Assembly: GCA_013289265.1 (NCBI GenBank) | Contig: JABDAH010000004.1 | Location: 9,153-73,152, forward strand | Direction: 5' to 3' | Origin: Alphaproteobacteria bacterium | GTDB lineage: Bacteria; Pseudomonadota; Alphaproteobacteria; UBA9219 | DNA: 64,000 nt | Shown here: positions 1 through 64,000 of the stretch, in pieces | Numbering within the stretch: position 1 is the stretch's first letter | Layout of the letters: every line of letters begins with the position of its first letter | Notes under the pieces: model-generated | Told to the model about the DNA's origin: nothing | Seen by the model: the letters and a program-made list of their open reading frames with translations, nothing else | Database searches by the model: none | Position numbers and translations under genes: made by a program

Positions 1-916
1 CTGCCGCCAGCAGGTAAGCCTGCTTGTAATCATGAGCCATCATCATGCGGCGGACCATAATTTCGCGCTGTGTCCACCAGGCTTCCGCCTTGCCTAAATT
101 ATCCGGCGCGTGATTGAGAATATCGATGGCCGCGTCATCCATATTATTGTGTACACGCCAACGCAGCCTTTCATATTGCAGCCCCGCATCGCTTTGCAGC
201 ATGCCGGGCACGCGGCTGACAAAGGCGTCCGCATTCGGATTTTGGTTGGCCAGAGCCAGTCGCGCATCGGCGAGAGCCTTGACGCCGTCATCAACATAAC
301 TATACATCCGACGCGCGCCGGTGCTGTCATTCTTCCATAGGAGGCGGTCAAGGCGGGCGCGGTCAGCATCCGCATCCAGAAAACGCGCATAACGCGAATG
401 GAATGCGCCGAGTTCATCGCTGCCGAAATCACCGTCAACCCAGCGGGCACGAACCTGCTGGGCCTCACCCTGATTTTGCCCGGTTGCTTCCAGCGCATCC
501 GCATAGCGATAAAAACCCGCTGTTGAGACGGGCGGGTGGGCATTGAACCAGGCAATGACCTGATCCGGCGATGTTGTGGTTGGGATTTTCTGTTCGGCTA
601 TAGCAATAACGCCCTTCAGACCGGGCCAGTCTGGATTGGTAGCAATAAAGCTAGACATATCGCCAAAAGGAATATCGTTGCCGGGCTGGGCCATATAATT
701 GGCACGAATGATTTTATTTAAAACCGGATCATGCCCGCGGGCATAGGTCATGGCCTCGTCCACATGGCCTTTATCCAGCGCCTTAAAGGCACGGCGATAA
801 TTATCGGCCTCAGTCGCGACCGCAGGTTTGGCCGGAGCCTTTTTGGCCTGCGCCAAACCGCAGGATAAACCGGTAAACAGCAAAATCAGGACAAAGAGGC
901 GGGCAATCTGTTTCAT
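1..916 (-). CDS. Soluble lytic murein transglycosylase (Slt-like), N-terminal part; the gene runs off the window start
   Basis: Not in the ORF track because it has no stop in the window. My translation from ATG at 916 gives MKQIARLFVLILLFTGLSCGLAQA (signal peptide), then a helical repeat region with FIATNPDWPGL, typical of the N-terminal domain of alphaproteobacterial Slt proteins. The catalytic SLT domain would lie outside the window. Confidence 0.6.
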   Translation of the reverse strand, partial: MKQIARLFVLILLFTGLSCGLAQAKKAPAKPAVATEADNYRRAFKALDKGHVDEAMTYARGHDPVLNKIIRANYMAQPGNDIPFGDMSSFIATNPDWPGLKGVIAIAEQKIPTTTSPDQVIAWFNAHPPVSTAGFYRYADALEATGQNQGEAQQVRARWVDGDFGSDELGAFHSRYARFLDADADRARLDRLLWKNDSTGARRMYSYVDDGVKALADARLALANQNPNADAFVSRVPGMLQSDAGLQYERLRWRVHNNMDDAAIDILNHAPDNLGKAEAWWTQREIMVRRMMMAHDYKQAYLLAA

Positions 917-1015
917 GGCGGAGGATTTAACAGGTTTTTCCCCAAGCGTCACCCCGCCTTACGCTCCTTTAACGCAAATGTTGTGAGGCTTATATATGTA
1001 GGCTAAATCTACCCT

Positions 1016-1501
1016 ATGACCGATAAAGCAAAAGAACGCGCATTGGCGCAGCGCTATGTAGCGATGAACCGCAAGGCAAGGCATGACTACTTCATCACCG
1101 ATACGGTTGAAGCAGGTATTGTGCTGGTCGGAACGGAAGTGAAGTCATTGCGTACGGGGCAGGCCAGCATTCAGGAATCTTTCGCAGGCCCCAAAGACGG
1201 CACCCTGTTCCTTATCAACGCCTATATCCCGGAATATAAACAGGCGGGTACCCATCTGCAGCATGAAACAAGACGCCCGCGCGCTTTGCTGTTGCATAAG
1301 CGGGAGCGCGACAAACTAATGGGGGCGGTCAAGCGCGAGGGCATGACCCTCGTGCCGCTCGGTATTTATTTCAACAAGCGCGGTATTGCCAAGGTCGAAA
1401 TCGGCCTTGCCAAAGGCAAGCACAAGGCAGACAAGCGCGAAGCGATTAAAGAACGTGACTGGAAACGCGACAAGGCGCGGCTGATGCGGGATAAGGGGTA
1501 A
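1016..1501 (+). CDS. smpB: SsrA-binding protein SmpB
   Basis: 161 aa with [10 protein letters not shown]...[13 protein letters not shown] and a basic C-terminal tail, the canonical SmpB pattern. Confidence 0.95.
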
Positions 1502-1504
1502 TTT
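1476..1504. repeat. Direct repeat copy 1 (CGCGGCTGATGCGGGATAAGGGGTAATTT), the genuine 3' end of smpB
   Basis: 26 of 29 nt identical to 2409-2437. Confidence 0.85.
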
Positions 1505-2417
1505 GAAAGCAACAGTCCTACATAACCCTATAGTAGCAGTATGTTTGGCGACAGCAGGATTTTTTGCTTTTTCAGTCAGCGACGCGTTGACACGTATTAT
1601 GGTCAATACTGGGGCGAGTGTTTTTTTTGTGGCGGGCGTGTTTCAATTGGTGGCGTTGATTTGTCTGTTGCTGGTCAATAAACCTCTTGGAGGTTTGGTA
1701 AGTGCAGTAAGATCTCGGCAAAAACATTTGCATTTGTTAAGAGGCATACTCATCGCAATGTTAGTGCCTATGAACGTTTATGCATTTTCCCGGTTACCCT
1801 TCGCATTCACCTATACGCTTTTATTCACTGGGGCGTTTTGGGCCATTTTGTTGTCCCGTCCATTGACGGGTGAGCATATTCCTATAAGTAAAATGGTGGC
1901 TGTTGTCAGTGGATTTATGGGCGCGATTGTTGTGTTGCGCCCATGGGGTGGTGAGTTCGAGTGGCGTATGCTTATTCCACTTTGTTCGGCCTTTTTCTTT
2001 GCCGTCGAATCCATGATTGCTCGACGTTTCGGCAAAAGTGAAACGCCACTTTCTCTGGCAATTTATCCGTGTGTGTGTTGCGTCATGTTAATGACCGCAT
2101 TAAGTATTGGAGCTACTGGGTTTTCGTTTCCAATCATTCAACAAGCTGGGATCTTTGTCGTTGGGGGCATAATGATGGGTATTGGATTCTTATGTGTACC
2201 GCTGGCGTTCCGATATGGAAGTGCCGTGGTCGTTGGCCCTTTTCATTATACGCAGTTAATTTGGGCGGCCATTCTGGGTGCTATTCTGTTTAAAGAGACG
2301 CCCGATCAATGGACGCTTGTTGGCGGAGCTATTATCGCCATTAGCGGTCTGTTCGTTTTGTTGCAATCAAAAAACCGGCGCTTGCAGAATAATGTCTTAC
2401 CATTAAAACGCGGTTGA
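1503..2417 (+). CDS. EamA/DMT-family transporter (10-TM permease)
   Basis: 304 aa, about 10 hydrophobic segments in two halves, typical of the drug/metabolite transporter (EamA) superfamily. TTG start lies 1 nt after the smpB stop. Visibly AT-richer than its neighbours. Confidence 0.75.
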   Translation: MKATVLHNPIVAVCLATAGFFAFSVSDALTRIMVNTGASVFFVAGVFQLVALICLLLVNKPLGGLVSAVRSRQKHLHLLRGILIAMLVPMNVYAFSRLPFAFTYTLLFTGAFWAILLSRPLTGEHIPISKMVAVVSGFMGAIVVLRPWGGEFEWRMLIPLCSAFFFAVESMIARRFGKSETPLSLAIYPCVCCVMLMTALSIGATGFSFPIIQQAGIFVVGGIMMGIGFLCVPLAFRYGSAVVVGPFHYTQLIWAAILGAILFKETPDQWTLVGGAIIAISGLFVLLQSKNRRLQNNVLPLKRG

Positions 2418-2437
2418 TGCGAGATAAGGGGTAATAT
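2409..2437. repeat. Direct repeat copy 2 (CGCGGTTGATGCGAGATAAGGGGTAATAT), a duplicate of the smpB 3' end
   Basis: 26 of 29 nt identical to 1476-1504. In the smpB frame it still reads RLMRDKG-stop. It contains the stop codon of the EamA gene. Confidence 0.85.
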
Positions 2438-2445
2438 TCATTGCA

Positions 2446-2988
2446 ATGTTCCGAGCTTTCCCCCTTTTCAAGCGACCCTCGCTAAAACTGAGTGGTGATG
2501 CCTATGTCGCTGGTGATACTTTATTACTGCTGATTGGCGGCGTCGGTTCATCCTGGAATCAGATTTTAGGCGCAGCACTTTTTCTGATGGCGGCGCTGAT
2601 CATGAGCCGTCGCGGTGATGACGGTTATTGGTTTGAGATTGCAAGCGGCCTTGCTATGCCGGCCATTCTTTTTACCAATCTGGATGAACTGCTGGCCGGG
2701 TTGATTCCGACTATTATCGGTACCTGTCTTTATCTGACCTCCGAAACCATGGGTGTGCTGAACAAGCCGTTGACGCGTCTATTTACCAATCACGATCATT
2801 TTTTTCTGCGCACGACACTGGGAACGTCGCGCGCGTGGATGGGGATTTTTTCGTTCAGCAGCAAGCTTTGTATGATCATCGATGCCGTTCTTTATCGTCA
2901 CTGGGGCATGCTGACGGTGCTGTTGCTTTGGTCTTTGGGCGATTTGCTAACGGGCGTATCGCAGGTGCGGCTTAATCACGCCAAATAA
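2446..2988 (+). CDS. Hypothetical integral membrane protein
   Basis: 180 aa with about 5 hydrophobic helices and no motif I recognise. Its 3' end overlaps the convergent gene by 13 nt. Confidence 0.45.
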   Translation: MFRAFPLFKRPSLKLSGDAYVAGDTLLLLIGGVGSSWNQILGAALFLMAALIMSRRGDDGYWFEIASGLAMPAILFTNLDELLAGLIPTIIGTCLYLTSETMGVLNKPLTRLFTNHDHFFLRTTLGTSRAWMGIFSFSSKLCMIIDAVLYRHWGMLTVLLLWSLGDLLTGVSQVRLNHAK

Positions 2989-3719
2989 TCATGAAGCACC
3001 CGTCCATAAGGCAGCGTGAAATCGACGATCATATGCCTGCCGCCGATGATGCGCTTGATCGGCAGGTCCGCTACGCGGCAATTCACATGCGGGATGAGAT
3101 GCAGACGGGCAGGGCCATCCCATGCGCCGTGCACAACGACATCTTGCAGGTTATAGCCAACTAACTGCGCAATCTTTGGTTTGCCATCGACATCGGGGAT
3201 CAATTTCAGATTGATATTCAGTTTTTCGATGCCCTTCTTCACATCAGCCAGGTTTTTCTCAAGGCTGGTATATTTGTAGGTCATGGTGCCGAGCGCAACC
3301 CGCTGCTTGTCATAATGCAACGTTCCCGTAAGGGTGTCTTTTTCGACGGCCATATGTGGCACGCCGTATTTTTTGGGGAAGCCCCAGATTTCACGCCCTG
3401 CCGTGATCGGCGGTTCATCGTCCAGATACATCTGTACTGAAAAATTGCAGGGCTCACCTTTGTACAAAGCCTGAATGCCGCTGCCGCTTTCCTCATAATC
3501 ACCGAAACCGGAACTGTCCGGCATATTCATCCATTCAAAATAACAAAGGTTACCGGGCGCGGGTTCCAGCCCTTCAGGCAGGGCCTGCCGGATAGCGTCA
3601 TATTCTGTTTCGTAAGTGACGATCAGATATTCGCGGCGTTTGAAAAAATAGGGTCCCGCCGGATAACTGGGGCTGAAGGCCGGCATCGAATGGGTTGCGA
3701 GAATTTCATCGCGGGTCAT
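2976..3719 (-). CDS. Acetoacetate decarboxylase (ADC) family protein
   Basis: 247 aa. The pattern [29 protein letters not shown]/E...EIWGFPKK matches the ADC family fold. Confidence 0.8.
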   Translation of the reverse strand: [247 protein letters not shown]

Positions 3720-3728
3720 TTATGTCTC

Positions 3729-5336
3729 CTAATGTTTCAGCGGTTCCAGACTGAGGGCGGCGGCGAGCAGGGCTTTGGTATAATCTTGCTGCGGCTTGGC
3801 AAACAGCGCTGCCGCAGGTCCTTGCTCCACAGCAAGGCCATCTTTCATTACCACGACATAATGAGACAATGCTTTTACGACACGCAGATCGTGGCTGATG
3901 AACATATAGCTGAGGCCATGCTTGCGTTGCAGGTCGCGCAGCAGGTCCACAATCTGGGCTTGCACCGACATATCCAGCGCGGACGTAGGCTCGTCCAGCA
4001 CAACAAATTTGGGCTTCAGGATAATGGCGCGGGCAATAGAAATACGCTGGCGCTGGCCGCCGGAAAACTCATGTGGATAACGGTCGCGGGTCAAGGGGTC
4101 GAGGCCGACTTCGTTCAGCGCATCTGTCACACGTTGGGTGCGCTCTGATTTCGACAAATCCGGCTGATGAATATCGAGCCCTTCGGCGATGATGTCGCCA
4201 ATCGACATGCGTGGGCTGAGGCTGCCGAACGGGTCCTGAAACACAATTTGCATCGAACGGCGGAAAGGACGCAGTTCTTTTTGGTGCAGGCCGTTCAGTG
4301 GTTGCCCCATAAATACAATCGTGCCGGTGGAAGGCAGTAATCGCAGAATAGCTAGACCCAAGGTTGTTTTACCAGAACCCGACTCGCCGACGATACCGAC
4401 GGTTTGCCCCGCCTTAATCGCAAATGAAACGCCGTCTACGGCACGGACGACATCAACTACCTTGCGCATTAATCCCTTCTTGATCGGGAAATGCACTTTT
4501 AAATCTTCGACGCGCAGAATTTCTTCGGCATCTGTTTGTATTGTCAGCGCATCGCCTTTGGGTTCCGCCGCCAGCAGCATTTTTGTATAGGCATGTTGCG
4601 GTTTGGCAAAAATATCGGCGACAACAGCCTGTTCGACAATTTCGCCTTTCTGCATCACGGCGACTTTGTCAGCCACTTTTCGCACGATATTGAGATCGTG
4701 CGTGATCAGCAAAAGCGCCATGCCCAGCCGTTGCTGCAAATCTTTCAGGAGCTTCAGAATTTGCGCCTGAATGGTGACATCCAGCGCCGTTGTCGGCTCA
4801 TCCGCTATCAGCAGGGCTGGATCGTTGGCGAGAGCCATTGCGATCATCACACGCTGGCGCTGGCCACCGGAAAGTTCATGCGGATAAGCATTCAGGCGCT
4901 GTTCAGCCTGGGGCAGGGCGACGAGATGCAGAAGTTCCAATGTGCGCGCGCGTGCCTGGGCTTCGTTCATGTGTTTGTGAATGAACAAAACTTCGCTGAT
5001 CTGTTTGCCGATTGTGTGCAGCGGATTGAGCGATGTCATCGGTTCCTGAAAAACCATCGCGATACGGTTGCCGCGAATGCCGCGAAGGGTTTTTTCCGAA
5101 GCGTTGACGAGTTCCTGCCCCTCAAACTGAATGCTGCCATTGGGGTGATGGGCATTGGGGTAGGGCAGTAATTGCAAGATGGATAAAGCAGTGACTGATT
5201 TGCCGGAACCGCTTTCGCCAACCAGCGCCATCGTCTCGCCGCGTTCGATGCAAAAGGAGACATTGCGGACGGCATCAAATTTTTTGGCGCCGTAACCAAA
5301 AGCGACACTGAGATTATCGACTTTAAGTAGCGTCAT
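3729..5336 (-). CDS. yejF: ABC transporter, fused double ATPase (YejF-type peptide/microcin importer)
   Basis: 535 aa with two Walker A motifs ([16 protein letters not shown]) and two LSGGQRQR signatures. Overlaps yejE by 4 nt. Confidence 0.85.
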
Positions 5337-6367
5337 TTGTGATTGCCCTGAATCTTGCGGGGGTCAAAGGCATCGCGCACCGCCTCACCGATGAAAATGA
5401 GGAGCGTCAGCATCAGAGCCAGAACGCAGAAAGCGCTGATGCCCAGCCATACGGCCTGCAGATTGTTTTTGCCCTGATTGAGCAACTCGCCAAGCGAGGG
5501 AGAGCCGGGGGGTAAACCGAAGCCAAGAAAATCCAAAGCGGTGAGTGTGGTAATGGAATGGTTCAGAATAAACGGCATGAATGTCAATGTCGCGACCATG
5601 GCGTTGGGCAAGACATGCTTGAACATGATGGTGATATCGCCAGCGCCCAGTGCCTTGGCGGCGCGGACATAATCAAAATTGCGCGCACGCAGAAATTCAG
5701 CGCGCACGACATGAACCAGTGACATCCACGAAAACAGCAGCATCAGGATCAGCAGCCACCAGAAATTCGGCTGCACGAGGCTCGCCATAATAATGAGGAG
5801 GTAGAGCACCGGCATACCGCCCCATATCTCGATAAAACGCTGCATCAGTAAGTCAGTCATGCCCCCGAAATAACCCTGTACTGCACCTGCAGCGATGCCG
5901 ATAACGGATGACAATAAAGTTAGCGTCAGTCCGAAAAGGACCGAAATACGAAAGCCGTAGATAATGCGGGCCAAAACATCTCGCCCCTGATCGTCCGTGC
6001 CAAACCAGTTTTCTTTATCCGGCGGCGACGGTGCCGGTTGCGATAAATTGTAATTAATCGTGTTGTAAGAATAGGGGATCAGTGGCCAGAGCATCCAGCC
6101 CTTGGCTTCGATCAATTTCCGCACATAAGGGTCGCGGTATTTGGCTTCGGTTTCAAACTCGCCGCCGAATTTGGTTTCGGGATAAGTGGCGAAGACAGGC
6201 GCATAATAATGCCCATCAAATTTGATAAGTAAGGGACTGTCATTGGCAACAAATTCAGCGAACAATGTCACGCTAAACAGTAGAAGAAAAATCCAAAGCG
6301 ACCAGAAACCGCGCTTGTTGGCCTTGAAATTGGCCCAGCGGCGTTGATTAAGAGGCGACAGCTTCAT
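5333..6367 (-). CDS. yejE: ABC peptide transporter permease (YejE-type)
   Basis: 344 aa. BPD-type permease with the N-terminal periplasmic loop typical of the OppC/YejE family. Confidence 0.8.
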
Positions 6368-7479
6368 GATCCACGCGCCTCGAAATCAATGCGTGGGTCG
6401 GTAGCCACATAGGCAAGATCGCCGATCAAATTCATTACAAGACCGAGCAGGGTAAAGAAATAAAGCGTGCCAAACATGACGGGATAGTCGCGGTTAATGG
6501 CGCTCTCAAACCCCAGCAAGCCCATGCCGTCGAGTGAGAATATGACCTCGATGAGGAGGGAGCCCGTAAACAGGATGGAAATAAACGCACCCGGGAATCC
6601 GGCAATGACAATCAGCATCGCATTGCGGAACACATGGCCGTAAAGGACGCGGCTTTCTTTCAGGCCTTTGGCGCGGGCCGTCAGGACATATTGTTTGTTG
6701 ATTTCATCGAGAAAAGAATTTTTCGTCAGCATCGTAAGACTTGCAAAACCACCAATAACCATTGCCGTGACGGGCAGGGTGATGTGCCAGAAGTAGTCCA
6801 GAATACGGTGCGGCCAGTCCATATCCGACCAATTGTCAGAGACCAGGCCGCGCAAGGGGAACCACTCAAAATATCGCCCGCCTGCGAAGACCACGATCAG
6901 CAGAACCGCGAACAGGAAACTGGGAATGGCATAACCCGCGATAATCACCGCGCTCGTCCAGATATCAAAATTGGTGCCGTCTTTCACGGCCTTCCGGATG
7001 CCAAGTGGTATGGAAATGAAATAGACGATAAAAGTTGTCCAGAGACCAATCGAAATCGATACCGGCATTTTGCTGATGACGAGGTGAAAAACACTTTCAT
7101 CCCGGAAATAGGATTTGCCGAAATCAAAACGCGCATAGTTCCAGATCATCAGGCCGAAGCGCTTGTAAAGCGGTTGGTCAAAGCCGAACTGATGTTCCAA
7201 CTCCTTGATCAGTTCCGGGTCCACGCCTTGTGCGCCGGGGTAATGTGATGTCGCCGATGCATCGCTGGCTCTCATTTGCTGGCCGCCGGGCATGGCAGTT
7301 TCACCAGCGGCAGAACCGCCAAAACGAGCGGTGGCGGCTACATCCGTGCCGTGAAGCTTGGCGACAATCTGTTCAATCGGGCCGCCGGGCGCCGCCTGCA
7401 CGATCAAAAAGTTAAGCACCATGATGCCGAACAAGGTCGGTATAATGAACATTAGGCGGCGGAGGATGTATGCTAGCAT
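6364..7479 (-). CDS. yejB: ABC peptide transporter permease (YejB-type)
   Basis: I start at the ATG at 7479 ([24 protein letters not shown]), the canonical OppB/YejB N-terminus. The 51-codon extension in the ORF track has non-protein-like composition. Confidence 0.8.
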
Positions 7480-7561
7480 GGGGTGGACATTAAAGAGGGT
7501 AAGTGATTTGTTCAACCTAGAGATTTGCGATAGAATATTACTGTGACGCGAAAGGACTAAA

Positions 7562-7756
7562 ATGACCGATATGCTCAACGCCCGCCGCGCGGATCCTCGA
7601 CTTTTAGAGATTCTGGTTTGTCCGGTGACCAAGGAACCGTTGCGCTATGATGCCGCCAGGCAGGAACTGGTCAGCGATAAAGCAGGGCTCGCTTTCCCTA
7701 TTCGCGAGGGTATTCCCATTATGCTGGTTGATGAAGCGCGGAAAATCGATGCCTGA
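7562..7756 (+). CDS. Trm112/UPF0434 family small protein
   Basis: 64 aa with [14 protein letters not shown]...[10 protein letters not shown], characteristic of the Trm112/YcaR family. Confidence 0.8.
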
Positions 7757-8195
7757 TTTTATGCAGCTTGCTTTTGTGGAAGCCGAGGACGCCGCCAAGC
7801 GCGGCGAGGTGCCCGTCGGCGCGGTTCTGGTCTCCCCTAAGGGTGATGTGTTGGCGCGTACTGGCAATCGTACCGAGGAATTTGGCGATCCAACAGCGCA
7901 TGCCGAAATGCTGGTGATACGCGAAGCCGGGAAGGTTTTGTCTTCGCCGCGCCTGATTGATTGTGATCTTTACGTGACGTTAGAGCCCTGCGCCATGTGT
8001 GCGGCCGCCATCAGTTTTGCGCGCCTGCGCCGGGTTTATTTCGCAGCTTACGATCCGAAAGGCGGCGCCGTCGATCACGGCCCGCGCTTTTTCAGTCAGC
8101 CCACTTGCCACCATGCGCCAGAAGTTATCGGTGGTATGGATGAGCAAAAAGCGAGTGATTTACTGAAGCGATTTTTTGCGGAGAAGCGTGAGTAA
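7749..8195 (+). CDS. tadA: tRNA adenosine(34) deaminase TadA
   Basis: Starts at ATG 7749 (MPDFMQLAF...). Has the HAE and PCAMC zinc motifs of CDA-fold deaminases. Overlaps the Trm112 stop. Confidence 0.9.
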
Positions 8196-8197
8196 AA

Positions 8198-8872
8198 ATG
8201 CAAAAGACTGTTCTTTTAAATGATGCAGCTGTTGTGGCAATTCCAATTCATGAGAATAAGGAGCCTATGATCGATTTGCGGGAACAGCAATTAATTCAAT
8301 ATGGCCCGTCGCCTGAAATTGATAACAACCAATGTTATACATACCTAAGATCGGGCCTTTATGAGTTGTTGTGCAAAGCGCAGGAACGATTGCCAGATGG
8401 GTTGCGGTTATGTGTTTATGAGGGATGGAGAAGTTTGGAGCTACAACAAAAATTGTTTGATGACAGATTTAACGTTTTAAAAAAAGACTTTAGCAATTGG
8501 ACTTACGAAAAACTATTCTGGGAAACTTGTAGACTGGTGTCGCCCGTTATTTTATTGGACGGTAGTAGGAACGTTTTTCCACATTCTACCGGTGGTGCCG
8601 TTGATATATATCTGATCGATCAAGATGATAATTTAATCGATATGGGGCTGTCGGTTGCAAATTGGTTCGATGATATAGATGGGGGCTTATCGGTTACCGA
8701 TAGTGTAAAAATATCTCCACTTACATTGAAAAATCGTCAGCTAATGTCACAAGCTTTAACGGCTGTGGGGTTGGTCAACTATCCTAATGAATATTGGCAC
8801 TGGTCATATGGCGATCGATATTGGGCGTATATAACCCACAATTCGACTGCTTTTTACGGTGCGGTTGATTAA
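8198..8872 (+). CDS. D-alanyl-D-alanine dipeptidase (VanX/DdpX, peptidase M15D)
   Basis: 224 aa with HSTGGAVD (zinc His/Asp motif) and EYWHW (catalytic Glu and zinc His, equivalent to EWWH in VanX). A hand-counted 120-nt sample is 41% GC, against 56% in adjacent purD. Confidence 0.75.
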   Translation: MQKTVLLNDAAVVAIPIHENKEPMIDLREQQLIQYGPSPEIDNNQCYTYLRSGLYELLCKAQERLPDGLRLCVYEGWRSLELQQKLFDDRFNVLKKDFSNWTYEKLFWETCRLVSPVILLDGSRNVFPHSTGGAVDIYLIDQDDNLIDMGLSVANWFDDIDGGLSVTDSVKISPLTLKNRQLMSQALTAVGLVNYPNEYWHWSYGDRYWAYITHNSTAFYGAVD

Positions 8873-8879
8873 GCGGGTA

Positions 8880-10166
8880 TTAAGCCGCCTTTGTTTTCTC
8901 GATAGCTCTCCAGCCGATATCACGGCGGCAGAAACCTTCCGGCCAGTCGATCTGGTCGACAGCTTGATAGGCGCGGCTTTGCGCTTCGGCGATAGTATGG
9001 CCCACGGCGGTGACGGCGAGAACGCGTCCACCGGTAGCGATGACATCACCTGCTTCGTTGGTGTCAGTCCCGGCGTGAAATACAACGGCGTTTGGCACAG
9101 TGGCCGCTTTATCCAATCCGCGAATGGCGGTGCCTTTTTTGTAGCTGCCGGGATAGCCTGTAGCAGCCATAATGACAGTCAGCGCTGCGTAATCGTGCCA
9201 ATGGATGTCGATACCGTCCAACATGCCTTTGCTGCAGGCATAGAGCAGTGAGAGTAAGTCTGACTTTAAGCGCATCAACATGCACTCCGTTTCCGGGTCG
9301 CCAAAACGAGCGTTAAATTCAATCAACCTTGGCCCCGTTTTTGTCATCATCAGACCAGCGAATAAAATGCCGCTGAAGGGGCGACCCATATCGCGCATGG
9401 CTTTGACAGTCGGATTGATAATCTCATTCATGATGCGGTCTGACATCGCGGCATCAACGATCGGTGCCGGAGAATACGCGCCCATGCCGCCCGTGTTGGG
9501 ACCTTTGTCACCGTCATAGACAGCTTTGTGGTCTTGCGCCGCTGTGAAGGGGATCGCCACTTCACCGTCGCAGAGGGCAAAGAAACTGACTTCCTCGCCT
9601 TCCATATATTCTTCGATGACAACGGATGATCCGGAATCGCCGAAGGCTTTATTGATCATCGCATCGTCGATAGCCGCCAGCGCTTCCTCAATCGTTTGCG
9701 CAACGGTAACGCCTTTGCCTGAGGCAAGGCCGTCAGCTTTAACGACAATCGGTGCGCCTTGGGCGCGTACATAATCCTTTGCGGCTGTGGCATCGGTAAA
9801 GCGTTGGTAACCGGCGGTCGGTACATTGGCTTTGGCAGCCAGATCTTTCATAAAGCCTTTGGAGCCTTCAATTTCAGCGGCGAGTTTGCCGGGGCCAAAG
9901 CAGGCTATGCCTTCGGCGCGTAATTCATCAGCAAGGCCTAGGGTCAAAGGTAGTTCCGGCCCGATGACGACAAAATCAATTGCATAGAGGTGGCAGACTG
10001 CGATGATATCGTGAATTTTGTCAGCCGCTATGGGCAGGCATTCAGCAACGGCCTTGATGCCGGCATTACCTGGTGCGCAATATAGCTTTTCGCAAAGCGG
10101 CGATTTGGCAATCGACCAGCACAGCGCATGTTCGCGGCCACCACCGCCAACGACGAGAACTTTCAT
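8880..10166 (-). CDS. purD: Phosphoribosylamine-glycine ligase
   Basis: Starts at ATG 10166 (MKVLVVGGGGREHALCW), the canonical PurD N-terminus. The 22-codon extension in the ORF track runs into the palindromic element. Confidence 0.95.
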   Translation of the reverse strand: MKVLVVGGGGREHALCWSIAKSPLCEKLYCAPGNAGIKAVAECLPIAADKIHDIIAVCHLYAIDFVVIGPELPLTLGLADELRAEGIACFGPGKLAAEIEGSKGFMKDLAAKANVPTAGYQRFTDATAAKDYVRAQGAPIVVKADGLASGKGVTVAQTIEEALAAIDDAMINKAFGDSGSSVVIEEYMEGEEVSFFALCDGEVAIPFTAAQDHKAVYDGDKGPNTGGMGAYSPAPIVDAAMSDRIMNEIINPTVKAMRDMGRPFSGILFAGLMMTKTGPRLIEFNARFGDPETECMLMRLKSDLLSLLYACSKGMLDGIDIHWHDYAALTVIMAATGYPGSYKKGTAIRGLDKAATVPNAVVFHAGTDTNEAGDVIATGGRVLAVTAVGHTIAEAQSRAYQAVDQIDWPEGFCRRDIGWRAIEKTKAA

Positions 10167-10185
10167 TTGGTTTTCCTCACCACAA

Positions 10186-10372
10186 TTAATAACGTCATCC
10201 CGGAACACTTTCTTTTCGACTTGCTTTAGCAAGGCGAAAGAAAGTTTATCCGGGACCCAGTCAGGCTATCCATACAAGCTTTTTATCTGATAGTATCACT
10301 GGGTTCCGGATAAATTCGCATTTTCCCGCTAGTGCGGAAAAAAGCGAATTTTCCGGAATGACGTTACAATTA
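10186..10372. repeat. Nested palindromic element: a 16-bp closing stem around three long hairpins
   Basis: The closing stem pairs TAACGTCATCCCGGAA (10191-10206) with TTCCGGAATGACGTTA (10352-10367), with 1 mismatch. Hairpin 1 is 10208-10246, about 17 bp. Hairpin 2 pairs 10247-10262 with 10299-10314, 16 bp including one G-U. Hairpin 3 is 10314-10351, about 15 bp with a CCGC-tagt-GCGG tip. Confidence 0.7.
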
Positions 10373-10382
10373 AAACCTGATT

Positions 10383-11765
10383 ATGGCTATGGCTGAAACG
10401 ACTACGCAATCCGCTTTATTTGACCAACCAAGGCCCGGCAGTAATTTGCCGGAATTCAGCGTGGGTGAAATCTCCAAACTGTTGAAAAAGACGGTGGAGG
10501 AGACGTTTGGTCAGGTGCGGGTGCGCGGTGAGATCAGTGGTCTGAAGGTCGCGCCCAGCGGCCATATTTATTTCGATTTAAAGGATCAGGAAGCTTTGCT
10601 GGCGTCGGTATGCTGGAAAGGGCAGGCGGGTAAGCTGGGCCTGAAGCTGGAAAATGGTATGGAAATTGTCTGTACCGGACGGCTAACCACCTATATTGCC
10701 CGGTCGAATTATCAGCTGGTCGTCGAACGCGCAGCGCTGGCGGGTGTCGGCGCTTTACTGAAAATGCTGGAAGACAGGCGGAAGCGGCTGGAGGCCGAAG
10801 GGCTATTCAACCCGGCGCGCAAACAGTTGCTCCCCTATTTGCCGGAAGTTATCGGTGTAGTTACATCACCAACCGGTGCCGTGATCCGCGATATTTTGCA
10901 CCGGCTTGATGATCGTTTTCCGCGCCATGTTCTGGTCTGGCCAGTGGCAGTGCAGGGCGAAGGAGCGGCGCAGCAGATTGCATCTGCCATTGAAGGCTTT
11001 AATGCGCTGCCGGAAGACGGCTCTACACCGCGGCCGGATGTTTTGATCGTCGCGCGTGGTGGCGGCTCGATGGAAGATTTGATGCCGTTTAACGAAGAAA
11101 TAGTGGTGCGCGCTGCTGCTGCCAGCCATATTCCGCTGATTTCCGCCGTGGGGCATGAAACCGATACGACATTGATCGATTACGCCGCCGATGTGCGGGC
11201 GCCTACACCAACGGCAGCGGCTGAAATGGCCGTACCAGTGCGGGCTGATATATGGGCGCAAGTGACAGATAACGGCAGGCGCATGGATGATTACATGCGG
11301 CGCATGGTGCAAACACACCGTGAGCATCTGGCGCTTATGGGCCGGGCGCTTGGCGATCCGCAACGGGCGATGGAACCGCTGATGCAGCGGCTGGATGATA
11401 AATCCATACGTCTGACCATGGGCTGGCAGAGTTATCAGGCGAGATGTGCCGCGCGTGTGGCGGAAGCTGCAGGAAAAATAAGGCACCCGCGCGATATCGT
11501 GCAATTAGCCCAGCAAAAATTGATGCATTATGAACATAAAATGGGTTCCGTATTGCGGGAGATGTATTTACGCAAGCAGCATAAGCTAGAAAATTTAGGT
11601 GCTGTACTGGGGCATCTGTCACCGAAAGCAGTGTTGGGCCGCGGTTATGCCCTGATACAGGATGCATCCGGCCATGTAATCACAAGCAGCATAGCGCCCA
11701 AAGATGGGGATAAAATTCAGATCGAATTTTTCGATGGTAAGCGCGGCGCAGTGGTTAGGGATTAA
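10383..11765 (+). CDS. xseA: Exodeoxyribonuclease VII large subunit
   Basis: 460 aa with an OB-fold N-terminus (VRVRGEISGLKVAPSGHIYFDLKD) and the GRGGGSMEDL motif. Confidence 0.95.
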   Translation: MAMAETTTQSALFDQPRPGSNLPEFSVGEISKLLKKTVEETFGQVRVRGEISGLKVAPSGHIYFDLKDQEALLASVCWKGQAGKLGLKLENGMEIVCTGRLTTYIARSNYQLVVERAALAGVGALLKMLEDRRKRLEAEGLFNPARKQLLPYLPEVIGVVTSPTGAVIRDILHRLDDRFPRHVLVWPVAVQGEGAAQQIASAIEGFNALPEDGSTPRPDVLIVARGGGSMEDLMPFNEEIVVRAAAASHIPLISAVGHETDTTLIDYAADVRAPTPTAAAEMAVPVRADIWAQVTDNGRRMDDYMRRMVQTHREHLALMGRALGDPQRAMEPLMQRLDDKSIRLTMGWQSYQARCAARVAEAAGKIRHPRDIVQLAQQKLMHYEHKMGSVLREMYLRKQHKLENLGAVLGHLSPKAVLGRGYALIQDASGHVITSSIAPKDGDKIQIEFFDGKRGAVVRD

Positions 11766-12718
11766 CCTTTTAAAAATGACCGGGGTAATTCCGGAATATC
11801 GAAAACCAGTTTAATGGGCAGCGTGGCGATTTTTGTTTGCCATGTGGGCGGCAACCGTACCCAGTCTTTTTCGGTCGTCAGTAATTTTGCTTCGGCGGCT
11901 TGCGCTTTTTGTTCCAGCTGCAGCAGTTCGTTTTCCGTGAACGTATGATGATCTGGGAAGTCAGTAGTACCTACCAGATTCAATTCGGCATCGCTGCAGG
12001 TTTGATAGAATTTTTCCGGACGACCGATGCCTGCAAAAGCAAAAAATTTCGCGTCTTTGGGAAAATCGTCAGAAAGGTCGGGCAAAATCCGCGCATGCAT
12101 GACGGGGCTGTAGGTTTTTGTGCCGATGCCCTGCACATCGCTGCTGCCGATCAGGATAATACCGTCAATGCGTTTCTCGGCGCTGTGCAATGTCTCGCGC
12201 AGAGGCCCTGCAGGAATGATCAAACCATTGCCGATACCAACAGCTCCGTCCATTACCAGAAAGGCCATGCTTGGCTTGACAGTCGGGTTCTGCAACCCGT
12301 CATCCATGATGATATGCGTGGCTTCAGCTTCGGCGGCTTTTATGCCCGCGGCGCGGTTGCGGCTGATCCATGTCGGCGCAATACGGGCCAGAAGCAATGC
12401 TTCATCTCCTACTTGAGATGCAATGTGGATGGTAGGATCAACACGCAGCGGACCGCAGACGCTGCCGCCATAGCCGCGTGTGACGAAAACAGGGTTGGCT
12501 TCCTGCTGTAGCAAAAAATTGGCTATAGCAATGCAGGTCGGTGTTTTACCCGCGCCGCCAGCGATGATATTGCCGATACAGATAACCGGAATTTTCGCCC
12601 TGTAAGCTCTGGTCAATAAGCGACGTAAAAACCCGCCCAGCCAAAAGAGTGCCGCCAGAGGCAATAGCGATTTTGCCTGCCAATTGGTCGGCTCAAACCA
12701 GAATTGTGGAGCTTTCAT
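11762..12718 (-). CDS. lpxK: Tetraacyldisaccharide 4'-kinase
   Basis: 318 aa with the P-loop GNIIAGGAGKTP and an LpxK-like N-terminal membrane helix. Confidence 0.9.
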   Translation of the reverse strand: MKAPQFWFEPTNWQAKSLLPLAALFWLGGFLRRLLTRAYRAKIPVICIGNIIAGGAGKTPTCIAIANFLLQQEANPVFVTRGYGGSVCGPLRVDPTIHIASQVGDEALLLARIAPTWISRNRAAGIKAAEAEATHIIMDDGLQNPTVKPSMAFLVMDGAVGIGNGLIIPAGPLRETLHSAEKRIDGIILIGSSDVQGIGTKTYSPVMHARILPDLSDDFPKDAKFFAFAGIGRPEKFYQTCSDAELNLVGTTDFPDHHTFTENELLQLEQKAQAAEAKLLTTEKDWVRLPPTWQTKIATLPIKLVFDIPELPRSFLKG

Positions 12719-13998
12719 ACTTTCCTCCGCGGCGGCATGTTCAGCCAGGGCCGCAACTCCACCATAATCTGGTCGAGGATATGGTGTTTTTCGTCGGCGA
12801 GGATGCGGGCGTTCTGCGCGTATTTGGCGCGTTCCTCGGCGCTATTCAATAATCGATTGAGCGAAAAGCTGAGTTCATTCGCATTCTGCAGTTGAAGCGC
12901 GGCCTGGTTGAGCATGAACTCATGCGTGATTTCAGAAAAATTTTGCATATGTGGGCCAAAGATAATGACGCAACCAAGCTGGGCGGGTTCAATAGGGTTA
13001 TGTCCGCCGCCGGGGGCAACAAACGAATTGCCGATACAGGTAATAGGGCTGAGGCGATAAAATAGTCCCAGCTCGCCCATTGTGTCGGCCAGATATATTT
13101 GGGTGTAGGGTGTAATGTTCTGTTTTTGCGACCGTCGCACGAGTTGCAAATTTTGTGCAGAAATTTGTTTGGCGATTTCGTTGCCACGCACGGCATGGCG
13201 CGGAATGATAATCGTCAGCAGGTTCGGCCATTTCGTCATTAGGCTTTTATGCGCTGCTAGCGCCATTTCTTCTTCGCCGCGATGTGTCGATGCCATCACC
13301 CAGCACAGCCGTCCCGCCAGAGTTTGCTTTAACTGAGTGAGTTGTTCTTCGTCCGCGGGCAGGGGCTCTGCCGCATATTTTAAATTACCGATGCAACGTA
13401 CCGGTTTTGCGCCAAGCGCTACAAAGCGAGAACGTTCCACTTCTGTCTGCGTCAGGCTCAGGGTAAAGGTACTCATGATCTCACGCGCCCAGCTTTTGAA
13501 CCTGTACCAGTTGTGGAAAGATTTTTCCGACATGCGCCCGTTGAGCAGCACGACGGGGATCAGCCGGTTGCGCAAGCCTTCCAGCATATTGGGCCAAAGC
13601 TCGGACTCGATCCAGATCACAAAATCAGGTTTCCAGTGCTTGAGGAAAGCATCGACATAGGGCGCGCGGTCCACAGGTATATATTGGTGGATGATTTGCG
13701 GCGGCAGGCGGCCTTCTAGCATCCGGGCCGAAGTGACAGTGCCGGTGGTGACTAAAATATTGACCTCGGGATAGAGCGCGCGGATTTTCTCAATAAGGGT
13801 CAGAAGGGATGCAGCTTCGCCCACGCTGGCGGCATGGCACCAGACCAGATTGCCGTTGGGACGTGGTTTGGATGCGTGACCTAAACGTTCAGGAAAACGC
13901 TGCGAATCCTCACGGCCTTCACGCCGCCGCTTCGCCAGATAAAGGCTGATAACGGGCGCACCGAGATTGGTCAAAAGGCGGTAGAGAAACGAGAACAT
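12715..13998 (-). CDS. waaA: 3-deoxy-D-manno-octulosonic acid (Kdo) transferase
   Basis: 427 aa with WCHAASVGEA and GGHNPIEPA, both typical of WaaA/KdtA. Overlaps lpxK by 4 nt. Confidence 0.9.
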   Translation of the reverse strand: MFSFLYRLLTNLGAPVISLYLAKRRREGREDSQRFPERLGHASKPRPNGNLVWCHAASVGEAASLLTLIEKIRALYPEVNILVTTGTVTSARMLEGRLPPQIIHQYIPVDRAPYVDAFLKHWKPDFVIWIESELWPNMLEGLRNRLIPVVLLNGRMSEKSFHNWYRFKSWAREIMSTFTLSLTQTEVERSRFVALGAKPVRCIGNLKYAAEPLPADEEQLTQLKQTLAGRLCWVMASTHRGEEEMALAAHKSLMTKWPNLLTIIIPRHAVRGNEIAKQISAQNLQLVRRSQKQNITPYTQIYLADTMGELGLFYRLSPITCIGNSFVAPGGGHNPIEPAQLGCVIIFGPHMQNFSEITHEFMLNQAALQLQNANELSFSLNRLLNSAEERAKYAQNARILADEKHHILDQIMVELRPWLNMPPRRKV

Positions 13999-14013
13999 CG
14001 GCGCAGAATGCCA

Positions 14014-15159
14014 TTACTTGAACAGCAATGCCAGTGCGTGCTGCCACCAGCGGCTGAGCCAGTGGCGCAGGCGTGTTATGCGCTTGATGGCCTCAGGCGT
14101 GGGGGCCTGTAGATGATTATAGAAATCAGCAGTGCAAGCCTGCCATGAAAAGCTTTCGGCAAAGGTTCTGGGCAATGCAGGATCATTGGGTAAAACCAGT
14201 GCGCGTTGCACAGCCTGATGAAGGTCGGCGTCAAGCACGGCAAATTTTTGTGTGGTGGGGTCACTAAAAACATCAACAGGGCCAGGCGCCGGGTAACTTG
14301 CGATACGTAAGCCCGCAGCGCAGGCTTCCAGTAAGACGAGGCCGAATGTATCGGTGGTTGAGGGAAAAACAAATAAATCACAGGCGGCATAGTGCCGCGC
14401 CAATATTTCGCCCGACATCGAACCCAGAAAATGCGCGTCTGGATATTCGGTGCGCAATAATTCCAGATCCGGCCCGTCGCCGATAACAACTTTGCTGCCG
14501 GGTGTTTTGAGACCCAGAAAAGCGCGAAGGTTTTTTTCTATCGCGACGCGCCCGACATAAAGTAAAACCGGGCGGGGTATGTTCTGATACGCTTCTATAT
14601 TTTTGCCATAAGGTTGAAACAGCTTTGTATCAACGCCGCGCGACCAGCGCACGATGCGGCGGAATTTGCGTTTATGCAGCTCCGCCTCGATGGAAGGGGT
14701 CGCCACCATAATCGCGCTGCTGGGTGTATGAAAACGGCGCAATGCGGCGTAACTGAAAATCCGTACAAATCTGGAAAATATTTTGAGTACCCGCGCCGCC
14801 AGATATTCCGGAAAGCGTGTATGATACGATGTCGTGAAGGGCAGGCGGTGATAAAGGCACATATTCCGCGCCGCCCAGCCGAGTGGCCCTTCGGTAGCAA
14901 TATGGATAAAATCAGGTTTGAATTCCTGTACTATTTTGTACAAACGCGGCCGCGCCAGAAATTCCAGCTTGATAGAAGGGTAAGACGGCGCCGCAAAAGT
15001 GCACCACCGCAGGGCATCGGGGCCCGCGATCAGGACATCATGTCCCATGCGGCGCAGCTCGCTTGATGTTTCTTCCAGCGTACGCACAACGCCGTTGATT
15101 TGCGGATACCACGCATCGCTGACAATAAGAATTTTTTTTGGCGATACTGTATTTAACAA
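14014..15159 (-). CDS. Glycosyltransferase family 4 (GT-B fold)
   Basis: 381 aa with the N-terminal ILIVSDAWYPQINGV and the C-terminal EX7E region FPSTTDTFGLVLLEACAAG. Confidence 0.8.
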   Translation of the reverse strand: MLNTVSPKKILIVSDAWYPQINGVVRTLEETSSELRRMGHDVLIAGPDALRWCTFAAPSYPSIKLEFLARPRLYKIVQEFKPDFIHIATEGPLGWAARNMCLYHRLPFTTSYHTRFPEYLAARVLKIFSRFVRIFSYAALRRFHTPSSAIMVATPSIEAELHKRKFRRIVRWSRGVDTKLFQPYGKNIEAYQNIPRPVLLYVGRVAIEKNLRAFLGLKTPGSKVVIGDGPDLELLRTEYPDAHFLGSMSGEILARHYAACDLFVFPSTTDTFGLVLLEACAAGLRIASYPAPGPVDVFSDPTTQKFAVLDADLHQAVQRALVLPNDPALPRTFAESFSWQACTADFYNHLQAPTPEAIKRITRLRHWLSRWWQHALALLFK

Positions 15160-15174
15160 AAGGACACCTGAAGT

Positions 15175-16101
15175 TTAAGCCGCCACGGTTTCGGCAGTGT
15201 CCATATTTTGATCGTTATAGTCGAGGGATTCATCGGCCTCTACCGCATCCAAAAGCATGTCACGCTGCTGCGCCCAATGGATGATGGAAAGATTGCCCTG
15301 CATGTCTTCAACCAAAGCGGTACAGGATTCGACCCAATCGCCATCATTGCAGTAGAGTACGTCACCTACCTTCCGCATTTCGGCATGATGGATATGGCCG
15401 CAGACAACACCGTCGACCTTACTATGCGCTGCGCGTTCGGAGATGAAATGTTCAAAGGTGCTGATGTGCGAAACGGCGTTTTTGACTTTGTGTTTCAGGT
15501 AAGCCGACAAAGACCAATAAGAATAGCCCAGAAAGCGGCGCACAAAATTCAGCAAAGTATTGAGTTTCAGTGTAAATTCGTAAGCCGCATCGCCCAGGTG
15601 TGCGAGCCATTTGGCGCAGCTCATGACCGCATCGAACTGATCGCCATGGAGGATCAATAAACGTTTGCCCTTGGCCGTTACGTGCACGATTTCGTTGGTG
15701 ACGAAGACGCCGCCGAAATGCAGATCGCAGAAATTACGCGCGGCTTCGTCATGATTGCCGGGGACATAAAAAACTTTCGCGCCCTTTCGGGCGCGGCGCA
15801 AAATTTTTTGAATGACATCGTTATGTTTCTGGGGCCAGAACCATCGTTTACGCAGAGCCCAGCCATCGACAATATCGCCGACGAGGTACAGATAATCGGA
15901 TTCCGTATGTTTCAGGAAGTCGAGCAGCAATTCGGCCTGACAGCCGCGTGTGCCCAAATGAATGTCGGAAATCCAGATTGTGCGAAAGTGAAGAACTTTT
16001 CCTGCGTGATCATTTGTCAAATGATCAGAGTAACCTGATTGTACAGGTTCCGGCGGCGGCGACTGCAGTGAGTGATGCAGCTTGCGGTAGTCGTCGGGCA
16101 T
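15175..16101 (-). CDS. LpxH-like calcineurin-type metallophosphoesterase (function uncertain)
   Basis: 308 aa with the DxH motif (ISDIHLG), GD (LVGDIVDGW) and GNHD (VPGNHDE). The architecture resembles UDP-2,3-diacylglucosamine hydrolase, but it has GNHD where E. coli LpxH has GNRD. Confidence 0.65.
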   Translation of the reverse strand: MPDDYRKLHHSLQSPPPEPVQSGYSDHLTNDHAGKVLHFRTIWISDIHLGTRGCQAELLLDFLKHTESDYLYLVGDIVDGWALRKRWFWPQKHNDVIQKILRRARKGAKVFYVPGNHDEAARNFCDLHFGGVFVTNEIVHVTAKGKRLLILHGDQFDAVMSCAKWLAHLGDAAYEFTLKLNTLLNFVRRFLGYSYWSLSAYLKHKVKNAVSHISTFEHFISERAAHSKVDGVVCGHIHHAEMRKVGDVLYCNDGDWVESCTALVEDMQGNLSIIHWAQQRDMLLDAVEADESLDYNDQNMDTAETVAA

Positions 16102-16138
16102 GCAGATCCTTTCGAATCAATTGCAGGCAGACTCTACA

Positions 16139-17473
16139 CTAAATCCCGGCGATTGTCATTCCTTCAACGCGCAAAGTAGGACTATCGACGCCGCGTAAAA
16201 ATTCCAGATCATTCGCGGCGGTGAGGTTTAAAAACATGTCTTTCAGGTTGCTGGCGATTGTCATTTCACTAACCGGAAAAACGATCGTTCCGTTTTCGAT
16301 CCAAAATCCGGCTGCCGCCTGACTGTAATCGCCGGTCACGCCGTTAACCCCCATTCCCATCAGCTCTGTGACATAAAAACCCTGTTTAATATCGCGAATG
16401 AGATCGGCTGGATTTAACGTGCCCGGTTCCATATAAAAATTACTGACCGAAGGTGTAGGTACGCCACCCGGCGAGCGCGAAGCATGGCCTGTGCTTTTCA
16501 TTTTCAGCTGTCGCGCCGAACGCAAATCCAGCAACCATGTTGTGAGAACGCCTTCATCGATGATCTTGCGCTTTTGCGGAAGAAGGCCTTCGGCATCGAA
16601 GGGGCGCGACCGCAGGCCACCGACACGGAAAGGATCATCAATGATGTTGATGCCTTTGGTAAAAATTTGCTGGCCGAGCTTGTCTTTCAAAAAACTGGTG
16701 CCACGCGCGACACTTGTTCCTGAAATGGCGCCTGCTAGTTGTCCCAGTAAACTTCCGGCGATACGCGGCTCGAACACAACTGGGTAATGCCCGGTCGGCA
16801 TTTTACGCGCGCCAAGACGGCGAACTGTGCGCTCTGCTGCGTGTTTGCCGATACTTGCCGCACTTGGCATGTCTGCGGCAAAGACGCGGCTGGCAAAATC
16901 ATAATCGCGTTCCATTGCCGTGCCGTCGCCCGCAAGCACCGAAGCGCTGAGGCTGTAATTGGTGCGACGATAGGTCCCGGTGAAGCCATTGCTGGCAGCC
17001 AGCGTAATTTCGGATTTACTAGCTCCAGCGTCGCCGCCTTCGGAATTGGTTACGCCTTTGACGGCGAGCGCCGCTTCTTCGGCCTCGCGGGCTTGCGCGA
17101 TAAGGTCTTCGGCAGTGGGATCTTCGTCGTCAGCCAAAACCAGCTTCGGCCAATCTTTGGTGATTTCGGTGGGATCGGCGAGGCCACAAAGATTATCTTC
17201 CGGCGCAGCCTTGGCCATGGCGACGGCACGTTCCACCAATTCTTTCAATGCTTGCGGTTTTCGGTCCGTTGCAGAAACCATTGCCTGCTTTTTGCCGACA
17301 AAAACCCGTAAACCGAGATCACCTGATTCGGCGCGCTCTAAAGTTTCGACCTTGCCAAGCCTGTACCCTACCGAAAGGGCTGTTGCGTCAATCAACATGG
17401 CATCGGCAGCACCAGCGCCCGCCTTACATGCGTTTTTTACCAGATCATTGAGGAGGGAAGCGGCATCCGTCAT
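16139..17473 (-). CDS. pmbA: PmbA/TldE family metalloprotease
   Basis: Starts at ATG 17473 (MTDAASLLNDLV...). The 444 aa match the PmbA_TldD family along their length. Confidence 0.85.
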   Translation of the reverse strand: MTDAASLLNDLVKNACKAGAGAADAMLIDATALSVGYRLGKVETLERAESGDLGLRVFVGKKQAMVSATDRKPQALKELVERAVAMAKAAPEDNLCGLADPTEITKDWPKLVLADDEDPTAEDLIAQAREAEEAALAVKGVTNSEGGDAGASKSEITLAASNGFTGTYRRTNYSLSASVLAGDGTAMERDYDFASRVFAADMPSAASIGKHAAERTVRRLGARKMPTGHYPVVFEPRIAGSLLGQLAGAISGTSVARGTSFLKDKLGQQIFTKGINIIDDPFRVGGLRSRPFDAEGLLPQKRKIIDEGVLTTWLLDLRSARQLKMKSTGHASRSPGGVPTPSVSNFYMEPGTLNPADLIRDIKQGFYVTELMGMGVNGVTGDYSQAAAGFWIENGTIVFPVSEMTIASNLKDMFLNLTAANDLEFLRGVDSPTLRVEGMTIAGI

Positions 17474-17640
17474 TTTTGACTCTAACTTAAGGGGCGGGGC
17501 GCTATGCATAACCCCCACATCACCAACTGAACAGGGCTATTTTGCGACTTGAACGAAATCTTTGCCAGCGGTAAGCGAAGGGTCTATATAGTGCACCTAC
17601 AAATAACCCCGTTTTTTCTCATCCGTGCCGGAGTGAAATC

Positions 17641-18552
17641 GTGTCCGTTGTCTCAAGACATATAAATATTGCCAGATTTGCCCTGATTTTGGCTCTCAGC
17701 CTTGTTCTTTCCAGCCTGTTTGCTGTGCCGTCATGGGCTGATGGCATCCCCCATGCCTGGGGCATCAATCTGCAGGATCCCGGCTCGCCCATCGAAAGTC
17801 GTATTCATGGGTTCCATGATATGTTGCTCTGGATCATCATACTCATCAGCATTTTTGTTCTTGGGCTGCTGGTCTGGGTCATGGTGCGATACAATAAATG
17901 GACCAACCCGACGCCAACGACGACAGCGCATAATGTGAAGCTGGAAATTATCTGGACGCTGCTGCCTTGCCTTGTTCTGATCGGCATCGCTTTGTATTCG
18001 TTCCCTTTGCTTTACTACACGGACCGCACGCCGGATAAATATGACATGACCGTCAAGGTCACCGGCCACCAATGGTATTGGTCATATGAATATCCGGATA
18101 ACGGTAATCTGAGCTTTGATAGCCACGCTATCTGGGATTCATCGGATGTTACGCAGGATCAAGCCAATAAGCTGATCGCAGAGGCTTCACCCGGCTGGCT
18201 GATCAAGGGCGAGCCGCAGCGCATGCTGGAAGTTGATAACCGCGTTGTTCTCCCGGTTGGTTCTGTCGTTCGTGTTCAGGTCGCAGGCAGCGATGTTGAG
18301 CATTCATGGTTTGTGCCGTCGCTTGGTGTTAACCGCATGTCAGTGCCGGGCCATCTGACCGAGGTTTGGATCAAGCTTGATCGCGAAGGCATTTTCTACG
18401 GCCAATGCTCGATGATTTGTGGCAATGGCCACGGTTATATGCCAATTGTTATCGAAGGCGTAGCGCCGGATAAATTCGCGGCATGGGTTCAATCGAAGAA
18501 ATCTTCGGTAGGCCAGTTGAATACGCCGTCGCATTTCGCCGCGGCCCAGTAA
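17641..18552 (+). CDS. coxB: Cytochrome c oxidase subunit II
   Basis: 303 aa with a signal peptide, two TM helices and the CuA motif CSMICGNGHGYM. Confidence 0.95.
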   Translation: MSVVSRHINIARFALILALSLVLSSLFAVPSWADGIPHAWGINLQDPGSPIESRIHGFHDMLLWIIILISIFVLGLLVWVMVRYNKWTNPTPTTTAHNVKLEIIWTLLPCLVLIGIALYSFPLLYYTDRTPDKYDMTVKVTGHQWYWSYEYPDNGNLSFDSHAIWDSSDVTQDQANKLIAEASPGWLIKGEPQRMLEVDNRVVLPVGSVVRVQVAGSDVEHSWFVPSLGVNRMSVPGHLTEVWIKLDREGIFYGQCSMICGNGHGYMPIVIEGVAPDKFAAWVQSKKSSVGQLNTPSHFAAAQ

Positions 18553-18577
18553 TTCCAGAATTTCAATCAGGGAATAG

Positions 18578-20191
<1,614 letters not shown>

Positions 20192-20214
20192 GAAAAACTG
20201 GGCAAGACCAAAAG

Positions 20215-21141
20215 ATGAAAGACGTTGCTTCCACTTTAGCTGCCGAGCCGTTGATACTGGACTATGCCAGTGTCGGCCCGCGTGTGGGCGACTATATTGA
20301 GCTACTGAAACCGCGCGTTATGTCTCTGGTGGTGTTCAGCGGTTTTGTGGGCTTAATGGTGGCCCCCGGGCATATTCATCCGCTGCTTGGTTTCGTTACA
20401 ATCCTTTGTATTGCTCTGTCTGCTGGCGGCAGCGCCGCAGTTAATATGTGGTATGACCGCGATATCGATAGGGTAATGGTGCGGACGCAGCGCCGTCCTC
20501 TGCCGCAGGGAAGGGTGGACCCGCAGGCGGCTCTGGAATTCGGCGGCGCGATGATTTTTGGCTCCGTCGCTTTGATGTGGCTGGCGATTGGCGGTCTGGC
20601 TGCATGTTTACTTGCCTTTGCCGCTGGCTTTTATGTCTTCGTTTATACTATGTGGCTGAAACGTCGTACGCCGCAGAATATTGTTATTGGCGGCGCAGCA
20701 GGTGCATTCCCGCCGATGATAGCGTGGGCTGCTGTGACTGGGAATGTGGCCTTGCCTGCCGTTGTGCTGTTCCTGATTATCTTTTTCTGGACGCCGCCGC
20801 ATTTTTGGGCACTGGCGCTATACCGCAATGATGATTACACCCGCGCCGGCGTGCCGATGCTGCCTGTTATCCGTGGCGAGCGCCGCACGAAGATCGAGAT
20901 GCTGGTCTATACGCTGATTTTGTTCCCACTTAGCCTAGCTCCGGCTTTCCTTGGCATCGGCGGCATGGTTTATTTGATCGGTGCTTCTATTCTCAGCAGC
21001 CTGTTCGTTATTTGCGCCGTGCGCGTGTTGAGGGATAAAACGCATCGCTCGGCAAAACAGATGTTTCTCTATTCTCTTTTTTACCTGACGGCACTTTTGT
21101 CGTTGCTGCTGGTAGAACAAGCCTTAAAGGTCTGGGCATGA
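20215..21141 (+). CDS. ctaB: Protohaem IX farnesyltransferase (haem O synthase)
   Basis: 308 aa. UbiA-family prenyltransferase with NMWYDRDID. Confidence 0.95.
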   Translation: MKDVASTLAAEPLILDYASVGPRVGDYIELLKPRVMSLVVFSGFVGLMVAPGHIHPLLGFVTILCIALSAGGSAAVNMWYDRDIDRVMVRTQRRPLPQGRVDPQAALEFGGAMIFGSVALMWLAIGGLAACLLAFAAGFYVFVYTMWLKRRTPQNIVIGGAAGAFPPMIAWAAVTGNVALPAVVLFLIIFFWTPPHFWALALYRNDDYTRAGVPMLPVIRGERRTKIEMLVYTLILFPLSLAPAFLGIGGMVYLIGASILSSLFVICAVRVLRDKTHRSAKQMFLYSLFYLTALLSLLLVEQALKVWA

Positions 21142-21287
21142 GTGAGCCAAACCAAATCCCTGTTAGTACTGAGCGTAGACGTCGTCAGCGCACGCGTAAT
21201 CTCGCATTGTTTTTTGTGCTTTTGGCCTTTGTCGTTTTGGTATACGGCATAACGATCACTAAAATAAAACTGGGTTACGGGTCGTGA
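21138..21287 (+). CDS. Small single-TM protein between ctaB and ctaG (49 aa)
   Basis: Below the ORF-track size cutoff. My translation is MSEPNQIPVSTERRRRQRTRNLALFFVLLAFVVLVYGITITKIKLGYGS. The ATG overlaps the ctaB stop (ATGA) and the stop overlaps the ctaG GTG (GTGA). It has a basic N-terminus and one TM helix. Confidence 0.6.
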   Translation: MSEPNQIPVSTERRRRQRTRNLALFFVLLAFVVLVYGITITKIKLGYGS

Positions 21288-21898
21288 AGCGCGCCCATAC
21301 CAAAAATAAAAATCAGCGTCTGCTGATCGTACTTGTTGCCTTTGTTGGGCTGATGGTTGGCGCTGCTTATGCCTCCGTTCCCCTGTACAGTCTTTTTTGC
21401 AAGGCGACAGGTTTTGGTGGCACGACGCAAGTCTCGCAGACTGTTCAACCTGTCGCATCTATTGATACCAAAGAACGCCGCATCACCGTCTCGTTCGACA
21501 GCAATGTCGATCCGGCACTCCCTTGGGAATTCACGCCGGAAGTTAAGAATGTCAGTGTCAAGATTGGCGAGCCTGTATTGGTTAAGTACAGGGCCATCAA
21601 TCGCGGGACCGAGTCGGTGGTGGGGACTGCCACATACAATGTGCAGCCGGATAAAGCAGGGGCCTATTTCTTTAAAACACAGTGTTTTTGCTTCACAAAA
21701 CAGATGTTAAAGCCCGGCGAAACGGCTGAAATGCCGGTGGAATTTTATATCGATGCCTCTATGGCGGATGACCGCAGCATGGATGATGTACAAAACATTA
21801 CTTTGTCCTATACATTCTTTCGCGCTAAGGATCAGTCCAAGGCGCATCTCAAGCAGGCCAACATTTCCACTAAATCACCGTCTAACCCTCAAGAGTAA
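21284..21898 (+). CDS. ctaG: Cytochrome c oxidase assembly protein CtaG/Cox11
   Basis: 204 aa with VPLYSLFCKATGFGGTTQ and the copper-binding motif CFCF. Confidence 0.93.
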   Translation: MKRAHTKNKNQRLLIVLVAFVGLMVGAAYASVPLYSLFCKATGFGGTTQVSQTVQPVASIDTKERRITVSFDSNVDPALPWEFTPEVKNVSVKIGEPVLVKYRAINRGTESVVGTATYNVQPDKAGAYFFKTQCFCFTKQMLKPGETAEMPVEFYIDASMADDRSMDDVQNITLSYTFFRAKDQSKAHLKQANISTKSPSNPQE

Positions 21899-22746
21899 TG
21901 ATCATGAGCGAACATCACGATACCGTGCAATATAGCGATAGCGGCATTGCCCAACCTTACCATCTGGTGCGTCCTTCCATCTGGCCGTTTATCGGCGCGA
22001 TGGTTGCGGGCCTGATGACCGGCGGCATGGTTTTGTTCATGCACAAGGATAAAATCGGTTCCATCGATCTGGGCGCTGGCTGGCCCGTTATCGGTTTGGT
22101 CGGCGTTTTGGCAGTTATGTTCGCCTGGTGGCGGACCATCATTCATGAATCATCTGTCGAGCATGCGCATTCGCCGATCGTCAAAATCGGCCTGCGCTAT
22201 GGCATGGCTTTGTTCATCGCTTCGGAAGTGATGTTCTTCTCCGCTTTCTTCTGGGCTTATTTTAGCGCGGCACTATACCCGCCGGAGGCTTTGGGTGGCA
22301 TATGGCCTCCTGCCAATATCAAAACTTTCAATCCTTTTGATATGCCCTTCATCATGACACTGATCCTGCTGCTGTCCGGCACGACGGTCACATGGGCGCA
22401 TCATGCCGTTCTGGAAAATGATCAGAAATCCTTGATCAAAGCGCTGGCGATCACGGTTGCTCTTGGCTTCAGTTTCTCCTGCTGCCAGTTTTTCGAATAT
22501 CATCACGCCCAGTTTGGCCTCAAGAGCGGCATGTTCGGCGCTACTTTCTTTATGGCAACAGGCTTCCATGGTTTGCATGTCATCATCGGAACCATCTTTT
22601 TGGCGGTTTGCCTGTGGCGCGCGAAGAAGGGCCATTTCACACCGCAAAGCCATTTCGGTCTGGAAGCGGCCGCCTGGTACTGGCATTTCGTTGACGTTGT
22701 CTGGCTGTTCCTGTTTATCTCGATCTACTGGTACGGCTCGAAATAA
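21898..22746 (+). CDS. coxC: Cytochrome c oxidase subunit III
   Basis: 282 aa, 7 TM, with the C-terminal WYWHFVDVVWLFLF. Confidence 0.95.
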   Translation: MIMSEHHDTVQYSDSGIAQPYHLVRPSIWPFIGAMVAGLMTGGMVLFMHKDKIGSIDLGAGWPVIGLVGVLAVMFAWWRTIIHESSVEHAHSPIVKIGLRYGMALFIASEVMFFSAFFWAYFSAALYPPEALGGIWPPANIKTFNPFDMPFIMTLILLLSGTTVTWAHHAVLENDQKSLIKALAITVALGFSFSCCQFFEYHHAQFGLKSGMFGATFFMATGFHGLHVIIGTIFLAVCLWRAKKGHFTPQSHFGLEAAAWYWHFVDVVWLFLFISIYWYGSK

Positions 22747-22751
22747 TTTTC

Positions 22752-23474
22752 ATGCAGCTGCGTGAGCTTCGGCTGGGCAGGGGTGTTTTTATCCTTCGCC
22801 TGTGGCCCACCGTGCTCACCGCGCTTATGCTAGTGGTATTGCTCGGCCTTGGCACATGGCAGGTACAGCGGCTGCAATGGAAAGAAAACCTCATTGCCAC
22901 TATCGAGGTGCGGACACATGAAGCGCCCATCAATGTGGTGAATATTTCTGACCCCAAAGTTGCCGACTACCGTTCTGCCGAAGCTAGCGGCATTTTCCAA
23001 CATGATCATGAATTTTATATGACCGCGATATCGCTATCCGGTGAGGGTGGTTATCATGTGTTAACCCCGCTGCAACTTGATAATGGGCAATATCTTTTGG
23101 TGGATCGCGGCTGGATTCCCTATGATCTCAAGGGATCTGGAAAATATTTTCAACAAGCAGGTTCTGTAACTGTCAAAGGGTTGCTGCGTATCCCTACATT
23201 GGGCTGGATGACACCAAAGCAAGATTATGTCAAAGGTACTTGGTACGGTATCGACCTGCAGGCCATGGCCGATAGTGTTGGTATCTCCGCTTTCATGCCA
23301 TTTGTGCTGCAGGTGGATAATACGCCTAACCCCGGCGGCTACCCCGTGGGTGGTCAGACGCGTATAACCCTGCCCAACAATCACCTTATTTACGCCATTA
23401 CATGGTATAGTCTGGCGCTGGTGCTATTGGTTATCTATGGCGTCTCTGGCTATCGTAAAGTATCTGAATTATGA
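22752..23474 (+). CDS. SURF1 family cytochrome oxidase biogenesis protein
   Basis: 240 aa with N- and C-terminal TM helices and the GTWQVQRLQWKENL motif. Confidence 0.85.
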   Translation: MQLRELRLGRGVFILRLWPTVLTALMLVVLLGLGTWQVQRLQWKENLIATIEVRTHEAPINVVNISDPKVADYRSAEASGIFQHDHEFYMTAISLSGEGGYHVLTPLQLDNGQYLLVDRGWIPYDLKGSGKYFQQAGSVTVKGLLRIPTLGWMTPKQDYVKGTWYGIDLQAMADSVGISAFMPFVLQVDNTPNPGGYPVGGQTRITLPNNHLIYAITWYSLALVLLVIYGVSGYRKVSEL

Positions 23475-24868
23475 CTATTTTTTATCAAAGCACGCGTGGA
23501 AAAGCGCCGGAACTTGATCTGCGCGGCGTTACGCTGACGGGTCTCGCGTCGGACGGCGGGCTCTATGTGCCAAAAAACTGGCCAGAATTTTCGGTCGCTG
23601 AAATTCTGGCGATGAAAGATCAGACTTATCTGCAAACGGCGTTGCAGGTGCTGAAGCCTTTTGTGACGCCCGCCATTCCCGAAGTGGATTTAAAGCGTCT
23701 GCTGCAGCAAGCCTATGCGACTTTTACGGACCCAGCCATCACACCGCTGAAGCAACTGGATGATCGCCATTGGGTGCTGGAACTTTTTCACGGACCGACT
23801 TTGGCGTTCAAAGATGTGGCGATGCAGTTACTGGGGCACATTTTCGAATATTTCCTCAATCAAGGTGGCGAGCGCATGACGGTGATCGGCGCGACGTCGG
23901 GTGATACGGGCTCTGCCGCCATCGCGGCGCTTGCCGGCCGAAGAAATATAGACGTGTTTATTCTCTATCCCAATAAGGGGCCAAGCGATATTCAGCGCAA
24001 GCAGATGACATGCGTGGATGCGCAGAATGTGCATGCTGTAGCTATCGAAGGTAGCTTTGATGATTGTCAGGCGATTGTGAAGGCGATGTTTAATGACGAA
24101 AGACTGCGCACAAAATACAGCTTGTCGGCGGTCAACTCCATCAACTGGCTACGTATATTGGCGCAGATGGTCTATTATTTTGTAGCGGCCGCCAAAGTCG
24201 GCGCAGGCAAGCCCGTCAGCTTTGTCGTGCCGACAGGTAATTTCGGTAATATCTATGCGGCCTACGGTGCGATGAAATGTGGCGTGCCGGTTTCCAAACT
24301 GGCGGTGGCTAGCAACCGCAATGATATTCTGACACGGTTTTTTAATTCGGGCCTGATGAAACCGGACGGCGTTCATTCTACATTGAGTCCCAGTATGGAT
24401 ATCCAGATCAGCAGTAATTTTGAGCGGTTATTGTTCGATTTGTGCCAACGTAACGGCGCCAAGGTTGAAGCACTTATGAACGACTTAAAAAACGAAAATG
24501 AATTTAAAGTGGCGCCCGTGCAGCTCGGCGATGCGCGGCAGATTTTTACGGCGGCCTGCGCCGATGATGCCCTGACATTAAAGACAATACAGGATGTGTA
24601 TGCTGAAAGTGGCTATATTCTAGACCCGCATTCTGCCGTTGGTGTTGCTGCTTCGAGAATTCTGGAGCGCGAGTTGCCGGACCCGGTGATCAGTCTTGCC
24701 TGCGCGCATCCGGCAAAATTTCCTGATACAATCAGGCGTGCGATTGGTGTGACGCCTGAAGTGCCGCCACAAGTTGCCGCCTTAATGCAAAAGCCGGAGC
24801 GCACGACGTTGTTACCGGCAACGATCCAGGCCGTTGAACAATTTATGTCGGAAAGAGTTTCTTTATGA
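23471..24868 (+). CDS. thrC: Threonine synthase
   Basis: 465 aa with the PLP lysine motif FHGPTLAFKD. Overlaps SURF1 by 4 nt. Confidence 0.95.
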   Translation: MTIFYQSTRGKAPELDLRGVTLTGLASDGGLYVPKNWPEFSVAEILAMKDQTYLQTALQVLKPFVTPAIPEVDLKRLLQQAYATFTDPAITPLKQLDDRHWVLELFHGPTLAFKDVAMQLLGHIFEYFLNQGGERMTVIGATSGDTGSAAIAALAGRRNIDVFILYPNKGPSDIQRKQMTCVDAQNVHAVAIEGSFDDCQAIVKAMFNDERLRTKYSLSAVNSINWLRILAQMVYYFVAAAKVGAGKPVSFVVPTGNFGNIYAAYGAMKCGVPVSKLAVASNRNDILTRFFNSGLMKPDGVHSTLSPSMDIQISSNFERLLFDLCQRNGAKVEALMNDLKNENEFKVAPVQLGDARQIFTAACADDALTLKTIQDVYAESGYILDPHSAVGVAASRILERELPDPVISLACAHPAKFPDTIRRAIGVTPEVPPQVAALMQKPERTTLLPATIQAVEQFMSERVSL

Positions 24869-26124
24869 CCATCAAAATCACAACACTTGATAACGGCCTG
24901 CGCGTCGCCACCGATACGATGAACGAGGCGGAAAGTGTTGTTGTTGGCGCTTGGGTCGGCGTTGGCACCCGGCATGAGCCGTGGAGCGCCAACGGCGTTG
25001 CGCATCTGGTCGAGCATATGATGTTCAAGGGCACGAAAAAACGTACGTCCTATGCGATCTCCGCCGAGATCGAAAAAGACGGCGGCATGATGAATGCGCA
25101 TACGACGCGCGAGGAAACCGCCTATTACGCGCGCGTGTTGCCGGAAAATGCCGAGCTTGCCTGCGATATCATCGCCGATATGTTGCAGCATTCCGTTTTT
25201 CAGCCCAAGGAGTTGGAGCGCGAAAAGAAAGTTATCATTCAGGAAATTGGTCGCGATCTAGATTCGCCGGAAGATCATATTTTTGATGTGATGCATCAGA
25301 CAGCCTTTCCGCGTCAGAAAATCGGGCGCTCGATTTTAGGTTCCGCCATAGTGATTGAAAATTTGCCGCGCAAGGCCGTCGCCGAGTATGTAAAAAATTA
25401 TTATCACGCTGGGAACATGATCTTGGTTGGCGCTGGCAAACTGGAACACCGTGCTTTTGTTGAGATGGTCCAAAAACGCTTTGGCAGAATGCCGCGTGGC
25501 AAGGCGCCGAAACAGGATAAAGCGCGTATCGCCAGCGGTTCTAAACTTTTGCCGAAACCAACGGAACAGCTTCACCTTATCCTTGGTTTTGCAGGACCGG
25601 GTTTTAATCGTCGCGAAATTTATCCGACGCAGCTGCTTTCCATTTTGCTTGGCGGCAGTTCGTCATCGCGCCTGTTTCAGAAAATTCGTGAAAAGCGCGG
25701 ATTGGTATACACGATCAGCTCCGGCCATATGGCTTTCAGCGATGCTGGTTTGTTTCAGGTTTATGCCGGGACTGACCCGGGCAGGGTGCAGGAGTTGATA
25801 CCTGTGGTTTGCAATGAATTGCGGGATGTGACACATAATATCGCACCCGGTGAGTTGGCGCGTGCCAAGGCTCAGTGCCGCGCTGATATGCGTATGGGAC
25901 AAGAAAGCGTGATGCGTCGTGCCGAAGTGCTGGGGCATCAGATGCTAGCTTTTAACCGACCGATCGCGATTGACGAAATTCTCAAGAAATTGATGGCCGT
26001 AACTAAGGAAGACGTCGAAGGCATGGCCAAGAAACTGATCAGGCGCAAGCCTATCGTGACGGCATTAGGGCCACTCGATAATCTGGAAGAATATAAGAAA
26101 ATCGCCGAACGACTGGTGGCCTAA
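24865..26124 (+). CDS. M16 family zinc peptidase (MPP-like)
   Basis: 419 aa with the inverted zinc motif HLVEH (HxxEH) followed by MMFKGT. Confidence 0.9.
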   Translation: MTIKITTLDNGLRVATDTMNEAESVVVGAWVGVGTRHEPWSANGVAHLVEHMMFKGTKKRTSYAISAEIEKDGGMMNAHTTREETAYYARVLPENAELACDIIADMLQHSVFQPKELEREKKVIIQEIGRDLDSPEDHIFDVMHQTAFPRQKIGRSILGSAIVIENLPRKAVAEYVKNYYHAGNMILVGAGKLEHRAFVEMVQKRFGRMPRGKAPKQDKARIASGSKLLPKPTEQLHLILGFAGPGFNRREIYPTQLLSILLGGSSSSRLFQKIREKRGLVYTISSGHMAFSDAGLFQVYAGTDPGRVQELIPVVCNELRDVTHNIAPGELARAKAQCRADMRMGQESVMRRAEVLGHQMLAFNRPIAIDEILKKLMAVTKEDVEGMAKKLIRRKPIVTALGPLDNLEEYKKIAERLVA

Positions 26125-26143
26125 CCCTAGGGCGACGGAATCT

Positions 26144-26791
26144 ATGTGGAATTGGTTTAGTTCCTTTTTTCATAACCGCCCTTCGGGGCCGAAGCCGCCC
26201 CTAAATACGCAGTTGATGGGGCCGCAGGTCATTTTGCGTGTAGGCGACCCCACGGATTGGCGTAACTGGCGCACCATGCGCGATATGAGCCGGAGTTTTT
26301 TGACACCGTGGGAGCCGAGCTGGCCACAGAATGGCCTGAGCTATGGTTTTTTTTGCGGTATGTTGCGGCGGCATTGGCGAGAATGGCGTCAGGGCAAAGG
26401 CTATACTTTTCTTATTTTTCTGCATGGTGACGGGAATGGTTGCGGCAATCTGATCGGCGGCATTTCCCTAACCGATGTTCAGCGCGGTATCGCGCAAAAA
26501 GGAACCTTGGGTTACTGGATCGGTCAGCCCTATGCGGGGCAGGGGCTTATGACCGAAGCTGCGAGTCTTTTGTGCGATTTTGCCCTTGAGACATTGCGTC
26601 TGCACCGTCTGGAGGCTGGTTGTCTGCCCAAAAATGAGGCGAGCAAGAAATTATTGCAGCGTTTGGGGTTTGAACAGGAAGGATTTGCTAAAGCCTATCT
26701 GCAGATTAATGGCAAATGGGAAGATCATTTGCTGTGGGGAAGGACTGCGCTTCCGCCACAGCAACATGACAAGCTCCACTCACTTCACTAG
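26144..26791 (+). CDS. GNAT N-acetyltransferase (RimJ/RimL-like)
   Basis: 215 aa with GYWIGQPYAGQGLMTEA and RLEAGCLPKNEASKKLLQRLGF, typical of the RimJ-like GNAT subgroup. Confidence 0.8.
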   Translation: MWNWFSSFFHNRPSGPKPPLNTQLMGPQVILRVGDPTDWRNWRTMRDMSRSFLTPWEPSWPQNGLSYGFFCGMLRRHWREWRQGKGYTFLIFLHGDGNGCGNLIGGISLTDVQRGIAQKGTLGYWIGQPYAGQGLMTEAASLLCDFALETLRLHRLEAGCLPKNEASKKLLQRLGFEQEGFAKAYLQINGKWEDHLLWGRTALPPQQHDKLHSLH

Positions 26792-27028
26792 TTAATGTAG
26801 TACATAACCTTTGCTTTGGATGCGGGCGCGGACATTGCTTAGAACGGAAGCCAGCAGTTCTGCATCTTTGGCATAATCAAGCGCCACTTCATCAGTGCGA
26901 ACGATATGGGTGCCATTTTCCGATATTTTAAAACGTAGCTTGCCATCAAAGTCCCAGATTTTGACTTCGCAGGACAGTGGCAGAAAAGCGCTCTGCACAC
27001 TGGCTATGATTTGGTCATGGGTTAGCAT
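26792..27028 (-). CDS. Small conserved-looking protein, possibly DUF1652-like
   Basis: 78 aa. A strong SD (AAGGAG) sits 8 nt upstream of the ATG. The FLPLSCE motif near the N-terminus resembles what I recall of DUF1652 small proteins, but I could not verify that. It lies 85 nt downstream of recA on the same strand. Confidence 0.5.
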   Translation of the reverse strand: MLTHDQIIASVQSAFLPLSCEVKIWDFDGKLRFKISENGTHIVRTDEVALDYAKDAELLASVLSNVRARIQSKGYVLH

Positions 27029-27113
27029 AAGGAAACTCCTTGCGTTACAGATTATGGCCCAAAGGTAAGAGCGATTAGTCCGTTTTAATGCAATCGATGT
27101 GCCAAAAGACCGA

Positions 27114-28226
27114 TTATTCGCCGCTATCGCCCGAAGTTTCCGGCGTGCCGATCATGGCGTCAGCAACCAATCCGGCGTTGCCGCGGATCTTGTTTTCAAT
27201 GGCGGCAGCCATTTCCGGATTGTCACGCAGGAACTGCTTGGCGTTTTCGCGACCCTGCCCGATGCGTTGCCCGTCATAGGAGAACCAGGCACCTGACTTC
27301 TCAACCACGCCAGCCTGCGATCCCAGATCGATCAACTCGCCCATCTTGGAAATGCCTTCGCCGTACATGATGTCAAACTCCACGACACGGAAGGGGGGTG
27401 CCATTTTATTTTTAACGACTTTGACGCGGGTCTGGTTGCCCACCACGGTTTCCCTGTCCTTGATGGCGCCGATGCGGCGGATATCGAGACGGACGGAAGC
27501 ATAAAATTTCAACGCATTACCACCGGTTGTTGTTTCGGGGTTGCCGAACATCACGCCGATCTTCATACGGATCTGATTGATGAAGATAACCATGCAGTTG
27601 GAGCGGGAGATGGAGCCGGTGAGTTTGCGCAGCGCCTGGCTCATCAACCTTGCTTGCAGGCCCATATGACTGTCACCCATTTCGCCTTCTAACTCAGCAC
27701 GTGGCACGAGGGCTGCAACAGAGTCCACGACCAGCACGTCAATAGCGCCGGAACGTACAAGCGTATCTGCGATTTCCAGAGCTTGTTCACCAGCATCAGG
27801 TTGGGAGATTAGAAGCTCATCAATGTTGACACCGAGTTTGCGAGCATAACCGGGATCCAGCGCATGTTCGGCATCGACAAAGGCACATGTGCCGCCACTT
27901 TTCTGGGCTTGAGCAATGACATGCAAAGCGAGTGTTGTTTTGCCCGAACTTTCAGGGCCATAAATTTCGATGATACGGCCTTTGGGCAGGCCGCCAATGC
28001 CAAGCGCGATATCAAGGCCGAGCGAGCCGGTTGAAACTGTTTCAATTTCGACGCTTTCACCGCCTGTGCCCAGTTTCATGACTGAACCTTTACCAAAGGC
28101 GCGTTCGATCTGGCTCAGCGCTGCTTCAAGCGCCTTCTGGCGGTCGGAGCCACCTTCTTTATCCTTGCTGTTATCTTTCATGTCTTTGGAAACAACTTGC
28201 AGATTGGCGTTGCGCGGTGTGCTCAT
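27114..28226 (-). CDS. recA: Recombinase RecA
   Basis: 370 aa with Walker [10 protein letters not shown] and [22 protein letters not shown]. Confidence 0.98.
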
Positions 28227-28271
28227 GATGAACTCCTTAGAGGGTTTAGCAAGGACAGAAGGCAGGTAACA

Positions 28272-28286
28272 GATCGACTTTGTTTA
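28272..28286 (-). promoter_or_regulatory. Degenerate alphaproteobacterial SOS (LexA) box, GTTT-N7-GTTC
   Basis: The sequence gtttatggtttgttc lies 46 nt upstream of the recA ATG. One position departs from GTTC-N7-GTTC. Confidence 0.45.
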
Positions 28287-28325
28287 TGGTTTGTTCTCAT
28301 ACACCCAAACTCAGGCGGCTTGCAA

Positions 28326-28340
28326 GTTCTATTTTTGTTC
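28326..28340 (-). promoter_or_regulatory. Alphaproteobacterial SOS (LexA) box, GTTC-N7-GTTC
   Basis: The sequence gttctatttttgttc is an exact match to the GTTC-N7-GTTC (GAAC-N7-GAAC) direct-repeat LexA operator described for Rhodobacter/Rhizobium-type recA promoters. It lies 100 nt upstream of the recA ATG. Confidence 0.7.
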
Positions 28341-28377
28341 TTCTGAGAAAAATCTTATAAGTAATTGATATTGTATA

Positions 28378-29187
28378 TTATTTTGCAGTCATTACGGCCC
28401 AGGGGGTTGGACCGTCGCGATTCTCCCAATTTATAATCAGGCTCTCAAACGGATCGACATAAGCAGTGCCGGTGAATGGGCTGAAATCAAACAATGTTGC
28501 GCTGTTAGTGATAAAAGTAATGTCATGGGTGGCTGCGAAACGGTCCGTGATTGCTTTCGACAAAGTAGAATCCAGTACATCATGCAATTCGACGAGAATA
28601 TCCATTTTCTGCAGGGCCGGATAAAGCACAGGATCAAGCAAGGTTTTTTCGCCGCCTTCAATATCCATCAGGACAAAAGTTTTTTGACCGGCGTAATTGG
28701 CAAAATCTCCACCCTCAAATAAGCCGCTTACCTTGACGCGATTATCAACTTGATTAAGCGCTGCCATGTCGCGGCAACGTTGCTGCTCTACCTCACTGAT
28801 ATCGAAAGCACGAACGGTGGTGTTTAGCATGCGCAGGGCAAGGCCAGTTGCGTAATAACCAAAAGCGCAGCCGATATTCAGGATAGTTTGATAGGGCGTA
28901 GTGATAATTTTCTCGAAGGAGGCATGCAGTTCATGTTCATAACTGCCGGTCAGATAGGGGCCAAAAATGCCGCTCATTGCCGCTGGCGTCAGTTTCATCC
29001 CTTTAAAAGGTCCGGCATAGACGGCATTGCCAATCGTATTGCCAAGAAGCTGGGCAAGCGCCATTGCCTTCAGATGCGCGATATTTATCCATAGATGGCG
29101 GATTTGGGTTTCCGGAGGTTCATCACTGCCAAGAATCGACTGCGTGAACTTCAACAATATTTCTGCATGTTGAGGATGAAATTTCAT
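28378..29187 (-). CDS. Class I SAM-dependent methyltransferase
   Basis: Starts at ATG 29187 (MKFHPQHAEIL...). The glycine-rich SAM motif is ILNIGCAFGYY. The 94-codon N-terminal extension in the ORF track is Ser/Arg-rich junk that overlaps the divergent yerC-like gene. Confidence 0.7.
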   Translation of the reverse strand: MKFHPQHAEILLKFTQSILGSDEPPETQIRHLWINIAHLKAMALAQLLGNTIGNAVYAGPFKGMKLTPAAMSGIFGPYLTGSYEHELHASFEKIITTPYQTILNIGCAFGYYATGLALRMLNTTVRAFDISEVEQQRCRDMAALNQVDNRVKVSGLFEGGDFANYAGQKTFVLMDIEGGEKTLLDPVLYPALQKMDILVELHDVLDSTLSKAITDRFAATHDITFITNSATLFDFSPFTGTAYVDPFESLIINWENRDGPTPWAVMTAK

Positions 29188-29281
29188 AAACGCGAATCCA
29201 GTCTCGTTTTCAGGCTGCAGCAGACGTTGACATGATTTAAGCGGGGCGTCTAGGCTTGGCTGGTAAACACTAAGGTGCTCT

Positions 29282-29602
29282 ATGGAAAAGAATAAGCCCG
29301 CCCCACATAAACAAGTCAAAGTCAAAGCCGAAAAAGAATTGATCGAGGCGCTGTTGTCTTTGCGTGATGCGGATGAATGTCGCCGGTTTCTACGCGACCT
29401 GTGCACGCCTAAGGAAATTGCCGATCTGGCGGACCGCTGGCTGGTGGCGCGGCTGCTGGAAGAAGGCAAGCATTCCTACCGCGACCTTCACACCCTGACG
29501 GGTGTCAGTGTCACGACCATCGGACGCGTCGCGCGTTTCCTGCAGCAGGAAAATTTTCAGGGCTACCGGCTGGTTATCGATCGGATGAAGTCGGGGAAGT
29601 AA
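29282..29602 (+). CDS. YerC/YecD family TrpR-related DNA-binding protein
   Basis: 106 aa. The pattern LLSLRDADECRRFLRDLCTPKEI...LTGVSVTTIGRVARFL matches the YerC/YecD (Trp-repressor-like) helix-turn-helix family. Confidence 0.8.
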   Translation: MEKNKPAPHKQVKVKAEKELIEALLSLRDADECRRFLRDLCTPKEIADLADRWLVARLLEEGKHSYRDLHTLTGVSVTTIGRVARFLQQENFQGYRLVIDRMKSGK

Positions 29603-30569
29603 TCGCGCGCACATCGGCTTTGCGCTTCATCATTTTGCCGAGCGACCAGCTCATTGCACAGGCAATCTCAACTTCTGATGCCGTGCGGGTGGATTGAATG
29701 TCACGGCGGCTGCGCCAGATATCCGGCAAGCCTTTAAAGGCGGCGATGGTACCTTTCCACCGTGCCGGGAATGTAGGGCGATGACAGAGCAGCATCAGGT
29801 TGCCGAGAATATGAAGCGGCAAGAATGGCCACAGCAAAAGTCCCGGCATATTTTTGATATAGATCCAGATGCGGTTGCGCGTGCCGTGAAAAATCGAAAA
29901 AGGGCTGGAGACGCCGGTGATGGCGGAGCCCTCATGCTGCACGATGGCGCTCGGCACCTGAATTGTGTGATGGCCAATTAATCTTGCGCGGAAAGCGAGA
30001 TCGACATCCTCGCAATAACAAAATAAACGCTCGTCAAAGCCACCCAGTTTTTGGAATAGGTCAGCGCGGTAGAGCGAAGCGGCAGCGCAGGGGGCGAAGA
30101 CGGTGCCTTCTGCAGGCAGGCTGGATACCGGCCAGCCAATGCCGCCGCGCCATGGGAATCCAGCAAAGTTATAACAATCGCCGCAGCCATCCAGTATCTC
30201 AGGCTTATGATAATTAATCTGGGTCGAGCCAAACAGGCTGCCATCCGGATAGCGTTTGGTGGCATCTATCAGGCGGGCCAGCCAATCAGGATTGGGATAG
30301 GCATCGGGATTGAGCAGCGCAAGCCACTGCCCTTTAGCCTTCTTTGCGGCCAGATTATTGCCAGCTGCAAAACCAAGGTTAGTAGGAGATTTAATCAGCT
30401 GGAACCGGGTATCGGGCAGGGCGGTGGTTTCCGATCCGTCGGTGGAAGCGTTATCGATAACTATCGCCTCGAAATCAGCAAAACTCTGCGCGGCCAGATG
30501 CTTCAGACAGCGTTTCAACCGGTCGCCGCTGTTATAATTAATGATAAGAACGGAAATGAGCATCGACAC
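29574..30569 (-). CDS. Glycosyltransferase family 2
   Basis: 331 aa with ISVLIINYNSGD, VIDNASTDGS and the CEDVDLAFR (DxD-like) region, typical of rhamnosyltransferase-like GT2 enzymes. Confidence 0.85.
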   Translation of the reverse strand: MSMLISVLIINYNSGDRLKRCLKHLAAQSFADFEAIVIDNASTDGSETTALPDTRFQLIKSPTNLGFAAGNNLAAKKAKGQWLALLNPDAYPNPDWLARLIDATKRYPDGSLFGSTQINYHKPEILDGCGDCYNFAGFPWRGGIGWPVSSLPAEGTVFAPCAAASLYRADLFQKLGGFDERLFCYCEDVDLAFRARLIGHHTIQVPSAIVQHEGSAITGVSSPFSIFHGTRNRIWIYIKNMPGLLLWPFLPLHILGNLMLLCHRPTFPARWKGTIAAFKGLPDIWRSRRDIQSTRTASEVEIACAMSWSLGKMMKRKADVRAITSPTSSDR

Positions 30570-30647
30570 AGGCGGTCCAGAAGAAACGTGACAAAGGCTT
30601 GTGACCCACCCTATAAAAATAGTTCAGATAATCATAGCCTAAAACCG

Positions 30648-31874
30648 ATGAAACGATTGCTAAAAATAGTGTGGCGCTGTCAGCCCGTCAAATTACGGCA
30701 GTGGGAACGCGCCGTCGTTACCCTCTTTCTGACACGTAAAGTTGATCCTGAACGTCAAATTTTACCCGGCAATGTTGTCGTGGCTGGTTTCTTCGGCACG
30801 GCTTCCGGCATTGCCACAATCGCACGGCACATGTTGCGACAGTTCAATGACAACCATATTCCGGCACTTGCTGCCAATCTTAGCCATCTGGCAACAACGG
30901 ATATAGAGGCAGGGCCGCTATGGCCTGAGAATGCAGGTACTGACGGTGCTGTTATTTTTAACGCCAACCCGGATATGATGAGCATCGCCATGGCCGCTAT
31001 TGGCTGGGCGCGTTTGCGCACGCGCCGTATCATAGCCATATGGGCGTGGGAACTGGAAACAGTGCCTTCAGGCTGGATCACCGCCATGCGCGCCGTCGAC
31101 GAAGTCTGGGTGCCGAGCAAGTTCATCGCCGATGCCTTGAAGCGCGCCGCACCAGAAAAGCCGGTTTATGTCGTGCCGCCGCCGATGGATGTTGCAGCAA
31201 TGCCAACGGCGCCTCGTCAAGATCCCTTGCCGCAATTCGCCGGTCGACCCGTTGTGTTCTTTATGTATGATGTCAATTCGGTGCATGCGCGGAAAAATCC
31301 GGAAGCGGTGATCGAGGCTTTTCGCCGTGCGACGCTGAATGATTCCACTCCGCTTCTGGTTTTGAAAATCAGCAACGACCATGTCTGGCCGGAGAGTTAT
31401 GAGCGCGTGCAAAAAGCGATTGCGGATATAGCCAATGTCCATATCATCCGTGAGAAACTGCCGTATGAAACGGTAAAGGATTTGCTGGCGCGGGCCGATA
31501 TTGTGTTGTCGCTGCATCGCTCGGAGGGTTTCGGTTTTCTGATGGCCGAAGCGATGGCTGCCGCCAAGCCGGTGATCGCCACGGGCTGGTCCGCCAATAC
31601 TGGTTTTATGACCAGGGAATGCAGCGTGCTGATCGATTATAAACTTGTGCCCATCTCTGATCCGCAACATGTTTATGATAGCTATAAGGCTGTGTGGGCT
31701 GAGCCGGATATAGCGCAGGCGGCATCGGAATTGCGTCGGTTGCTGGATGATCCCGCAGAACGTAAGCGGCTGGGGCAGGCAGCGCGCAACCATATTATGT
31801 CTTATATGTCGGCGCAGAATGGGCTGAAAAATTTGCCGCAAAGTTTTTGGAATGTAGTGAAAACCCAAGAATAA
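30648..31874 (+). CDS. Glycosyltransferase family 4 (GT-B)
   Basis: Starts at ATG 30648 (MKRLLKIVW...). The upstream 147 codons in the ORF track are antisense to the GT2 gene. The EX7E region is LHRSEGFGFLMAEAMAAAKPVIATGW. Confidence 0.8.
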   Translation: MKRLLKIVWRCQPVKLRQWERAVVTLFLTRKVDPERQILPGNVVVAGFFGTASGIATIARHMLRQFNDNHIPALAANLSHLATTDIEAGPLWPENAGTDGAVIFNANPDMMSIAMAAIGWARLRTRRIIAIWAWELETVPSGWITAMRAVDEVWVPSKFIADALKRAAPEKPVYVVPPPMDVAAMPTAPRQDPLPQFAGRPVVFFMYDVNSVHARKNPEAVIEAFRRATLNDSTPLLVLKISNDHVWPESYERVQKAIADIANVHIIREKLPYETVKDLLARADIVLSLHRSEGFGFLMAEAMAAAKPVIATGWSANTGFMTRECSVLIDYKLVPISDPQHVYDSYKAVWAEPDIAQAASELRRLLDDPAERKRLGQAARNHIMSYMSAQNGLKNLPQSFWNVVKTQE

Positions 31875-31979
31875 CAATACGAAATATCGTTAACGAATAA
31901 GATTGTGTAGGGCTGGCGCAAAAACGAATGCTGGGCTAGGATTTCTCATATTTCGTAAGTTATTTATTGGAGAGATGCG

Positions 31980-32444
31980 ATGCAAAAATTTTTATTACCG
32001 CATGTGGCCCTCATGATGGGGCTGACGGCGCTGCCGATGCAAAGTAATGCCAGTGTTGGACGGTCACCTGTTGTGCCCGCTTCTGATTACGAAGGCATCG
32101 TTGCTAGGGATACAATACCCCAGTGTATTCTTCGACCAGATGGAACTTTCATGACGGATGCCAACTTGAATTTGTCCGATGGCAGTAAATTCCTTATTCA
32201 CACAGATGGCGTTTCAGGAAATTTTACCGGTTATGCCGTGTTGGATTTTTTAACTCGCCCGAGAATGATAAAGACCATGGTTTCTGATGATGTCGGTGGA
32301 GATGAAAGAGACGTTGTGACTTTAGTTGCAGGTATTGGGGCTAAAGACCAACGGGAGTGTGCTATTACCGCAGAAAGAATGGGGGTAGTGAAAACTCGGC
32401 CTGTGCCTACTAAGATTACAACATCTGGTTTAGGGCTTCATTAA
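31980..32444 (+). CDS. Hypothetical secreted protein (ORFan-like)
   Basis: 154 aa. A good SD (GGAGAG) precedes the ATG. The signal peptide is MQKFLLPHVALMMGLTALPMQSNA. The gene is AT-richer than its flanks and has no recognisable domain. Confidence 0.5.
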   Translation: MQKFLLPHVALMMGLTALPMQSNASVGRSPVVPASDYEGIVARDTIPQCILRPDGTFMTDANLNLSDGSKFLIHTDGVSGNFTGYAVLDFLTRPRMIKTMVSDDVGGDERDVVTLVAGIGAKDQRECAITAERMGVVKTRPVPTKITTSGLGLH

Positions 32445-32453
32445 ACCTAAACC
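32427..32453. terminator. 8-bp hairpin (GGTTTAGG-n11-CCTAAACC) spanning two convergent stop codons
   Basis: A perfect inverted repeat straddles the TAA of the 31980-32444 ORF and the TAG of pepP. There is no U-tract, so terminator function is speculative. Confidence 0.35.
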
Positions 32454-34231
32454 GCCTTCGTTGCTTCCAACAGCCAAGGCACGGTCGCAGCATCGACCAG
32501 AGGACGCACACTCTCGCGGACACGGGTATGGTAGTTATTCAGCCACGCGCGTTCATCATTGGTTAGCATCGCAACGTCAATCAGGCGGCGGTCGATGGGG
32601 ACAAGGGTCAGCGTCTCGAAACCCAGCATCTTGCGGTCCGCGGTAGTCAGCTCGGCGAATTCAACGACCGCCTGCAGATTTTCGATGCGGATGCCGTACT
32701 GGCCCGCCTGATAATAACCGGGTTCATTCGAGACAACCATGCCGGGTTTTAGCGGCACCTTGTTGCGTTTAGAGATTCCCTGCGGACCTTCGTGGACGCC
32801 GAGATAATTGCCAACGCCGTGGCCTGTACCGTGATTGTAATCAAGGCCGATAGCCCATAAATGTTGCCGCGCGAGCGCATCCAGCTCCGCCCCTGTTGTG
32901 CCTTCTGGAAAACGGATAGCGGCGAGCGCGATATGGCCCTTCAGCACGCGCGTGAATCTGTCGCGCATTTCGGCAGTTGGCGCGCCGACCGCAATTGTGC
33001 GGGTGACATCAGTAGTACCGTCCAGATATTGCCCGCCGCTGTCGAGCAGGAACAACTGCCCTGGCTCCAGCTTGCGGTTACTAACCGTTGTTGCGCGGTA
33101 ATGCACAATGGCGCCGTGACCGCCGGCTCCGGCAATGGTATCGAAGCTTGGGCCGCGGTAAAGATTGTTGGCGCTGCGAAATTCACTGAGCTTTTCTTCG
33201 GCGCTGAGTTCGGTGACAGTTCCGGTGATGAGTTCTTTTTCCAGCCACGCGAAAAATTTGCTGAGGGCCGCACCGTCGCGGCGATGAGCTGAGCGCATGC
33301 CTTCCAGCTCGGTCCCGTTTTTGCAAGCCTTGGGCAGGATACAGGGATCATCGCCAAGGCTCAGCTTGGCCCCCGCCATTTTGAGCCGATCAATAATGGC
33401 GCTGGCGGCCTCGGCCGCATCGATACGCACCGGCATTTCTTCCTTGCCGAGTTGATCGAGCGCATGTGGAAACTGGCCGGGATCTTCAATTCTAACCTGT
33501 GATCCAAGCTGTTGTTCTAGGTCGGGTGTGATTTTGGCGCGCGCTACGAACCATTTTATTTTGCCGGTCGCGTAAAGAATGGCAAAGCTCAGCGGTAGCG
33601 GCGTATTGGGAACATCATTACCGCGAACGTTCAGCAGCCACGCGATGGAAGCGGGATCAGTGATAACCGCCGCACTCAAATTCTGCTTTTTTAACTCTTC
33701 GGCGAGATTGGTGCGCTTGTCAGCGGCGCTTTTGCCGGAATAGATCAACTCATAGGCATGGATAGGCTGCATCGGCGGTGCGGGACGGTCATACCAGATT
33801 GTATCGACAAAATTTTTATCAGCCGCGATAAGTTCCGCGCCGTTTTTTGCCAAGCTCTTTTTTAGCCGGTCTATGCTATCTGCCGTATGCAGCCACGGGT
33901 CATAGGCAATCTTCATGCCTTTACCGGCATTTTCTTCCAGCCATTTGGAAGAAGGTTTGATGCTGCTGTCGAAAACCGCGTATAGGTCTGGCGGCACTTG
34001 TTGCGTTGCCTGTAATGTGTAGCGGCCATCCGTGAAGAAAGCGGCTTTATCCTTTAGGACAGTGATAAATCCGGCCGATCCTGTAAAACCGCTGAGGAAA
34101 CGGATGCGTTGCGCCGACTCTGGCACATATTCGCTTTGATACTCATCTTCCATCGGCACCAGAAAGCCGCCAAAACCGGCTTTCGTCAGCGCATCGCGCA
34201 GGGCTTGAAGATGGGCGGTATAGTTGGTCAT
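32447..34231 (-). CDS. pepP: Xaa-Pro aminopeptidase (M24B)
   Basis: 594 aa with the metal-binding motifs HGTGHGVG and SNEPGYY, and an N-terminal creatinase-like domain. Confidence 0.9.
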   Translation of the reverse strand: MTNYTAHLQALRDALTKAGFGGFLVPMEDEYQSEYVPESAQRIRFLSGFTGSAGFITVLKDKAAFFTDGRYTLQATQQVPPDLYAVFDSSIKPSSKWLEENAGKGMKIAYDPWLHTADSIDRLKKSLAKNGAELIAADKNFVDTIWYDRPAPPMQPIHAYELIYSGKSAADKRTNLAEELKKQNLSAAVITDPASIAWLLNVRGNDVPNTPLPLSFAILYATGKIKWFVARAKITPDLEQQLGSQVRIEDPGQFPHALDQLGKEEMPVRIDAAEAASAIIDRLKMAGAKLSLGDDPCILPKACKNGTELEGMRSAHRRDGAALSKFFAWLEKELITGTVTELSAEEKLSEFRSANNLYRGPSFDTIAGAGGHGAIVHYRATTVSNRKLEPGQLFLLDSGGQYLDGTTDVTRTIAVGAPTAEMRDRFTRVLKGHIALAAIRFPEGTTGAELDALARQHLWAIGLDYNHGTGHGVGNYLGVHEGPQGISKRNKVPLKPGMVVSNEPGYYQAGQYGIRIENLQAVVEFAELTTADRKMLGFETLTLVPIDRRLIDVAMLTNDERAWLNNYHTRVRESVRPLVDAATVPWLLEATKAV

Positions 34232-34272
34232 GAGTAAGGTTTATCACTTCACGGAGTGTGGGACTAGAGATT

Positions 34273-34317
34273 AGTGGTCAGAGAAGAAAGAGATTATTTC
34301 TTCTTTCTCTGACCACT
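34273..34317. repeat. Long imperfect palindrome (about 20 bp stem), 6 nt downstream of the prmA stop
   Basis: AGTGGTCAGAGAAGAAAGAGA / TTTCTTCTTTCTCTGACCACT. The first 13 bp pair perfectly, then there are bulges. There is no U-tract on the prmA strand, so it may be a REP-like element rather than an intrinsic terminator. Confidence 0.5.
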
Positions 34318-34322
34318 GACCC

Positions 34323-35300
34323 CTAAGCTTTCAGAACCAAAATCGACCATTCCCCAAGCCGTATGCATTTAACGAGATGGATTTTTTGCATCCGGTGCGC
34401 GGCTATAACCATATTGGCTTGATGGTTTAGAAGCCCTGCCAGAATAACCATGCCACCGGGACGCAGATGACGTTTTAAATCGTGCGCCATGTGACTCAGT
34501 GGTTTTGCGAAAATATTAGCCATGATCAAGTCATAGGGTGCGCCCTGATGCACAAGCCGCGAATTGTAGCCGCGATTAACGGATGTGCGGATATTTTTGC
34601 GAAGGCCGTTAGATGCAGCGTTGTTTTTCGCGATCACAACGGAATCCGGATCAAGGTCAACCGCTACATTGTGGCCGCCGTAAAGTTGTGCCGCTGCCAT
34701 CGCCAAAATGCCGGAGCCGCATCCCATATCAAGCATCCTGAAAGCATGCTTTCCTTCTGGCGTGACTCCCGCGCAGGCGGGAGTCCATTTGTGGGCTTGG
34801 TGTTTTAAAAATGGATGCCCGCCTACGCGGGCATGACGCTGAATTAATTTCTTTTTAAAAATCCAGTTTAGCATCAGGAGGCAGCCGCGCGTTGTCGGAT
34901 GTTCGCCTGTGCCGAAGGCATTCGTGGCATCGATCTGCAAAGCGTAGCGGCGGTTGGGAACTTTGCTGCGATGGAGAGCACCGTGAATAGTCCAGCGGGC
35001 GATAGGCAGCGGTGGAAAATCTTCTGCAACTTTTTTCAGCCAGTCGAGTTTCGGCATTTCTTTGATAGTGAGTTTCGGCGTCGCAATTTTATGAATCATT
35101 GCCACGATAGATAGTTGCGCCGTCAGGTTGGGAAGGTCCGGCAGCGAATCATAGAGCGCTTCAATCTGCGCTTCTGCCTTGCGGGGCGGTGCCAGTACCG
35201 TTACAGCCAGCGCATTTTCGCCCAAAGGTTCGGCCATGGCATCGGCCAGCGCAGAAGGTACCTTAAACGTCAGGGCCCAGATTTTGTGCTTAAAAGACAT
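34323..35300 (-). CDS. prmA: Ribosomal protein L11 methyltransferase, carrying an in-frame insertion
   Basis: 325 aa with GTGEHPTTRGCL and LDMGCGSGILAMAA (SAM motif). About 41 residues separate the two motifs, against about 12 in E. coli PrmA as I recall it. Confidence 0.9.
   Translation of the reverse strand: MSFKHKIWALTFKVPSALADAMAEPLGENALAVTVLAPPRKAEAQIEALYDSLPDLPNLTAQLSIVAMIHKIATPKLTIKEMPKLDWLKKVAEDFPPLPIARWTIHGALHRSKVPNRRYALQIDATNAFGTGEHPTTRGCLLMLNWIFKKKLIQRHARVGGHPFLKHQAHKWTPACAGVTPEGKHAFRMLDMGCGSGILAMAAAQLYGGHNVAVDLDPDSVVIAKNNAASNGLRKNIRTSVNRGYNSRLVHQGAPYDLIMANIFAKPLSHMAHDLKRHLRPGGMVILAGLLNHQANMVIAAHRMQKIHLVKCIRLGEWSILVLKA
34760..34839. repeat. ~80-nt double-hairpin palindromic element inside the prmA coding sequence
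   Basis: The sequence is GCGTGACTCCCGCgcagGCGGGAGTCCATTT-n18-AAATGGATGCCCGCctacGCGGGCATGACGC. Each arm is itself a perfect 8-9 bp hairpin, and the arms are inverted copies of each other. It encodes residues about 154-181 (QRHARVGGHPFLKHQAHKWTPACAGVTP). Confidence 0.7.
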
Positions 35301-35502
35301 AGAGATGCGTGAAAGAGTTCAAGTTGATGTGAATTCTGAATAAGAATAGGCCTTTCGTATTCTCCAGCCAATCCAAATTTCAATTCGGTTTCAAAACTAA
35401 TATCAAAGAACCCGATCGTATCAAAACGTCAGGTTTGAAGTTTTTCAATAGCTCCGCTAGTCTCAACACAGATTTCAAACCCGGCAGCTTCAGGAGACAG
35501 TG

Positions 35503-35847
35503 ATGAAGAAGGTAATGACAAAGACCGCATTGGCTATGGTTCTGATGATTGCGGGATTTGCGATATCAGGATGCAGCATGGGCTACCATACTGGCCGCGA
35601 TCCTTATATGGAACTTTCCACGCCGCCGGCTGTTACTCCTTCAAACCCGCCGCCAAAAGATGAAGACCCTAAGACGCATGCTGAAATGCGCGACCAAAAT
35701 ATGATGCTGTCGACACCGCCGATGGTGCAGCCGATGGTATTGCCTGTTGTCGATCAATCTATGTTGGGGCAACCCGCGATGGCGCCAGATACTTCATCTA
35801 TGGTGATAGATTCCGGTATGCATCCCCACTCTTACCCGACAAGATAA
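35503..35847 (+). CDS. Pro-rich lipoprotein, hypothetical
   Basis: The lipobox is AISGC. The SD AGGAGA sits 5 nt upstream of ATG 35503. There is an internal repeat M(E/M)LSTPP. Confidence 0.6.
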   Translation: MKKVMTKTALAMVLMIAGFAISGCSMGYHTGRDPYMELSTPPAVTPSNPPPKDEDPKTHAEMRDQNMMLSTPPMVQPMVLPVVDQSMLGQPAMAPDTSSMVIDSGMHPHSYPTR

Positions 35848-35852
35848 GCGGA

Positions 35853-38120
35853 TCACGCAGGGCGCACGAAGCTTTCCATCACTTTTTTAAGTCCGGCTTT
35901 ATCGAAAGATATTTCCAGCTTGTCGTGATCGATGCGCTTGATTGTGCCGTTGCCAAATTTTTCATGAAACACGCGGTCACCGATATTAAGTTTGCCCTCG
36001 CGCTTTGGCGGCGTGATGACATAGGCCTTGCCTTCAATTTCCGTGGGGCGCAGGCGCGGCGGCACATTTCTGGCCTGTCCGGCGCGTAGCTGTTCCCAGA
36101 GCGGTGGCACATTTTCCTTGCGCTCACGTTGCCATGAATTGCTTGCCTGCTGATTGCCGAAATTGATAGTTGATTGCTTGTCGATATGGGCGCTGGGCAG
36201 TTCCGTAATAAAGCGGGAAGGCAAGGCATTGATCCAGCTGCCGTGCAATTGCCGGTTGGCGACATGGCTGATAAAGGCGCGCTCCCGTGCGCGGGTGATG
36301 CCAACATAAGCCAGCCGCCGTTCTTCTTCCAAACCCTGCGTGCCATTTTCTTCCATTGATCTGCGGCTGGGGAAAATTTCTTCCTCCCAGCCCGGCAGGA
36401 ACACGTTATTGAATTCGAGGCCTTTAGCGCCGTGCAGGGTCATAAGGCTGACTTGCGCGCCGTCATTTTTCTCGGTCGCTTCCATGACAAGGCTGACATG
36501 CTCTAAAAACGCGGGCATGGTATCGAATTCCGCCAGAGCGCTGACCAGCTCTTTCAGGTTATCGAGGCGGCCCGGCGCTTCAGGCGATTTATCTGCCTGC
36601 CACATGCCGGTATAGCCGGACTCGTCCAGTACGATTTGCGCGACTTCCGGATGCGGCAAGGTCTTCAGCAATTCCCGCCACCGCACAAAAGAATCCATCA
36701 AGGTGCGCATTGTTGCGCGCAATTTTGGTTTCAGCTCGTCCGTTTCCAGCAGGCGCGTGGCAGATGCTGTGAGCGACAGCTGCAATGGCCGGGCATAAGA
36801 ATAGAGTTGCTGGATAGCCGCAGGTCCAATGCCGCGTTTCGGCGTATTGATAATGCGCTCGAATGCCAGATCGTCTTCAGGTGAGACCAGGAGACGTAAG
36901 TAGGCCATAGCGTCGCGGATTTCCTGCCGCTCATAAAAGCGTGCGCCGACAAGGACGCGGTAGGGGATGCCGAGACTAATAAAACGTTCTTCGAAATGGC
37001 GGGTCTGGAAACCGGCGCGGACCATAACGGCGACTTCGTTAAGCGCCACCTGACGGCGCTGCAAAGTTTCAATTTCATCTGCGACCCAGCGCGCCTCTTC
37101 TTCGCCGTCCCACAAAGTCTGGATGCGGACTTTTTCGCCGGGCTCCGCCGATGTCCATAGGGTTTTGCCGAGGCGCATCTGGTTCTTGGCGATCAGATGC
37201 GATGCTGCGCCTAGAATATGTCCCGATGAACGGTAATTTTGTTCCAGCCGTACGACAACAGCGCCGGGAAAATCTTCTTCAAAGCGCAGAATATTGCCGA
37301 TCTCAGCACCGCGCCAGCCATAGATTGATTGGTCTTCGTCACCGACGCAGCAGATATTGTTGTGCCCTTTGGCCAGCAATCGCAGCCATAAATACTGTAC
37401 GACGTTAGTATCCTGATACTCATCGACCAGAATATAGCGAAAGCGGTTATGCATCTCCGCCAGAATATCCGGATGATTTTTCAGAATGGTCAGATGATGC
37501 AAAAGTAGATCGCCGAAATCGCAAGCATTCAGCGACTTCAAGCGTTCCTGATATTGTTCGTAAATCTTGGGCAATTTGCCGTTAGCCAACTGTCCACCGG
37601 TTTCGCCGCGCACATCATTGGGTAAAAGACCACGATCTTTCCAGCGGCTTATGACGGCGGCAACAACGCGGCCCGGCGATTTTTTATCATCGATATTTTC
37701 GGCTTCCAGCAACTGCTTGATAAGTCTTATCTGGTCGTCCTGATCCAGAATGGTAAAATTCGGTTTCAGCCCCACCAGTTCTGCATGTGGGCGCAGGAGT
37801 CGCGCAGCGAGCGAATGGAAGGTGCCGAGAAACCAGCCCTCGACCGAGCGGCCAAGGCTGTGCGAGATACGTTCGCGGATTTCGCCGGCAGCTTTGTTGG
37901 TAAAAGTCACCGCCAGGATCTGGCCGGGCAGGGCTTTGCCCGTGGTGAGGAGATGCACAAGCCGTGCCGTCAATACGCGCGTTTTTCCAGTACCGGCACC
38001 AGCCAAAACCAGTACGGGCCCATCCAAGGCTTCGACGGCGGCGCGTTGTTCCGGATTCAGGGCGTGCCAATAATCGGGCTCGCTATTTGTAGCTAAAGAA
38101 TTTTGCATCAACGCGGGCAT
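35853..38120 (-). CDS. uvrD: ATP-dependent DNA helicase UvrD/PcrA family
   Basis: 755 aa with Walker A AGAGTGKT, motif II VDEYQDTN and the C-terminal FHEKFGNGTI domain typical of alphaproteobacterial UvrD. An alternative ATG at 38108 overlaps the upstream gene's stop by 1 nt. Confidence 0.9.
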   Translation of the reverse strand: MPALMQNSLATNSEPDYWHALNPEQRAAVEALDGPVLVLAGAGTGKTRVLTARLVHLLTTGKALPGQILAVTFTNKAAGEIRERISHSLGRSVEGWFLGTFHSLAARLLRPHAELVGLKPNFTILDQDDQIRLIKQLLEAENIDDKKSPGRVVAAVISRWKDRGLLPNDVRGETGGQLANGKLPKIYEQYQERLKSLNACDFGDLLLHHLTILKNHPDILAEMHNRFRYILVDEYQDTNVVQYLWLRLLAKGHNNICCVGDEDQSIYGWRGAEIGNILRFEEDFPGAVVVRLEQNYRSSGHILGAASHLIAKNQMRLGKTLWTSAEPGEKVRIQTLWDGEEEARWVADEIETLQRRQVALNEVAVMVRAGFQTRHFEERFISLGIPYRVLVGARFYERQEIRDAMAYLRLLVSPEDDLAFERIINTPKRGIGPAAIQQLYSYARPLQLSLTASATRLLETDELKPKLRATMRTLMDSFVRWRELLKTLPHPEVAQIVLDESGYTGMWQADKSPEAPGRLDNLKELVSALAEFDTMPAFLEHVSLVMEATEKNDGAQVSLMTLHGAKGLEFNNVFLPGWEEEIFPSRRSMEENGTQGLEEERRLAYVGITRARERAFISHVANRQLHGSWINALPSRFITELPSAHIDKQSTINFGNQQASNSWQRERKENVPPLWEQLRAGQARNVPPRLRPTEIEGKAYVITPPKREGKLNIGDRVFHEKFGNGTIKRIDHDKLEISFDKAGLKKVMESFVRPA

Positions 38121-39694
38121 ACAAACATGCCAGCGCGCTGTTTGTCACTAAGTAATAAAAGATGATTGTAAAGGTAAGAGCCGCCTTCAAAAGGCATCAT
38201 GCAACGGCTGCGGGGGAAAAGTGGCCCCAAACCCGCTTTTTCGTACAGCGGCGTGATGTCATAAAGCGGTGTTTTTAGAGGAAAATCTTCATCGCCCGAG
38301 AGCATAGCCGGGCTGACGGGGGTCAGGGCGTTCGTATGCAGGTAAACAGCGCCGTTCTTCTCAATAAAGGTAAAGTCGTTCCAGAAAGACAGCAGCGACC
38401 AATTTTCTATGCGGCCTTCGGGGCTTTGCAGCATATCGGCCCATGAAGTGTAATGACCCCAAAGGCAACTATGATATTTGGGACCGTAGACGGGGCTCAG
38501 GCGGCTATCTGGTTTCATCAGCGCCATATATTGCGCATCAACTAACAGAAAATGATTTTTCTTATCGGTTTCATAAGATTCGCGGCATGTTTGCCATTCC
38601 TGACTTTTCTCGATCTGCATAAACCACAATACTGCACCGACGAATAAAGTAAGCGTCGCGACAGGAAGCGCATAAGCGACTGGAGGTTTTTGCATAACCC
38701 GCAGGCCAGCTGCCCATAGCATCAGGCCGAAGGGCAACACGGCGTAATCATATTTCATTGTCGTCATCGCCCATTCGGGCGGTTGCTTGTCAGAAATAAC
38801 AACTAAGGCGGCGATAAAGATTATAGCGCCAAAAATTATTTCCAGCATGCGCCGTTTTCCATTAGGCGCGACCGCAAGAACAAAAATAAAAGCAAAGGTA
38901 AGGACGATCAGTAAAAAGTAAGGACAGTTCAAAACGTAGGGCAGTAATATCCCATGAAAACTATTGGGGGCCATCTGTCCGCTGGTGATATAGGACAGTT
39001 CTGCGCGGATAGCTCCGGGGACAGAGGCAAGCGCAAACAGAAACGGCGTTTTGTTTTTTTCGCGCCACGCGACGGCTGCGCCAAAAGCAAGACAAAGGCC
39101 GCAGAGTGCAATAACCGTTTCATACAGGCCGCCCCACATTAGAGCGCCTAAAACTAGAGCTCCAGCAAGTGGCCATCGGTTGATGGTGGGGCGCGCGAAA
39201 AGGACCAGGAAAAAATACATCCAGAAAAATGGCACAGCCCAGCGCGTGTTATTAACGGGATTCCAGTCTACTGGAACGCTGAGCAGCGCCCAGCACATCA
39301 GCGGAAAAATCGCCCATGCAGCTTTGCCATGCCGGTACAGGCCATAAAACAGGCCCAAATAGAGGAAGCCCGGCAAGGCATATTGCCACAGTACAAAAGT
39401 ATATTTGAAAGTGTCCGCGTTCTGCACACCTAGCGTGAGTAATGCCTGTAGCGACAAAGCATTAAGGGCAAATTGCGCTTCGCGTGGATAACCGACGGCA
39501 AAAAGATGCACCCACGAACTATCCTGATTAAACATGTAGGAATGGGAAAGATATTTTAGAAAAACAAGCGACGTATCGTCCGACAATCCCTGCAGTGAGG
39601 CTGTGCTGATGGCGACATGGATAACCCACATAAGGCAACAGCCGATAAGCGCCGCCCAGAATACGGTCTTTTCGATAGTCAGTTTTTTCTGCAT
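38108..39694 (-). CDS. Hypothetical polytopic membrane protein (about 10-11 TM plus a ~150-aa C-terminal soluble domain)
   Basis: Starts at ATG 39694 (MQKKLTIEKTVFWAALIG...), 528 aa. I recognise no motif. The overall architecture is reminiscent of GT-C or O-antigen-ligase-like proteins, but that rests on topology only. Confidence 0.55.
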   Translation of the reverse strand: MQKKLTIEKTVFWAALIGCCLMWVIHVAISTASLQGLSDDTSLVFLKYLSHSYMFNQDSSWVHLFAVGYPREAQFALNALSLQALLTLGVQNADTFKYTFVLWQYALPGFLYLGLFYGLYRHGKAAWAIFPLMCWALLSVPVDWNPVNNTRWAVPFFWMYFFLVLFARPTINRWPLAGALVLGALMWGGLYETVIALCGLCLAFGAAVAWREKNKTPFLFALASVPGAIRAELSYITSGQMAPNSFHGILLPYVLNCPYFLLIVLTFAFIFVLAVAPNGKRRMLEIIFGAIIFIAALVVISDKQPPEWAMTTMKYDYAVLPFGLMLWAAGLRVMQKPPVAYALPVATLTLFVGAVLWFMQIEKSQEWQTCRESYETDKKNHFLLVDAQYMALMKPDSRLSPVYGPKYHSCLWGHYTSWADMLQSPEGRIENWSLLSFWNDFTFIEKNGAVYLHTNALTPVSPAMLSGDEDFPLKTPLYDITPLYEKAGLGPLFPRSRCMMPFEGGSYLYNHLLLLSDKQRAGMFVCPR

Positions 39695-39782
39695 TATATT
39701 TTCTGGATCACATGTTTGCGGAGCCGTTACTGGCTTTGTTGCCCGCAAGCGTAAAGACCGCCCCCAGATTCGGCAATCTTTA

Positions 39783-40859
39783 TTAGAATTTCATGCGATT
39801 TTTGGACTGAATTTCGGCTATCTGCTCTGCCGATAATATATCAAGCATGACTTTGTTCCGGCCTGTTTGCTTTGCTTTATATAATGCGTTATCGGCACGC
39901 ATAACAAAATCATCCCGGTCTTCGCCGACACACAATTCAGCCGCGCCAATCGAGATTGTAACAGTGCCGAGCGTTTCATTCGTGCTGCGCCGTTTGATGC
40001 TTTTTGTGGCGAGGCTTGCGCGAAGCTGATTGGCGACTTTTTCGGCATCGGTGACTTTAGTCTGGGAAAGGATAATAACGAATTCTTCACCGCCGTAGCG
40101 GGCGATGATATCGCGACCTTTCAAATTTTCAACCAAAGTGCGTGCGACCAGCCGCAAAACCTGATCGCCGATCAAGTGCCCATAGTTATCATTGAATTTT
40201 TTAAAGTGATCGATATCGATCATCAGGAGCGTCATGGACCAGCCATTATCTCGCGCTTCACCCATGCTGTAGGTCAGCTCTTTTTCAAAATATTTGCGAT
40301 TGCCGACTTCGGTCAGGGCGTCGATTTGCGACTCTTTATGAACCTGATCCAGGTTTTGCCTTGCCTCGACCAGTTGCTGGGTCGCGTCTGACAATTGGGA
40401 AGACAGGCGTTCATTCTGCTGGGCGACAGTGCGCGTTTCCGTCACAATTTTGGTGACAGCCTCGCGAATATGCTCCAGCGAATCTGATGAATTGATCTCG
40501 CCTGAGAACTGGGTCAATGACTGGTTAAATTGGTCGGTTCCTTGCGTGGCCTGATCAATGACTTTCAGGACGCGCGAAATTTCCTGTTCGATGACATTAT
40601 TGGTTTGCAGAAGGGCCTTCTGTTCGGACTCTACCCCTAAATGCCGCAGGAACAACTCGTCGCAATGTGCCTGCGTCAGCCGATTCTCGTGGGTGAGGAC
40701 GGTATCAACAGTTGCTTTCAGGCCCGGATTGGTTCCGGCGAAGTAATAGTAATAAACCGCGTAATTATTTGGTGTGGGCGTTAAACCATCTTGGAGCAGA
40801 CGGTCCATAGCCTGCTTGCCCCATGTCGTTACCTGCGATTTCTGTACACCAATTGTCAC
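39783..40859 (-). CDS. Diguanylate cyclase (GGDEF) with an N-terminal helical sensor domain
   Basis: 358 aa with the active-site motif RYGGEEFVIIL. A coiled-coil region precedes the GGDEF domain. No RxxD I-site lies 5 residues upstream of GGEEF. Confidence 0.9.
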   Translation of the reverse strand: MTIGVQKSQVTTWGKQAMDRLLQDGLTPTPNNYAVYYYYFAGTNPGLKATVDTVLTHENRLTQAHCDELFLRHLGVESEQKALLQTNNVIEQEISRVLKVIDQATQGTDQFNQSLTQFSGEINSSDSLEHIREAVTKIVTETRTVAQQNERLSSQLSDATQQLVEARQNLDQVHKESQIDALTEVGNRKYFEKELTYSMGEARDNGWSMTLLMIDIDHFKKFNDNYGHLIGDQVLRLVARTLVENLKGRDIIARYGGEEFVIILSQTKVTDAEKVANQLRASLATKSIKRRSTNETLGTVTISIGAAELCVGEDRDDFVMRADNALYKAKQTGRNKVMLDILSAEQIAEIQSKNRMKF

Positions 40860-40991
40860 TGCAAATCCTTCGACTGTAGGGGGAGGGCTTTAAGAGAGCT
40901 AACAAGCCCGCATAAAGCAAGATAAAAGAAGATTATTACCAGCTAGTGAACGGAATGTGCCTTAGTCTAACTCTTTGGTTATGCGTGTGTT

Positions 40992-41621
40992 TTATCTAGC
41001 CTGTAATTGTGCGATCGGCGCGAAAGAATCGCGGTGCCATTTGGTTATGCCTAATTGTTGCAGGGCTGCAAGGTGTTCCGCTGTTCCATAACCGGCATTA
41101 TGTTCCCAACCATAGCCCGGATGTTCGAGGGCCAATTTCTTCATCAACCGGTCGCGGGTAACTTTGGCAATGATGGACGCAACCGCAATCGACAGGCATT
41201 TATCATCGCCACTAATAATAGCAATGGCGGGACATTCCAATTTCGGTATGCGGTTGCCGTCGATGAGAGCGGTGTGAATGGTGACCCGTAGGCCAGAGAC
41301 GGCGCGCTGCATGGCCAGCATGCTCGCCCATAAAATATTGAGATGCAGAATCTCTTCGACCGATGCTTCGGCAATACTGTAGCGGCAGAGCTGGGTCAGG
41401 GGGTCGAACAAATCTTCACGCTGCTTATGCGTCATTTTTTTGCTGTCACGGATTTCACGTTTGATATCTGCCGGTAATTTTTCAGGCAGAATGACGGCAG
41501 CAGCCATGACCGGGCCCGCCAAAGGGCCGCGCCCGACTTCATCAACGCCGCAGATGATTTTACCCTCATCGCGGCCATGTTTTTTTTCGTAGGCCAAGTT
41601 AGGCATGGTGGTTCCGTACAA
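40992..41621 (-). CDS. rnhB: Ribonuclease HII
   Basis: 209 aa with CGVDEVGRGPLAGPV and the DSK motif. Confidence 0.95.
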   Translation of the reverse strand: MYGTTMPNLAYEKKHGRDEGKIICGVDEVGRGPLAGPVMAAAVILPEKLPADIKREIRDSKKMTHKQREDLFDPLTQLCRYSIAEASVEEILHLNILWASMLAMQRAVSGLRVTIHTALIDGNRIPKLECPAIAIISGDDKCLSIAVASIIAKVTRDRLMKKLALEHPGYGWEHNAGYGTAEHLAALQQLGITKWHRDSFAPIAQLQAR

Positions 41622-42022
41622 TTGCGGTGTTCACCCTATTAAGGGAGAGGTAGATTCGTCAAAGCAAGATTAGGGAAATAACAAACTTCCTGCCTGTTTT
41701 TAATAGTCATGGATCTTCCCGTGGGGAACACCCCGTGTTGCCTAAAAACGTGAAACACCGGACTTGCATTGAACTGTGTCCAAAAAAACGCACTTTAGGG
41801 GCAGCATATGAGGGGCCCAAAAAAACTGTTGTTTGTCAAAAGTAAGGCGGTTAGGATGCCCTACGACTTGCAGCCCATATCCAATGAGAATGGGCCTAAT
41901 GCGAAGATGAACTTCGGCATGCAAGCATAAGTTTTCATCGATTTTTGCAGGACCAAGGTCTTATGCAAGACGGTGTATTTAAGGATGAAAACATGGAAAA
42001 TACGCAGAACAGGAATAGTGGT

Positions 42023-42631
42023 ATGAGACAGGGGCCTAATAACCGGCGTCCGCGCGGTCGTCATCATGGTGGCGGTCACGGTGGTGGCCATAGCGGTGGT
42101 CACGACAGGGGTAATAGCGCTGGAAATCCTAATGTCGGTAATAACCGCCCACGTTCAGCTGCTTCCTTGCGTCATCAGACTTTCGACAGCAATTGCATCG
42201 ATGTGCGTGTGCGCGGCAATGCATGGCAGGTTCATGAAAAATATCAGGCGCTGGCACGGGATGCGCAGTCATCCGGCGACCGCGTAGCTGCCGAACATTA
42301 TCTGCAGCATGCTGAGCATTATTACCGTATTATCGAAGCCATCAACGAAGCGACCGCTGCAGAACAACCGCAGCAACGTGCAGGTCAACCGGCCGTGGCT
42401 TATGGCCAGCAGCCGGAAGTGCCTGCTAACTATTACGGCACGGACGGAAATCTGGCGCAGCCTGCTGCAAATGGCGCTGTACCAAACGGCGCTCAGCCTG
42501 CTGTGCAGCCTCAACCGGGCCCGGGGCAGGGTGAGGCACAGGTGGAACGTGCGCCGGTACCACAGCCATTCTTCCAGCCGGAAGATACGGATGATCAGGG
42601 CCAGATGCAGCCTTTGGCGGCACGCCGGTAA
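42023..42631 (+). CDS. DUF4167 domain protein
   Basis: The likely start is ATG 42023 (MRQGPNNRRPRGR...), with AGGAA 8 nt upstream. There is an Arg/His/Gly-rich N-terminus, then NAWQVHEKYQALARDA...AEHYLQHAEHYYRI, characteristic of alphaproteobacterial DUF4167. The ORF track extends it to 41945 (TTG). Confidence 0.8.
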   Translation: MRQGPNNRRPRGRHHGGGHGGGHSGGHDRGNSAGNPNVGNNRPRSAASLRHQTFDSNCIDVRVRGNAWQVHEKYQALARDAQSSGDRVAAEHYLQHAEHYYRIIEAINEATAAEQPQQRAGQPAVAYGQQPEVPANYYGTDGNLAQPAANGAVPNGAQPAVQPQPGPGQGEAQVERAPVPQPFFQPEDTDDQGQMQPLAARR

Positions 42632-42683
42632 TTGTTAAATTGCCATTATTGGCTTTGTGGCGTGGCCGTTCTATAGAAGCGGC

Positions 42684-43832
42684 ATGAACGTTCCTTTCAA
42701 TTTTTTTGATACCGTCCCCCGCGATTGCTGGCTGGATATAGATGCCTGTCAGCTGGCAGAAAATGTGCGCCGGTTGCAGGCGGCCATTGGGCGACCTCTG
42801 CTTGTGGCGGTCAAAGCCAATGGTTATGGCCACGGTTATGAAATTGCCGCCAAAGCTTTCCTTAAGGGCGGCGCAAAATATCTGGGCGTTGCTAATTACG
42901 GCGAAGGGTTGTTGTTGCGGAAGCTTGGCATTACCGCGCCGATACTTTTGTTAAGCGGCCTATTGCCGGATGAAATGACTTTGGCTGTAGCTGCCGGTCT
43001 GGAATTCTTTGTTTTTCGGCCTGAGCATGTCGAAGCCTTAAAGCAAATGCCAAAAACAGCATCGTCCATCCGTGTGCATATCAAGGTCGATACCGGCATG
43101 GGCCGCATTGGTTGTTTGCCTGAAGAAGCTGCCGCTATTGGCGCGGAGCTGAAAAAGATTCCCAATGTTGCTGTTGCGGGGCTTGCGACACATTTTGCTA
43201 TCGCCAGTATCCCGGATAATGATCACACCAATGGGCAGATCGAAAAATTCGATCGGGTGATTGTATCGCTTGCCGCTATAGGTATTCGCCCGGAAATTAT
43301 TCACGCGGCAAATTCGTCGGGCGCGCTTTATCATCCGCGCGCGCGATACGATATGGCGCGAGTGGGAATGGTGGCTTACGGTGTGCCGCCATCATCCTTT
43401 GTCGGGCCGGATATTCCAGTGGGTGTCAAAACGGCTTTGACATGGAAAGCGCGTATTACTTCCACCAAGATTTTGCCTGCCGGAGCTTCAGTCAGTTATG
43501 GCTGTGAATATGTGATGCCAAAAGAAGGCCGGGTCGGTATTTTGCCCGTCGGCTACGGTGACGGTTATTTCCGCATTCCCAAAAATGTGAATAGTGTTTT
43601 AGTGGGTGGCCATGAATGCAAAACAGTGGGGCGCATCAACACCGATCAATGTGTGATTGACCTGGACGACATGCCGGACATGACAGGGGCCGAAGTTGTT
43701 TTGCTGGGTCAGCAAGGGGAAAGTGAAATCCCGGTTCAGGAACTGGCACGCCGCTGGCAAACCAACACTTACAGTGTCTATATCAATATCGCGCCGCGCG
43801 TGCCGCGCCGCGCGATAGGAGAAAATCTATGA
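42684..43832 (+). CDS. alr: Alanine racemase
   Basis: The PLP-lysine motif is AVKANGYGHG. ATG is at 42684, with an alternative GTG at 42657. Overlaps ftsY by 4 nt. Confidence 0.9.
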   Translation: MNVPFNFFDTVPRDCWLDIDACQLAENVRRLQAAIGRPLLVAVKANGYGHGYEIAAKAFLKGGAKYLGVANYGEGLLLRKLGITAPILLLSGLLPDEMTLAVAAGLEFFVFRPEHVEALKQMPKTASSIRVHIKVDTGMGRIGCLPEEAAAIGAELKKIPNVAVAGLATHFAIASIPDNDHTNGQIEKFDRVIVSLAAIGIRPEIIHAANSSGALYHPRARYDMARVGMVAYGVPPSSFVGPDIPVGVKTALTWKARITSTKILPAGASVSYGCEYVMPKEGRVGILPVGYGDGYFRIPKNVNSVLVGGHECKTVGRINTDQCVIDLDDMPDMTGAEVVLLGQQGESEIPVQELARRWQTNTYSVYINIAPRVPRRAIGENL

Positions 43833-44749
43833 GCAGTTGGCTGTCAAAATTAAAATCCGGCCTTACCAAATCATCGACAAAACTGTCGGAAGGTATCGGC
43901 AGCATTTTCACCAAACGTAAACTGGACGACGTGACGTTGGCGGAACTGGAAGAATTGCTGATCACAGCGGATATAGGCCCTGCGACGGCGGCAAAGCTGG
44001 TAGCGGACTTCTCGCGCAACCGCTTTGGTAAGGATATCAGTGACGACGAAGTGAAGAGGGCGCTGGCAGAACAGGTAACGGAAATCCTGAAGCCCTACGC
44101 AAAACCCCTGGAAATTGATGCCAGCAAGAAACCGTTTGTTGTTCTGGTCGTGGGCGTCAATGGCACCGGTAAGACTACGACGATTGGCAAGCTGGCCCAG
44201 TATTATCACAAGCAGGGTTTGAAGATTATGCTGGCTGCAGGCGATACGTTCCGCGCCGCCGCGATCAGCCAACTTAAAATTTGGGGTGAGCGCACCAACG
44301 CGCCGGTCGTTGCGGGCGAACCCAATAGCGATGCTGCATCGCTTGCCTATCAGGCTCTGGAAAAAGCGCGGTCTGAGAAAACAGATCTGTTGTTGATCGA
44401 CACTGCGGGGCGTCTGCATAACAAAGCCGACCTGATGCAGGAACTCGCCAAACTGGTGCGCGTACTGAAAAAGCTCGATCCCTCAGCGCCGCATGCGACG
44501 CTTTTGGTGCTGGATGCGACAACCGGCCAAAATGCACATGCGCAGGTCGAAGTGTTCCGCGACCTCACGCAAATTACCGGGCTTGTTGTCACAAAACTGG
44601 ACGGTTCTGCCAAAGGCGGCGTGCTGGTGGCACTGGCTGACCGCTTTAAACTGCCCATTCACGCTGTGGGTGTGGGGGAAGGGGCAGAAGACTTTCAACC
44701 CTTCAACGCACAGGATTTTGCCCGTTCTCTCATGGGGTTAGAAGGGTAA
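43829..44749 (+). CDS. ftsY: Signal recognition particle receptor FtsY (short form)
   Basis: 306 aa with the GTPase motifs GVNGTGKTTT, DTAGR and TKLD. Confidence 0.95.
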   Translation: MSSWLSKLKSGLTKSSTKLSEGIGSIFTKRKLDDVTLAELEELLITADIGPATAAKLVADFSRNRFGKDISDDEVKRALAEQVTEILKPYAKPLEIDASKKPFVVLVVGVNGTGKTTTIGKLAQYYHKQGLKIMLAAGDTFRAAAISQLKIWGERTNAPVVAGEPNSDAASLAYQALEKARSEKTDLLLIDTAGRLHNKADLMQELAKLVRVLKKLDPSAPHATLLVLDATTGQNAHAQVEVFRDLTQITGLVVTKLDGSAKGGVLVALADRFKLPIHAVGVGEGAEDFQPFNAQDFARSLMGLEG

Positions 44750-44784
44750 CCTCTTGTTAAGGCTGCGGTGACAGAATAAGGGGA

Positions 44785-46293
44785 ATGTCTCAGGCTATTC
44801 CTCCTACTGCTCCACATCAGGCAAAAACTTTTACAGATGCCCGCAAGGCCACGGCTTATGTCGAGGAGCTCTATCAAACCAATACCGGCTTTTTGCGCGA
44901 CCATTTTCAACGGTTGGCGAAAGGCGAAGCGCAGCAGGGGCATGTCTCCGCTTATTATCCCTATGCCGCGATCACGCCTACCAAGCCGACGCAAATTGAT
45001 ACGCGTCTTGCTTTCGGTTTTGTTTCCGGCCCGGGGCGTTATAGCACGACGCTGACGCGACCCGACCTTTTCAGGAATTATCTGACCGAGCAATTCACCC
45101 AGTTGCTAAATAATCATCAGGTGCCGATTGAGGTGGGGGTCAGTAATATACCGATCCCCATTCACTTTGCTTTTGGCGACGGCGTGCATGTAGAAGGTGG
45201 TCTGGAGTCAAGCCGCGTTTCCCTGATGCGCCAGATGTTCGATCTGCCCGATCTTTCTGTAATGGATGACGCTATTGCCAACGGAACATATATCGTGCCG
45301 CCGGGCGGCGACGAACCGCTGGCCTTGTTCACCGCGCCGCGTGTCGATTATTCGTTGCACCGTTTGCAACATTATACAGGCTGCGATCCTAAATTTTTTC
45401 AGAATTTTGTGATCTTCACGAACTACCAGTTTTATGTCGATGAATTTGTGCGCCTCGGCACCGAGATGATGCAGAAGACCGATGACCTGCGCGAGGCTGC
45501 AACCCGTGCGCAATATACATCGCTGGTGGAACCGGGCGGCTATGTCCTTCCCAATGCGAATTTAAGCGATGCCAAGCCTAGCGGCACAAAACAGACGCGC
45601 CTGCCGCAGATGCCCGCTTATCATCTGACGCGTGAAGACAAAAACGGCATCACGATTGTGAATATCGGCGTAGGGCCCAGCAATGCGCGTACAATTTCAG
45701 ACCATATCGCTGTCATTCGTCCGCATGGCTGGATTATGCTGGGGCACTGTGCGGGGCTTCGCGAGGCGCAGAAACTCGGTGATTATGTTCTGGCGCACGG
45801 TTATGTGCGTGACGATCATGTGCTGGATGATGATTTGCCACTCTGGGTTCCGGTTCCGGCTTTGGCCGAAGTGCAACGCGCTTTGCAAAATGCCGTCGCC
45901 CATATTACTGACCTTGAAGGTTATGATTTGAAATCTGTCATGCGCACCGGCACGGTTGTGACTACAGATAACCGTAATTGGGAAATCGGCGGCTATGCCA
46001 AGTTGGTGGAGCGCTTTAACCAGAGCCGCGCGATTGCGCTGGATATGGAATCCGCTGTGATCGCTGCCAATGGTTTTCGTTACCGCGTGCCTTATGGCAC
46101 ATTGCTTTGTGTGTCTGACCGGCCGCTGCACGGTGAAATCAAATTACCGGGAATGGCTAATCTCTTTTATCGCCAGCAGATTGATCAGCACCTGCATATC
46201 GGCATCAAGACGATGGAGCTGTTGCGTGAAACAGGATTAGAGAATTTGCACAGTCGCAAACTGCGCAGTTTCTCAGAACCTGCGTTCCAGTAA
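44785..46293 (+). CDS. amn: AMP nucleosidase
   Basis: 502 aa with an Amn N-terminal regulatory domain and a PNP/UDP-phosphorylase-fold C-terminal domain (GVGPSNA...). Confidence 0.88.
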   Translation: MSQAIPPTAPHQAKTFTDARKATAYVEELYQTNTGFLRDHFQRLAKGEAQQGHVSAYYPYAAITPTKPTQIDTRLAFGFVSGPGRYSTTLTRPDLFRNYLTEQFTQLLNNHQVPIEVGVSNIPIPIHFAFGDGVHVEGGLESSRVSLMRQMFDLPDLSVMDDAIANGTYIVPPGGDEPLALFTAPRVDYSLHRLQHYTGCDPKFFQNFVIFTNYQFYVDEFVRLGTEMMQKTDDLREAATRAQYTSLVEPGGYVLPNANLSDAKPSGTKQTRLPQMPAYHLTREDKNGITIVNIGVGPSNARTISDHIAVIRPHGWIMLGHCAGLREAQKLGDYVLAHGYVRDDHVLDDDLPLWVPVPALAEVQRALQNAVAHITDLEGYDLKSVMRTGTVVTTDNRNWEIGGYAKLVERFNQSRAIALDMESAVIAANGFRYRVPYGTLLCVSDRPLHGEIKLPGMANLFYRQQIDQHLHIGIKTMELLRETGLENLHSRKLRSFSEPAFQ

Positions 46294-47058
46294 TTACTCC
46301 CCAACCTGCAGCAGTCCGCCGCGTTTTTGCGCACCGCGATAGGCCATCCATAAAACCAGACTTGCACCTATAAAATAAACAATGTTGAGGCCAAGCGCGA
46401 TGAGCAGGTTGCCGCTCAGGATTTCGTGCTGGGTGATCTGGGATTTCAGGCTTTCAAATACATAGGTTGCGGGCAAGGCGTGCGCGGCAAGTTGTAAGCC
46501 GTAAGGTAGAACGCTAACAGGGTAATAGGGTGCAATGATCGGTATCAGCAACCATGTCCCCATCCAGGCCATCCATTCCGCTGCAAGACCGTATCGAAAC
46601 AACAAGGAGATGATCAGCAAACCGTACCAGCATCCATTAAAAACCAGCAGACCGATATAAGCTGCGCCGGGCCAGCCAAGGCTTACTAGTGAAAACCCAA
46701 ATAGGAATTTAGCGAGCAGAATGGCGGGTATCATTGCAACCGTCGTGCGTACAAAACAGACAACGGTAATACCGCAAACATATTCGCCAAATTTAATGGG
46801 GCTGGCGAAAAGATGTCCCAGGTTGCGGGACCAGATTTCTTCCAGAAACAGCATCAATATATTGGTGCAAACGCGTACAAGCACTTCGACCAGAATAACG
46901 CTGGCAACCAAAGTGCTGCTGATAATCGCCGTATCGGTAAATTTCTGTACAAGATAAGAACTGGTAAAACCCCATGTCGCCATATTGATGATCGGCCAAT
47001 ACAGCATTTCGATCAGGCGCGGCCACGACCCCGAATGTAAATAATAATGCCGCAGCAT
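46294..47058 (-). CDS. ABC-2 type transporter permease
   Basis: The first ATG is at 47058 (MLRHYYLHSGSWPRLIEMLYWP...). The true start may lie a few codons upstream (...RRIWGL), but no canonical start codon exists there. The ORF-track TTG start at 47196 would overlap the ATPase gene by 98 nt. Confidence 0.75.
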   Translation of the reverse strand: MLRHYYLHSGSWPRLIEMLYWPIINMATWGFTSSYLVQKFTDTAIISSTLVASVILVEVLVRVCTNILMLFLEEIWSRNLGHLFASPIKFGEYVCGITVVCFVRTTVAMIPAILLAKFLFGFSLVSLGWPGAAYIGLLVFNGCWYGLLIISLLFRYGLAAEWMAWMGTWLLIPIIAPYYPVSVLPYGLQLAAHALPATYVFESLKSQITQHEILSGNLLIALGLNIVYFIGASLVLWMAYRGAQKRGGLLQVGE

Positions 47059-47098
47059 CAGGCCCCAGATGCGCCGCAGGAAAAGGAAGAAGGCGGAT

Positions 47099-47830
47099 TC
47101 AGGCTGTGCGATTGCGGGCGATGTCAAGGAACACCTCTTCCAGATTTTCTCGGCTGTAGGTTTCAAGCAGTTTTTGCGGCGAGCCGCGATCAACAATCGA
47201 TCCCGCTTTCATGACGATGACGTCGTCGCACATGCGCTCAACCTCATACATGTTGTGGGATGCCATAAAGACAGTAGCGCCGGATGCTTTTCGGTAATCC
47301 ATCAGTAATGTGCGTACCCAATCGGCCGTGTCCGGGTCGAGCGAGGCTGTGGGTTCATCCAGCAGTAAAAGTTGTGGCTTGTTGAGAAGAGATTTCGCCA
47401 GTGAAGCGCGGGTACGCTGGCCCGCCGACAAAGTGCCATATTTACGGTTGAGCAGGGGTATGATTTGCAACTGCTCTGCCAGCTCCATAATACGGTTTTG
47501 CAGATGAGGAACACCGTATAAATGTCCGTAGACATTCAGATTTTGGCGCACAGTTAAACGATTAGGTAAATCAACATATGGAGATGAGAAGTTAACCTGG
47601 GCGGCAATAGAAGCCCGTTCCTTGAGTAAATCACGACCGAGGAGAGTGATGCCGCCGGATGTCGGTTGCAAAAGCCCGAGAAGCATGGCCATTGTCGTGC
47701 TCTTGCCAGCGCCATTGCCGCCAAGCAATGCCGTTATGCTACCACGACCTATTTCAAGATTGATGGAATCTACCGCTGCGACATTATTAAATGTTTTGCG
47801 TAATTCGTGCGTTTGCAGGGCGTAAGACAT
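47099..47830 (-). CDS. ABC transporter ATP-binding protein (ABC-2 subfamily)
   Basis: 243 aa with Walker A GGNGAGKST, signature LSAGQRTR and Walker B LLLLDEPT. Confidence 0.9.
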   Translation of the reverse strand: MSYALQTHELRKTFNNVAAVDSINLEIGRGSITALLGGNGAGKSTTMAMLLGLLQPTSGGITLLGRDLLKERASIAAQVNFSSPYVDLPNRLTVRQNLNVYGHLYGVPHLQNRIMELAEQLQIIPLLNRKYGTLSAGQRTRASLAKSLLNKPQLLLLDEPTASLDPDTADWVRTLLMDYRKASGATVFMASHNMYEVERMCDDVIVMKAGSIVDRGSPQKLLETYSRENLEEVFLDIARNRTA

Positions 47831-48004
47831 AGTGCATAAAGCCGTTAAAGGGGTAAGCCCTATATCATATATTGGCTATGCGCTGCCAGCTTTTAGCGGC
47901 TAACCCCCCTGTTTTTAAGGCCGATTTCTGTTAACCGGACATTTAGAACTTCCCTTTAATATCGAAAGCTCCGAAATATTTCATCTTTTCCGCTGAAATC
48001 CCCG

Positions 48005-49288
48005 ATGCTCTCTCCAGCTTCTCCTATCAGTGGCGCAACACATCGCCCGCATGCGAAGGCGAGTGTGCTCGTCGCCTATATCGTATGCCCTATCTTGCTG
48101 TTCATCAGTGCCTACGGCTTTTGGCAATCTTTTTCCCTGTTGATGAGGGGCGAAATCTCGCAACAGGAACAACTGTTTTATTTATTCTGCCTTGTGGTGA
48201 TGCCGCTGGCGCTTTTTTTGTTTCTCTTGATCACAGCGGCGCAGCGTCTGGAATATAATAACCTCTCGGCCAGCTATCAGTTGCGCATTGATCAGATGCA
48301 GCGCCGCCTCAATCACCAGGAAGATTTTTTACATTCGATCACGGATAATAATCCCGAAGCGATGACGATTTTCGACAGGGATAATCATTTTTGGTTCGTC
48401 AATCTCAGCGCTGCCAGCATGTTACGTACTCAGGCGCGCGATATTGTCGGCAAGCCCATCGACAGGGTGATGAATTACGAAGAAGCCAAGAAGATGGAGC
48501 TGCGGCTAAACGAAGTGCGCAGCACTAGGCGCCCTATTGAGATGCTGCATCAGACGGATGCAGTCGACGGCAAACTGCGTTTTATCCAAACCCATTATGA
48601 ACCGCTTGCGGCGTTTGGCGATTTTACCGGTGGTGTCATCGTTCGCTCCGAAGATGTCACCAATCTGATTGTCGAGCGTGAGCGCCGCGAAAATATGTTG
48701 CGACAGGTTATAGGAACGCTGGTTGCCGTCGTTGACCGTCGCGATCCTTATGCCTCCGGCCACTCGGCGCGGGTAGGACAGCTGTCGCGTGCGATAGCAG
48801 AGGAAATGGTTCTTGGTGAGAAAGAGATTGAGGCTTCGGAAATCGCCGGTTCGCTGATGAATTTCGGCAAAGTGTTGGTGCCACGCGAAATCTTGACCAA
48901 GACGACGGTTTTAACTACCGAAGAACTACAGCTCATCCGCGATAGCATCCTGACCTCCGCCGATATTTTATCGATTATCGATTTTGTCGGTCCTGTCGTT
49001 CCTACCCTAAAACAGGTGCTGGAACGTTTTGACGGCACCGGTGTGCCGCAAGGATTGCAGGGCGACCAGATTTTAGCGACGGCGCGGATCGTAACAGTCG
49101 CCAATACGTTTGTGGCCATGGTCAGCCCGCGCGCGCATCGTCCCAGTATGGCCTCAAATGATGCGGTGCAGAATATGCTGCGCGATGCGGACAAAGTTTA
49201 TGACCGCCGCGTGGTGATGGCTTTGTCAAATTATCTGGAAAATCGCACGAACAAGCTTGACTGGCTGAAGACGGGCAAGCAATCTTAA
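48005..49288 (+). CDS. Membrane-anchored PAS plus degenerate HD-GYP domain protein
   Basis: 427 aa with two N-terminal TM helices and a PAS-like segment (ITDNNPEAMTIFDRDNHFWFVN). The HD-GYP-like domain retains GHSARV and DGTGVPQGL, but LMNFGK replaces LHDIGK and VLE replaces HHE. Confidence 0.75.
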   Translation: MLSPASPISGATHRPHAKASVLVAYIVCPILLFISAYGFWQSFSLLMRGEISQQEQLFYLFCLVVMPLALFLFLLITAAQRLEYNNLSASYQLRIDQMQRRLNHQEDFLHSITDNNPEAMTIFDRDNHFWFVNLSAASMLRTQARDIVGKPIDRVMNYEEAKKMELRLNEVRSTRRPIEMLHQTDAVDGKLRFIQTHYEPLAAFGDFTGGVIVRSEDVTNLIVERERRENMLRQVIGTLVAVVDRRDPYASGHSARVGQLSRAIAEEMVLGEKEIEASEIAGSLMNFGKVLVPREILTKTTVLTTEELQLIRDSILTSADILSIIDFVGPVVPTLKQVLERFDGTGVPQGLQGDQILATARIVTVANTFVAMVSPRAHRPSMASNDAVQNMLRDADKVYDRRVVMALSNYLENRTNKLDWLKTGKQS

Positions 49289-49292
49289 GGGC

Positions 49293-50231
49293 ATGACTAA
49301 CGTTCTTAAACCTGCGGCCAAAACAGGCCGGGATTTCCTCGATCTGGACCGGGTTGACCCTTCAGACCTGAAAGCCATTATGAAGCTGGCGCATAAGCTA
49401 AAAGCTTCGCTGCTCGCCTTTAGTCCTATGGAAGGCAAAACCCTTGCCCTGATTTTTGAAAAGCCGTCGACCCGCACGCGCGTGTCATTCGAAGTGGGCT
49501 TCCGGCAGTTGGGTGGCCATGTCACGACGCTGAGTGGTGCAGAAATTCAGCTGGGTAGGGGTGAGACGATTGCAGATACGGGCAGGGTCCTGTCCCGCTT
49601 TACTGATATGATCATGCTGCGTACTTTCGCGCATCAAAAGCTGGACGAATTGGCTGCGGGTGCTTCGGTTCCTGTTATCAACGGGCTCACCGATTTTTCG
49701 CATCCGTGCCAGGTTATGGCCGACCTGATGACCGCTGAAGAACGGTTTGGAAGTTTGGCGGGTAAAACTGCCGTATGGATCGGCGACGGCGGCGATAATG
49801 TCCTGATCAGCTGGATTCATGCTGCCCCGATTTTTGATTTTACCTTGACTATTATCTGTCCGCCGGAATTTGCGCCGCCGACAGATGTGCTGATCGCTGC
49901 CCAGAAAAAAGGTGCTAGGGTCAGTGTCACGGCGGATGTGAATGCCGTCGCAGGCGCTGATATTGTTCTGACCGATTGCTGGGTATCGATGCATAACAGT
50001 GATGCCGCTGCGCGTCACGAACGGTTATCGCCCTATCAGGTCAATGTCGACCTCATGCGCCATGCCGCCGAGAATGCCATCTTTATGCATTGCCTGCCGG
50101 CGCATCGCGGTGAGGAAGTGACGGATGAAATTCTTGATGGTCCGCAATCCGTCGTACTTGATGAAGCCGAAAACCGCCTCCATGCGCAAAAAGCCATTAT
50201 GTGCTGGTGCATGGGTGTGGTAATTCCCTAA
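49293..50231 (+). CDS. argF: Ornithine carbamoyltransferase
   Basis: 312 aa with the motifs STRTR, HPCQ and HCLPAHRGEE. Confidence 0.93.
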   Translation: MTNVLKPAAKTGRDFLDLDRVDPSDLKAIMKLAHKLKASLLAFSPMEGKTLALIFEKPSTRTRVSFEVGFRQLGGHVTTLSGAEIQLGRGETIADTGRVLSRFTDMIMLRTFAHQKLDELAAGASVPVINGLTDFSHPCQVMADLMTAEERFGSLAGKTAVWIGDGGDNVLISWIHAAPIFDFTLTIICPPEFAPPTDVLIAAQKKGARVSVTADVNAVAGADIVLTDCWVSMHNSDAAARHERLSPYQVNVDLMRHAAENAIFMHCLPAHRGEEVTDEILDGPQSVVLDEAENRLHAQKAIMCWCMGVVIP

Positions 50232-50279
50232 GGTTGTGAAAATCTTGCGTTGACCGGAAAAATCGGTCAAATAGAGAGC

Positions 50280-51101
50280 ATGACTCTCTCATCAAACACA
50301 CCCTCGCCTGCGCATCTCGGGCCGCGCATTCTCGGTAACGTAAACTGGCTCGGCCTCTGGACCCTGACAGGCAAGGAAACCGGCCGTTTTATCAAGGTCT
50401 ATGCCCAGACTATCGTGGCGCCGGTTATCACAACTTTACTGTTTTATCTGGTCTTTTCGCTGGCGCTGGGTGGCTCTAGTCGCACTATCGGTGACCTGCC
50501 TTATATGACCTTTCTCGCGCCGGGCCTGATCATGATGTCGATGGCGCAGAACGCTTTCGCTAATACTTCCAGCTCTATGGTTATTTCCAAGGTGCAGGGT
50601 AACATCGTCGATGTGCTGATGCCTCCTTTGTCTCCTATGGAATTGACAGCAGGCTATACGCTGGGTGGTATCGCCCGCGGCCTTGCCGTTGGCATGGTCT
50701 CGGTACTGGTGCTGGCTTTGCTGATGGAAATTCCTGTCTATGACATCGGCTATATGGCCTATCACGCCATTATGGGGTCGATGATGCTGGCGCTGCTGGG
50801 GCTTATCGGGGGCATCTGGTCGAACAAGTTCGATCATCTGGCGGCGGTGCAGAATTTTATCATCATGCCTGCTACGTTCCTGTCCGGCACTTTCTATACC
50901 GTTGACCGCTTGCCGGAAGGTTGGCGCTTCCTCTGCCATCTCAATCCGTTTTTTTATATGATCGACGGTTTTCGTTATGGCTTTATTGGTGTGTCTGACG
51001 GTACGCTTGGCACCGGGCTTGTTGTCATGGCAGTTATCAATATGCTGCTCATCACCCTGGCGTATAAAATGATAGCCTCCGGCTACAAACTTAAATCCTG
51101 A
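50280..51101 (+). CDS. ABC-2 type transporter permease (YadH/NodJ-like), with no adjacent ATPase
   Basis: ATG is at 50280 (MTLSSNTP...), with an alternative TTG at 50250. It has 6 TM helices. WLGLWTLTGKETGRFIKVYAQTI is typical of this family. Confidence 0.8.
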   Translation: MTLSSNTPSPAHLGPRILGNVNWLGLWTLTGKETGRFIKVYAQTIVAPVITTLLFYLVFSLALGGSSRTIGDLPYMTFLAPGLIMMSMAQNAFANTSSSMVISKVQGNIVDVLMPPLSPMELTAGYTLGGIARGLAVGMVSVLVLALLMEIPVYDIGYMAYHAIMGSMMLALLGLIGGIWSNKFDHLAAVQNFIIMPATFLSGTFYTVDRLPEGWRFLCHLNPFFYMIDGFRYGFIGVSDGTLGTGLVVMAVINMLLITLAYKMIASGYKLKS

Positions 51102-51109
51102 GAGTCACA

Positions 51110-52309
51110 ATGGCCGAAGCAATTAAACCTGAAGACATGCCCGTTCTGATGCCGGTTTATAACCGCTCTGATATTTATTTCGAGCGCGGCGAAGGTGTTT
51201 ATATGTTCGACGATAAGGGCGAACGTTATCTCGATTTCATGGGCGGCATCGCTGTAACAGGATTGGGGCACGCGCATCCTTACATTGTGCAGGCTCTGAA
51301 GGATCAGGCTGAAAAGCTCTGGATTACATCGAATGTTTTCAAGACGCATGGCGGCGATAAACTGGCGCAGCGTCTGGTTGACCTGACCTTCGCCGATACG
51401 GTGTTCTTCCAGAATTCCGGCGTCGAAGCCTGGGAATGTGGTATTAAAGTTATCCGCAAATATTTCAGCACGATCGGCCAGCCCCAGCGCTACCGCGTCA
51501 TCAGTTTTCAGGGCTGTTTCCATGGCCGCACGTTGGCGGCTATTGCCGCGGCGAAGACCGAGAAAATGGTCGGTGGCTTTGGTCCCATGACTGAAGGTTT
51601 TGATCAGGTTGCGTGGGGTAATCTGAACGAAGTACGTAATGCCATTACTGCTGAAACCGCCGCGATCATGATCGAGCCTGTCGTGGGTGAGGGTGGTATG
51701 AAGGCCGCCGATCCGCAATTCCTGCGTGATTTGCGTACAACCTGTGATGAATTCGGTCTGCTGCTTTACTTTGATGAAATCCAATGCGGCATGGGCCGTA
51801 CCGGCAAACTGTTCGCGCATGAATGGGCGGGTGTGACGCCGGATGTTATGTGCATCGCCAAGGCCCTCGGTAACGGTTTCCCGATAGGTGCCTGCCTTGC
51901 TACCGCGAAAGCGGCACAGGGCATGGTTCCGGGCACGCATGGCTCGACTTATGGCGGCAATCCTCTGGCAACGGCAGTGGGTAATGCCGTGCTGGATGTC
52001 ATGACCAAGCCCGGCTTTATCGATCAGGCCAAGCGCATGGGCGATTATCTGGAGCGGAAGATGGTGGAAGTTGCCAAGCGTCATCCTAAAGTCTTTATCG
52101 GCAATCGGGGCAAAGGGCTGATGCAGGGGTTGATTTGTGTGCCGCTGAATCTGGATGTCGTCAAAGCCTTGCGTGAAGAAAAACTTCTGGGGCTGGGCGC
52201 GGGCGATAATGTTGTGCGCTTCCTGCCGCCGCTGATTGTGACCGAGGCGCAGATTGATGATGCTGTAGCCATTATCGACCGTGTCGCCACTAAATTGGCA
52301 GGGGCATGA
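51110..52309 (+). CDS. argD: Acetylornithine aminotransferase
   Basis: 399 aa. Class-III aminotransferase with FDEIQCGMGRTGK and the lysine region CIAKALGNG. Confidence 0.93.
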   Translation: MAEAIKPEDMPVLMPVYNRSDIYFERGEGVYMFDDKGERYLDFMGGIAVTGLGHAHPYIVQALKDQAEKLWITSNVFKTHGGDKLAQRLVDLTFADTVFFQNSGVEAWECGIKVIRKYFSTIGQPQRYRVISFQGCFHGRTLAAIAAAKTEKMVGGFGPMTEGFDQVAWGNLNEVRNAITAETAAIMIEPVVGEGGMKAADPQFLRDLRTTCDEFGLLLYFDEIQCGMGRTGKLFAHEWAGVTPDVMCIAKALGNGFPIGACLATAKAAQGMVPGTHGSTYGGNPLATAVGNAVLDVMTKPGFIDQAKRMGDYLERKMVEVAKRHPKVFIGNRGKGLMQGLICVPLNLDVVKALREEKLLGLGAGDNVVRFLPPLIVTEAQIDDAVAIIDRVATKLAGA

Positions 52310-52884
52310 AGATGAAGCTTTCGAGCTATACTCTGGGACTGGCTATGCTTGTTGCGCTCAGCGCCTGCAGCACCTCGAAAGCTGACAAGATCGATGCCGA
52401 TAAAAAAGAGGCAGAGACAAAGAAGGATCAGCCGCTGCCAATCTGCCCGCAAGTCGCCATTATTCGCGATCTGGATGACATGAAAGATTTCGGCACCGAA
52501 AAGCCTGACCCGGCTGAGCTTGTTTCACAAGCCAGGATGTTGAACGTCACAGGCGAGTGCGAATATAAAGACAACGGTATCGATGTGAGGTTCGATCTGA
52601 ATTTTGCTGCCGCCAAAGGCCCGCGCCTTGGCGGGCTCCGCGTCAGCTTTCCCTATTTTATCGCTGTGGTCGCGCCGGACAAAACTATCCTGAACAAGGA
52701 CAAGATGACGGTCGAATTTAGTTTTTCAAGCGACAAGAAAACGATTGAACATGCAGAATCCCTGCATGTGTTCATCCCCCTGCCGAAGGCGCAGCGCAGT
52801 TTCGGGCCTGATTATCAAGTTCTCTCAGGCTTCCAGCTGGACGAAGATCAGGTGAAGATGATCCGGGGTGGGGCGAAGCCTTAA
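52306..52884 (+). CDS. Hypothetical lipoprotein
   Basis: 192 aa with the lipobox LSAC. The ATG overlaps the argD stop (ATGA). Confidence 0.65.
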   Translation: MKMKLSSYTLGLAMLVALSACSTSKADKIDADKKEAETKKDQPLPICPQVAIIRDLDDMKDFGTEKPDPAELVSQARMLNVTGECEYKDNGIDVRFDLNFAAAKGPRLGGLRVSFPYFIAVVAPDKTILNKDKMTVEFSFSSDKKTIEHAESLHVFIPLPKAQRSFGPDYQVLSGFQLDEDQVKMIRGGAKP

Positions 52885-52886
52885 GT

Positions 52887-53393
52887 TTAAGCTCTCTTTA
52901 GTGCTGCTAATGGCGGGCATGAGTAGCAGCCAATGGCCTCGTCGCGATTAGCAACTTCTGGCGTTTCGGTCAGGGGAATAGTTACAGGAGATAGATCCTC
53001 AGCATTTTTTACGGTGGAGGTACGATAAACAGTTTCATGCCTGCTTTTAACAAAGTGTCGGATTTGTTCTGTTCGATAATCATCCAATATTAGTTCGCCA
53101 CTACTGCTTATTCTTACTATCAGGTTATCTTTAGGGGATAGTAGGCCCACTCTCGCGCAATCATTATATTTATGAAATATAGGGTTGCTTGTTACTTCAT
53201 CCCAACTATCAGCTTCTACAAAGATGTTGGCTTTAATATCGGTATTCGCAGGCGAGTTAAAATATCGCGTTTTCTGCGGCGCTTCTTGATCTAAAGAAGG
53301 TGAGAAAAAAACAACAATCGGTTTTGTAGATTTTGATGTTATGGGCAATGTCTTTGGCATAATGGATTCTCGTATAATCGTATTCTTGTTCAT
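52887..53393 (-). CDS. Hypothetical protein (ORFan-like, AT-rich)
   Basis: 168 aa with no recognisable motif and a weak RBS. It lies 74 nt downstream of fliP on the same strand, with about 40% GC by eye. Confidence 0.45.
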   Translation of the reverse strand: MNKNTIIRESIMPKTLPITSKSTKPIVVFFSPSLDQEAPQKTRYFNSPANTDIKANIFVEADSWDEVTSNPIFHKYNDCARVGLLSPKDNLIVRISSSGELILDDYRTEQIRHFVKSRHETVYRTSTVKNAEDLSPVTIPLTETPEVANRDEAIGCYSCPPLAALKRA

Positions 53394-53467
53394 ACGAACT
53401 GTTGTCTTTTAAAGATATGTTTTCAATGCTGATATTACTTGCAATAAAGGGCAATTGTTTCAACAGC

Positions 53468-54292
53468 TTATCCAGCCGTATAGCTCTGAATAAGGCTGCC
53501 GCAGATCAGATACCAGCCATCGACTAGAACGAAAAAGATGATCTTGAAGGGCAGGGAGATGATCGAAGGTGGCAGCATCATCATGCCCATTGACATCAGG
53601 ATCGACGCCACGACCATATCGATAATCAGGAAAGGTAGGAAGAGCAGGAAGCCGATTTCAAACGCGCGCCGCAATTCCGAGATCATAAAAGCGGGGATGA
53701 GGGCGCGGATGGAAACTTCGTCCTTCGCGCCGATGGCTTTGGATGTCGGCGCCAGTTTATTGGCAGGCGTGGCGGCAACGGTATCGGGCTTGCCATTTTT
53801 GCTCATCTCCACAAACAGGTCGATATCTTTTTGACGCGTATGTTTCAGCATGAAGTCATGGAATGGTTCGATCATACGGTCAAAGGCCGTTTCTTCATCA
53901 AGCTGGTTATTCATCATCGGGCGCACGCCGTTTTCCCACGCCTGATCAAAGGTTGGCTGCATGATGAACATCGTCAGGAATAAAGCTAGGCTGACCAGCA
54001 CTACGTTCGGCGGTGTTTGCTGCGTGCCAATGGCAGTGCGCAGGAATGACAGCACGACAATCACGCGGGTAAAGCAGGTCACCATGACCAGTATGCTCGG
54101 TGCCAGCGACAAAACCGTAATCAGCAAAATAGTCTGCACGATTTTGGCGGATGTCGTTGGTCCTTGGCCCATATCGAAATTGATGGATTGTGCGAAGGCC
54201 TGTGGCGCTACCAGCAATGCTGCAAAAGCGGCAAGGCCTGCCGGCAAAAAGGACAGTTGCAGTTTAGGGAATTTTTTAAGCCAGCGCGTCAT
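53468..54292 (-). CDS. fliP: Flagellar export apparatus protein FliP
   Basis: 274 aa with a signal peptide and conserved FliP TM segments (...ILLITVLSLAPSILVMVTCFTRVIVVLSFLR...). Confidence 0.95.
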   Translation of the reverse strand: MTRWLKKFPKLQLSFLPAGLAAFAALLVAPQAFAQSINFDMGQGPTTSAKIVQTILLITVLSLAPSILVMVTCFTRVIVVLSFLRTAIGTQQTPPNVVLVSLALFLTMFIMQPTFDQAWENGVRPMMNNQLDEETAFDRMIEPFHDFMLKHTRQKDIDLFVEMSKNGKPDTVAATPANKLAPTSKAIGAKDEVSIRALIPAFMISELRRAFEIGFLLFLPFLIIDMVVASILMSMGMMMLPPSIISLPFKIIFFVLVDGWYLICGSLIQSYTAG

Positions 54293-54615
54293 GTCGCACT
54301 CTTGGTTGAATAGGTGGCAGGAGACTGGGGCGGGGCCGTCAGGTTCGATTCCACGACTATATCCTGATTAATGCCCAACAACAGCAAATGTTCGACATTG
54401 TCGCGGCGGACGATAACCAAACGGCGACGTACATCCAGTGTCAGGTTTTCGACCACCTGCAAACGCTGGGTTTTAGAAGACATGCCCGGCAACTTCATGC
54501 CACGCAGGCTGATATATTTCAGCCCGTAAGCCAATAGGCCCATCAAGCCGGAGACAAAAGCGAAGGCAACGATAATGCGCAGCCATGAAATGGTGTCTGG
54601 TTCAGCCGGGTTCAT
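54289..54615 (-). CDS. fliO: Probable flagellar protein FliO
   Basis: 108 aa with a single N-terminal TM helix. It sits immediately upstream of fliP and overlaps it by 4 nt, which is the canonical fliO position. Confidence 0.6.
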   Translation of the reverse strand: MNPAEPDTISWLRIIVAFAFVSGLMGLLAYGLKYISLRGMKLPGMSSKTQRLQVVENLTLDVRRRLVIVRRDNVEHLLLLGINQDIVVESNLTAPPQSPATYSTKSAT

Positions 54616-54884
54616 GATGCATTTCCTGAAGCAGTACGGGTGGCATGGAAGGCGCGTATTTTCTCTTCACATTGATTGAGTTGCTCAACAAGGGCGATCA
54701 GCTGCGGTATGCATTTCTCATGCACATCTTTTGACCCTTTCTGAATACGTTCACATAGCTGCGCCACACGGCTCCCCAGTGCGGTGATGTCCGGCATGTA
54801 ACCGGAAGCCAGCACATCTTCTGCGGCTTTCAGGTAATTTTTTATTGTTGCCAACTCTTCTGTAACAATCGCGGCTTCGGTCAT
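54612..54884 (-). CDS. Hypothetical small helical protein in the flagellar operon
   Basis: 90 aa with 4-nt overlaps (ATGA) on both sides. I recognise no motif. Confidence 0.5.
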   Translation of the reverse strand: MTEAAIVTEELATIKNYLKAAEDVLASGYMPDITALGSRVAQLCERIQKGSKDVHEKCIPQLIALVEQLNQCEEKIRAFHATRTASGNAS

Positions 54885-55216
54885 GAGGAGCTTTCAGGCG
54901 GCGGCAGAGGTTTGCTTAGGCGGGCATTAGCTTCATAAACACGGGTCAGGATTTCGGCAACAGCGACGATAGCCTCGCTTGGAATAGGCGTATCGAGGTC
55001 GAGCGTCACCAGCAATTCCGCCAAGTCTGCATCTTCGCGTACTTTTACGCCTTTACTGAAGGCAAGTTCAAGAATCTGTTCCGCTAGCTTCCCGCGACCG
55101 GATGCGATAATCTTGGGTAGAGAATCGGGATTGCCCCTTTCACCTTGAAGCGCTACTGCGACAGGTGCCTTCGGGCGCGGTTTAAAGGGGGAGGGTGGAT
55201 CGTGATTATCAACCAT
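54881..55216 (-). CDS. FlhB C-terminal-domain-like protein (EscU/YscU/HrcU family, stand-alone)
   Basis: 111 aa. The pattern AVALQGERGNPDSLPKIIASGRGKLAEQILELAFSKGVKVREDADLAELL matches the FlhB C-terminal fold of YlqH-type proteins. Confidence 0.8.
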   Translation of the reverse strand: MVDNHDPPSPFKPRPKAPVAVALQGERGNPDSLPKIIASGRGKLAEQILELAFSKGVKVREDADLAELLVTLDLDTPIPSEAIVAVAEILTRVYEANARLSKPLPPPESSS

Positions 55217-55352
55217 TTCCGTAGCTTAGCTGAAACGCCTGTAAACGCCAACTACCCCGTTTTTACTGTTTTTTAACACTATCCCCGCAGAATGTTACGG
55301 TACAGCAACAGCTGTGCTTCTGTCACGGTCTGGTGACAAAAGGATAAGCATT

Positions 55353-55754
55353 ATGGATACCAACAGTTCCGGCCTTATGGGCCTTTTGATGCAGAAAATG
55401 TCCTACCTCAATCAGAGGCAGGCGGTTCTTGCTGAAAACGTCGCTAATGCCGATACGCCCGGTTACAAAGCCCGGGATCTGACGGCTTTTACTTTCGGCG
55501 ATGCGTTGAAGCAGGCAAATATTGGAATGGCGACGACGGATGCGCGCCACATTATTCCGGCTTCCATGGCTGGCGTGAATGCGAAAACGACCAAGGTCAA
55601 AGGTTATGAAACAACATTGTCAGGCAATTCGGTTGATGTCGAAGGCCAGATGATGGAAGTATCCAAAACGGCCGTTGAGTATAAAGAAATCGCCTCGCTG
55701 TATCACAAGATGGCTGGCTTGTTCAAAATCGCCCTGAAGGGCACCAGCAGCTAA
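55353..55754 (+). CDS. flgB: Flagellar basal-body rod protein FlgB
   Basis: ATG is at 55353, preceded by AGGATA. The motif LAENVANADTPGYKARD is present. Confidence 0.9.
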   Translation: MDTNSSGLMGLLMQKMSYLNQRQAVLAENVANADTPGYKARDLTAFTFGDALKQANIGMATTDARHIIPASMAGVNAKTTKVKGYETTLSGNSVDVEGQMMEVSKTAVEYKEIASLYHKMAGLFKIALKGTSS

Positions 55755-55767
55755 AGGTCAGGTTTAA

Positions 55768-56181
55768 ATGTCGAATGAACTGACAGATATTTTTGCGATT
55801 TCCGGCTCGGGTCTAAAAGCCCAGGACCAGCGTATGAAGGTCATTGCCGAAAATATCGCCAATGCCAACTCGTCACCTTCGGCGCCAGGACAAAAGCCTT
55901 ATCAGCGTCAGGTCATCACGTTCAAAAATGAATTCGATAAAGCGCTCGGCGCTTACAAGGTTACGGTCGGCGGCGTTAAGCCGGATAATAGCGATTTCAT
56001 CAAAAAATATGACCCATCACATCCGGCAGCTGATAAAGACGGTTATGTGCTGACGCCGAACGTCAATCCACTGGTTGAAATGATGGATATGACTGAAGCC
56101 AACCGCGCTTATCAGGCGAATTTAAATACCATCGACGCCGCGCGTGGGATGGTCCTTAGTACAATCAGCCTTCTGCAATGA
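55768..56181 (+). CDS. flgC: Flagellar basal-body rod protein FlgC
   Basis: 137 aa with IAENIANANS at the N-terminus and the C-terminal VNPLVEMMDMTEANRAYQANL. Confidence 0.93.
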   Translation: MSNELTDIFAISGSGLKAQDQRMKVIAENIANANSSPSAPGQKPYQRQVITFKNEFDKALGAYKVTVGGVKPDNSDFIKKYDPSHPAADKDGYVLTPNVNPLVEMMDMTEANRAYQANLNTIDAARGMVLSTISLLQ

Positions 56182-56189
56182 GGTAAGCC

Positions 56190-56498
56190 ATGGTTATGAA
56201 TGTCGCCGATGTCCTGTCTGCCTACCGCCAAGGCGGTGGTGGAAAAACCAATGCTTCCGTTGGAGAGATCGACGGTGGCGGCGAAAGTTTCGCCGATGCG
56301 CTGAAAGGCTTTGCGACGGATACAGTCAAATCACTGCAGGCTGGTGAGCAGGCGGCTGCAGCTGGTGCTACCGGCAAAGCCGACATCGCTAGTGTCGTAA
56401 CCGCCGTTAACAGCGCCGAGTTGATGCTGCAGACCGTCGTTACCATCCGCGACAAGGTCATCGCTGCTTATCAGGACATTACGAAGACAGCGATTTAG
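56190..56498 (+). CDS. fliE: Flagellar hook-basal body protein FliE
   Basis: 102 aa. The C-terminal LMLQTVVTIRDKVIAAYQDI is typical of FliE, and the position after flgBC fits. Confidence 0.85.
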   Translation: MVMNVADVLSAYRQGGGGKTNASVGEIDGGGESFADALKGFATDTVKSLQAGEQAAAAGATGKADIASVVTAVNSAELMLQTVVTIRDKVIAAYQDITKTAI

Positions 56499-56506
56499 TT
56501 GGGTGC

Positions 56507-57880
56507 CTAAGCGGCAATATTGGTTCTTATTTGTCCCAACCAATCCCCAAAATCCTTCTTACCACGCACGGTATAAGCCAGTTTGCGGTCGCGACCGCCT
56601 TGCTTGCCTTTGAAGGTTTCAGTGATTTCCGGGAACAGGCCAAAATTCACATTCATCGGCTGAAAGGTTTCGGCTGAAGCATTGCCGGTAATGTGCGCGA
56701 GCAAGGCGCCAAGCGATGTCGTGCGTGGCGGTGATGCAAGCGTTTCATTCTTGCGGTCGGCTGCGGCAAAGATCCCCGCCAGCAATCCGATGCCGGCGGA
56801 TTCGATATAGCCTTCGACGCCTGTGATTTGTCCCGCGAAGCGAATACCGGGGCGCAACTTCAGGCGCAGCCGGTCATCCAGCAGCAACGGGCTGTTGATA
56901 AAAGTATTGCGGTGCAAGCCGCCTAAGCGCGCGAATTCGGCGTTCTCCAAGCCGGGGATCATGCGCAGCACGCGCGTCTGTTCGGCATATTTTAATTTGG
57001 TCTGGAAGCCGACCATGTTGTAGAGCGTTCCTAATGCATTATCCTGACGCAACTGCATCACGGCGTAAGGACGCCGGTTGTCATGCGGATTGGTGAGGCC
57101 GACTGGCTTCATCGGGCCGTAGCGCAAAGTATCAACGCCGCGTTCGGCCATCACTTCGATCGGCAGGCAGCCTTCAAAATAGGGCGTGTTTTTTTCCCAT
57201 TCCTTGAAATCCGTTTTTGGCGCGACCAGTAATTCGCGGATGAAATTCTCATACTGTTCCTTATCCATCGCGCAATTGATGTAGTCGGAGCCGGTACCGC
57301 CGGGGCCCACCTTGTCATAGCGCGACTGCATCCATGCTTTGCTCATATCGATACTGTCACGGTGTACGATAGGGGCTATGGCGTCAAAGAAGGCCAGCGA
57401 CTCTTGTCCCGTTAAGGCGCGGATGGATTGCGCCAAAGGTTCCGATGTCAGTGGCCCGGTGGCGATAATCACCTGATCCATCTCACCGGTCGTTTCCGGC
57501 AGGCTCGGCAGTTCTTCACGTTTGATCGTGATGAGAGGATGGGTAGAAAGCGCTTCCGTCACGGCTGCAGAAAAACCGTGGCGATCAACGGCAAGCGCAC
57601 CGCCTGCTGGAACTTGGTTGGCATCTGCCGCCCGCATGATCAGCGAATTGCAGCGCCGCATTTCATCATGCAAAAGGCCAACAGCATTATATTCACTGTC
57701 GTCAGAACGAAAGGAGTTGGAACAAACCAGCTCCGCGCAACTATCGGTTTGGTGCGCATCGGTTGCGCGCACGGGGCGCATTTCGCGCAACACCACCGGC
57801 ACGCCTGCTTGCGCCAACTGCCATGATGCTTCGCTGCCTGCTAAGCCGCCGCCAATAACATGAACGGCTTTCAGGCTCAT
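56507..57880 (-). CDS. trmFO: Methylenetetrahydrofolate-tRNA-(uracil54-C5)-methyltransferase TrmFO
   Basis: 457 aa with the FAD motif [11 protein letters not shown] and the conserved ELVCSNSFR. Confidence 0.95.
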
Positions 57881-58440
57881 TTCTTGTCTTTGACGTCGGC
57901 AGCTACCTGCATTTTCACGATCTTGGTTGGGTCATCGACATGGCCATTATCGCTCTGGTCGCCCATCTTGATCTTATCGACAAACTCCATGCCGGAAGTC
58001 ACTTGACCCCAGATGGTATATTGCCCGTCAAGGAAAGGAGCGGGCGCAAAGCAGATGAAGAACTGGCTGTCGCCCGAATCTGGGCTTGCTGCGCGTGCCA
58101 TCGAAACAGTGCCGCGCAGATGTTTTTCTTTCGAGAATTCGGCTTTCAGCTTCTTGCCGCTGCCGCCGGTGCCATCACCGCGCGGGTCGCCGGTCTGGGC
58201 CATAAAGCCGGGAATGACACGGTGAAAGTTCAGCCCGTCATAGAAACCCTGGCGTGTCAGTTCCTTGATGCGCGCGACATGCAGCGGCGCAAGGTCGGGG
58301 CGCAGTTTGATCACCACGCGACCGGCGGGCAGGTCCAGATAAAGGGTGTTTTCAGGGTCGAGAGCGGGCTCAGCTTTGGTTGACATGGGGAGAACTCCTA
58401 GGAATGCGACGAGGCATAAGGCGATAAAGCGTTTCAACAT
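57877..58440 (-). CDS. Periplasmic cyclophilin-type peptidyl-prolyl isomerase
   Basis: 187 aa with a signal peptide and [15 protein letters not shown]. Confidence 0.9.
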
Positions 58441-58511
58441 TGCGTCATAACCTTTGGTTGCGGTGATCTGATCGTTAATATAGTAAGGTTGAAAGCAGGG
58501 GAACAGAAAAA

Positions 58512-59048
58512 ATGCAGCGACGCGGCTTATTATTGGACCGGGACGGCGTTATTAACGTCGATCACGGCTATGTCGGTAAACAGGAGCAGTTTTCTTTCCT
58601 GCCGGGCCTGTTTTCCTTCCTGCGGGCAGCCCGGGACAGGGGCTTTTATCTGGCTATATTAACTAACCAGTCAGGTGTGGCGCGTGGCCTTTATTCCGAA
58701 GCGGATTACAACGCTTTAACGAAATGGATGCTGCGGCAGCTAGCCAAGGAAGGTATCCAGATCGACCTTACCCTTGCCTGTTTTGAGCATACGGAAGGCA
58801 GCATCGATACTTACCGGCGGGAGAGTTACTGGCGGAAGCCAAGCCCCGGTATGGTTTTGGAAGCAATTCAGAAATTACAGCTTGATCCGGCGCGTTCTGT
58901 TTTTCTGGGCGACCAGCTACGCGATATGGAAGCAGCGCAAGCGGGAGGGGTCGGTAAGTGTTTGTGGCTGACGGAAAAGCCCGAACAGCCACCGAAAGGT
59001 ATCATGATTGTGAATAATTACGATCAGGCATTGCAGGCAATGTCCTAA
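58512..59048 (+). CDS. gmhB: D,D-heptose 1,7-bisphosphate phosphatase (HAD-IIIA, GmhB-like)
   Basis: 178 aa with HAD motif I LLDRDGVIN, motif II ILTNQSG and WRKPSPGM. Confidence 0.78.
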   Translation: MQRRGLLLDRDGVINVDHGYVGKQEQFSFLPGLFSFLRAARDRGFYLAILTNQSGVARGLYSEADYNALTKWMLRQLAKEGIQIDLTLACFEHTEGSIDTYRRESYWRKPSPGMVLEAIQKLQLDPARSVFLGDQLRDMEAAQAGGVGKCLWLTEKPEQPPKGIMIVNNYDQALQAMS

Positions 59049-61318
59049 TACTGCCTAAACTGTGGTTGGAAACCGCCCATGGCTGCGCCGTCGGTATGGA
59101 TGCCACCGACATTTTTCAGGAAAAAATGAAAGATCACAGAAGTGCCTGAGCTGATATCGGCGCGTTGCGTGTCGTCATGGTTGGCGCCGATACCAAACAC
59201 AAAACATTCATCCGCATAGGTAAGGGTGACGTTCGTGCCGCGCGCGCCGGGTTGCGGTTGGAATTCCTGCGTGTGGCTGCCATACAATGTCCAGTATTTC
59301 GCAAAGTTGGAGGAAAAGCCGAGTGTTGCTTCTTCAAGCTCGTCAATAATGCCTGTGGTTTCTGTTTGATAGGCTGAAATATAGCGGACATAGGGACGGA
59401 AAACAGGAGCGCCGACGGAAACCAAAGCGTCTTGCCGTTCAGGCGTCAGTGTATCGTGGTTTAGGCGGAAACCGTAATTGGCATTGATCCATTCAGCAGG
59501 CAGAAAATCAACGCGACCGACATAATCCGATGAATGTTGTTGCAGGCCGGACTGCTGAGGGAACAGGCTATTGTCTGTGAAGTCGTAACTCTGGCCCCCG
59601 AACATATCAACGCGCGCGCCGTTATTCAGGGTCACAGCATGGCGCAGGCCATAAGTCGCACGGCTACCGCCTTCGATCAGATCTGTTCCGGTAAAACGGT
59701 TGGGAGAAAACAGATTGGTTTCATCAAATTCAACATCAAGACTATCTTCGATCGGCTGGCGCGGATCGGCTTTGACGACGGGCGCCGCTGTTAAGGCAAC
59801 GATAGGTTCCAGTAATTGCTGGTAACCGTCACCACTGCGACCCATGGGATAACGCGCGACGACATTGGCTTGTTCGAACTGTCGCGCCAGCAAAACATTA
59901 TTATAAGTTGAACTGGTGCCTTGGGAATTCTGCACATTGTCGGCCCAGTAAGTATCGCCGCGTAGCAGAGCAGACGGCGTTATAACAAAACCTGTATTTG
60001 ATGTGAATTGCCGTTCCCAACCGCCGTTTAACGAAAAACGGCGCGTATTGGGGCCTTGCTGAAGGGGGTTTTGATTGGAATTGTCGCGGTTAGTTGCGAG
60101 CAAGCCACCGCCTAGTGACCAGCGCCCGCCCCATGTCTTGCCCGGCTCACCTAAGGCGCTGAATGTTGCTTCGGGTAGTACCAAAGGCTGAACCGGTTGG
60201 GTGCCAGGGCGCAAATCTTCAAAATAATACATGTTGGTAACGGCGTAATCGCGACCCTTAAAGCCTTCGACAAAAGCGCGGTTGGTTAATTGATCAGCGG
60301 AGGACAGGCGGTAGCGTTGCAAATAGCTTTTATCCGATGTGAAGGCGACATCGGTTCCGGCGCGCCACATATTATCTATGTTATATAGAAAATCGCCGAT
60401 TAAATGTCCGCGCCATTGCTGGCCTTCGTCGACGCCAGCATCGCTGATGAGATCGGCTCTGGTAAAGCTGCCGTTAAAATCCATACTGCCTTTGGCAAAG
60501 CGACGGCGATATTCACCGCCCATCTGTGCGCCGTCTTTTTCGCTGAATGTCGGCGCAAAAGTCGCGTCTTCATTGGGACCAATATCAAAGTAATAAGGAA
60601 CGCGCGCAAAGGCTCCAAGCTGCGGAGATATGCCAGGCATCGGCGTCAGAAAACCTTGCCTCCTGTCAACGGTGGGATCGGGCGAGGAGAAATACGGCGT
60701 ATATAAAACAGGGATGCCGGCGAAGTTAATGGTCGCATTGTGATAATAAATTTCATGCTCTTCATTATCATGAACAATTTTCTGGCCGCGCAATTCCCAT
60801 AGCGGCGGATTATTGGGATCTTCCTTACAAACATTACAGGCTGTGAATGTGCCCTTATCGGCGACAAGGTAACGCCCATCATAGCGTTGCGCCTGCTTGG
60901 CGGCAAAACGCGAATTGTCCGGAAAAAGGATGCCGACATTTTCAGCAAAGGCCTGTTTCATATCGCCGGTGATTTCTTCCCGATCAGCAAACTCGACTTC
61001 GCCTGAAGGGTCCAGCAGAGCGACATGGCCTTCGGCATGCATAACGCCTGTCTTTTGATTGTAGGTGACTTTGTCGGCATGAAGGATGTAATCACTGCGC
61101 GAAATTTCGACCTTGCCCGTCGCTGTTACAATACCGGCATCCTGATCCGACGACATATGCTGCGCCGTGATCAGTGTTTCGTTTTTGCGTTCAGTTGGTG
61201 CCGGTTTTTTCTGCTCGGCATGCACAGGTTGTACTCCAAGCATACACACAACCAACCCTGCAACTATTTGAAGCAGGGCATTTCTAATAGATTCCTTATG
61301 AAGCTGAAGCATACGCAT
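59045..61318 (-). CDS. lptD: LPS assembly outer-membrane protein LptD
   Basis: 757 aa with a signal peptide, an OstA-like N-terminal domain (ITAQHMSSDQDAGIVTATGKVEI) and a large beta-barrel region. Confidence 0.93.
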   Translation of the reverse strand: MRMLQLHKESIRNALLQIVAGLVVCMLGVQPVHAEQKKPAPTERKNETLITAQHMSSDQDAGIVTATGKVEISRSDYILHADKVTYNQKTGVMHAEGHVALLDPSGEVEFADREEITGDMKQAFAENVGILFPDNSRFAAKQAQRYDGRYLVADKGTFTACNVCKEDPNNPPLWELRGQKIVHDNEEHEIYYHNATINFAGIPVLYTPYFSSPDPTVDRRQGFLTPMPGISPQLGAFARVPYYFDIGPNEDATFAPTFSEKDGAQMGGEYRRRFAKGSMDFNGSFTRADLISDAGVDEGQQWRGHLIGDFLYNIDNMWRAGTDVAFTSDKSYLQRYRLSSADQLTNRAFVEGFKGRDYAVTNMYYFEDLRPGTQPVQPLVLPEATFSALGEPGKTWGGRWSLGGGLLATNRDNSNQNPLQQGPNTRRFSLNGGWERQFTSNTGFVITPSALLRGDTYWADNVQNSQGTSSTYNNVLLARQFEQANVVARYPMGRSGDGYQQLLEPIVALTAAPVVKADPRQPIEDSLDVEFDETNLFSPNRFTGTDLIEGGSRATYGLRHAVTLNNGARVDMFGGQSYDFTDNSLFPQQSGLQQHSSDYVGRVDFLPAEWINANYGFRLNHDTLTPERQDALVSVGAPVFRPYVRYISAYQTETTGIIDELEEATLGFSSNFAKYWTLYGSHTQEFQPQPGARGTNVTLTYADECFVFGIGANHDDTQRADISSGTSVIFHFFLKNVGGIHTDGAAMGGFQPQFRQY

Positions 61319-61395
61319 ATATCAGGATTGCCAGAGCAATCGACTCCCGACAAGGAAGATATTCTTGGTTAAATAACATTTTTTAGGCGATTCGT

Positions 61396-62400
61396 ATGGC
61401 CTCCAATGATAATGGCAAGCTCACAAGCTGCTTTTGCGCGGCGGCTTCAGAAATATGGAGACGACCTTTATCCCATATAACCTTGAATGCGGTTACGGAT
61501 ATTTGTGTTTGCTCGGGGTTGGGCTTAACTCTTGCCACCTGGAATAGCCCCGGAGACCTTGGCTCCGCCCTGCATTTGATCAATGGTCTAGGTATTGGTG
61601 CATATTTTGGCATCAGATGGTGGGCAGAAAATAATAAAGCCCAAAACTCTGCGACTTGTTCATGGGCACCCAAAGCTCCGTTGATTGCACAGATAGGTTT
61701 TCAAGCCGCTGCATTGGTAGCTACTTGGCATTACAAAGGTGAAATGATGAACCCTTTAGATATGTTCATCATTTATGGCAGCAGTTTCGCCAGCAATTTA
61801 GCGGCATTTTTTGATAGGGGACAGTCGGGGCAAGCCGTTTCTTCGGAGCGCTTGCGGCTTTCGGCAATTCTAAAAAATACGAGAAGAGCTCTCCTGCTTT
61901 TATTTAAAAATACCTATTTTTATTTAGGTATAAGTCTTTCTTACGCAGGGCATGTTTGGGGTGGACATTCTGTGCCCGTCTCTTCGCAAGCTTTGGGCAT
62001 AATTGCCGAAAGTATGTATTTAGTGGCTGTTGCAAAAACGATGCTAAAGGCAATTCCTGAGATAAAACGCGTTTTTACCGATACTAAAAATTTAGATAGT
62101 CAGCAATTAAACCACCCGGGAAAAAATGCTTTTTTACAATTGATGGATGATAAGGATGCCCCCATTTTGTTACTGGCTGCTGGTTGCGCTTGCGCGGCCG
62201 CCGAAAATTATTTGCAGCACAACACTTTTAAAGGTGTTGGAATGTTATTTTATTCTGCCGCATGCTTAAGTTTTTATGCATACAGGAAATGGGGCGGGGT
62301 TGCAGAGTTGGTAGATGTAGTGGTTGAGAAGGTCAATCAGCCAAAACGTTCTGCACTTGTCGCGCCTTCGGCTTTCAATAACAAACCGCCTATTGGCTAA
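61396..62400 (+). CDS. Hypothetical membrane protein (ORFan-like, AT-richer)
   Basis: 334 aa with several hydrophobic segments and no recognisable motif. Its 3' end overlaps the convergent helicase gene by 4 nt. Confidence 0.5.
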   Translation: MASNDNGKLTSCFCAAASEIWRRPLSHITLNAVTDICVCSGLGLTLATWNSPGDLGSALHLINGLGIGAYFGIRWWAENNKAQNSATCSWAPKAPLIAQIGFQAAALVATWHYKGEMMNPLDMFIIYGSSFASNLAAFFDRGQSGQAVSSERLRLSAILKNTRRALLLLFKNTYFYLGISLSYAGHVWGGHSVPVSSQALGIIAESMYLVAVAKTMLKAIPEIKRVFTDTKNLDSQQLNHPGKNAFLQLMDDKDAPILLLAAGCACAAAENYLQHNTFKGVGMLFYSAACLSFYAYRKWGGVAELVDVVVEKVNQPKRSALVAPSAFNNKPPIG

Positions 62401-63830
62401 CTGCTTTTCCCGGTTGTGACCGGGCGGCGCAGGAAGGCTGGCAGCTGGTTGACATCATGATCATCGTCAGCCTGCTGTCGTGCAGCTGGTTGTGCTTTAA
62501 CGACAGGTTGCTGCTGCGACGGGTTATATGAAATCGGGGCCACGGTTTCGTTTCTTGGCGGCTGCTCTGCTGGCCTGTTTTGCTGCTGATGGCGTGGTGG
62601 CCGGCGATCACGGTTTTGATTTCCCTGATGGCGGTTGCCGCGTGGCGGGTGACGGGAATCACCGCCGCTGCTTTGACGTACTCTCGGATCAGGTTCAGGC
62701 AGATCCGCCAGCACTTCGCATTCGATCTTCTTATTAATCAGCGTTTCGATCGCAGTGATGTTCTTGGCATCTTCCGGGGTTACCAGTGTATAGGCGGTAC
62801 CGCTGCGTCCGGCGCGGCCTGTGCGGCCAATACGGTGGACGTAATCATCGGCATGGAACGGCACGTCAAAGTTGAACACGTGGCTCATTGCTTCGACATC
62901 AAGGCCGCGGGCAGCGACATCACTGCAAACCAGAATGGTAACTTCGTTGCGTTTAAATTTATCCAGCGTCGCTGTGCGTTCCGACTGTTCCATATCGCCG
63001 TGCAGTGCACCTGCGTTGAAACCGTGCTTCAGCAACGATTTATGTAACATCGCCACATCGCGTTTGCGGTTACAGAAGATAAAGGCGTTCTGAACATTCT
63101 CGCGTTTCAGCAATAGCCGCAGAGCTTCGCGTTTCTGCCAATCATTATCGCTCGGCAGATTGATGAAAACCTGACGCACATTGATTGATGTCGATGCCGG
63201 AGGCGACACGGTCACCGTCTTCGGGTTCTTCAGGAAACGGTCCGCCAGTTTGCGGATTTCCGGTGGCATGGTGGCCGAGAAGAATAGTGTCTGGCGCAGT
63301 GGCGGTAAAATGCCGCCGATTTTCTCGACATCCGGGATAAAGCCCATATCCAGCATGCGATCAGCTTCGTCGATAACAAAAATCTTGATGTCGTTGAGCA
63401 TGATCTTGCCACGCTCATGCAAATCGATCATGCGGCCCGGTGTTGCGATCAAAACGTCGACGCCGCGATCCAGATTGCGGATCTGCTCATCCATCGTTGT
63501 GCCGCCGATGAGAAGGGCCATCGAAAGCTTGTGATATTTGCCATAAATTTCAAAATTTTCGGCAACCTGCGCCGCGAGTTCGCGCGTTGGCTCCAGAATA
63601 AGCGAGCGTGGCATGCGGGCGCGTGCCCGGCCTTTGCTGAGCATTTCCAGCATCGGCAGCACAAAGCTCGCGGTCTTGCCTGTGCCTGTCTGCGCGCAAC
63701 CCAAAAGGTCGCGCGTCATTAGCACGTAAGGAATGGCTTGTTCTTGTATGGGGGTAGGGGTTGTATATCCAACATCCTGTATCGCACGTAGGATGTCATC
63801 GCTCAGCCCTAAATCGGCAAATGTGGTCAC
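62397..63830 (-). CDS. rhlE: DEAD-box ATP-dependent RNA helicase (RhlE-like)
   Basis: 477 aa with the motifs AQTGTGKT, DEAD, SAT and HRIGRTGRAG, and a basic Arg/Gln/Pro-rich C-terminal tail. Confidence 0.92.
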   Translation of the reverse strand: MTTFADLGLSDDILRAIQDVGYTTPTPIQEQAIPYVLMTRDLLGCAQTGTGKTASFVLPMLEMLSKGRARARMPRSLILEPTRELAAQVAENFEIYGKYHKLSMALLIGGTTMDEQIRNLDRGVDVLIATPGRMIDLHERGKIMLNDIKIFVIDEADRMLDMGFIPDVEKIGGILPPLRQTLFFSATMPPEIRKLADRFLKNPKTVTVSPPASTSINVRQVFINLPSDNDWQKREALRLLLKRENVQNAFIFCNRKRDVAMLHKSLLKHGFNAGALHGDMEQSERTATLDKFKRNEVTILVCSDVAARGLDVEAMSHVFNFDVPFHADDYVHRIGRTGRAGRSGTAYTLVTPEDAKNITAIETLINKKIECEVLADLPEPDPRVRQSSGGDSRHPPRGNRHQGNQNRDRRPPRHQQQNRPAEQPPRNETVAPISYNPSQQQPVVKAQPAARQQADDDHDVNQLPAFLRRPVTTGKSS

Positions 63831-63938
63831 TTGTGTAAAAAACTCTGTTCGTTATGTTTGCCCTAAACCATTTTGGTCTTGTCCAGCGCAACCTACATAG
63901 CAGATTGAAGTGCTTGAAAGCAAATCGGAGTTAATTTG

Positions 63939-64000
63939 ATGCCATCCAGAGTGCCACTTCTGCTTCTCCCCGGTCTGTTATGTGACCGTGATCTTTGGCA
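63939..64000 (+). CDS. Start of an unidentified gene (possibly an alpha/beta hydrolase), truncated by the window end
   Basis: ATG at 63939 gives MPSRVPLLLLPGLLCDRDLW. The LLLPG...W pattern is common at the N-terminus of alpha/beta-fold hydrolases. Only 20 codons are visible. Confidence 0.3.
   Translation, partial: MPSRVPLLLLPGLLCDRDLW

Follow-up and report, generated by a model that had tools for sequence, protein, structure and literature searches.

Identity of the palindrome between purD and xseA

The spacer between the divergent genes purD and xseA, in the 64,000-nucleotide stretch analysed here (hereafter, the window), is filled almost entirely by a palindrome of ~187 nt. The question raised by this locus is whether the structure regulates its neighbours, is the remnant of a transposable element, or belongs to a family of repeats with members elsewhere. 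We judged it likely that two long-stem repeats of the CGTC-tagged REP superfamily, the class of Neisseria dRS3/NTS and the Ssn-related motifs (SRM), make up positions 10193–10363 as a tail-to-tail (TT) heterodimer.

Gene boundaries and predicted fold

We placed the start of purD at the minus-strand ATG at 10166, which has a ribosome binding site (GAGGAAAA) at 10172–10179. The protein aligned from residue 1 in almost every relative whose purD was located beside xseA; thus, the TTG-started ORF that extends purD up to 10232 is non-coding, as the initial annotation had proposed. The ORF list put the start of xseA at 10383; alignment of 5′ ends with relatives (G011) favoured the ATG at 10389, which is the likely start. 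The spacer is 216–222 nt long, and only ~19 nt and 10–16 nt of it lie outside the palindrome as first delimited.

The geometry originally described, a 16-bp outer stem with one mismatch (TAACGTCATCCCGGAA paired with TTCCGGAATGACGTTA) closing three hairpins, was recovered by direct inspection, by a repeat finder (Table 1) and in the minimum free energy RNA folds of both strands. Fold energies were −87.2 kcal/mol for the plus strand (z = −11.9) and −95.3 kcal/mol for the minus strand (z = −12.5), and none of 200 shuffled RNA sequences folded as well. The element as single-stranded DNA (ssDNA) reached −54.2 kcal/mol (z = −11.5). One detail fared worse: the AATT that had been read as an extension of the stem belongs to an 8-nt direct repeat, ACAATTAA, and is not clearly stem.

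Two directional units with facing tails

The element consists of two directional units, each with an unpaired (A)CGTC head, an A-T stem start, an interrupted hairpin of 55–63 nt, an invariant C and a CAG tail (Table 1). Unit 1 by itself formed one hairpin from which an unpaired head and an unpaired tail protruded (ssDNA, −21.2 kcal/mol, z = −7.1), and unit 2 by itself reached −23.5 kcal/mol (z = −7.5); the spacer between the tails folded weakly on its own (−4.9 kcal/mol, z = −1.5). As one unit is on the plus strand and the other on the minus strand, and both heads point outward, the heads and the basal TCCGGA stems can also pair with each other, which gives rise to the apparent four-way junction. 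That is, the ‘closing stem’ is the two CGTC heads and the first stem bases of both units, mutually paired. The middle hairpin of the first description is composed of the spacer, the tails CCCAGT/ACTGGG and the 3′ base-stem arms of both units. Among the readings offered earlier, several nested REP-like hairpins came closest: the REP-like character stood, and the nesting gave way to two units with a spacer between their tails.

The sub-type of unit 2 differs from that of unit 1, and the window pair is therefore a heterodimer. Closely alike copies of the unit 2 sub-type occur at four other loci of this genome (C12, C16, C23, C33); the window unit has diverged further, and its stem changes are compensated. 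A spacer of the window type was also present in dimers of two relatives (G011 and G002), and the remaining dimers of this genome carry another type that is 15 nt longer.

Table 1. Positions of the features discussed, numbered along the window
Feature	Position	Strand	Details or evidence
purD (phosphoribosylamine-glycine ligase)	8880..10166	-	Pfam GARS_N/A/C
Left direct repeat ACAATTAA	10182..10189	+	8 nt; flanks dimer
Closing stem	10190-10205 x 10351-10366		16 bp, 1 mismatch
Inner hairpin I3	10198-10225 / 10228-10255		repeat finder
Inner hairpin I2	10245-10270 / 10289-10314		repeat finder
Inner hairpin I4	10312-10329 / 10334-10351		repeat finder
REP unit 1, long-stem CGTC/SRM-type	10193..10260	+	sequence, own fold, 34-unit alignment
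Unit 1 head	10193-10196	+	CGTC
Unit 1 base stem	10197-10204 x 10249-10256	+	ATCCCGGA x TCCGGGA(C)
Unit 1 inner box and apex hairpin		+	CTTTCTTTTCG / CGAAAGAAAG; ACTTGC-TTTA-GCAAG
Unit 1 invariant C	10257	+	
Unit 1 tail	10258-10260	+	CAG
Spacer between tails	10261..10298	.	ends GCTATC / GATAGT complementary
REP unit 2, long-stem CGTC/SRM-type	10299..10363	-	unit listing (C4 - 19514), own fold
Unit 2 head	10363 to 10360	-	CGTC
Unit 2 base stem and inner stem		-	ATTCCGGA; AAATTCGC-TTTTTTCCGC-ACTA-GCGGGAAAA-GCGAATTT
Unit 2 tail	10302 to 10299	-	C-CAG
Right direct repeat ACAATTAA	10366..10373	+	8 nt
xseA (exonuclease VII large subunit)	10389..11765 (likely start)	+	Pfam Exonuc_VII_L plus OB-fold
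Canonical CGTC-1 pair inside prmA	34760-34839		

Copies in this and related genomes

The genome that contains the window (G000) is a 63%-complete, Micavibrio-related assembly of 1.49 Mb. A search for further copies found at least 10 loci, comprising eight TT dimers and two deletion derivatives. All ten were intergenic, and the dimers were 82–95% identical to each other. The element is thus multi-copy and, as shown below, its structure covaries; it is not the single-copy sequence without homologues or covariation that the initial annotation had named as the outcome opposed to mobility. Within the same family, 11 of 24 genomes (11 of 20 genera) carried the element, and the 16 genomes of two sister families gave no matches. 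A scan of 185,579 species genomes located the long-stem branch almost only in uncultured Micavibrio-related alphaproteobacteria. The loci gathered comprised 66 distinct TT dimers as well as singletons, those in G004, G009 and G012 having the form CGTC-AT-stem-loop-stem-AT-CCAG. Whole dimers with the same spacer recurred across genera.

Short relatives of these units were present too. G000 holds about 25–35 short CGTC-1 REPs along with 36-nt intermediates, and one of these short REPs, CGTCATTCCGGCGAAGGCCGGAATCCAG, has a head, basal stem and tail in common with the long units. A canonical CGTC-1 pair lies inside prmA. The likeness that had been noted between the palindrome and this prmA element proved sound in one respect, the CGTC head found in both; the CCGC/GCGG hairpin tip does not provide the link. 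The long units also have a conserved inner box, TTTCTYTTCG/CGAAAGAAA. We considered whether the box is a separate repeat put into a short REP and rejected the idea, as in G000 it always lay inside CGTC-headed units (9/9).

Deletion or hybrid derivatives were seen at C13, C3 and C23 and in G002, where one TT dimer is a hybrid of a short and a long unit. At the site that corresponds to C33 of G000, G002 has a different (short plus long) dimer and G001 has an extra gene.

Maintained structure of the repeat

Covariation was assessed in an alignment of 34 units from 11 genomes. GTCAT and the C right after the palindrome were invariant in this alignment, and the tail was either C-CAG or C-CGA. Across 216 distinct units the base preceding GTCAT was C in 186 and T in 27; the search pattern for this larger set was anchored on GTCAT, which was therefore fixed there by design. 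Paired cells made up 97.5% of those observed in the 34 units versus 92.6% in shuffles, and five pairs had changed on both sides, with double changes at 8–65 (UA 18, CG 15), 11–62 (GC 23, AU 11) and 18–54 (CG 15, UA 15, GC 3). The covariation score was reached by none of 500 shuffles, and slid controls collapsed. At the base of the stem, pair 7–66 was UA in all 34 units and pair 6–67 was AU in 22 of the 34, being A.C in unit 1 of the window. In total, the long units have at least 19 conserved pairs in addition to the apex helix. Because the covariation spans unrelated loci, we attributed the structure to the repeat itself, as opposed to the purD-xseA locus.

Relation of the dimer to purD and xseA

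Comparison with the corresponding spacers of relatives, a check that the initial annotation had suggested, showed the element to be absent from those examined, including G001 and G002 of the same genus. In most relatives the spacer was 20–145 nt long and element-free, and in others it held an unrelated inserted gene. The same-genus spacers are too diverged from that of G000 for exact insertion boundaries. These results show that the dimer is repeated non-coding DNA, which was either inserted into the purD-xseA spacer or expanded within it.

A cis-regulator of the divergent pair, in the form of a structured 5′-leader RNA or a promoter-modulating DNA cruciform, would accord with several features of the locus: both promoters or 5′ UTRs must overlap the element since the spacer is nearly filled, either strand is predicted to fold with extreme stability, and a conserved GCTAnnnTTTCACC box before xseA in relatives is altered in G000. 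However, relatives run purD and xseA without the element, covariation extends across unrelated loci, and members of the same family occur, in either orientation, in the spacers of functionally unrelated genes that are arranged convergently, in tandem or divergently. The covariance search (Rfam 15, positions 9900–10700, E ≤ 1) yielded no family match, only chance-level hits to mir-580 and rliE (22 and 20 bits, where the gathering scores are 83 and 90), and a scan of 10050–10500 for sigma-70 promoters and intrinsic terminators returned nothing. We consider a dedicated regulatory RNA or cruciform quite improbable on these grounds. A positional side-effect of the dimer on expression is possible, although not as the reason for its presence. 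The right-hand head (ATGACG) was also considered as a −35 element of xseA, a reading that found no support.

Flanking repeats and termini

The absence of the element from orthologous spacers is equally what a MITE would predict, that is, a non-autonomous IS derivative in which AACGTCATTCCGGAA serves as the terminal inverted repeat (TIR) for a DDE transposase and the target is duplicated on insertion. The termini are indeed inverted repeats of 15–16 nt, the copies are numerous, intergenic and 150–190 nt in length, and the window copy is flanked by the exact 8-nt repeat ACAATTAA. Target duplications were nevertheless not enriched in the family: among the 66 distinct dimers we observed three flanking repeats of at least 6 nt compared to 2.0 expected from permuted flanks. 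ACAATTAA was the sole flanking repeat of 7 nt or more, for which the permuted control expects 0.5 (0.1 for at least 8 nt); it may be a target duplication at the window copy only, or chance. The TIR model does not predict half-elements, yet these occur as directional singletons that have a single head and end in a CCAG tail. The supposed TIR is made up of the head and base conserved in a REP class also found as 23-nt-stem-loop units. Only small GIY-YIG ORFs were bracketed by these termini, and no IS shared them. A MITE is thus very improbable here.

Ssn-like GIY-YIG genes beside the repeats

Two ORFs of G000, 97 and 95 aa long, encode proteins with GIY-YIG as their single domain (Pfam GIY-YIG E-values of 1.8e-15 and 2.2e-15, respectively). 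By inspection against the published residue numbers, the Tyr, Tyr, Glu spacing in both proteins equals that of Y6/Y17/E64 in N. meningitidis SsnA. The Ssn clade has been defined by cd10448, a BLAST E-value below 1e-10 to N. meningitidis SsnA, and the catalytic residues Y6, Y17 and E64 (PMC11893778). NCBIfam contained no specific model for the G000 proteins, and a PDB search by sequence returned only UPF0213 BH0048 (1zg2, E = 4e-4). We refer to them as Ssn-like on the basis of Pfam match, size, catalytic-residue spacing and flanking repeats.

One of the two genes is bracketed by short REPs, and the other (C27) has a long-unit TT dimer 9 nt past its stop codon. Long units also flank ssn homologues in G002, G007, G009, G011, G012, G014 and G017, several of them on both sides. 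An ssn gene was present in 10 of the 11 same-family genomes with repeats versus 5 of the 13 without. When the label ‘long’ was mapped on the Ssn tree, it required 4 changes compared to 9.2 in shuffles, and none of 500 shuffles was as low. Clade and stem length correspond loosely, since short REPs flank four of the Ssn-B genes.

The C27 gene adjoins the sub-type with a CCGATT tail, and the tail of the window copy is CCCAGT. The Ssn clade whose genes sit beside CCCAG-tailed units (G002 C243, G009 C90, G011 C44) is unrepresented in the 63% of G000 that is assembled. In G011 the gene of this clade contains a stop codon, though G011 is among the repeat-richest genomes. Between nuoC and nuoD of G000 lies a cassette of ~470 nt made up of an ssn gene and a long dimer; nuoC and nuoD overlap (ATGA) in same-genus and other relatives, and genes of the Ssn-B clade are found at various nuo-operon junctions in several genera.

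A strict REPIN, a REP doublet that owes its mobility to a RAYT (an IS200/IS605-type Y1 HUH transposase), seems scarcely credible: although an inverted doublet with a conserved spacer is the repeated unit, alike among the G000 dimers and across genera, and the family lacks target-site duplications as Y1 enzymes predict, PF01797 had no match in G000 or in the repeat-rich G011, G013, G002 and G004, Y1-bearing genomes among the 24 relatives were not repeat-enriched, the head is CGTC, not GTAG, and CGTC REPs have been reported to be unlinked to RAYT genes (PMC3733652).

Discussion

Our verdict is that the dimer is a long-stem variant of a known repeat-nuclease system and not a dedicated regulator. 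A mechanism for such a system can be sketched by analogy. Whenever the DNA is single-stranded, in replication, transformation or repair, each unit would fold into its own hairpin. A small GIY-YIG nuclease of the Ssn type may then bind the head, basal stem and tail, and nick the ssDNA on the 5′ side of the head, a few nucleotides away. Activity of this kind is established for SsnA of N. meningitidis and for three of its homologues (PMC11893778). Candidate nucleases are encoded in G000 and its relatives, by genes that long units directly flank.

It is conceivable, but in our estimation unlikely, that the long CGTC units and the GIY-YIG genes together form a self-propagating system whose spread is driven by an Ssn-type ssDNA nuclease and not by a transposase. 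The nuoC/nuoD cassette, the differing nuo junctions of Ssn-B genes and the same-spacer dimers shared across genera are compatible with Ssn-driven spread. Were it true, such spread would supply the ‘missing enzyme’ of CGTC REPs. As a corollary, what the enzymes read would be confined to head, basal stem and tail, the 45-nt apical insert and its box being either tolerated or additionally read, and the Ssn enzymes that tolerate or read the box would constitute a new specificity class.

CGTC-headed REPs were long an orphan class without a partner protein, and were tied to Ssn ssDNA nucleases in 2025. The published definitions (CGTC stems of 8–9 bp; an SRM pattern with a loop of 0–5 nt) miss the whole long-stem branch, which has conserved TT heterodimers and brackets particular Ssn clades. 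The long units offer natural substrates for asking which parts of a hairpin Ssn enzymes read and, with the Ssn-like genes, new enzyme-site pairs for ssDNA tools. The insertion polymorphisms at purD|xseA and nuoC|nuoD can be used to ask whether the repeats still move. For annotation, the message is that the structure in the window is a genomic repeat, not a riboswitch-like regulator of purine synthesis.

Comparison with known repeat systems

The long units resemble REPINs (Bertels & Rainey; Nunvar et al.; Ton-Hoang et al.) in that an inverted-REP doublet forming a long hairpin is the repeated unit, repeats flank a single-copy cognate gene, and target duplications are lacking. They differ from REPINs in their CGTC head (GTAG in REPINs) and in the candidate enzyme, a GIY-YIG nuclease as opposed to an HUH Y1 transposase. 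With the BIMEs of enterobacteria and the RIMEs of rhizobia they share modular intergenic palindromic units with spacers, together with deletion and hybrid derivatives, whereas the unit sequences are unrelated. BIMEs function in gyrase or IHF binding and in the protection of mRNA 3′ ends.

CGTC REP families and their TT and HH dimers have been described, with Micavibrio among the hosts (PMC3733652), and CGTC-1 includes Neisseria dRS3, Rickettsia RPE-6 and repeats of Micavibrio aeruginosavorus (Di Nocera, De Gregorio & Rocco 2013, PMC3733652). The families CGTC-1 to CGTC-4 are defined by a stem of 8–9 bp and a loop of 4–5 nt; in the superfamily as a whole, CGTC (or TGTC/CCTC) lies unpaired at one terminus, the first two stem positions are complementary A-T residues, and the repeat closes with a short CCA-like tail that is unpaired (PMC3733652). 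Our units agree with CGTC-1 REPs in the CGTC (or TGTC) head, the A-T at stem positions 1 and 2, the CCA-type tail, the alphaproteobacterial host, the formation of dimers, the lack of RAYT association and the presence of canonical copies in the same genome. In contrast to the 8-bp stem and 4-nt loop of CGTC-1, they have a hairpin of ~45 nt as apex; moreover, TT dimers were reported as rare and HH as predominant (PMC3733652), whereas TT is the main form of the long units. Units of 55–63 nt exceed the 8–9 bp definition, and they therefore fall outside CGTC-1 to CGTC-4, being a long-stem variant of the superfamily only.

The NTS/SRM repeats are sites of ssDNA binding and cleavage by SsnA (Chenal et al. 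2025, Nat Commun 16:2388, PMC11893778), for which the nucleotides immediately 5′ to the palindrome and the C that follows on its 3′ side are critical (PMC11893778). In the Ssn system this activity is strand-specific and extends to neither dsDNA nor RNA (PMC11893778). The SRM pattern, HGTCWYN(0-2)YYVSBRHN(0-5)WNVSBRGN(0-2)RNCYNB (PMC11893778), had no match at 10101–10450 of the window; in G000 as a whole it had 32 matches (3–13 in shuffles), of which ~27 were canonical short REPs. An SRM begins with an HGTC-WY head, continues into a palindrome that a C immediately follows, and ends in a YRG tail; the long units correspondingly read CGTC-AT ... C-CAG. As with NTS/SRM, there are many intergenic copies, heads point outward around small (95–97 aa) single-domain GIY-YIG genes, and the presence of repeats correlates with that of the gene. 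Unlike SRMs, whose hairpins are described as 20–50 nt, the long units have a hairpin of 55–63 nt (up to 95 nt), an interrupted stem of ~25 bp that is about three times longer, and a conserved inner box, and they usually occur as TT heterodimers with a conserved spacer. Because the long units lie outside both the SRM pattern and the CGTC stem length, their membership rests on the head, base and tail and on the association with the gene.

Structure of the purD–xseA element

The initial annotation had described a nested palindrome at 10186–10372, and its 16-bp outer stem around three hairpins was recovered as described. The stem pairs 10190–10205 with 10351–10366 (one mismatch). RNA folding of both strands gave the three-hairpin junction (−87.2 and −95.3 kcal/mol, z about −12), and the single-stranded DNA fold of the element reached −54.2 kcal/mol (z = −11.5). 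When the element was compared by BLAST with the assembly of its own genome, G000 (1.49 Mb, 61 contigs, 63% complete), four further full-length copies were found at 75–81% identity (contigs C12, C16, C33 and C60), together with the derivatives listed in the table. All copies in G000 were intergenic, lying between convergent (3), tandem (4) or divergent (3) gene pairs. Four copies of 183–186 nt were 82–95% identical to one another; the copy in the window, a 171-nt variant, differs in its spacer. We concluded that the structure is genuine and exceeds chance by far, yet belongs to a genomic repeat and is not a locus-specific device.

Matches in relatives were often limited to query positions 8–76 or 113–180, and these partial matches were singletons reading CGTC-AT-stem-loop-stem-AT-CCAG. 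GTCAT-anchored searching gave 17 genuine units for G000; relatives also contained many. The two units of the window element point their heads (CGTC ends) outward and their tails, CCCAGT and ACTGGG, at each other; the element is thus a tail-to-tail heterodimer. Folded singly, each unit gave a single long hairpin that left its head and tail free (−21.2 and −23.5 kcal/mol, z about −7). Mutual pairing is also open to the two heads and to the units’ palindromic TCCGGA bases, and this produces the outer ‘closing stem’; the four-way junction and two independent hairpins are thus alternative pairings of one sequence. The palindromic hairpins first reported are real, but their anatomy is that of two directional units, not of nesting.

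Features of the repeat family and its neighbours
Feature	Genome	Position or contig	Strand	Remark
purD	G000	start ATG 10166	−	flanks element
Unit 1	G000	10193–10260	+	GTCAT-anchored search
Spacer	G000	10261–10298		38 nt, between unit tails
Unit 2	G000	10363–10299	−	GTCAT-anchored search
xseA	G000	start 10383 in ORF list		flanks element; ATG 10389 fits relatives better
Predicted nick, unit 1	G000	around 10183–10191	+	from biochemistry of homologues
Predicted nick, unit 2	G000	around 10365–10373	−	from biochemistry of homologues
Repeat copy	G000	C23		internal insertion
Repeat copy	G000	C13		single-hairpin derivative with two heads
Repeat copy	G000	C3		two-hairpin deletion derivative
Repeat copies	G000	C27, C8		two diverged dimers
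Long-unit-flanked ssn homologues	G002	C243		both sides
Long-unit-flanked ssn homologues	G007			two genes
Long-unit-flanked ssn homologues	G009	C104, C90		C104 both sides
Long-unit-flanked ssn homologue	G011			both sides; stop interrupts gene
Long-unit-flanked ssn homologues	G012, G014			
Long-unit-flanked ssn homologues	G017			two genes

The fold has been maintained across genomes. We aligned 34 commonest-type units drawn from G000 and ten relatives (11 genomes). Three features showed little or no variation: GTCAT, the inner box TTTCTYTTCG ... CGAAAGAAA, and the C that follows the palindrome. Standard pairs filled 97.5% of pair cells; in slid controls pairing fell to 24–61%. Both sides had changed at five pairs (e.g., 8–65 UA/CG, 11–62 GC/AU, 18–54 CG/UA/GC), a covariation reached by 0 of 500 shuffles, and the apex helix varied freely in sequence while keeping its pairing. 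A purine/pyrimidine-rich palindrome after prmA (34273–34317), previously likened to the first hairpin, has neither the CGTC head nor the TTTCTYTTCG/CGAAAGAAA box and so is not of this family. In the dimer copy at C23:2917–3181 of G000, the 3′ base of unit 1 is interrupted at the TCCGG palindrome by a G+C-rich insertion of about 60–75 nt.

Distribution and insertion at purD–xseA

In the search of relatives, matches occurred in 11 of 24 same-family genomes (11 of 20 genera) and in none of 16 genomes from two sister families. The commonest-unit pattern, run over one genome per species (185,579 species), matched 83 stretches in about 16 assemblies; the chance expectation for the long-unit pattern is about 0.5 matches in 596 Gb. 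Nearly all of these assemblies are labelled Alphaproteobacteria, Rhodospirillales/Rhodospirillaceae, ‘Bdellovibrionales’ or Micavibrio. The sole exception, an Acidimicrobiaceae-labelled MAG contig (JABEUP010000024.1, locus L178), is probably mis-binned or a chance hit.

Where purD adjoins xseA in relatives, the spacer lacks the element: it is short, or an unrelated gene has been inserted into it. Spacer length is mostly 20–145 nt (63 and 98 nt in the same-genus G001 and G002), and G002 carries the repeat family elsewhere, though not between these genes. The dimer thus represents an insertion or expansion specific to this lineage. Its flanks are too diverged among relatives for exact borders to be placed. 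An 8-nt direct repeat, ACAATTAA, stands on both sides of the window copy; because flanking repeats across 66 dimers were at chance level, this repeat is not a family property. A sequence scan around the element detected no promoter-like or terminator-like site, and we agree with the earlier reading that the TTG-extended purD frame entering the element is not coding.

Relatives’ spacers (L042–L069) carry a conserved GCTAnnnTTTCACC box directly before the xseA ATG in many genera. This −10-like box lies so near the start that it points to an xseA mRNA with little or no leader. In G000 (10374–10391) the TTTCACC part has been lost, and only GATTATGGCT stands before the ATG. In G024 (L057; GTCATCCCCGTGTAAACGGGAATCCAG ... 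CTGGATTCCCGCTTTCGCGGGAATGAC) and G043 (L052) the purD–xseA spacer contains other CGTC-type palindromes, and an inserted gene of about 200 aa lies there in several genera.

At a convergent intergenic site, C33:8128–8318 in G000 and the orthologous L240 (C15:800–1100) in G002, G000 has a long+long dimer, G002 a hybrid in which a short CGTC-1 REP is combined with a long unit, and G001 an extra gene in place of the dimer. Either the site is a hot spot used more than once, or an old insertion has been remodelled there.

Association with small GIY-YIG (Ssn-like) genes

Two GIY-YIG ORFs were present in G000 (95 and 97 aa), both with the Tyr/Tyr/Glu spacing of SsnA (Y6/Y17/E64), a 94-aa single-domain GIY-YIG nuclease (Chenal et al. 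2025, PMC11893778). The gene on C16 has short REPs on both sides, heads outward, and that on C27 has a long-unit tail-to-tail dimer 9 nt past its stop. Besides the long-unit-flanked homologues in the table, other ssn homologues of relatives had short REPs alongside. An ssn homologue was present in 10 of 11 genomes with long repeats vs. 5 of 13 without. On a maximum-likelihood Ssn tree the ‘long’ label was clustered, requiring 4 changes vs. 9.2 when shuffled (0 of 500 shuffles as low). All members of one clade (support 97/90) are flanked by CCCAG-tailed long units; this clade is absent from the assembled 63% of G000. In a second clade (94/93), long units flank 8 members and short REPs flank 4. 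Long repeats and small GIY-YIG genes are thus associated both physically and phyletically.

The C27 gene (97 aa, Ssn-like) and its dimer form a cassette of about 470 nt (C27:17833–18290, L117) in the NADH dehydrogenase operon, between nuoC and nuoD, two genes that overlap (ATGA) in G001, G003, G011 and G013. The insertion borders are an imperfect repeat of the nuoC end and nuoD RBS (GGTGAAGCCGTGA ... GGTGAAATATGA). The same Ssn clade recurs within or beside the nuo operon at differing positions in several genera: just after nuoD (L247 on G019 C91; L250 on G017 C5) or 3–7 kb downstream on the same strand (G004 C4, G012 C4, G018 C2).

In its single-stranded form, the Neisseria NTS (CGTCATTCCCGCGMAVGCGGGAATCYRG) is a binding target of SsnA, as are related SRM repeats, and the enzyme cleaves a few nt upstream of them. 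For cleavage, the bases immediately 5′ of the palindrome are important; for binding, the C immediately 3′ of it is (PMC11893778). By analogy, each unit would fold when its DNA is single-stranded, and an Ssn enzyme would bind the unit and nick 5′ of the head. A RAYT-type Y1 transposase, the enzyme of GTAG REPs, was rejected as an explanation: none occurs in G000 or in the repeat-rich G011, G013, G002 and G004.

Comparison with known repeats

The CGTC-tagged REP superfamily is defined by its head, A-T stem start and CCA-like tail; it is found mainly in alphaproteobacteria, Micavibrio aeruginosavorus is among its listed hosts, Neisseria dRS3 and Rickettsia RPE-6 belong to it, and no transposase has been found for it (Di Nocera et al. 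2013, PMC3733652). The long units have the same head, stem start and tail. G000 also holds about 25–35 canonical short CGTC-1 REPs, including a pair within prmA (34760–34839). Its short subtype CGTCATTCCGGCGAAGGCCGGAATCCAG shares head, basal stem and tail with the long units, 36-nt intermediates occur there as well, and G002 has a tail-to-tail hybrid dimer that combines a short with a long unit. From these sequences, the long units look like CGTC-1 REPs in which a hairpin of about 45 nt has replaced the 4-nt loop; the inner box never occurred outside CGTC-headed units in G000. Because their stems depart from the 8–9 bp that defines CGTC-1 to CGTC-4, we name them a long-stem variant, not a member of those groups.

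The published SRM pattern had no match in the long units. They share the GTC-AT head of NTS/SRM repeats, and their C-CAG tail fits the SRM C-YRG; ssn genes, too, are typically bracketed by their own repeats (PMC11893778). Within the CGTC/SRM repeat class linked to Ssn nucleases, the family is a long-stem variant that forms dimers and had not been described before.

Follow-up and report, generated by a model that had tools for sequence, protein, structure and literature searches.

The window, the whole stretch of 64 kb of DNA that was analyzed, carries on its minus strand an open reading frame (34323–35300; 325 aa, reading frame intact) encoding PrmA, the ribosomal protein L11 methyltransferase, which matched the Pfam family PF06325 with E = 1.7e-50. 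The best PDB matches of its predicted structure were T. thermophilus PrmA (E = 3e-19), and all of the 61 invariant columns in an alignment of 21 PrmA sequences were kept in the protein. An 80-nt pair of palindromes lies in frame within this gene (34760–34839), that is, as in RPE insertions, a palindromic repeat is read in frame in a conserved gene whose protein is intact. The element had been described in an earlier note made from the letters of the DNA. The plus strand matched the description exactly; the perfect stems of 8–9 bp, the 4-nt loops and the inverted arms 18 nt apart were confirmed by repeat analysis, and the in-frame position inside prmA and the translation as QRHARVGGHPFLKHQAHKWTPACAGVTP were correct. 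Calling prmA essential was an overstatement, as it is a conserved gene which Vanet and colleagues are said to have found dispensable in E. coli in 1994. The window has a G+C content of 52% and contains flagellar and cytochrome oxidase genes, from which we infer that it is not Rickettsia-like.

Architecture of the palindromic pair

The two arms (34760–34790 and 34809–34839) have 31 nt each, are 81% complementary and contain inner hairpins with 100% complementary stems and loops of 4 nt, namely GACTCCCGC/GCGGGAGTC with 9 bp and ATGCCCGC/GCGGGCAT with 8 bp. The element as a whole (34760–34839, minus strand, 80 nt) was classified as a head-to-head heterodimer of two CGTC-1 REP units with the tags outside, a REPIN-type doublet. 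The unit that lies 5' in the gene (unit B, 34809–34839, minus strand) reads G-CGTC-ATGCCCGC-GTAG-GCGGGCAT-CCA-TTT on the sense strand, with the tag at 34835–34838, the stems at 34827–34834 and 34815–34822, the loop at 34823–34826 and the CCA tail at 34812–34814. It departs from the family consensus once, at loop position 15, and its stem pairs throughout. The unit that lies 3' in the gene (unit A, 34760–34790, plus strand) reads G-CGTG-ACTCCCGC-GCAG-GCGGGAGT-CCA-TTT on the plus strand (tag, 34761–34764; stems, 34765–34772 and 34777–34784; loop, 34773–34776; tail, 34785–34787). Its sole departure from the consensus is at tag position 5, where CGTC has mutated to CGTG, so that the stem grows to 9 bp. 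A G at this position occurred in 0 of the 126 family arms among the matches listed, and the orthologous arm in the relative L001, described below, still has CGTC. All 17 bp of the two window stems are matched pairs. The spacer between the units (34791–34808, minus strand, 18 nt) codes for part of FLKHQAH.

With up to three mismatches allowed, the arm pattern was found in the 64 kb at these two sites only, against 0.01 expected. The sense-strand RNA folded with −46.2 kcal/mol (z = −7.4), a stability reached by 0 of 200 shuffles, and the DNA with −26.2 kcal/mol (z = −6.3). A chance palindrome was ruled out by these shuffle statistics together with the family match. A known structured RNA was also rejected, as no Rfam family matched at gathering thresholds across the window; the only signals near the element were a sub-threshold FtrB match (24 bits against a threshold of 66 bits) and CRISPR direct-repeat models with E ~1. 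No tRNA or tmRNA was found in the window.

No second CGTC-1 copy and no other dispersed repeat was detected in the 64 kb by pattern search, 13-mer counting and a perfect-hairpin scan, and no further CGTC-1 copy was found in 14 kb of L001. Moreover, none of the 39 window ORFs of 90–344 aa matched the Y1 transposase/RAYT family (PF01797). With neither a second copy nor a Y1 transposase found in the window, mobility in this genome is unsupported; since RAYT is a single-copy gene, 64 kb cannot exclude one.

The CGTC-1 REP family and related repeats

Its sequence features identify the element as a pair of CGTC-1 REP units, a family to which Neisseria dRS3 and Rickettsia RPE-6 also belong. The family, in which CGTC-1, R. 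conorii RPE-6 and Neisseria dRS3 were equated, was defined by an unpaired terminal CGTC tag (or TGTC/CCTC), an 8-bp stem starting with complementary A-T residues, a 4-nt loop and an unpaired CCA tail, its units forming mostly head-to-head dimers with spacers of ~20–100 bp and occurring in many copies per genome (Di Nocera, De Gregorio and Rocco, 2013, BMC Genomics 14:522; PMC3733652). It is found mostly in Alphaproteobacteria. In the window element, arm B has the CGTC tag and arm A has CGTG in its place, the stems ATGCCCGC/GCGGGCAT and ACTCCCGC/GCGGGAGT enclose the loops GTAG and GCAG, CCA is followed by TTT on both arms, and the tags lie outermost; dimers of the family, like this one, are often heterodimers. 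Unlike in most family members, the stem of arm A has C-G and not T-A at the second position (5 of the 126 listed arms), and the location is intragenic, whereas an extragenic one is usual, though not obligatory, for CGTC-1. A single dimer was found in the 64 kb, which by itself does not show a high copy number.

Genomes were scanned with a pattern that fixed only GCGT, CCCGC, GCGGG and CCAT; CCA was therefore part of the pattern, and its presence in the scanned copies is no independent evidence. At least 120 stretches with 126 arms were obtained among the matches listed, from Proteobacteria, Bacteroidota, Gemmatimonadota and other phyla. The earlier note had proposed counting the copies of the element; family members were numerous in other genomes and were not found elsewhere in the 64 kb. 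Positions that the pattern left free were conserved in the listed arms, with C at position 5 in 123/126 (the CGTC tag), T at position 7 in 118/126, G at position 14 in 122/126 and A at position 16 in 121/126. The stems covaried, pair 7-24 being Watson-Crick in 121 and pair 8-23 in 118 of the 126 listed arms, with T-A, C-G and G-C all occurring, while positions 30-31 were random, so that a T-run after the tail is no family feature. An inverted partner lay within 150 nt of 68 of the 126 listed arms. Measured between the CCAT of arm A and the partner's CCGC, the distance is 30 nt, and the family mode is 20–40 nt among the matches listed. The differences between the two arms are compensatory within each hairpin (CT/AG, TG/CA), as the earlier note had pointed out; they are no sign of selection in place, since ATGCCCGC (5/126 listed family arms) and ACTCCCGC (4/126) both belong to the standard, if minor, stem types of the family and mixed-stem dimers are common (34 of 61 among the matches listed).

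The peptides of the element, RHARVGGHP and WTPACAGVT, resemble RHSRAGGNP and WIPACAGMT encoded by copies from the genome scan, as well as CHSRESGNP and WIPAFTGMT of intragenic R. conorii copies. The likeness to RPE and to 'IPAKAGIQ'-type palindromic elements was therefore borne out, both by the fit of the arms to CGTC-1 and by the peptides. Long open frames spanned 15 of the 126 listed arms, in genomes of 58–72% G+C. When 10 arm-spanning frames were compared with Pfam, seven had no match and in two the only domain lay downstream of the repeat; the sole frame with the repeat truly inside a domain (L093) was rejected as a chance pattern match and not a family member. None of the ~125 true family arms among the matches listed lies convincingly inside a Pfam domain. 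Intragenic REPs have been described, more than half of them as dimers or grouped repeats encoding 20–30 aa, and the in-frame dimers yield peptides of the HSRESGNP and WIPA..GMT types (PMC3733652). In-frame CGTC-1 dimers have thus been known since 2013, and the prmA case is a new, unusually well-preserved example; prmA is not named in the main text of that paper or in its available supplementary files.

The element was also compared with other palindromic repeats. Like REPINs (Bertels and Rainey, 2011, PMC3116915; bioRxiv 10.1101/2021.07.10.451892), it brings a pair of inverted REPs, separated by less than 130 bp, into one long hairpin. The Neisseria unit ATTCCCGCGCAGGCGGGAATC, which forms REPINs linked to a Group 2 RAYT (bioRxiv 10.1101/2021.07.10.451892), differs from arm A by one complementary pair only. 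REPIN copies are described as decaying once the RAYT is lost, and the decayed copy in L001 resembles that situation. By contrast, REPINs are described as extragenic and the window element is intragenic, no RAYT was seen in the window, and the window copy is pristine although no copy population was seen around it. With elements of the RPE-1 type (Ogata et al., 2000, as presented in PMC3733652), the in-frame palindromic insertion in a conserved gene and its tolerance by the protein are shared; however, in PMC3733652 RPE-1 is set apart from the CGTC families as 'longer palindromic insertions', and the window element is a short REP dimer of the RPE-6 type. The MITEs, such as the Coxiella QMITEs (PMC5896051) and the Neisseria Correia elements, are likewise short and non-autonomous, have inverted ends, can be intragenic and can add a peptide, but each inverted end of the window element is a REP hairpin with a tetranucleotide tag. 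This REP/REPIN architecture of the hairpin ends speaks against an IS-derived MITE, and no consistent direct repeat flanked the element in comparison with uninterrupted orthologues, the divergence from which is too great for exact boundaries or a target-site duplication to be made out.

The predicted additional loop of PrmA

Compared with uninterrupted orthologues, the inserted coding segment (minus strand) extends at most over 34758–34853 (K150–P181, 96 nt) and at least over 34758–34844 (I153–P181, 87 nt), the codon coordinates being computed by arithmetic from the ORF end at 35300. In the codon alignment with the orthologues P0002 and P0003, FK-QGMKVRRMLD stands against FK-(KKLIQRH...AGVTP)-EGKHAFRMLD. 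The distance between G132 of the GEHP motif and D191 of the DxGxGxG motif is 59 residues, against 26–27 residues in 86 of 117 homologues, and in the alignment with T. thermophilus PrmA the query residues 142–188 correspond to chain residues 112–123. Both comparisons give an excess of 29–32 aa; an excess had been recognized in the earlier note, at the slightly smaller size of ~27 aa.

The 80-mer is free of stop codons in 2 of the 6 combinations of frame and orientation, and prmA uses one of them, so the element is predicted to be translated as 29–32 extra residues. In the structure model, residues 156–183 had a pLDDT below 50 and lay between helix 134–149 and strand 188–192. The insert is therefore predicted to form an extra disordered surface loop, from the helix after HPTT to strand beta-1, and from this position in a Rossmann-fold enzyme it would be tolerated by PrmA. 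Tolerance in a surface loop, and a segment specific to certain lineages, had been anticipated in the earlier note, and both agreed with the low-confidence loop of the model and with the lack of an insert in most homologues.

Additionally, other GC-rich palindromes were found in the same loop of other PrmA lineages, the REP-type palindromes in the loop falling into three or more sequence types in six or more lineages. Recurrent insertion at this place is thus real, and the loop between helix 134–149 and strand beta-1 has, as read from the PrmA sequences, repeatedly captured different palindromic repeats.

Age of the insertion and retention of the arms

No identical protein was on record for the window PrmA; its best homologue has 74% identity, as has the PrmA of the relative L001, a locus assembled in five separate samples. 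The insert of L001 has the same codon, orientation, arm variants and 18-nt spacer length, and its stems have decayed, with three and two stem mismatches and a fold z of −1.8, in a prmA that is intact. Outside the insert, prmA is strongly constrained between the window and L001 (dN 0.159 vs. dS ~2.3). Since synonymous sites are saturated in this comparison and the insert is at the same codon, the insertion must be old. An orthologue carrying the segment without palindromic DNA was, according to the earlier note, what would speak against an insertion; the one in L001, with its decayed hairpins, was read as a mark of age and not as a refutation.

The arms of the window and L001 are identical at 47 of 62 positions, distributed over codon positions 1, 2, and 3 as 18/21, 13/20, and 16/21. 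Third-position identity was thus 16/21 in the arms and 45.5% in the rest of the gene (P = 0.004), while in the spacer 7 of the 18 bases match. Accordingly, pS was lower (0.46 vs. 0.71) and pN higher (0.31 vs. 0.14) in the insert than in the rest of the gene. In the lineage of the window, the nucleotide sequence of the arms, but not of the spacer, has hardly changed. A purely neutral passenger should have decayed over dS >1, and the pristine window arms, with one departure each and no stem mismatch, count against such a reading; simple neutrality fits poorly. The retention may stem from selection that depends on the hairpins, from gene conversion by other copies in the genome, or from quasipalindrome correction.

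We consider it highly probable that a CGTC-1 REP dimer was inserted in frame in prmA long ago and is translated as a tolerated disordered loop. Two inverted units would have entered the gene as a REPIN-type doublet, probably, by analogy with REPINs, through the action of a RAYT-type (IS200/IS605-like) tyrosine transposase on the single-stranded hairpin. The stop-free frame would let the element be read as extra residues, which the enzyme would accommodate between the helix after HPTT and strand beta-1 of the Rossmann fold. The shared copy at the same codon suggests that the insertion predates the split from the L001 lineage, after which both arms, and not the spacer, would have been kept almost unchanged in the lineage of the window.

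Selection may instead have kept the hairpins as a nucleic-acid element in prmA, with the coding loop as the price paid; it might serve as a structure for mRNA stability or processing, cause a translation pause, act as a partial transcription attenuator or offer a DNA-level binding site. Such selection would fit arms that are conserved irrespective of codon position beside a drifting spacer, the shifts in pS and pN and the intact window stems; REPs have been proposed in the literature as RNA elements, and the sense-strand hairpin 34834..34815, followed by CCATTTTTAA, had a terminator-like score. However, CCA separates this hairpin from UUUUU, a 3-nt gap that would weaken an intrinsic terminator, and neither L001 nor the family in general has the T-run. 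Since, moreover, the hairpins have decayed in the only relative with the insert while prmA there is intact, most PrmA orthologues are without any insert and no Rfam family matches, we regard this explanation as unlikely. That the peptide was co-opted for a function at the protein level, for example by contacting L11, the ribosome or a partner protein, is hardly credible. The frame is still open in two deeply diverged lineages, and QR.AR and W.PACA.VT are common to both inserts, but the conserved residues are exactly those coded by the REP stems, and conservation at third codon positions is not explained by protein-level selection. Between the two lineages, the inserted peptide, which is predicted to be disordered, also shares an estimated ~40% identity and the remainder of the protein an estimated ~77%, in keeping with the higher pN of the insert.

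The copies of the window and L001 might also be non-orthologous or refreshed, either as independent insertions of related REPINs at one permissive or targeted site or through recent conversion of the arms from REPIN copies elsewhere in the genome, the window copy then being young. This would agree with the uptake of other palindromic repeats by the same loop in other lineages, with spacers barely above chance similarity and with a window copy almost identical to the family consensus; in addition, two polarised changes fell on the window branch and nine on that of L001, against a protein-level rate ratio of only 16 to 26. Nevertheless, the copies share codon, orientation, frame and spacer length, both pair two rare stems, ATGCCCGC on the 5' side and AC-CCCGC (ACTCCCGC) on the 3' side, and no donor copy was present within the 64 kb. 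Within one population, the spacers of head-to-head dimers are usually conserved, and two recent insertions from related populations should therefore share the spacer too. We judge a young window copy to be quite improbable. A broader proposal, in which the loop of alphaproteobacterial PrmA receives REP-type palindromes again and again and the arms are in addition actively maintained, over times that saturate synonymous sites, by a structure-dependent process, is held to be unlikely in this combined form. If true, the maintenance would operate through an RNA or DNA function in prmA or through self-correction of the palindrome, and REPs inside genes would then be conserved because they are functional or preserve themselves, and would not be fossils in decay.

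On the preferred reading of an old, tolerated insertion, the locus offers a clean, datable case of a REP dimer turned into a coding part of a conserved protein, and supports the idea that proteins can gain peptide segments from palindromic repeats. It goes beyond the published picture in the repeated capture of different palindromic repeats by one permissive PrmA loop, and in the conservation of the REP arms, but not the spacer, well beyond that of the synonymous sites of prmA. The case also bears on whether REPs and REPINs persist by selection, transposase replication or structure-driven repair. For annotation, it accounts for an unusual low-complexity insert of 30 residues in PrmA, which should not be taken for a new domain. 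The closest named homologues of this PrmA are entered as 'MAG: Alphaproteobacteria bacterium', and a metagenome scan for PrmA relatives returned one locus, with 61% identity.

A REP dimer of the CGTC-1 family inside prmA

The earlier note had described a double-hairpin palindrome within prmA, and the plus-strand sequence recorded there for positions 34760-34839 was identical to that of the window. According to the repeat finder, the two 31-nt arms, arm A (34760-34790) and arm B (34809-34839), are 81% complementary and separated by 18 nt. One arm contains a perfect 9-bp inner hairpin (GACTCCCGC/GCGGGAGTC) and the other a perfect 8-bp one (ATGCCCGC/GCGGGCAT), each with a 4-nt loop. When the arm pattern was searched in the 64-kb window allowing up to three mismatches, the two arms were the only sites obtained, versus 0.01 expected. 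The folding of the element yielded -46.2 kcal/mol (z = -7.4) for the sense-strand RNA and -26.2 kcal/mol (z = -6.3) for the DNA. A chance palindrome was ruled out by the pattern statistics and these RNA and DNA z-scores. The host gene, prmA, is a 325-codon ORF of the minus strand (34323-35300) matching PF06325 (E = 1.7e-50); the double hairpin inside it was confirmed by the sequence, the repeat finder, the fold statistics and this match.

The family was scanned in one genome per species, with only GCGT, CCCGC, GCGGG and CCAT as fixed positions. At least 120 stretches were matched, and 126 arms were carried among the matches listed, which came from alpha-, beta- and gamma-Proteobacteria, Bacteroidota, Gemmatimonadota, Acidobacteriota and others. 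Several positions left free in the pattern were strongly conserved among these 126 arms, namely position 5 (C in 123, giving the CGTC tag), position 7 (T in 118), position 14 (G in 122) and position 16 (A in 121), and therefore the listed arms are not random matches. Covariation was observed at all three free stem pairs, pair 8-23 being T-A in 59 arms, C-G in 54 and G-C in 5, and an inverted partner was present within 150 nt of 68 of the 126 listed arms. Units of the CGTC-1 REP family have been defined as having a CGTC tag, a stem of 8 bp that opens with A-T, a loop of 4 nt and a CCA tail, and as occurring mostly in head-to-head dimers; both Neisseria dRS3 and RPE-6 of R. conorii have been equated with this family (Di Nocera et al., 2013; PMC3733652). 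The scanned family is CGTC-1. In Neisseria, the CGTC-1 unit ATTCCCGCGCAGGCGGGAATC builds REPINs (inverted REP doublets) tied to a Group 2 RAYT transposase, and their copies decay where the RAYT gene is broken (bioRxiv 10.1101/2021.07.10.451892).

Neither arm of the window element has a stem mismatch: arm B departs from the family consensus at a single loop position, and arm A only in its tag (CGTG for CGTC). The family includes ATGCCCGC and ACTCCCGC as standard but minor stem variants, found in 5 and 4 of the 126 listed arms, respectively, and dimers combining two different stems are common (34 of 61 among the matches listed). Therefore, the differences between the arms, previously read as compensatory, reflect two CGTC-1 stem variants and not an adaptation in place.

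Translation of the element as a PrmA loop

The distance from the G of GEHP to the D of DxGxGxG is 26-27 residues in 86 of 117 homologues versus 59 here (G132 to D191). When its codons were aligned with those of the nearest orthologues without an interruption, the extra segment extended from K150/I153 to P181 (87-96 nt). In the structure model (mean pLDDT 82.6), whose best PDB matches were to T. thermophilus PrmA, the insert lies between helix 134-149 and strand 188-192, and residues 156-183 have a pLDDT below 50. In Rossmann-fold methyltransferases the cofactor site is at the C-terminal ends of the strands, and the N-terminal end of beta-1 points away from it; from this topology, an insert before beta-1 would be placed away from the cofactor site.

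Outside the insert, prmA is under strong constraint (dN 0.16, dS about 2.3 against L001, the locus of the best homologue, P0001). The 80-mer is free of stop codons in just two of the six frame and orientation combinations, one of which is read by prmA. The peptides RHARVGGHP and WTPACAGVT encoded in this way correspond to those translated from CGTC-1 copies of the genome scan, and also from intragenic CGTC-1 units of R. conorii. Intragenic in-frame REPs, including dimers encoding 20-30 residues, were described in 2013 (PMC3733652); prmA is not named in the main text of that work or in the supplementary files examined. The element is a CGTC-1 REP dimer (RPE-6/dRS3 type) that lies in frame in prmA and is translated into a loop predicted to be disordered, which supports overall the initial proposal of a mobile, Rickettsia-like palindromic element tolerated in a surface loop.

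History of the insertion and repeats in the same loop

P0001, which was assembled in five separate samples, is 74% identical to the window PrmA and carries an insert with the same codon position, orientation, 18-nt spacer length and pairing of stem variants. In the alignment, the insert is missing from the homologues ranked next, P0002-P0006. The hairpins of L001 are decayed: the arms depart from the family consensus at 7 and 2 positions and contain 3 and 2 stem mismatches, and the fold z-score is -1.8. Between the prmA genes of the window and L001, synonymous substitution has reached saturation (pS 0.71), and third codon positions are 45.5% identical. Nevertheless, the arms are far more alike than these sites: the two copies share 47 of 62 arm positions, including 16 of the 21 third codon positions (P = 0.004), but only 7 of the 18 positions in the spacer. 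Therefore, either the nucleotide sequence of the arms has been preserved, or the arms postdate the split of the two genes. Candidate causes of this identity are hairpin-dependent selection, conversion by copies elsewhere in the genome, quasipalindrome correction and independent insertion.

Other long-loop PrmA homologues carry GC-rich palindromes in the same loop, with sequences unlike the window element. Repeats of the types CCCCTCCC-N4/5-GGGAGGGG and CTCTCCCGC-N3-GCGGGAGAG occur as single units or dimers in alphaproteobacterial prmA, encoding PLPLRGRG- or SPLAGEVRRG-like peptides. A CCCCTCCC-N5-GGGAGGGG dimer was found in L126 (P0048; 10482-10569; DNA fold z = -2.8), a CCCCTCCC/GGGAGGGG-type dimer with a long spacer in L127 (P0092; 1741-1862; z = -8.8), and two CTCTCCCGC-N3-GCGGGAGAG units with a third hairpin in L128 (P0104; 1691-1778; z = -5.7). 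Single CCCCTCCC-type units were present in prmA of L129 (P0100; 10490-10510; z = -0.9) and L133 (P0062; z = -2.0), such short units having weak z-scores and being palindromes read from the sequence rather than statistically established. From these different types, at least three kinds of repeat have entered this loop. A comparable case has been noted for recB, in which two Xanthomonas species carry different REPs at nearly the same position (PMC3733652). The recurrent use of the PrmA loop and the long nucleotide-level retention of the arms are modestly new points.

The CCCCTCCC-type repeat of L129 prmA was also found in intergenic positions nearby. Additionally, a CGTC-1-like dimer, TGTC-ATTCCCGC-GAAA-GCGGGAAT ... 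ATCCCCGT-TTTC-ACGGGGAT-GACG, lies about 450 nt upstream of this prmA; together, these L129 features occupy 7144-7262 and 9393-9563.

Surroundings of prmA

The window is unremarkable chromosomal DNA with closely packed genes, among them smpB, lpxK, a cytochrome oxidase operon, rnhB, ftsY, ornithine carbamoyltransferase and flagellar export genes. No other repeat families, tRNA or Rfam matches at gathering thresholds were found in its 64 kb, nor any Y1 transposase among 39 mid-size ORFs. A full-length sub-threshold match to FtrB (Francisella sRNA B, Rfam) at 34732-34852 (24 bits versus a gathering score of 66; E = 0.09) was probably driven by hairpin content. A terminator-like score was obtained inside the coding region at 34805-34834 (minus), comprising the first REP hairpin of the message (stem 34834..34815) followed by CCATTTTTAA; this T-run is not a family feature among the listed arms and is absent in L001.

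Moreover, the spacer that separates prmA from the aminopeptidase gene downstream of it is filled by a 61-nt near-perfect palindrome (34265-34325; sense-strand RNA fold -37.9 kcal/mol, z = -5.5), without a further copy in the 64-kb window. The first three bases of this palindrome are the prmA stop codon TAG (34323-34325, minus). The gap between these genes is 91 nt, versus 7 nt in the loci L001, L129 and L132, and the window PrmA ends in LKA versus LKRRxRA in homologues. The palindrome resembles a second palindromic insertion, beside the same gene but unrelated to the REP dimer.

Between uvrD and prmA, a small opposite-strand ORF (35500-35847, plus) has a lipoprotein-like signal start (…AGFAISGCS) and no Pfam match; ORFs of 108-123 aa, also without a Pfam match, occupy the same place opposite the prmA strand in L001, L131 and L132. 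Finally, a 26-nt inverted repeat (10245-10314; 85% complementary, 18 nt between arms) is located in the intergenic region of two divergent ORFs, one of which ends at 10232 and the other starts at 10383; this repeat may represent an operator or a further hairpin element.
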